A stretch of 20,000 nt of DNA from Acidimicrobiia bacterium (lineage in GTDB: Bacteria > Actinomycetota > Acidimicrobiia > Spongiisociales > JAENVV01). The stretch spans positions 50,247 through 70,246 of the forward strand of contig JBFGJH010000010.1 in NCBI GenBank assembly GCA_041577335.1, in the 5' to 3' direction. The notes below the pieces were generated by a model. That model was given only the letters and a program-made list of their open reading frames with translations, did not search any database and was not told the DNA's origin. The translations under genes and the position numbers were made by a program. This document shows positions 1 to 20,000 of the stretch, piece by piece; the stretch's first letter is position 1; every line of letters begins with the position of its first letter.

Positions 1-151
1 GTTGGCGCGCCCGTTCGAGCAGCTTGGCCATGAGGAATCGGGCGCGCACCGGGCCCCGGGCATTCGCAACCGAGTCGAGCGAATCGAGCCATTCTCTTGT
101 CTCTTCCGGATCGTTGTCGGGTAGAGAGTGGACAAAGCCGTCGATGATCAT
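1..151 (-). CDS. aceE: Pyruvate dehydrogenase E1 component, homodimeric type (N-terminal 50 codons; gene runs off the left edge)
   Basis: Not in the ORF track. Manual translation from ATG at 151 (minus) gives MIIDGFVHSLPDNDPEETREWLDSLDSVANARGPVRARFLMAKLLERARQ, with the D.DP.ET.EW..SL..V....G..RA.FL...L N-terminal signature of AceE. Confidence 0.9.
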   Translation of the reverse strand, partial: MIIDGFVHSLPDNDPEETREWLDSLDSVANARGPVRARFLMAKLLERARQ

Positions 152-217
152 GGAGCCTGAGCTTTCGGATGGCGTACGTAGAGAATAGACGCCGCACAGG
201 CAACCGTTCATGCCCGG

Positions 218-246
218 TTGCGCCGACCTGCCCGCCTTCATACAAT
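218..246 (+). promoter_or_regulatory. Housekeeping sigma-70-type promoter for the trpS leader
   Basis: TTGCGC (218-223), a 17-nt spacer, then TACAAT (241-246). The predicted start (~253-255) coincides with the leader-peptide ATG at 255. Confidence 0.65.
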
Positions 247-254
247 CCCGCCGG

Positions 255-290
255 ATGATCTGCACAACAAGCAACTGGTGGTACGGCTAA
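255..290 (+). CDS. Trp-containing attenuator leader peptide MICTTSNWWYG (11 aa)
   Basis: ATG ATC TGC ACA ACA AGC AAC TGG TGG TAC GGC TAA. Tandem Trp codons lie directly upstream of trpS and are followed by a terminator hairpin. Confidence 0.8.
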   Translation: MICTTSNWWYG

Positions 291-317
291 AGGTCCGGTA
301 CCCGCGCGTTGTGATGC

Positions 318-349
318 AGGCCGGCTCAAACCGAGTCGGCTTTCTTGTT
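318..349 (+). terminator. Intrinsic terminator of the trpS attenuator
   Basis: AGGCCGGCTC (318-327) pairs with GAGTCGGCTT (333-342), including two G-U pairs, around loop AAACC. A U-rich tail TTTCTTGTT (341-349) follows, just before the trpS SD GAGGAG (350-355). Confidence 0.75.
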
Positions 350-360
350 GAGGAGCTGCA

Positions 361-1344
361 ATGACCGAGCGAAAACGTGTGTTCTCCGGAATCCAGAACA
401 CCGGCGAGATTCACATTGGCAACTACCTCGGCGCGCTCCGCAACTGGGTGAAGCTCCAGGACACCTACGACGCCGTCTACTGCGTGGTTGACCTCCACTC
501 GATCACGATCCCGTTCGAGCCCGAGGCGCTCCAACAATCGCGCCTGGAAACAGCCAAAGCCCTGTTGGCCGCCGGCATCGATCCCGACCGTTCCCTGTTG
601 TATTACCAATCTCAGGTGCCCCAACATCCCGAGCTCGCCTGGATCATCGGCGTTGACACCCCGATGGGCGCCCTGAATCGGATGACCCAATTCAAGGAGA
701 AATCGGACCGAGCCGGGCAGCGATACGGCCTCTTCGCGTATCCGGTCCTCATGGCAGCTGACATCCTTCTCCACAAGGTCCATGCCGTTCCGGTCGGCGA
801 TGACCAAACCCAACACCTCGAGTTCACCCGCGATGTCGCCGTGCGATTCAACGGAAGGTACGGAGACACGTTTCCGGTTCCAGAGCAGATCACCCCCGAG
901 GTGGGCGCTCGAATCATGTCGCTCCAAGATCCGGTGAACAAGATGTCGAAATCCGACCCGGATGCTTCGAGTCGCATTCTGGTTTTCGACGACCCCGACA
1001 CGATTGTCAAGAAGTGCCGGCGAGCGGTGACCGACTCGGGCGCTGAGATCTACTACGACACGGCCGAGAAGCCAGGTATATCGAACTTGCTCGAGATTCT
1101 CGCCATTTTCACGGAGCGTTCCATCGACGACTTGGTAAACGAGTACGGGTCGGTGCAATACGGCGTGTTCAAGCAGGTGGTGGCGGATGCCATCGTCGAC
1201 GGCCTTGCTCCGATCCGATCGGCGTATCTGGCACTGGATGATGGAGAAGTGAAGAGAATCATGGCGAAGGGCATGCTGGATGCCCGGATGCGGGCGGAAG
1301 AGACCATGGTCGAAGTGCGCAGGCGCATCGGCCTGGCCGGTTAG
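361..1344 (+). CDS. trpS: Tryptophan--tRNA ligase
   Basis: 327 aa with class I motifs HIGN and KMSKS, plus YPVLMAADIL and VPVGDDQ.QH.E..RD.A.RFN. SD GAGGAG at 350-355. Confidence 0.97.
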   Translation: MTERKRVFSGIQNTGEIHIGNYLGALRNWVKLQDTYDAVYCVVDLHSITIPFEPEALQQSRLETAKALLAAGIDPDRSLLYYQSQVPQHPELAWIIGVDTPMGALNRMTQFKEKSDRAGQRYGLFAYPVLMAADILLHKVHAVPVGDDQTQHLEFTRDVAVRFNGRYGDTFPVPEQITPEVGARIMSLQDPVNKMSKSDPDASSRILVFDDPDTIVKKCRRAVTDSGAEIYYDTAEKPGISNLLEILAIFTERSIDDLVNEYGSVQYGVFKQVVADAIVDGLAPIRSAYLALDDGEVKRIMAKGMLDARMRAEETMVEVRRRIGLAG

Positions 1345-1435
1345 GGGCGTAGATGGCGAGGAGCCACGGTCCTGTCGGGGCTCGTAGTGGAGGCCGACAC
1401 CGCTCGATAGCCGCTGCTCGAGTGGATGCGCACCG

Positions 1436-2227
1436 ATGATGGGAGCCCCTGAGCCTCTGCGCGAACCGCCGCCCCTGCCGGGTGCCGACCAACCGATGGT
1501 GTGGCGCCTCTGGCACTTCGCCGTGGCGTTTCTGGGCGGGTTGCTCACCGCCAACGTGGCGTTTGGGTTGCTTGCAACCACGACGGCAGACGGTTTGATC
1601 GACCTCGATTCGGTGACTGCCAACCAGCTGTTTGGGATCGTGATTCCAGCTCAGCATGCCGGGACCCTCGCCGTCGTTGCGATGATCGTATTGGCCAAGC
1701 GGGAGTCCTTTGCGTCCGCTCTTGGCTTCGATCTCGACATCAGGCACATTTGGTGGGTAGGGGTCGGGGCAGGTGTCGCGATCGTGGTGAGTTTGCTGAC
1801 GATCCCACTCGCTTCTTGGCTCGATGTCCAGGACAACCCGCAGCGTGTGGTCGAACAATTTGGTGACGTTGCATCCGGCCTGCCGCTACTGGCTGCCGTG
1901 CTGAGCCTCGTGGTTCTCACGCCGATCACCGAGGAGATCCTCTATCGCGGCGTCCTCCAACGAGCAGTCGGCCGTTGGCTGGCAGCCGTTCCCATGGTTG
2001 CGGTGACGAGCATCATTTGGGGCCTCGCCCATCTCCTGGATCCAGCGGATACCGACACGGTGTGGTGGTCGCAAGCCTTGATCACATTTGTTCCCATAAC
2101 CATCTTCGGCGTGATCGCCGCAACGGCCACCGTCCTGGCGAAGGGTCGGCTCGGAAGAGCGGTGTTTCTCCACGGCGGTTGGAACCTCCTCGGCGTGATC
2201 GCCCTGATCGGGGCCCAAATGGCATAG
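1436..2227 (+). CDS. CPBP-family (CAAX protease/Abi, Rce1-like) intramembrane glutamic endopeptidase
   Basis: Multiple hydrophobic helices with motifs EEILYRG (EExxxR), WGLAH (FxxxH-like) and HGGWN (HxxxN). Start is 1436 or 1439. Confidence 0.88.
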   Translation: MMGAPEPLREPPPLPGADQPMVWRLWHFAVAFLGGLLTANVAFGLLATTTADGLIDLDSVTANQLFGIVIPAQHAGTLAVVAMIVLAKRESFASALGFDLDIRHIWWVGVGAGVAIVVSLLTIPLASWLDVQDNPQRVVEQFGDVASGLPLLAAVLSLVVLTPITEEILYRGVLQRAVGRWLAAVPMVAVTSIIWGLAHLLDPADTDTVWWSQALITFVPITIFGVIAATATVLAKGRLGRAVFLHGGWNLLGVIALIGAQMA

Positions 2228-2260
2228 CCGACCCGAGCAGGCTCGGGTCGGATTTCTGTT
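2228..2260 (+). terminator. Perfect 11-bp hairpin after the CPBP stop; possible terminator and first hairpin of the structured element
   Basis: CCGACCCGAGC-AG-GCTCGGGTCGG (2228-2251) followed by ATTTCTGTT. Confidence 0.55.
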
Positions 2261-2503
2261 CGAGCGGCTCTCCAGCCGCACTCTTCTTGGTCGGTGCCGG
2301 GCGCAGGTCCCGGCACCTCCATGTAAGGGGACGGCGGAGCCTTTTCCCCTTACCAACCCCCTACGGCGGTGTTCAGGCGAGCGCGCTCGGATGGGGAGTT
2401 TGAGGGACGGCTCCGCCGGCCCCTCAATGTGGGAGGTACGGCGACCTGCGCGCCGTACCGACAGGGTGAGTGCCGCCGCAGGGCGGCTCCTCCAGGCGCT
2501 CGG

Positions 2504-2551
2504 TCGAATCCTGATTCGACCGAAACCGAATCCGATCGAATCCTGATTCGA
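2504..2551. repeat. 16-nt direct repeat TCGAATCCTGATTCGA x2 (period 32), each the core of a perfect 11-bp hairpin
   Basis: Copies at 2504-2519 and 2536-2551, within TCGGTCGAATC-CT-GATTCGACCGA and CCGATCGAATC-CT-GATTCGATCGG. Confidence 0.85.
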
Positions 2552-2570
2552 TCGGCTGCGGCAGCATGTC

Positions 2571-2579
2571 TGGTACCCT
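2571..2579 (+). promoter_or_regulatory. Possible extended -10 promoter for guaB3-guaA
   Basis: TG-G-TACCCT matches TGnTAnnnT, upstream of the SD GGAGG (2596-2600). Confidence 0.35.
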
Positions 2580-2610
2580 CGCGGCCCTCAGGAGCGGAGG
2601 AAGACTCAGG

Positions 2611-3768
2611 GTGGAAATCGATATCGGTATTGGTAAATCGGCTCGTCGAGCGTTTGGCTTTGACGACATTGCGATCGTTCCCAGCAGACGGACACGCGAC
2701 CCAGATGACGTGGACATCAGCTGGCAGCTGGACGGTTTTCGATTCGAGTTGCCAATGCTCGGTTCGGCCATGGACTCGGCTATCTCTCCGAGCACGGCGA
2801 TCGAGATCAGCCGGCTTGGCGGGCTGGGCGTCCTCAACCTCGAGGGCCTCTGGTCCCGCTATGAGGATCCCGATCAGTTCCTCATCGAGATCGCCGAGCT
2901 TTCCGCCGAAAAGGCGACGCGCCGGATGCAGGAGATCTACCTCGAGCCAATCGACCCGGACCTGATGACGCAACGGGTCCGTGAGATGAAGAAGGCCGGC
3001 ATCGTCGCAGCTGGGAGCCTTACACCTCAGCACGTCGAGCGCTTTGGGTCGTCCGTTCGCGACGCGGGCCTCGACATCCTGGTGATCCAGGGAACGGTCG
3101 TATCCGCCGAACACGTATCGACCAGGACGGAGCCACTCGACCTCCGAGACTTCATCGGTGGGTTCGAGTTGCCCGTGATCGTTGGCGGCTGCGCCTCGTA
3201 TTCCACGGCTCTGCATCTCATGCGCACGGGAGCCGTCGGTGTTCTCGTCGGTGTCGGCCCCGGCGCGGCCTGCACCACTCGAGGTGTCCTCGGCGTGGGG
3301 GTCCCGCAAGCGACGGCGATTGCCGATGCTGCGGGAGCGCGAATCAGGCACCTCGACGAGACTGGGCGGTACGTCCACGTAATCGCCGACGGCGGAATGC
3401 GAACCGGCGGCGATGTCTCGAAAGCAATTGCGTGTGGTGCCGATGCCGTGATGATCGGGTCGCCGTTGGCCTCCGCCACGGAGGCTCCCGGCCGGGGCTC
3501 ACACTGGGGCATGGCGACGTTTCATCCAACGCTCCCCCGAGGAGCGCGGGTTCAGACAGGTGATCTGGGAACACTCCAAGAGATCCTCGTTGGCCCCGCC
3601 CACGAGAACGATGGCCGCCGAAACCTGTTTGGCGGTCTCCGAGCGTCAATGGCCACGACGGGATACGCAGACCTGAAGGAATTTCAAAAGGCCGAGGTCA
3701 TGATCGCCCCGTCGCTGCAGACGGAAGGCAAGTCGCTCCAGCGCAGCCAGCGCGTCGGTATGGGATGA
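2611..3768 (+). CDS. guaB3: GuaB3-family IMP dehydrogenase (no CBS domains), catalytic Cys retained
   Basis: GTG start at 2611 after GGAGG, giving 385 aa. Has the GuaB3 N-terminal signature ([15 protein letters not shown]), active loop [23 protein letters not shown] and WGMA. No CBS insertion. Confidence 0.92.
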
Positions 3769-5309
3769 GTGTCCCGGGCGACTTTGATCGAATTCTCGTC
3801 GTCGACTTTGGCGCCCAATACGCGCAACTGATCGCCCGACGGGTACGAGAAGCTCATGTGTTCTCCGAGATCGTCCCGCGCGACATCTCGGCTTCGGAGG
3901 TCGCCGAAAGGCGGCCGGTGGGCATCATTCTGTCCGGGGGGCCGGCGTCGGTTTATGCAGACGACGCATACGGGATCGACTCAGGGATCCTCGACCTCGG
4001 GATTCCCGTTCTGGGTATTTGTTATGGTCACCAGCTCCTTGCCCAGGCTGCGGGCGGCGTGGTCGAGCACTCCGAGGTCGCGGAATTCGGCAAGACGGCG
4101 TTCGAGGTCACGGGTACCTCCGTGTTGTTGAACGATCTTCCCTCGAGCCAGGACGTCTGGATGAGCCACCGCGATGCGGTCATCGAGCCGCCGCCCGGGT
4201 TCGTTGCTGTTGGGTCGACGGAGGGAGCTCCGGTGGCGGCGATGGAGAATCAAGATCGTCGGCTCTTCGGCGTGCAGTTCCACCCAGAAGTCGCCCATAC
4301 TCCGCACGGTTTCACCGTGCTGAAACACTTCCTGTATCACGCATGCGATGCCCGCCCCACGTGGACGCACCATTCGATCATCGAGACAGCCATCGAATCC
4401 GTGAAGGCTCAGGTAGGTGACGGGCACGTCGTATGCGGCCTGTCGGGGGGCGTCGACTCGTCGGTCGCCGCAGCGCTCATGCACAACGCCATCGGTGACC
4501 AGCTCAACTGCATATTCGTCGATCACGGTCTGCTGCGGGAAGGAGAGGGGATCCAGGTTGAGGAGACTTTCAGAAGACATTTCGCCACCAACCTCATTCA
4601 TGTGAAGGCCGAAGATCGGTTTCTCGAAAAGCTGGCAGGGGTTTCCGACCCTGAAGAGAAGCGGAACATCATCGGGGAGACCTTCATCAGGATCTTCGAG
4701 GAAGTTGCCGCGGAGCTTCCCGACGTCAAGTACCTCGTCCAGGGCACCTTGTACCCCGATGTCATCGAATCCGGCACGAAAGATGCTGCCAAGATCAAGT
4801 CGCATCACAACGTTGGCGGGCTACCAGACGACATGGAGTTCGAGCTCGTCGAACCCCTCAGAGACCTCTTCAAGGATGAGGTGCGAGCGATCGGCGAGGA
4901 ACTCGGGCTTCCCGAGGAGATCGTCTGGCGACAGCCTTTCCCCGGCCCTGGCCTGGCCGTTCGCATCATCGGGGACGTCACCAAGGAGCGCCTGGATATT
5001 CTTCGATCGGCCGACACCATCGTGCTCGACGAGATCCGGCGAGCCGGCCTCTACGGTGAGTTGTGGCAGTCATTCGGGGTCCTCCCAGCGGTCAAAACCG
5101 TTGGAGTGCAGGGAGACGGGCGCACATACGCCTATCCCCTCATCATCAGGGCCGTCACCAGCGAGGATGCGATGACCGCCGACTGGGCCCGCCTCCCGTA
5201 CGAGGTGCTCGAAAGGATCTCTTCCAGGGTGATCAACGAGGTACCGGGGATCAACCGCGTTGCCTACGACATCTCGTCGAAGCCGCCGGCCACCATCGAG
5301 TGGGAGTAG
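3765..5309 (+). CDS. guaA: GMP synthase (glutamine-hydrolysing)
   Basis: GATase motifs DFGAQY, GICYGHQ and QFHPE; ATP-PPase motifs SGGVDS and KSHHNVGG; C-terminal [13 protein letters not shown] overlap with guaB3. Confidence 0.98.
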
Positions 5310-5362
5310 TCGGCAGGCGGCCACATACAGGTTTTGGCGCTTTTCCGGCGAAAACGTCTTCC

Positions 5363-5390
5363 TCAAGGGCGGGCTGTTGCGGGTCGATAA
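5363..5390 (+). promoter_or_regulatory. Putative sigma-28 (FliA/SigD/WhiG-type) promoter
   Basis: TCAA(G) at 5363, a 16-nt spacer, then GTCGATAA at 5383-5390, compared with the consensus TAAA-N15/16-GCCGATAA. It lies 50 nt upstream of the CheA-like gene. Confidence 0.55.
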
Positions 5391-5439
5391 CCGAGGTGCA
5401 GGGCAGGGGCACGAAACAACTCGAACTGATCGGTGAGAT

Positions 5440-7602
5440 GTGGACCTCTCGGAAAGCGCCGAACTCCAAGCCATATTTCGTGACGAAGTAGTCGCCCGTG
5501 CGGCCGCGCTCGGGGATGGCGGCAGATGCATGCTCATCAAGCCTCTCCACCCGCCTGCGATAGCGGATCGCCGGAGAGACGCCCATACGATCAAGGGCAA
5601 CGCGTTGGTGATGGGATTCCCGCTCATGGCCGAAGCGGCCAAGCTCCTCGAACGGACTTTCCGTGACATCGAGGAGATCGGAAGGCCACAGACCGAGGCG
5701 CTCGGAGGCGCAATCGAGGCGGTCGCCGCCGCCCTTCCCGAAGCCATCGACATCGAGAAGAACGACACCCCCACCCAGCTCGTCGCAGCTGTCGAAGGTC
5801 TGCAACGAGTGCTCGATCGCCCGTCGAGCCCCCGGTCTTCGCCGCCGCCGCCACCTCCACCGCGAGTGACTCTCCCACGGCCGGAAGCGAAACCACAGGG
5901 GCCTCCTGTTCCCGTCCGTGTTGACCGCAAGGACGCCGACGTCGGCCAAAAGGACAGTGATTCGGCATTTGATGTAGTCGTATCAAACCAGAACCTCGGC
6001 GGCCTCGTTGCCGAGCTGGAGCTGGCACTCGATGGCGAGACCACCAGGGTTGACTCGGCTCGGCTCTATGCCCTCATCAACGAGGTCGTCGAACTGCGGC
6101 TTGACGCCCAGGCGATGGTGTCGGCTGCGGCTTCCATTGCGACCGAGGTGAACCACGCTTTGCCCACATCGGGGCTCAACTCGAAGACCCGCAATCTCGA
6201 GGCGGCAGCCGAGAGGTTCCACTCGGTGCTCCGCTCCCTGGAGGAGAAGGCCCTTGTCCTGCCCAGCGTTCCCTTTGGTGAAGTGACGTCGACATTCGAG
6301 CAGTTGGTCCGATTCCTTTCCCGGCGTCTGAATAAGGATGTTACGTTGCGAGTTGTTGGTGACGACCTGCTCGTCGATCGGCAACTCGTCGATCGCTTGC
6401 GAGAGCCGCTCCGGCATTTGGTCGTGAACGCGGTAGACCACGGGGTGGAGCCGGCCAAGGAGCGAATCGCAGCGGGCAAACCGCCGACGGGTTCCATCAT
6501 CGTTGAGGTCTCGAAAGTCGATCATCACATTCAGGTGTCGGTGAGCGACGACGGGCGGGGCATCGATTGGGATGCCGTGGTCGCCGCGGCCCGTGATTGT
6601 GGGATGGTCGACTCGGAAAGCCCCTCCCCGGCGTCGATGCAGGGTTTCCTGTTTGCACCCGGCTTCACCACCGTTCAACAGACCGATGACGTGAGCGGAG
6701 ATGGGTCAGGTCTTGCCATGGCTGCTGAGCTCGTCGAATCTCTGAATGGCGGCATCGCCGTAGGCTCCACGCCGGGCCAGGGTACGACGGTCCGATTGAC
6801 GCTCCCCTCATCTCTTGCGCTGCAGGGTGTGTTGATCGTCGAGGCGGGAGGGCATCAGTGGGGGATACCGCTCGCAGCAGTCGACACCACGGTGGTGGTT
6901 GTGGGGGAGTCGCAAGACGGTGTCCGCTACCGGGACAGCGACCTACCGGTTGTTCCTCTCGCTCACGTACTCGGATTAGCCGTTTCTGGAGTTCCGGAAG
7001 AGGTCGTCGTCCTCACCGCTCGAGGCGGCCTCCACGCCTTCAGCGTGGCGAGCGTGCTCGGTCCGCGACAAGTGGCCATCAAAGACCTCGGCCCCGTGTT
7101 GGGAGGCACCAACATCCTCGGCGGAGCCGCCGTACTCGGCGGGGGCCAGGCCATCGGCATCATTGATCCGTCGGCTCTGACCGCGCCGACCGCCTCGCAG
7201 AAGCCGGCAGACGGGCTGCCAAGGCTGCTCGTCGTCGACGATTCTCGAGGCGCCCGCCAGCTGGTCGCTGCGGCCCTCGGTTCCGCCGGCTTTGACGTCA
7301 TCGCCGCTGGGGACGCAGCCGAGGCGATCGTCGCCCTCGACAAGGAGGACTTCGATGCCGTCGTGTGCGATTTCAGCATGCCGGGCCACACGGGTGTTGA
7401 GCTCGTCGGGCTGCTCCGGCAACGCTTGCCATTGCTGCCGGTGGTGATGGTGTCAGCCGTCGCCACCCCCGAAGATCAGTCTGCGGCCTACGCCGCCGGC
7501 GTCAACGCATATCTCGACAAGTCTGATTTCCGCGAGGGCGTCCTGGCTTCCACGCTCCGATCGCTTCTTGGCCGCCCTGATGAGCAGAGGACCGGAACAT
7601 GA
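5440..7602 (+). CDS. cheA: CheA-like hybrid histidine kinase (HPt - Pro-rich linker - dimerisation - HATPase - CheW-like - REC); WspE/FrzE/ChpA architecture
   Basis: HPt RDAHTIKG (His49); N-box LREPLRHLVVNAVDHGVE; G1 DDGRGID; F-box GFTT; G2 SGDGSGL; LTLPSSLA leading into the CheW-like domain; C-terminal REC (VVDDS, CDFSMP, VMVSA, YLDK). Confidence 0.9.
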   Translation: MDLSESAELQAIFRDEVVARAAALGDGGRCMLIKPLHPPAIADRRRDAHTIKGNALVMGFPLMAEAAKLLERTFRDIEEIGRPQTEALGGAIEAVAAALPEAIDIEKNDTPTQLVAAVEGLQRVLDRPSSPRSSPPPPPPPRVTLPRPEAKPQGPPVPVRVDRKDADVGQKDSDSAFDVVVSNQNLGGLVAELELALDGETTRVDSARLYALINEVVELRLDAQAMVSAAASIATEVNHALPTSGLNSKTRNLEAAAERFHSVLRSLEEKALVLPSVPFGEVTSTFEQLVRFLSRRLNKDVTLRVVGDDLLVDRQLVDRLREPLRHLVVNAVDHGVEPAKERIAAGKPPTGSIIVEVSKVDHHIQVSVSDDGRGIDWDAVVAAARDCGMVDSESPSPASMQGFLFAPGFTTVQQTDDVSGDGSGLAMAAELVESLNGGIAVGSTPGQGTTVRLTLPSSLALQGVLIVEAGGHQWGIPLAAVDTTVVVVGESQDGVRYRDSDLPVVPLAHVLGLAVSGVPEEVVVLTARGGLHAFSVASVLGPRQVAIKDLGPVLGGTNILGGAAVLGGGQAIGIIDPSALTAPTASQKPADGLPRLLVVDDSRGARQLVAAALGSAGFDVIAAGDAAEAIVALDKEDFDAVVCDFSMPGHTGVELVGLLRQRLPLLPVVMVSAVATPEDQSAAYAAGVNAYLDKSDFREGVLASTLRSLLGRPDEQRTGT

Positions 7603-8606
7603 AGATTCTCGTTGCCGACGACAGTCCGGTGATCCGTTCCGCGCTCACTGCCATCCTCACCGAGCACGATTACGACGTCGTTACCGCAGAGGACGGGATC
7701 GAAACGATCCAGGCGTTCTACGCCGAACGGCCCGATCTGGTGGTTCTCGATCTCCAGATGCCCCGGATGACGGGATACATGGCCTGTCGAATGTTGAAAG
7801 ACGACTGGTCGACTGCCACTGTCCCGATTCTCATCCTCACGGCGTACGAATCTGCAGAGGATCGTTATTGGGCAGACAAGTCAGGTGCCGATGGCTACCT
7901 CACGAAGGAATCGTTGGGCGAGGAACTCGTGGCCGCCATCAAGTCTGCCCTGGTGAGCAGGGCACTGAGCGACCTGAGTGACAACGGGGCGGATCCTCAT
8001 GAGCTCGAAGAGGTCGACGTGCTGTCACGGCTGACCGAGATGCTGGATCGCAAGCTGTTCGAATCGACGATCGCGAATGACGTCATGACATTGACTGCCC
8101 GATCGTACGACTTGGAGGCCACGGTGGACGAGATTCTGTTCATCTTGCGGCGCTTCGTCGCATACGATGCTGCGGCAATCTCGGTAGCAAGCGATCCGAC
8201 CGTGATCGTGAGGTTGGATCACCCGATTTCTCAAGTCGCGATCAAGCGGTTCACCGATCGGGCGGTTGCCGATCTCGGCGAGCGAGTGACCTCCGGGTTG
8301 AGCCCATCGCAGGTTCATATCGTCATCGGCGAAGCCGACAGGGATTGCACCCCCATCGAGATCGAGGAGAACTGGCCGTCCGTGTTCTCGATCACTTTGC
8401 GCCTGCGCAACGAAGTCATCGGAACTCTGACGCTGGCGTCCGCTCAAGATCAGGCCTACCCACCACAAGTGGCCCGTACGCTCAGAACGGTTGAATCACC
8501 CATTGCCACGGTCGTCGACTCGGCGATTCATCGCCGGCGACGGCTTCAGGATACGGCCCGGCAGAGTCTTTCCAGCCTCTACGCTTTCGACGAAGAAGCT
8601 TCCTGA
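7599..8606 (+). CDS. Response regulator: N-terminal REC plus C-terminal GAF-like domain, no enzymatic or DNA-binding output visible
   Basis: REC motifs ILVADDS, LDLQMP, ILILTA and GADGYLTK. The C-terminal half (LEATVDEIL...ITLRLRNEVIGTLTLAS....Y......L......IA) resembles GAF. ATGA overlap with the cheA-like gene. Confidence 0.8.
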   Translation: MKILVADDSPVIRSALTAILTEHDYDVVTAEDGIETIQAFYAERPDLVVLDLQMPRMTGYMACRMLKDDWSTATVPILILTAYESAEDRYWADKSGADGYLTKESLGEELVAAIKSALVSRALSDLSDNGADPHELEEVDVLSRLTEMLDRKLFESTIANDVMTLTARSYDLEATVDEILFILRRFVAYDAAAISVASDPTVIVRLDHPISQVAIKRFTDRAVADLGERVTSGLSPSQVHIVIGEADRDCTPIEIEENWPSVFSITLRLRNEVIGTLTLASAQDQAYPPQVARTLRTVESPIATVVDSAIHRRRRLQDTARQSLSSLYAFDEEAS

Positions 8607-8638
8607 CCAAGACGCGCGGGAGCGGTTGAAGGGACGTG

Positions 8639-9484
8639 ATGAACGGGACCACCGTTGCGCTGATCGCAGGCCTCACCACCGTGGCCGCGATCGCGATCTT
8701 GTTGACCGTGATGGCGCGCCGCACCGCCGAAGAAGCGCGGAACGAGATGTTACGAGCCGCCGTGCTCAAGAATGACTTCGTGTCGATGGTCAGCCACGAA
8801 CTGAGGACTCCGCTGACGTCGATTCAGGGGTTTGCGGTGACGCTGCAGGAAGCGTGGCGAGATCTGCCGCCGGAGGAGATCGAAGAGTTCTTGAAGATCA
8901 TTGCGGTCCAGTCGCAGCACCTGCAAGATCTCGTGGAGGACATTCTCACCATCCCGCGCCTCGACGCTGGACGTTTGCGTCTCGAGCGGGACACATTTGA
9001 TCTCTCCGAGCTGACGCACGAGGTTGCGGCGGTCACCTTCCCCGTGGGGTCCGAGCAGCAAATCGCCATCGAGATCCCCGGTGGCGTCGAGGTATTCTCC
9101 GATAGGAAGCGGGTTGGGCAGGTGCTCCGCAACCTTCTCGACAACGCACGGAAGTACGGGGGCGATCAGGTACTGGTCGAAGGCGCCATGGTTGGTGAGG
9201 AGTACATGGTCGTCGTCTCGGACAATGGGCCTGGGGTGCCTCCTGCTGAGCGCGACGTTATCTTCCGTCACTTTGAACAGCTCTCCAAGGGCGATGCCCG
9301 TTCGAACCAGGGCATTGGGCTGGGATTGCCGATTGCCCGTCAGCTCGCAAAAGCGATGGGCGGCGACGTCTGGCACGAAACTCGTTTTCCGACGGGTAGC
9401 CGTTTCTGTTTTACGCTCGACATCAGGCCGGACCAGGCCACATCCGCCGAAGTGTCCTATACGGCTGAGCGGCGGACCAGGTAG
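8639..9484 (+). CDS. Membrane-anchored HisKA/HATPase histidine kinase lacking a sensor domain
   Basis: One N-terminal hydrophobic helix, then H-box SHELRTPLTSI, N-box NLLDNARKY, G1 DNGPG and G2 GIGLGL. ATG 8639, or GTG 8636. Confidence 0.88.
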   Translation: MNGTTVALIAGLTTVAAIAILLTVMARRTAEEARNEMLRAAVLKNDFVSMVSHELRTPLTSIQGFAVTLQEAWRDLPPEEIEEFLKIIAVQSQHLQDLVEDILTIPRLDAGRLRLERDTFDLSELTHEVAAVTFPVGSEQQIAIEIPGGVEVFSDRKRVGQVLRNLLDNARKYGGDQVLVEGAMVGEEYMVVVSDNGPGVPPAERDVIFRHFEQLSKGDARSNQGIGLGLPIARQLAKAMGGDVWHETRFPTGSRFCFTLDIRPDQATSAEVSYTAERRTR

Positions 9485-9525
9485 TTGTAGCAAGCCTCTG
9501 CTCGGCGAAATCCGGCGCGTGGGGA

Positions 9526-9554
9526 GCCGACAATCACAGGCATGTGATTTCGGC
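9526..9554. other. Inverted repeat between the kinase and pcrA (terminator-like hairpin or operator)
   Basis: GCCGA-c-AATCACA-GGCA-TGTGATT-TCGGC: 12 bp with one bulge. Confidence 0.45.
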
Positions 9555-9596
9555 ACCCAATCCGCGGTACCATCGGAGCAACGCGGAGGAGAATTG

Positions 9597-11840
9597 GTGT
9601 CCACGTTGTTCTCGGACCTGGCCGACCCAGCTGAGTCTGACCTGTTTGAAGATCTGAATCCCACCCAACGAGAAGCCGTCGCTGCCACCGAGGGCCCGGT
9701 GCTCGTCGTGGCCGGGGCGGGCTCCGGCAAGACGCGCGTGCTGACCTACCGGATCGCCCACCTCGTTCGCGATCTGGGCATATCCCCGACATCGATTCTG
9801 GCGATCACCTTCACCAACAAGGCAGCAGATGAAATGAAGGAACGAGTTGGCTCGTTGGTCGGGGGAGCCATCCGAGCGATGTGGGTGTCGACCTTTCATA
9901 GCGCTTGCGTGCGCATCCTCCGTCGCGAAGCGCACCGCTTCGGCTACCGCTCGTCGTTCAGTATCTACGATGCCGCCGACTCGCTTCGGCTGATCACACA
10001 ATGTGTCAAAGACCTCGACCTCGATCCCAAGCGCTTTCCGCCGCGCAACATTCGTGCCACGATTTCAAACGCCAAGAACGAGCTCATCGACTACGAGACG
10101 TTCCTTGGCCGCGACTCTGGCTTCTTCCACGAACAGGTCGCCGATGTGTACCGGCTCTACCAGCAGCGGTTGCTGGAGGCGTCGGCGATGGACTTCGACG
10201 ACCTGCTCAAGGTCACGGTTGAGCTATTCGGGGCATTTCCCGACGCGCTCGAGCAATACCAGCAGCAGTTCCGGTACGTGATGGTGGACGAGTATCAGGA
10301 CACCAACCACGCGCAGTACAAGCTCATCCAGCAACTCTCCAGCATTCATCGCAACCTGTGCGTCGTCGGCGACGGCGACCAGTCTGTGTATGCCTTCCGC
10401 GGCGCCGATATCCGCAATATCAACGAGTTCGAGAAGGACTACCCCGACGCCAAGGTCATCGTTCTCGATCAGAACTATCGATCGACATCGACCGTGCTCG
10501 AAGCAGCCAACGGCGTCATCGTCAACAACCGCGCCAGGAAAGACAAACGGCTGTGGACCGACCGCGACCAGGGCGACCCGATCCGGGTCTACAACGCCCA
10601 GGATGAGCATGATGAGGCCGGGTTCGTCGCTGAGCGGATCGGGGAACTCGAAGCCGCCGGTCGCTCCCTGTCCGACATCGCGGTCTTCTATCGCACGAAC
10701 GCACAGTCGCGGGTGATCGAAGACATGCTCGGCCGTCACCAGGTTCCGTACAACGTTGTCGGGGGCCTGAAGTTCTACGAGCGTCGCGAGATCAAGGATG
10801 CGCTGGCCTACCTTCGCGTCCTGGTGAATCCCGACGACCAGGTCGCCCTCAAACGCATCATCAATGTGCCGCGGCGCGCCATTGGAGACACCACGGTCGG
10901 TCACATCGACCGATTTGCCGAGTACCACAGCATCACGTTTCACGAGGCACTGCGGCGCGTCGACGAGATTGGGCCGTTGAATTCGCGCGCCAAGGGCAAG
11001 GTCAAGGAGTTCATGGTGCTCTATGACCTGCTGATCGAACGAGCTGAGCAGGGGGGCCCACAAAGTGCCCTGGAAGGTGTGCTGAGCGACACTGGCTATC
11101 TCAGCGAGATCGAAGCCGAAAAGACCATCGAAGCGCTTGGGCGTTATGAAAACCTGCGGGAGCTCCAGACGGGTGTCGATGAGTACGTGGCCGGCATGGA
11201 AGGGTCGCTGGTGGAAGGCGTCGAGTGGGCCGACTTGTCCGGAATGGAGCAGCTCGTCCAGTACATTGCCACGATTTCGCTGGTGGCGGACATCGACGAG
11301 TTCGACAAGAGCGCCGATGCGGTCACGATCATGACGCTCCATAACGCCAAAGGCCTCGAGTTCCCGGTTGTGTTCATCGTCGGCATGGAGGAGGGAGTGT
11401 TCCCGCACCAGCGCAGCTTGGGAAGCCCTGAGGAGCTCGAGGAAGAGCGGCGTCTCTGCTACGTCGGGATCACTCGGGCGATGGACAGCCTCTACCTGTC
11501 ACACGCCGATTCCCGGATGATGTTTGGCATGTCCAACTCCAACTTCGCTTCACGATTCCTTGCAGAGCTTCCCGACGGAACCGCCGAACCGGTCCAGCGG
11601 GAGCGAAAACCCGATCGGGAACGAGCAACAGGGCCACGAACGAGCGTCACCGGGAGCGACATCTCGATTGGTGATCTCGTTCGCCATGACATGTTCGGCA
11701 CGGGGACGGTTGTCGAGATGGCAGGTGACGACGCGGCCGCCGAGGCCCAAATCTCCTTCCCGGGCCATGGCCTCAAACGTCTGCTGCTTGCCTGGGCGCC
11801 CCTCGTGAAGGTCGGCCCGGACGGGTCCGGGCCGAGTTAG
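9597..11840 (+). CDS. pcrA: ATP-dependent DNA helicase PcrA/UvrD
   Basis: GTG start after SD GGAGGA (9585-9590), giving 747 aa. Motifs LNPTQREAV, AGAGSGKT, TFTNKAA, DEYQD, GDGDQS.Y.FRGA, NYRS, TLHNAKGLEF, EERRLCYVGITRA, plus a C-terminal Tudor-like domain (GDLVRHDMFGTG). Confidence 0.96.
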   Translation: MSTLFSDLADPAESDLFEDLNPTQREAVAATEGPVLVVAGAGSGKTRVLTYRIAHLVRDLGISPTSILAITFTNKAADEMKERVGSLVGGAIRAMWVSTFHSACVRILRREAHRFGYRSSFSIYDAADSLRLITQCVKDLDLDPKRFPPRNIRATISNAKNELIDYETFLGRDSGFFHEQVADVYRLYQQRLLEASAMDFDDLLKVTVELFGAFPDALEQYQQQFRYVMVDEYQDTNHAQYKLIQQLSSIHRNLCVVGDGDQSVYAFRGADIRNINEFEKDYPDAKVIVLDQNYRSTSTVLEAANGVIVNNRARKDKRLWTDRDQGDPIRVYNAQDEHDEAGFVAERIGELEAAGRSLSDIAVFYRTNAQSRVIEDMLGRHQVPYNVVGGLKFYERREIKDALAYLRVLVNPDDQVALKRIINVPRRAIGDTTVGHIDRFAEYHSITFHEALRRVDEIGPLNSRAKGKVKEFMVLYDLLIERAEQGGPQSALEGVLSDTGYLSEIEAEKTIEALGRYENLRELQTGVDEYVAGMEGSLVEGVEWADLSGMEQLVQYIATISLVADIDEFDKSADAVTIMTLHNAKGLEFPVVFIVGMEEGVFPHQRSLGSPEELEEERRLCYVGITRAMDSLYLSHADSRMMFGMSNSNFASRFLAELPDGTAEPVQRERKPDRERATGPRTSVTGSDISIGDLVRHDMFGTGTVVEMAGDDAAAEAQISFPGHGLKRLLLAWAPLVKVGPDGSGPS
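11812..11835. repeat. Perfect 11-bp/2-nt-centre palindrome in the last codons of pcrA
   Basis: TCGGCCCGGAC-GG-GTCCGGGCCGA. Confidence 0.75.
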
Positions 11841-12044
11841 TCGTGCCGCCCTTCGTGCGGCCAGAAGTCGCACAATGTGCGAATCCTTTGCAGTTTGGGC
11901 AGCAAACTACGATCCCCGTCGGCTGGGCGTACACGCCGCTCACCTCAGGTTTGACGGCCTCAACTCAGGCAGCGCCCAAGGCAGGTCTCCGGTCCAGGGT
12001 CGGCGACAAGCGGAGCCTCCGGTCCCACTAGGCTCACGGACGTT

Positions 12045-12440
12045 ATGCCGCGCAGAATCCTCATCGCCAAGCCGGGCCTCGACGGCCACGACCGCGGGGC
12101 CAAGGTGATCGCCAGGGCGCTTCGTGACGCCGGCAACGAAGTCATCTACTCCGGTCTGCACCAGACGCCCGAGCAGATCGCGGAGACAGCCATTCAGGAA
12201 GACGTCGATGCGATCGGACTCTCGGTTCTCAGCGGCGCCCACATGACTCTGTTTCCTCGCGTCGTCGAGGCTCTCACCGCTCGCGGAGTCGATGACATCG
12301 TGGTCTTCGGCGGCGGCATCATTCCCGATGAGGACATCGAACCGCTCCACGAGGCGGGCCTGGCAGGCATCTTCACACCGGGAGCACCCCTGTCCGAGAT
12401 AACGGAATGGGTCGACACCAATATTTCCGAGCGCTTTTAG
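12045..12440 (+). CDS. Cobalamin-binding small subunit of an acyl-CoA mutase (methylmalonyl-/isobutyryl-CoA mutase; IcmB-like)
   Basis: 131 aa with the B12-binding motif DGHDRG (DxHxxG), SVLSGAH and GGIIP. Standalone domain; no large subunit in the window. Confidence 0.93.
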
Positions 12441-12471
12441 GCGGTCGCGTACGGCGCGACTGCTGATTCTT
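12441..12471 (+). terminator. Hairpin right after the mutase-subunit stop; possible terminator
   Basis: GCGGTCGCGT-ACG-GCGCGACTGC (10 bp with two G-U pairs) followed by TGATTCTT. Confidence 0.4.
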
Positions 12472-12506
12472 CGAACCCATCCGCCCATCAGTAGAGAAAG
12501 ACCACG

Positions 12507-13730
12507 ATGAAGATCCACGAATATCAGGCAAAAGAACTCATGAAGGCGCGCGGCATCCCGGTCCCGCTCGGCACGATGGTCACGACCGCCGAAGAGGCCG
12601 CCAACGCAGTGAGGCCGCTCGTGGAGGCGTCGGGTAATCCCGTTGTCGTTGTGAAATCCCAAATCCACGCCGGGGGGCGAGGCAAGGGTCGATTCAAGGA
12701 GCACCCAGATCTGGGAGGGGTGACCGTCGTCACCGACGGCATCTCTGGGGGTGTCGATGCTGCCGAGGCGGCCGTGCGGCAACTGGCAGGCCAGATGCTC
12801 GGCTCGACGCTGGTCACGATCCAAACCGGGCCGGAGGGCAAGCAGGTGAATCGCCTGTACGTCGAACAGGGCATCGATATCGACCGGGAGCTCTATCTCT
12901 CTGTCGTGCTGGATCGGGCGGTCTCACGAAACATCCTCATGGTCTCGACCGAAGGTGGCACCGAGATCGAAGAGGTGGCCGAGCACACCCCCGAGAAGAT
13001 CCTCAAAGCTGAGATCGACCCGGCCATCGGGCTCGCCGACTTCCAAGCCAACTCGCTTGCCTACGGCCTCGGCCTCGAGGGCGACGCTTTCAAGAACGGC
13101 GTTCGCTTCATGAAGGCGCTTGCCCAACTCGCCACCGACCTGGACACCGATCTCGTCGAGATCAATCCTTTGGTTGTCACCACGAGTGGCGAGGTCATGG
13201 CACTTGACGGGAAGATGGGGTTCGACGCCAGCGCCCTCTTCCGGCATCCCGAGGTTGCGGAGATGCGCGACGAGTCCGAGGAGGACCCGGCTGAGCTCGA
13301 AGCATCGGAATACGATCTCTCGTTCATCAAGCTCGACGGCACGATCGGCTGCATGGTCAATGGCGCAGGTTTGGCCATGTCGACCATGGACATCATCAAA
13401 TACGTTGGTGGGGAACCGGCCAATTTCCTCGACGTCGGTGGTGGCGCGACTGCCGACAAGGTGACGGCGGCATTCAAGATCATCACCAAAGACCCCAACG
13501 TGAAGGGCATCTTTGTCAATATCTTCGGCGGGATCATGAAATGCGACACCATCGCTGAAGGTGTCGTGGAGGCGGTCAAGGAGGTCGGGCTGCAGGTCCC
13601 CCTGGTCGTGCGGCTCGAAGGCACCAACGTGGAGTTGGGAAAGCGAATCATCGATGAGTCCGGTCTCAACGTGGTGAGCGCCGTCGATATGAAGGACGGA
13701 GCCCAGAAGATCGTGGAGTTGGCCAAATGA
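12507..13730 (+). CDS. sucC: Succinate--CoA ligase beta subunit
   Basis: [49 protein letters not shown] and VRLEGTN. Confidence 0.97.
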
Positions 13731-14653
13731 GTGTGCTCGTCAACATCCAAACCAGGTTGCTGGTCCAAGGCCTCGGAAAGACCGGCCAGTTCCACACGAA
13801 TACCGCCATCGCCTACGGGACCAACGTCGTCGGCGGGGTGCATCCCTCTCGAGCCGGCACGGTGATGACGTTCGAAGGCGAGACCGACCACAGTGGCGTC
13901 CAGGGCCGTGCCGACAGCTTCCGGGTGGACGTGCCCATTCATCGGTCGGTGGCCGAGGCGGTGGACGCCACGGGAGCCAACGCATCCGTGGTCTATGTTC
14001 CGCCACCTTTCGCAGCCGACGCCATCATGGAAGCGGCGGCTGCCGGCGTGGAGCTGATCGTTTGTATCACCGAGGGCATCCCGGTCGGTGACATGGTGAA
14101 GGCCAAGCGATACCTGGCTGACAAAGCCGTGCGCCTGGTGGGCCCGAATTGCCCGGGCGTGATCACCCCCGAGCAGTGCAAGATCGGCATCATGCCTGGG
14201 TACATCCACACGCCGGGCAAGATAGGGGTCGTGTCGAGGTCCGGGACGCTGACGTACGAGGCAGTGTTCCAGCTCACCAACAACGGCCTCGGCCAAACAA
14301 CCGCCATCGGCATCGGCGGGGACCCGGTCAACGGAACCAACTTCGTCGACTGCCTCGACCTCTTCAACAATGATCCGGCTACCGAAGGCGTCATCATGAT
14401 TGGCGAAATCGGTGGAACCGCCGAGGAAGAGGCAGCAGAGTGGGTGACCGCGAACATGACGAAGCCGGTCGCGGGCTTCATCGCCGGCACGACGGCACCA
14501 CCAGGAAAGCGCATGGGTCACGCGGGAGCCATCATCTCCGGTGGCAAGGGAACTGCAGCAGACAAGATCGAGGCCATGACCGCAGCCGGCATCGTGGTTG
14601 CTCCGACTCCCACCGACATGGGCACGGCCATGATGGAAGCCCTCGAACGCTGA
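13727..14653 (+). CDS. sucD: Succinate--CoA ligase alpha subunit
   Basis: [33 protein letters not shown] and phospho-His motif MGHAGA. ATGA overlap with sucC. Confidence 0.97.
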
Positions 14654-14690
14654 CGGTGGGGAGGACGAGATAGCTGATCCAATAGGTGGG

Positions 14691-15641
14691 GTGTTCATCA
14701 CTGGCGGCTCGGGCTTCGTGGGAGGCGCCCTCATCAGTGCCTGGGCCAAGCGGGGGGTCGTGAAGGCGATGGCCCGCTCGGATACCAGCGCCACCACGGT
14801 CACTGAGCTGGGCGCCGAGGCTGTGCGATGCTCGCTCGAGTCGGTGACGGCGGACCATCTCCAAGGTTGTGACACGGTGATTCACGCCGCGGCGCGGGTC
14901 GAGGAGTGGGGCACTCGCGAGGAGTTCTGGCAGGCCAACGTTGCAGGAACCGAGCGATTGCTGGCAGCCGCCCACCAGGCTGGCGTCGCGACCTTCCTAC
15001 ATGTCTCCACCGACTCGGTGCTCTTCACCGGCGACCATCTCCGCAACGTCGACGAGACGGCTCCCTATCCGCCACGGTCGTCGTTCCCATACGCTGCGTC
15101 CAAGGCCGAGGCGGAGCGCCTGGTCCTCGCCGCCAACGAGGCGACTATGCGCACGGTGGCGGTGCGGCCTGTCCTCATATGGGGGCCCGGTGACCGCACG
15201 GTGTTGCCCGTGCTCGCCGAACTGGTTCGCGATAACAAGTTCGTGTGGATCGACCATGGCCGCACGCGTGTGTCCACGACGCATATCGATAACCTCGTTC
15301 ACGGCGTGGCGCTGGCCATCTCGCAAGGCAAAGGCGGTCAGGCGTATTACCTCTCCGATGATGAAACGTTGACCCAACGGGAGTTTGTCAGTCGCTATCT
15401 CGCGACGGTGGGCGCTGAGCCTACAGATCGTTCGCTCCCCGGTCCTGTTGCCCGGGTCGCTGCGAATATCGTCGAGCCGGTCTGGCAGCGTTTTCGGCCT
15501 GCAAGTCCGCCTCCTTTCACGCGCCTGGCCGCTTACCTCCTGTCACGTGAGTCGACTGTCTCCATCGACAAGGCGAAACGCGAGTTGGGGTACACGCCGG
15601 TGGTCACGATCAACGAGGGGTTGGCGCGGCTCCCTGGATGA
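14691..15641 (+). CDS. Extended SDR / NAD-dependent epimerase-dehydratase (3-beta-HSD-like)
   Basis: TGGSGFVG Rossmann motif, HAAA, N..GT, HVST, catalytic YAASK and RP..IWGPGD. The start is uncertain: GTG 14691, or ATA 14670 (see findings). Confidence 0.9.
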   Translation: MFITGGSGFVGGALISAWAKRGVVKAMARSDTSATTVTELGAEAVRCSLESVTADHLQGCDTVIHAAARVEEWGTREEFWQANVAGTERLLAAAHQAGVATFLHVSTDSVLFTGDHLRNVDETAPYPPRSSFPYAASKAEAERLVLAANEATMRTVAVRPVLIWGPGDRTVLPVLAELVRDNKFVWIDHGRTRVSTTHIDNLVHGVALAISQGKGGQAYYLSDDETLTQREFVSRYLATVGAEPTDRSLPGPVARVAANIVEPVWQRFRPASPPPFTRLAAYLLSRESTVSIDKAKRELGYTPVVTINEGLARLPG

Positions 15642-15667
15642 GAAACGAGATCCGGCGCTTCGTGGCC

Positions 15668-15673
15668 TAAGAT
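15668..15673 (+). promoter_or_regulatory. -10 hexamer positioned for a leaderless purN transcript
   Basis: TAAGAT, then 6 nt, then the purN GTG. No SD sequence upstream. Confidence 0.5.
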
Positions 15674-15679
15674 CGCCCG

Positions 15680-16285
15680 GTGCGAGTGGTGGTACTTGTT
15701 TCAGGCGCAGGCTCGAATCTGCAGGCGTTGCTGGACGCCGTCCGCTCTGATCCCGATTTTGGAGTTGAGGTCGTCGGCGTGATCGCCGACCACAGCGACG
15801 CAGGAGGTCTTCAGAGGGCGGAGGCTGCCGGCGTCGACACGCTCGTGGTCCGATGGGGTGATCATGCCTCACGGGAAGACTTCACCGGGGCAATCGTTGC
15901 CGGCGCGAAGGCTTTGGGAGCTGATGCGTTGATCCTGGCCGGCTTCATGCGGGTATTGAGTCGCGAAGCGGTGTCCACCTTCCCGATCCTCAACATCCAC
16001 CCCGCGCTATCTCCCGCATTTCCGGGAGCAAACGCGGTCGAGGAGGCATTGGCATACGGGGTCAAGACCACCGGAGTGACGGTGCACTTTGTCGACGAGT
16101 TCGTCGATCACGGTCCGATCATCGCCCAAGAGGCAGTGGACGTGGAGCCCGACGACACACCCCAGTCGCTCCATGAGAGGATTCGCAAGGTCGAACATCG
16201 CCTTTACCCAGAGGTGATTCGGGCCTTTGCCAAAGGCCGCCTCCGCGTCGACGGGCGTGTGGTGTATTGGCGAGCCGATGATTGA
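15680..16285 (+). CDS. purN: Phosphoribosylglycinamide formyltransferase
   Basis: VLVSGAGSNLQAL, LAGFMRVL, NIHP, G.TVHFV...VD.GPIIAQ and EH.LYP. Confidence 0.96.
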   Translation: MRVVVLVSGAGSNLQALLDAVRSDPDFGVEVVGVIADHSDAGGLQRAEAAGVDTLVVRWGDHASREDFTGAIVAGAKALGADALILAGFMRVLSREAVSTFPILNIHPALSPAFPGANAVEEALAYGVKTTGVTVHFVDEFVDHGPIIAQEAVDVEPDDTPQSLHERIRKVEHRLYPEVIRAFAKGRLRVDGRVVYWRADD

Positions 16286-17798
16286 GGTCCGTCGAGCACT
16301 CGTCTCGGTCTACGACAAGGCGGGGCTGGTTCCCTTCGGCGCGCGGTTGGCACGAGCCGGCGTTGAGATCGTGTCTTCGGGCGGCACTGCGTCTGCCTTG
16401 ACGGACGCCGGTATACCGGTCACGCCTGTGGAGTCCGTGACGGGAGCGGCAGAGATGCTCGGCGGCCGGGTGAAGACGCTCCACCCCCGCATCCACGGCG
16501 GCATCCTGGCAAACCTCGACGATGACTCCCATCGTCGCGACCTCGTCGAGCACGAAATCGAGGCATTCCAGCTCGTCGTCGTGAACCTCTACCCCTTCGC
16601 GGACACCGTTGCCCAGGTCGGCACCACTGAGGCCGAAGCCATCGAGAAGATCGACATCGGCGGCCCGACGATGGTCCGGGCGGCAGCAAAGAACCATGCG
16701 CATGTCGGCGTGATCACCTCGCCGGAGCAGTACGACGAAGTGGCCGTAGCCGTCGAATCCGGTGGCCTCGACGACAGCTTGCGGCTCAAACTGGCCAAAG
16801 CTGCCTTCTTTCAAACGGCCGCGTACGACGCCGCCATCGTCGGCTGGTTCGAGCGCCATGATCCATTGCCAGAGCGTGCCGCATTTGCCCTGCGACGCTC
16901 AAAGGTGTTGCGCTACGGCGAGAACCCGCATCAGGGTGCCGCCATATATGGAGAGCCTCGGGGCTTTGGGTGGTGGGCTCGGGCCGAGCAGCTGCAAGGC
17001 AAAGAAATGTCATTCAACAACTACGCCGACACGGAAGCGGCGTGGCGTCACGTCACATCGTTCGACCAACCTGCCTGTGTGATCGTGAAGCATGCCAACG
17101 CGTGCGGTGCAGCCACCGCCACCACGCTGGATGCTGCTTTCCAGGCAGCCTGGACGTGTGACCCGGTCTCGGCGTTTGGAAGTGTCATCGCACTGAACCG
17201 GCCGCTCGACACCAAGACGGCGGACGCGATCGCCGCGGCAGGGTTTGTCGAGATTGTGATCGCCCCAGACGTCGTCGACGCCGGTGGGCTCGCAGCCAAA
17301 CCGAACCTGCGGCTCCTGAAAGCTCCGGTTCCCGATCCGAACGATCCTGACTGGCGCCGTATGGATGGAGGATTCCTCCTGCAGGATCGCGACAGAGCTC
17401 AGTTGAGCCGCGAGGACATCGAGGTCGTGAGCAGTCGACCCCCAACTGCCGCAGAGCTCGACGACTTGATGTTCGCCTGGACGGTGGCAGCTCACACCAA
17501 ATCGAACGCCATCGTGGTTGCCGCCGGAGGCGCCGCCGTTGGTGTTGGAGCAGGCGACCAGAGCCGGGTTGGCGCAGCCCGGCGTGCCTTGCGGCAGGCC
17601 GGCGAGCGCGCCCGGGGGGCAGTGGCGGCCAGCGATGCCTTCTTTCCTTTCCGGGACGGCGTCGATTTGTTGGGGTCCGCAGGGGTGACAGCGATCATCC
17701 AACCGGGCGGGTCGAAGGGCGACAGCGCCGTCATCGAAGCCGTCAACGAGCTGAGCATCGCGATGGTGCTGACACATAGGAGGCACTTCCTACATTGA
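16278..17798 (+). CDS. purH: Bifunctional AICAR transformylase / IMP cyclohydrolase
   Basis: ATG 16278 overlapping the end of purN, giving 506 aa. Motifs [48 protein letters not shown] and RHF.H. Confidence 0.97.
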
Positions 17799-18652
17799 GC
17801 GCCCAGATTCTCGACGGGAAAGCCGTCGCCGAGACCGTGAAATCCGATGTGACTGCCCGAGTCACCCTGCTCGGCGACCGGGGAATGTCGGTGGGCCTGG
17901 CAACTGTGCTCGTTGGCGACGACCCGGCGTCGCACGTCTACGTGCGCAATAAGCGCCGCTTGGCCGCAGCCACCGGCATCATGTCGTTTCACCACGAGTT
18001 GCCATCGGACACCACACAAGCGGAGGTCGAGGAACTGATCCTCGCACTCAACGACGACCCGCAGGTGGACGGAATACTCGTGCAGCTGCCGTTGCCGGCC
18101 GGCCTCGACTCCGATCTGATCACGGAGTTGATCGATCCCACCAAAGACGTCGACGGATTGCATCCGCACAATCTCGGGTTGCTCGTGCTCGACCGGCCGC
18201 TGCTGGCGCCGTGCACCCCGAGGGGCGTCATGCGGATCCTCGACCATCACGGCATTGAGACGCGGGGCGCCAACGCCGTCATTGTGGGCCGCTCTTTCCT
18301 GGTGGGACGGCCGCTGGGCCTGCTGCTTGGGGCTCGCGGCGCCGACGCCACCGTCACTCTGGCTCATTCGCGGACCCGCGATTTGGCAGCCACCACTCGC
18401 CAGGCCGACATTCTCGTGGCTGCCGTGGGTGTGCCACTGTTGATCGGCGGTGACTTCGTGAAACCAGGGGCGACCGTCATCGACGTCGGGATCAACCGAA
18501 CCGACGAGAATCGATTGGTTGGCGACGTCGACTTCGATGCGGTCGTGCACGTCGCGGGGGCGATCACTCCTGTGCCCGGCGGCGTGGGCCCGATGACGGT
18601 TGCGATGCTGATGGACAACACGGTGTCGGCGGCGGAGCGTCGAGCCGGCTAG
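17795..18652 (+). CDS. folD: Bifunctional methylenetetrahydrofolate dehydrogenase/cyclohydrolase
   Basis: TTG start overlapping the purH stop, with SD AGGAGG at 17778-17783. Motifs [36 protein letters not shown] and [10 protein letters not shown]. Confidence 0.97.
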
Positions 18653-18708
18653 GTGGGTTCGGCACCGGCGTGCGATAATCGCCCGATGCAACCGAGGAGC
18701 GAGTGAAT

Positions 18709-19917
18709 ATGGGAACGGCCATCACCATGGGGCCGGATGGCCTGCAGGTGCCTGACGATCCGATCGTGCCATTCATCGAGGGTGACGGAATCGGACCGGA
18801 CATCTGGGCGGCGGCGGTCAGGGTCTTCGATAGCGCAGTCGAAGAAGCGTACGGGGGATCTCGCAAGATCGAGTGGCGGGAAGTGTTGGCAGGCGAGAAG
18901 GCCTACAACGCAACGGGCGAATGGTTGCCCCAGGAAACGGTCGACGCATTCCAGACCTACCTCGTCGGCATCAAGGGCCCGCTGACGACGCCGGTCGGCG
19001 GCGGCATCCGCAGTCTCAACGTGGCGCTCCGCCAGCTCCTCGATCTCTATGTGTGCATTCGGCCTGTGCGTTGGTTCACCGGTGTGCCGTCGCCCGTCAA
19101 AGAGCCGAATCTGGTTGACATGGTCATCTTTCGGGAGAACACCGAGGACGTCTATGCCGGCAAGGAGCTCGAAGCCGAGAGCGACGACGCCGCCAAGCTC
19201 ATCGAGTTCGTGCGCAAGGAGTACGGATGGGAGATCAGGCCAGACTCCGGGCTCGGCCTCAAGCCCGTGTCCATCACCGGCTCGAAACGGCTGGTTCGAG
19301 CAGCCATCCAATATGCGATCGCCAACGGCCGCAAGTCGGTCACCCTCGTCCACAAGGGCAACATCATGAAGTTCACCGAAGGGGCGTTCCGGAACTGGGG
19401 TTATGAAGTCGCCAAGGATGAGTTCGCCGACCAGGTGGTCTCCTGGGAAGAGAGCGGCGGTGACCCTGGTGACAAGATCCTCATCCAGGACGTGATCGCC
19501 GACGCCATGCTGCAGCAGGTGCTGACCCGGCCTGCCAACTACGATGTCATCGCCACGATGAACCTGAACGGCGACTACATCTCCGACGCTCTGGCGGCGC
19601 AGGTGGGCGGGATCGGAATCGCCCCCGGTGGCAACATCAACTACGAGAACGGCATTGCCGTGTTCGAGGCGACGCACGGCACCGCCCCGAAGTACGCGGG
19701 GCAGGACAAGGTCAACCCGGGCTCGGTGATCCTTTCCGGCGATCTGATGCTTCGCTACATGGGCTGGACCGAGGCCGCGGATCTCATCGTGAATGCCCTC
19801 GAAACCACCATTGGCGAGAACATCGTGACATACGACTTTGCTCGCCTCATGGAGGGGGCCACCGAGGTGAAGACATCTGAGTTCGCCGATGCCATGATCG
19901 CCCGAATGTCCGCCTGA
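18709..19917 (+). CDS. icd: NADP-dependent isocitrate dehydrogenase (homodimeric, E. coli/Bacillus type)
   Basis: [49 protein letters not shown] and [20 protein letters not shown] at 18694-18699; ATG 18709, or GTG 18703. Confidence 0.96.
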
Positions 19918-20000
19918 TGGCGGACATTCGGGTTCGAGAAGCGCAGAGCGCTTCTCGGCGCCCGCGTATTTCGTCGGAGAGAGTCCGCCTGATGGCGGAC
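19901..20000. repeat. Hairpin array with an 18-nt palindromic direct repeat at the icd 3' end (truncated by the window edge)
   Basis: 14-bp perfect hairpin at 19901-19932 (loop TGAT) and 10-bp perfect hairpin at 19935-19957. GTCCGCCTGATGGCGGAC occurs at 19908-19925 and 19983-20000. Confidence 0.8.

Follow-up and report, generated by a model that had tools for sequence, protein, structure and literature searches.

What is the 330-nt, hairpin-rich structure that lies between a CPBP gene and a guaB3-type gene in G000, a 3.4-Mb Acidimicrobiia MAG? An earlier note on the window, the whole 20,000-nt stretch of DNA analysed here, had proposed either a novel ncRNA or an inverted doublet of a structured mobile repeat. 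The structure consists of two back-to-back copies of a ~145-nt, four-hairpin repeat that is present in about 45 copies in the genome. As a repeat it is new but of a familiar bacterial kind, like REP, TRIT and BOX, and it is not a one-off regulatory RNA. In the reading we prefer, with a probability of roughly 0.6, the two opposed copies were acquired independently and belong to a dispersed, non-coding, mobile or selfish-like gene-end repeat with a terminator-like first hairpin.

Two opposed copies of a four-hairpin unit

Each unit reads, in order, H0, a T-rich linker, H1, H2, H3 and a C-rich tail (Table 1). A search of the window for repeats and inverted repeats recovered every hairpin named in the earlier note, at the same positions, as well as the long-range matches between the arms (2290-2320 with 2432-2462, 81%; 2262-2283 with 2468-2489, 77%; 2326-2341 with 2409-2424, 94%; 2226-2254 with 2529-2557, 72%). 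One assignment had to be changed. H0 at 2228-2251 had been paired with 2532-2555, but its in-register partner is the inner hairpin at 2500-2523, and the right arm has two H0-type hairpins. The outer of these is a direct repeat of 2501-2522 (91% identical, offset 32 nt), with a weaker copy (68% identical) between the two. The build is modular and this extra hairpin is optional, being absent from a strain variant in which the contig of run X7 joins 2524 to 2568 and skips 2525-2567.

Table 1. Coordinates of the repeat pair and its neighbours in the window
Feature	Position	Strand	Remarks
CPBP gene (Rce1/CPBP-like membrane protease)	1436..2227	+	Pfam PF02517, E 2.4e-15
TAG stop of CPBP gene	2225-2227	+	1 nt ahead of left repeat copy
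Left repeat copy	2228..2361	+	same orientation as upstream CPBP gene
Left H0	2228-2238/2241-2251	+	11 bp, 100% complementary
T-rich tail after left H0	2252-2261	+	
Left H1	2264-2279	+	
Left H2	2293-2301/2309-2317	+	9 bp, 100% complementary
Left H3	2323-2331/2345-2353	+	9 bp, 100% complementary
C-rich tail of left copy	up to 2361	+	
Left copy, covariance-model match	C10:52463-52622 = window 2217-2376	+	144.9 bits
Spacer between copies	2362..2392	.	31 nt; includes 12-nt palindrome 2378-2389 (by eye)
Right repeat copy	2393..2523	-	inverted, tail to tail with left copy
C-rich tail of right copy	2393-2399	-	
Right H3'	2400-2427	-	
Right H2'	2435-2443/2451-2459	-	9 bp, 100% complementary
Right H1'	2472-2487	-	
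Right H0'	2500-2523	-	
Right copy, covariance-model match	C10:52623-52780 (-) = window 2377-2534	-	141.3 bits
Extra H0-type hairpin module	2532..2555	-	terminator-like on - strand (terminator scan)
guaB3-type IMP-dehydrogenase-like gene	2566..3768	+	Pfam PF00478

Between themselves the two arms share 75% identity over 83 nt. The right arm shares 84% with a copy on contig C85, and the left arm 80% with one on C18. Each is nearer to copies elsewhere than to its partner, and in this sense the arms are independent. The complementary loops to which the earlier note drew attention are present but are no special feature, because the arms are one element in opposite orientations. The compensated stem differences between the arms are equally real, and exist because the arms belong to one repeat family and have diverged.

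Folding of 340 nt gave -205 kcal/mol on the + strand, a value matched by none of 100 shuffles (z -7.97); the - strand gave -199.5 kcal/mol (z -9.33). The minimum-energy fold is a single long imperfect hairpin that joins both arms, rather than a row of local hairpins; local folding and arm-to-arm folding are both possible. Mechanical ORFs do overlap the region, but none is conserved among the copies. A small reverse-strand ORF starting in the H1-H2 linker was rejected, since its ATG is found in about half of the copies and neither peptides nor frames are conserved. The right copy is antisense to guaB3, whose true start is probably the GTG at 2611, with a GGAGGA ahead of it at 2596-2601. Relatives align from residue 10-17 on, and the orthologue in the congener G001 begins at the equivalent ATG. 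The repeat pair adjoins the purine genes guaB3-guaA.

A dispersed and patchy family

BLAST found 63 matches across the genome, nhmmer 48 and a covariance model 44, and the element is thus not unique. The 5′ end is intact in 46 of the 48 nhmmer matches. Eight of the 48 are no more than 300 nt away from where a contig stops, a zone that makes up 2.3% of the genome, and the true copy number is therefore probably higher. Tail-to-tail doublets number two among the 48 (the pair in the window and C85 20-124/137-255); singlets predominate. Near-identical copies are absent from the genome, the best pair being 84% identical, so nothing points to recent transposition. The alignment showed no terminal inverted repeats: its 5′ end, which is T-rich and leads into H0, and its C-rich 3′ end are not complementary. 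Nor was a repeated flank seen in 28 copies, although their ends are not base-mapped and a 2-3-nt target duplication is possible.

The family was detected in 6 of 61 relatives and, in a sample of 151 genomes spanning the class, in 4. Searches of plasmid, phage and viral collections gave no match, and a pattern scan of metagenomes returned just three contigs, with scores like those of this species' own copies. The CPBP-guaB3 spacer of G001 is ~64 nt long and has no element. The same is true of its orthologues of ychF, the C72 gene, the lyase gene and tRNA-Ser(tga), while the C41 and C18b loci have kept the element in G001. At three of the four empty orthologous sites compared (ychF, the C72 gene and CPBP) the stop codon is TGA; filled sites read TAG. 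No match was found upstream of guaB3 at 80 other Acidimicrobiia loci, and the only significant match among the guaB3 loci, in L068, is ~2.4 kb downstream of the gene.

The novel ncRNA finds no support here: some 45 copies are dispersed, neither the same spacer in G001 nor the region upstream of guaB3 at the 80 other loci has the element, and the right arm is antisense to guaB3. Rfam 15 gave no match at gathering threshold in the 20-kb window, and the best by E-value within 2150-2650 (0.42) reached 18.8 bits against a threshold of 48.5.

Many copies begin at gene ends

Twenty-one of 46 copies begin 0-11 nt past a co-oriented stop codon, a position occupied by 1.2% of random intergenic positions (p 5e-28). 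TAG accounts for 17 of these 21 stops, compared with a background of 32% (p 7e-6). In other genomes 13 of 25 copies start likewise just past a co-oriented stop, and three more are behind tRNA-Glu. The hairpin is thus narrowly placed at stop codons, as in TRIT. In this genome a copy stands behind three of the four tRNA-Ser genes and behind none of the 43 other tRNAs; the two G174 copies that follow tRNA-Ser both finish with a T run after the C-rich tail. A search with filters off for an ancestral home behind tRNA-Ser(tga) found no element in the trailers of 29 relatives. By eye, AG or AGG precedes H0 by a few bases in most copies, at a variable distance.

Other copies, like the right arm, are in non-3′UTR contexts. 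Many occupy the short gaps that separate co-oriented genes, and a strong terminator would have polar effects there.

Terminator-like features were found at H0 in particular. A simple scan of the window called three sites (H0, H1 and the extra H0 on the - strand) against 0.2 expected. At least four T within 8 nt past H0 were present in 15 of 28 copies, with a background of 6.7%, and at least five in 8 of 28; 13 of the 28 are missing a T-rich tail straight after H0.

Stems covary while loops are kept

The stems covary strongly, in accord with the covariation that the earlier note had read from the two arms. In an alignment of 28 full copies, pairing holds in 88.4% of cells, and both sides vary in 27 of the 37 pairs; none of 500 shuffles reached these values, and slid controls gave 33-48%. 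The 25 copies of other genomes gave 92.7% pairing, with 26 of 37 pairs varying on both sides. Loops and linkers are conserved across genera and the stems change.

G-U and A-C mismatches in stems numbered 28 and 26 in alignment A1 and 6 and 14 in A2, or 34 and 40 combined. This neutral-looking pattern fits copies that are not individually selected as a one-strand RNA. H0-H2 nevertheless pair at 89-97% although the copies are only ~70-84% identical, which exceeds simple neutral decay; individual copies are therefore under some constraint, or subject to hairpin-internal correction. A C(UUCG)G tetraloop in H1 was considered and rejected: the loop is CUUC closed by C-G, and H1 is therefore uninformative on strand.

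Search for a partner enzyme

The Y1/RAYT transposase (PF01797) was found in none of 61 genomes, six element carriers included, whereas the same search was positive in 6 of 14 known genomes used as a control. TnpB (PF07282) gave no match in G000 or the other element-bearing genomes. IS110 was absent from G000 and elsewhere uncorrelated with the element. The 90.75% completeness of the MAG bounds these absences of a transposase in G000, and IS elements are often missed in assemblies.

Several other candidates were set aside. A DUF559 nuclease gene at C45:583-771 has a different, 65-nt repeat behind it and no match to the model. For a small GIY-YIG (Ssn-type) nuclease the only frames were of 547-696 aa, which from their size are taken as UvrC-like. 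By eye, H1 lacks the GNRA loop of a group II intron domain V and forms too few pairs, and the several separate hairpins are in no cassette array, unlike an integron attC. A tRNA-derived SINE was likewise dropped, ARAGORN having called no tRNA at any copy.

Comparison with known repeats

REP/BIME elements of E. coli are described, in the accessible parts of two reports, as dispersed extragenic hairpins, mostly in 3′UTRs or within operons and at strain-variable locations, for which a dual terminator and mRNA-stabiliser role is proposed (bioRxiv 10.64898/2026.03.23.713779; PMC12306157). The Acidimicrobiia repeat is also dispersed, hairpin-forming and extragenic. It differs in that REPs are single short palindromes of alternating orientation tied to a RAYT gene, whereas here four different hairpins form one polar unit of fixed order in genomes where no RAYT was detected. 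A REP or REPIN consists of one short palindrome whose 5′ tetranucleotide is fixed and conserved, and in the REPIN-RAYT system (Bertels & Rainey; Nunvar et al.) inverted doublets of a hairpin repeat are reportedly the predominant, replicating unit. The pair in the window resembles such a doublet, but doublets are exceptional here, the two arms of this pair are different subfamily members, the unit is ~145 nt with four hairpins, and the AG or AGG ahead of H0 stands at a variable distance. The earlier note had expected many dispersed single-arm copies without transcription to mark an ordinary REP-type repeat, and as regards copy number this is what was found.

Structured intergenic repeats of 100-150 nt include BOX of Streptococcus pneumoniae and the MITE-like Correia, ERIC and RUP elements. 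BOX is modular, with optional modules, and is not known to have a transposase; MITE-type elements are bounded by terminal inverted repeats and flanked by target duplications. The optional extra hairpin recalls BOX, but phylum and sequence are different, and neither terminal inverted repeats nor target duplications were seen. "Inverted doublet of a structured mobile repeat" thus stands as a description, while the REPIN and MITE models fail their defining tests.

TRIT of Mycobacterium is, in the accessible text of Gardner et al. 2011, a conserved hairpin restricted to that genus, with 147 copies that keep very closely to one place with respect to the stop codon. It is a single hairpin, palindromic and for the most part bidirectional, whose centre falls ~8 nt within the coding sequence, and it is regarded as a terminator, perhaps one that depends on an additional factor (PMC3152330). 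Compared by description and not by sequence, both are lineage-restricted actinobacterial hairpins narrowly placed at stop codons, but here only H0 has that role, it follows the stop by 0-11 nt, and three more conserved hairpins come after it. Several adjacent hairpins near a stop codon also recall the hairpin-cluster intrinsic terminators of Gupta & Pal 2021, which as far as the accessible part of that paper goes act as one unit within 80 nt of the stop and do not require a U tract (PMC8355165). Those clusters are not homologous repeats, whereas one conserved dispersed family is seen here.

Interpretation and alternatives

Under our preferred reading the repeat would be a non-autonomous mobile or selfish element that settles with fixed polarity behind stop codons, with a bias to TAG, and behind tRNA 3′ ends. 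H0 with its T-rich tail would most likely be a weak intrinsic terminator and/or a hairpin that protects the 3′ end of the upstream transcript, like REP/BIME and TRIT, and H1-H3 may be the part kept for propagation by a putative enzyme. The left copy would serve, or at least follow, the CPBP gene. The right copy would be an antisense orphan, and its position ahead of the guaB3 promoter and Shine-Dalgarno region would be the reason why it is tolerated; we infer that the pair is independent of guaB3 regulation.

Alternatively, the unit could be mainly a functional RNA, a transcribed 3′ trailer combining a terminator with an exonuclease block, selected at gene ends and spread only secondarily. Pairing that stays high despite 16-30% divergence, the T-rich stretch that follows H0 in 15 of 28 copies, the T runs of the G174 tRNA-Ser copies and the two loci that retain the element in both congeners all speak for it, as do the accessible accounts of hairpin clusters as termination units (PMC8355165) and of REP325 as a dual terminator and stabiliser (bioRxiv 10.64898/2026.03.23.713779). 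We nonetheless consider it unlikely, since G-U is not favoured over A-C, the right arm and other copies are outside 3′UTRs, most relatives are without the element (orthologous gene ends in the congener included), and H1-H3 would seldom be transcribed if H0 terminates.

A more specific form of the mobile-element reading is quite unlikely as it stands. Here a polar, gene-end-seeking element would be moved by an enzyme outside the RAYT, IS200/IS605, IS110 and DDE-MITE routes, integrating at or within the stop codon and bringing its own 5′ AG. This would explain TAG at filled versus TGA at three of four empty sites, and also the repeated landing behind tRNA-Ser in two different families of the order. 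If true, the element would act as a portable "stop plus terminator" cassette, rewriting the ends of genes.

It is improbable that the constraint is on DNA alone, with the hairpins as single-strand or cruciform sites for a protein (a nuclease or recombinase mover, or a nucleoid- or topoisomerase-type binder as proposed for BIMEs) and no role as RNA. Changes are nearly all from one Watson-Crick pair to another with G-U and A-C equally rare, loops and linkers are kept across genera while stems vary, and the extra hairpin is optional, all as such sites would have it; but no partner gene was found, housekeeping genes adjoin the copies, the repeat behind the DUF559 nuclease gene is a different one, and strict polarity relative to the upstream gene is more easily explained via transcription or translation. 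We hold a palindromic element derived from REPIN/RAYT or IS200/IS605, with its transposase gene unassembled, to be very improbable. Its hairpins without visible terminal inverted repeats or target duplication, its fixed orientation beside a short AG/AGG motif (by eye) and the two tail-to-tail doublets would suit this origin, against which stand the missing PF01797 with a positive control, the lack of TnpB in any element-bearing genome, the predominance of singlets and a stop/AG-to-H0 distance that ranges from 0 to 11 nt. That the structure is a riboswitch, leader or small RNA gene specific to this locus and in control of guaB3-guaA, as its strong folding and its place directly upstream of purine genes might suggest, is scarcely tenable given ~45 copies behind unrelated genes, none in the G001 spacer or upstream of guaB3 at 80 loci, no Rfam match, and an antisense copy next to guaB3.

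The locus thus reveals no new regulatory RNA for purine genes. If our preferred reading is correct, uncultured Acidimicrobiia have a structured, polar repeat by which dozens of ordinary genes are altered at their 3′ ends (ychF, transporters, tRNA-Ser, the spacer ahead of guaB3-guaA) without any transposase known to move such repeats. Entered in RNA and repeat libraries, the family would then keep MAG annotation from flagging its copies as candidate riboswitches, and its at least 45 natural variants with compensating stems would form a test set for terminator and stabiliser rules in high-G+C actinobacteria. TAG bias, tRNA-Ser preference and the missing partner enzyme would together pose a puzzle on how hairpin repeats spread. 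The genes adjoining clustered copies are ordinary, and encode an EamA transporter, a beta-eliminating lyase, an ABC permease and YchF.

A dispersed, polar repeat of four hairpins

The earlier note had read the two arms as either a novel ncRNA or an inverted doublet of a structured mobile repeat (REPIN/MITE-like), and had proposed counting them across the genome. A search of the source MAG (G000; 3.38 Mb, 128 contigs, 63% G+C) with 340 nt from the window gave 63 matches on many contigs, mostly one arm each; iterated nhmmer converged on 48 matches, with the 5′ end intact in 46, and a covariance model (R1) found 44 copies. The arms thus belong to a dispersed repeat family, and the ncRNA reading found no support. 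Eight of the 48 nhmmer matches lie within 300 nt of contig ends, which make up 2.3% of the genome, so the copy count in the assembly is probably too low. The unit, shown in the table below, was defined from an alignment of 28 full copies, on which R1 was also built. Extra sequence separates H0 from H1 in six copies: a whole hairpin in C37a, C72, C50a and C42, the first part of a hairpin in C18c and a single base in C85b.

The repeat search recovered each previously listed hairpin of the window at its coordinates. Folding of the 340 nt gave z scores of −7.97 and −9.33 for the two strands, with none of 100 shuffles (dinucleotide) as good in either case; the minimum-energy fold pairs both arms as one long imperfect hairpin in place of the local hairpins, which form the alternative fold. 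The arms share 75% identity over 83 nt, less than the right arm shares with C85:125-259 (84%) or the left arm with C18:49065-49193 (80%). As each is nearer to copies elsewhere, we take the two arms to have inserted separately, as members of different subfamilies, which is why "compensatory" differences are visible within one locus. In this modified form the inverted doublet of a structured repeat stands; its assignment to REPINs or MITEs does not.

Features of the window and make-up of the repeat unit
Feature	Window position	Description
CPBP/Rce1-like gene	1436-2227	Stop TAG; upstream flank of doublet region
guaB3-type IMPDH-like gene, then guaA		Downstream flank of doublet region
Start of guaB3-type gene	2611	Probably this GTG rather than ATG 2566
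GGAGGA	2596-2601	Before GTG 2611
Palindrome between arms	2378-2389	AGCGAGCG-type motif; perfect, 12 nt
Right-arm H0-type hairpin, inner	2500-2523	In-register counterpart of left H0
Right-arm H0-type hairpin, extra	2532-2555	
Segment differing in run X7	2524-2568	Contains extra H0; 43 nt swapped for two bases
Unit, 5′ end		T-rich lead-in
H0		10–11 bp; loop centred on CAGG; then T-rich linker
H1		6 bp; CUUC loop; then conserved GCTCAT-type linker
H2		9 bp or more; three loop types
H3		Outer stem and inner GGC/GCC stem; GGA loop
Unit, 3′ end		C-rich tail

Many copies begin at gene ends

With gene ends taken from a crude GC3-based gene call that misses some genes, 21 of 46 copies in G000 start 0–11 nt past a co-oriented stop codon, compared with 1.2% of random intergenic positions (p = 5e-28). 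Further copies fall outside the 21 because the stop was missed by the gene call, another copy precedes them, or the stop lies inside the copy; at C18:4164 and C40:13095 the stop of the upstream gene falls within H0 or its linker. The stop is TAG in 17 of the 21, versus 32% genome-wide (p = 7e-6). Three copies in G000 follow tRNA genes, all tRNA-Ser, so that 3/4 tRNA-Ser genes are followed by a copy versus 0/43 other tRNAs. Among 25 copies of other genomes, 13 directly follow a long high-GC3 frame that ends in TAG (8), TGA (4) or TAA (1), and three lie behind tRNA-Glu. No G000 copy was found with its H3/tail end against a gene end. Most copies are flanked by co-oriented gene pairs, with the whole spacer filled in some, and the genes next to copies are unremarkable (EamA transporter, beta-eliminating lyase, ABC permease, YchF).

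A tRNA-Ser(gga)/tRNA-Ser(tga) cluster in G000 (locus L186, C37:15600-16700) is a hot spot, where two full copies and a partial one lie within 900 nt together with loose fragments of the H0 and extra-hairpin types. In the two contigs of G174, a genome from another family, copies were found only behind tRNA-Ser(cga) and tRNA-Ser(tga) (locus L184, 238-397 and 1501-1660), and a fragment precedes tRNA-Ser(gct).

Our preferred reading, to which we assign a probability of about 0.58, is that a non-autonomous mobile repeat goes in directly behind gene ends with fixed polarity; H0 and its T-rich tail would then serve as a weak intrinsic terminator, as a 3′ hairpin shielding the upstream transcript, or as both, and H1–H3 would be retained for propagation. 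The terminator part is suggested by sequence patterns: a simple scan of the window picks out H0, H1 and, on the − strand, the extra H0 (3 sites versus 0.2 expected), and at least 4 T occur in the 8 nt past H0 in 15/28 copies, versus a background of 6.7%, the other 13/28 having fewer T there.

Stems covary as Watson–Crick pairs

Covariation among homologues, which the earlier note had proposed as a test, was found in both sets of copies. Across the 28 G000 copies standard pairs fill 88.4% of cells, compared with 74.5% after shuffling and 33–48% with slid partners; double-sided changes occur in 27/37 pairs, and none of 500 shuffles reached any of five measures. Pairing is 97% in H0 and H1, 89% in H2 and 74% in H3, where the MAFFT alignment is poor. 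The 25 distinct copies of other genomes, in an alignment that leans to the model, are 92.7% paired with double changes in 26/37 pairs. G-U and A-C mismatches number 28 and 26 in the G000 copies, and 6 and 14 in the copies of other genomes. Since wobble is not favoured, the structure is kept as Watson–Crick pairs on both strands; these counts give no support for selection on a one-strand RNA, and are compatible with DNA-level hairpins or with mismatches that are recent neutral hits.

We consider an RNA trailer kept by selection an unlikely explanation of the unit. In its favour, pairing is high although copies have diverged, and both G174 copies behind tRNA-Ser finish with a T run past the C-rich tail; against it, wobble pairs show no preference and presence is patchy across genomes. 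That the unit is a DNA-level protein site, with which the wobble pattern is also compatible, seems less probable still.

Partner enzymes and known repeats

The RAYT/IS200-type HUH transposase that the earlier note had suggested looking for did not appear: PF01797 (Y1/RAYT) was found in 0/61 genomes. TnpB was absent from the element-bearing genomes, the sole match over the cut-off being in unpublished G036, and IS110 was absent from G000 and elsewhere uncorrelated with the element. An RAYT or IS200/IS605 element whose transposase went unassembled is accordingly a very doubtful explanation, and membership in REPIN-RAYT, MITE or IS200/IS605-derived families was ruled out, each by failure of a defining test. 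A DUF559 nuclease was rejected as partner, as its G000 gene carries a different repeat: on C45 (L172, 783-918) the DUF559-like frame is followed by a tandem pair of 65-nt units that share 88% identity, both contain a perfect G+C-rich hairpin and are unrelated to the H0–H3 family. In G001, a congener, a 50-nt inverted repeat (C39; L171, 721-770 and 1710-1759; 74% complementary) brackets a DUF559-containing frame.

BOX elements are modular and, as far as known, transposase-less, and the unit recalls them. The unit would resemble REP/BIME in working as a 3′UTR terminator/stabiliser (bioRxiv 10.64898/2026.03.23.713779), and would work in a similar way to the mycobacterial TRIT hairpin, which has 147 copies narrowly positioned at stops (PMC3152330). 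Compared with the hairpin-cluster terminators of Gupta & Pal, it resembles a dispersed form whose members are homologous. Searches of full texts yielded no published account of the family, nor anything on Acidimicrobiia gene-end repeats; Acidimicrobium ferrooxidans appears in the RepRanger paper only as a table entry.

Turnover between genomes

R1, with the best 48 candidates scored per genome, placed the family in 6/61 genomes: G000, G001 with 4 copies, and every one of the four g14 genomes, a genus in another family, with 5–11 copies. It found no element in 20 other genomes of G000's family. In a class-wide sample, with the best 19 candidates scored per genome, the element was present in 4/151 genomes (G000, G001, G098 and G174), which belong to a single order. 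These tallies take in unpublished G025 and G036, both negative for the element. Copies in g14 keep the loops, linkers and H1 and have a different H0 stem.

Orthologous sites indicate that copies were gained or lost between the congeners and a few inherited. The ychF gene (its G000 product full length against PDB 1jal) ends in TGA without an element in G001, and the same end codon in G000 is TAG with an element 4 nt on; the C72 gene likewise has TGA and an empty site in G001, TAG and a filled site in G000. The G001 CPBP–guaB3 spacer is ~64 nt, lacks the element and follows a TGA. The lyase gene has TAG in both genomes and an empty G001 site, the C41 gene has TAG in both and both sites filled, and the C18b gene has TAG in G000, TGA in G001 and an element at both. 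TAG is thus usual at filled sites, and TGA occurs at 3/4 empty orthologous sites. A guaB3 leader or riboswitch is highly improbable, being contradicted by the dispersed copies, the element-free G001 spacer and the absence of the element upstream of guaB3 in all of 80 loci.

The tRNA-Ser(tga) trailer carries no element in G001 or 28 other relatives. In G001 (L189, 1590-1700) it has its own long inverted repeat where the element would be; G000 has kept the right half of this repeat, downstream of its inserted copies.

The doublet at guaB3

The left copy occupies the usual place, behind CPBP, and the right copy, an orphan, lies antisense. In DNA contigs of three studies (runs X1, X6 and X7) guaB3 is preceded by the right arm at least; the X7 difference is a between-strain indel polymorphism of one hairpin module. 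The closest relatives of the guaB3-type gene are all titled Acidimicrobiia/Actinomycetota MAGs. From ATG 2566, relatives align only from residue 10–17 on, and the G001 orthologue begins at an ATG equivalent to GTG 2611. The short stretch between the right copy and guaB3, with TACCCT and GGAGGA, is conserved with G001, and the right copy may be tolerated because it sits upstream of it. GC-rich AGCGAGCG-type motifs also lie tens of bases past the C-rich tail of copies on C32, C18, C45 and C43, and may be a further optional module.
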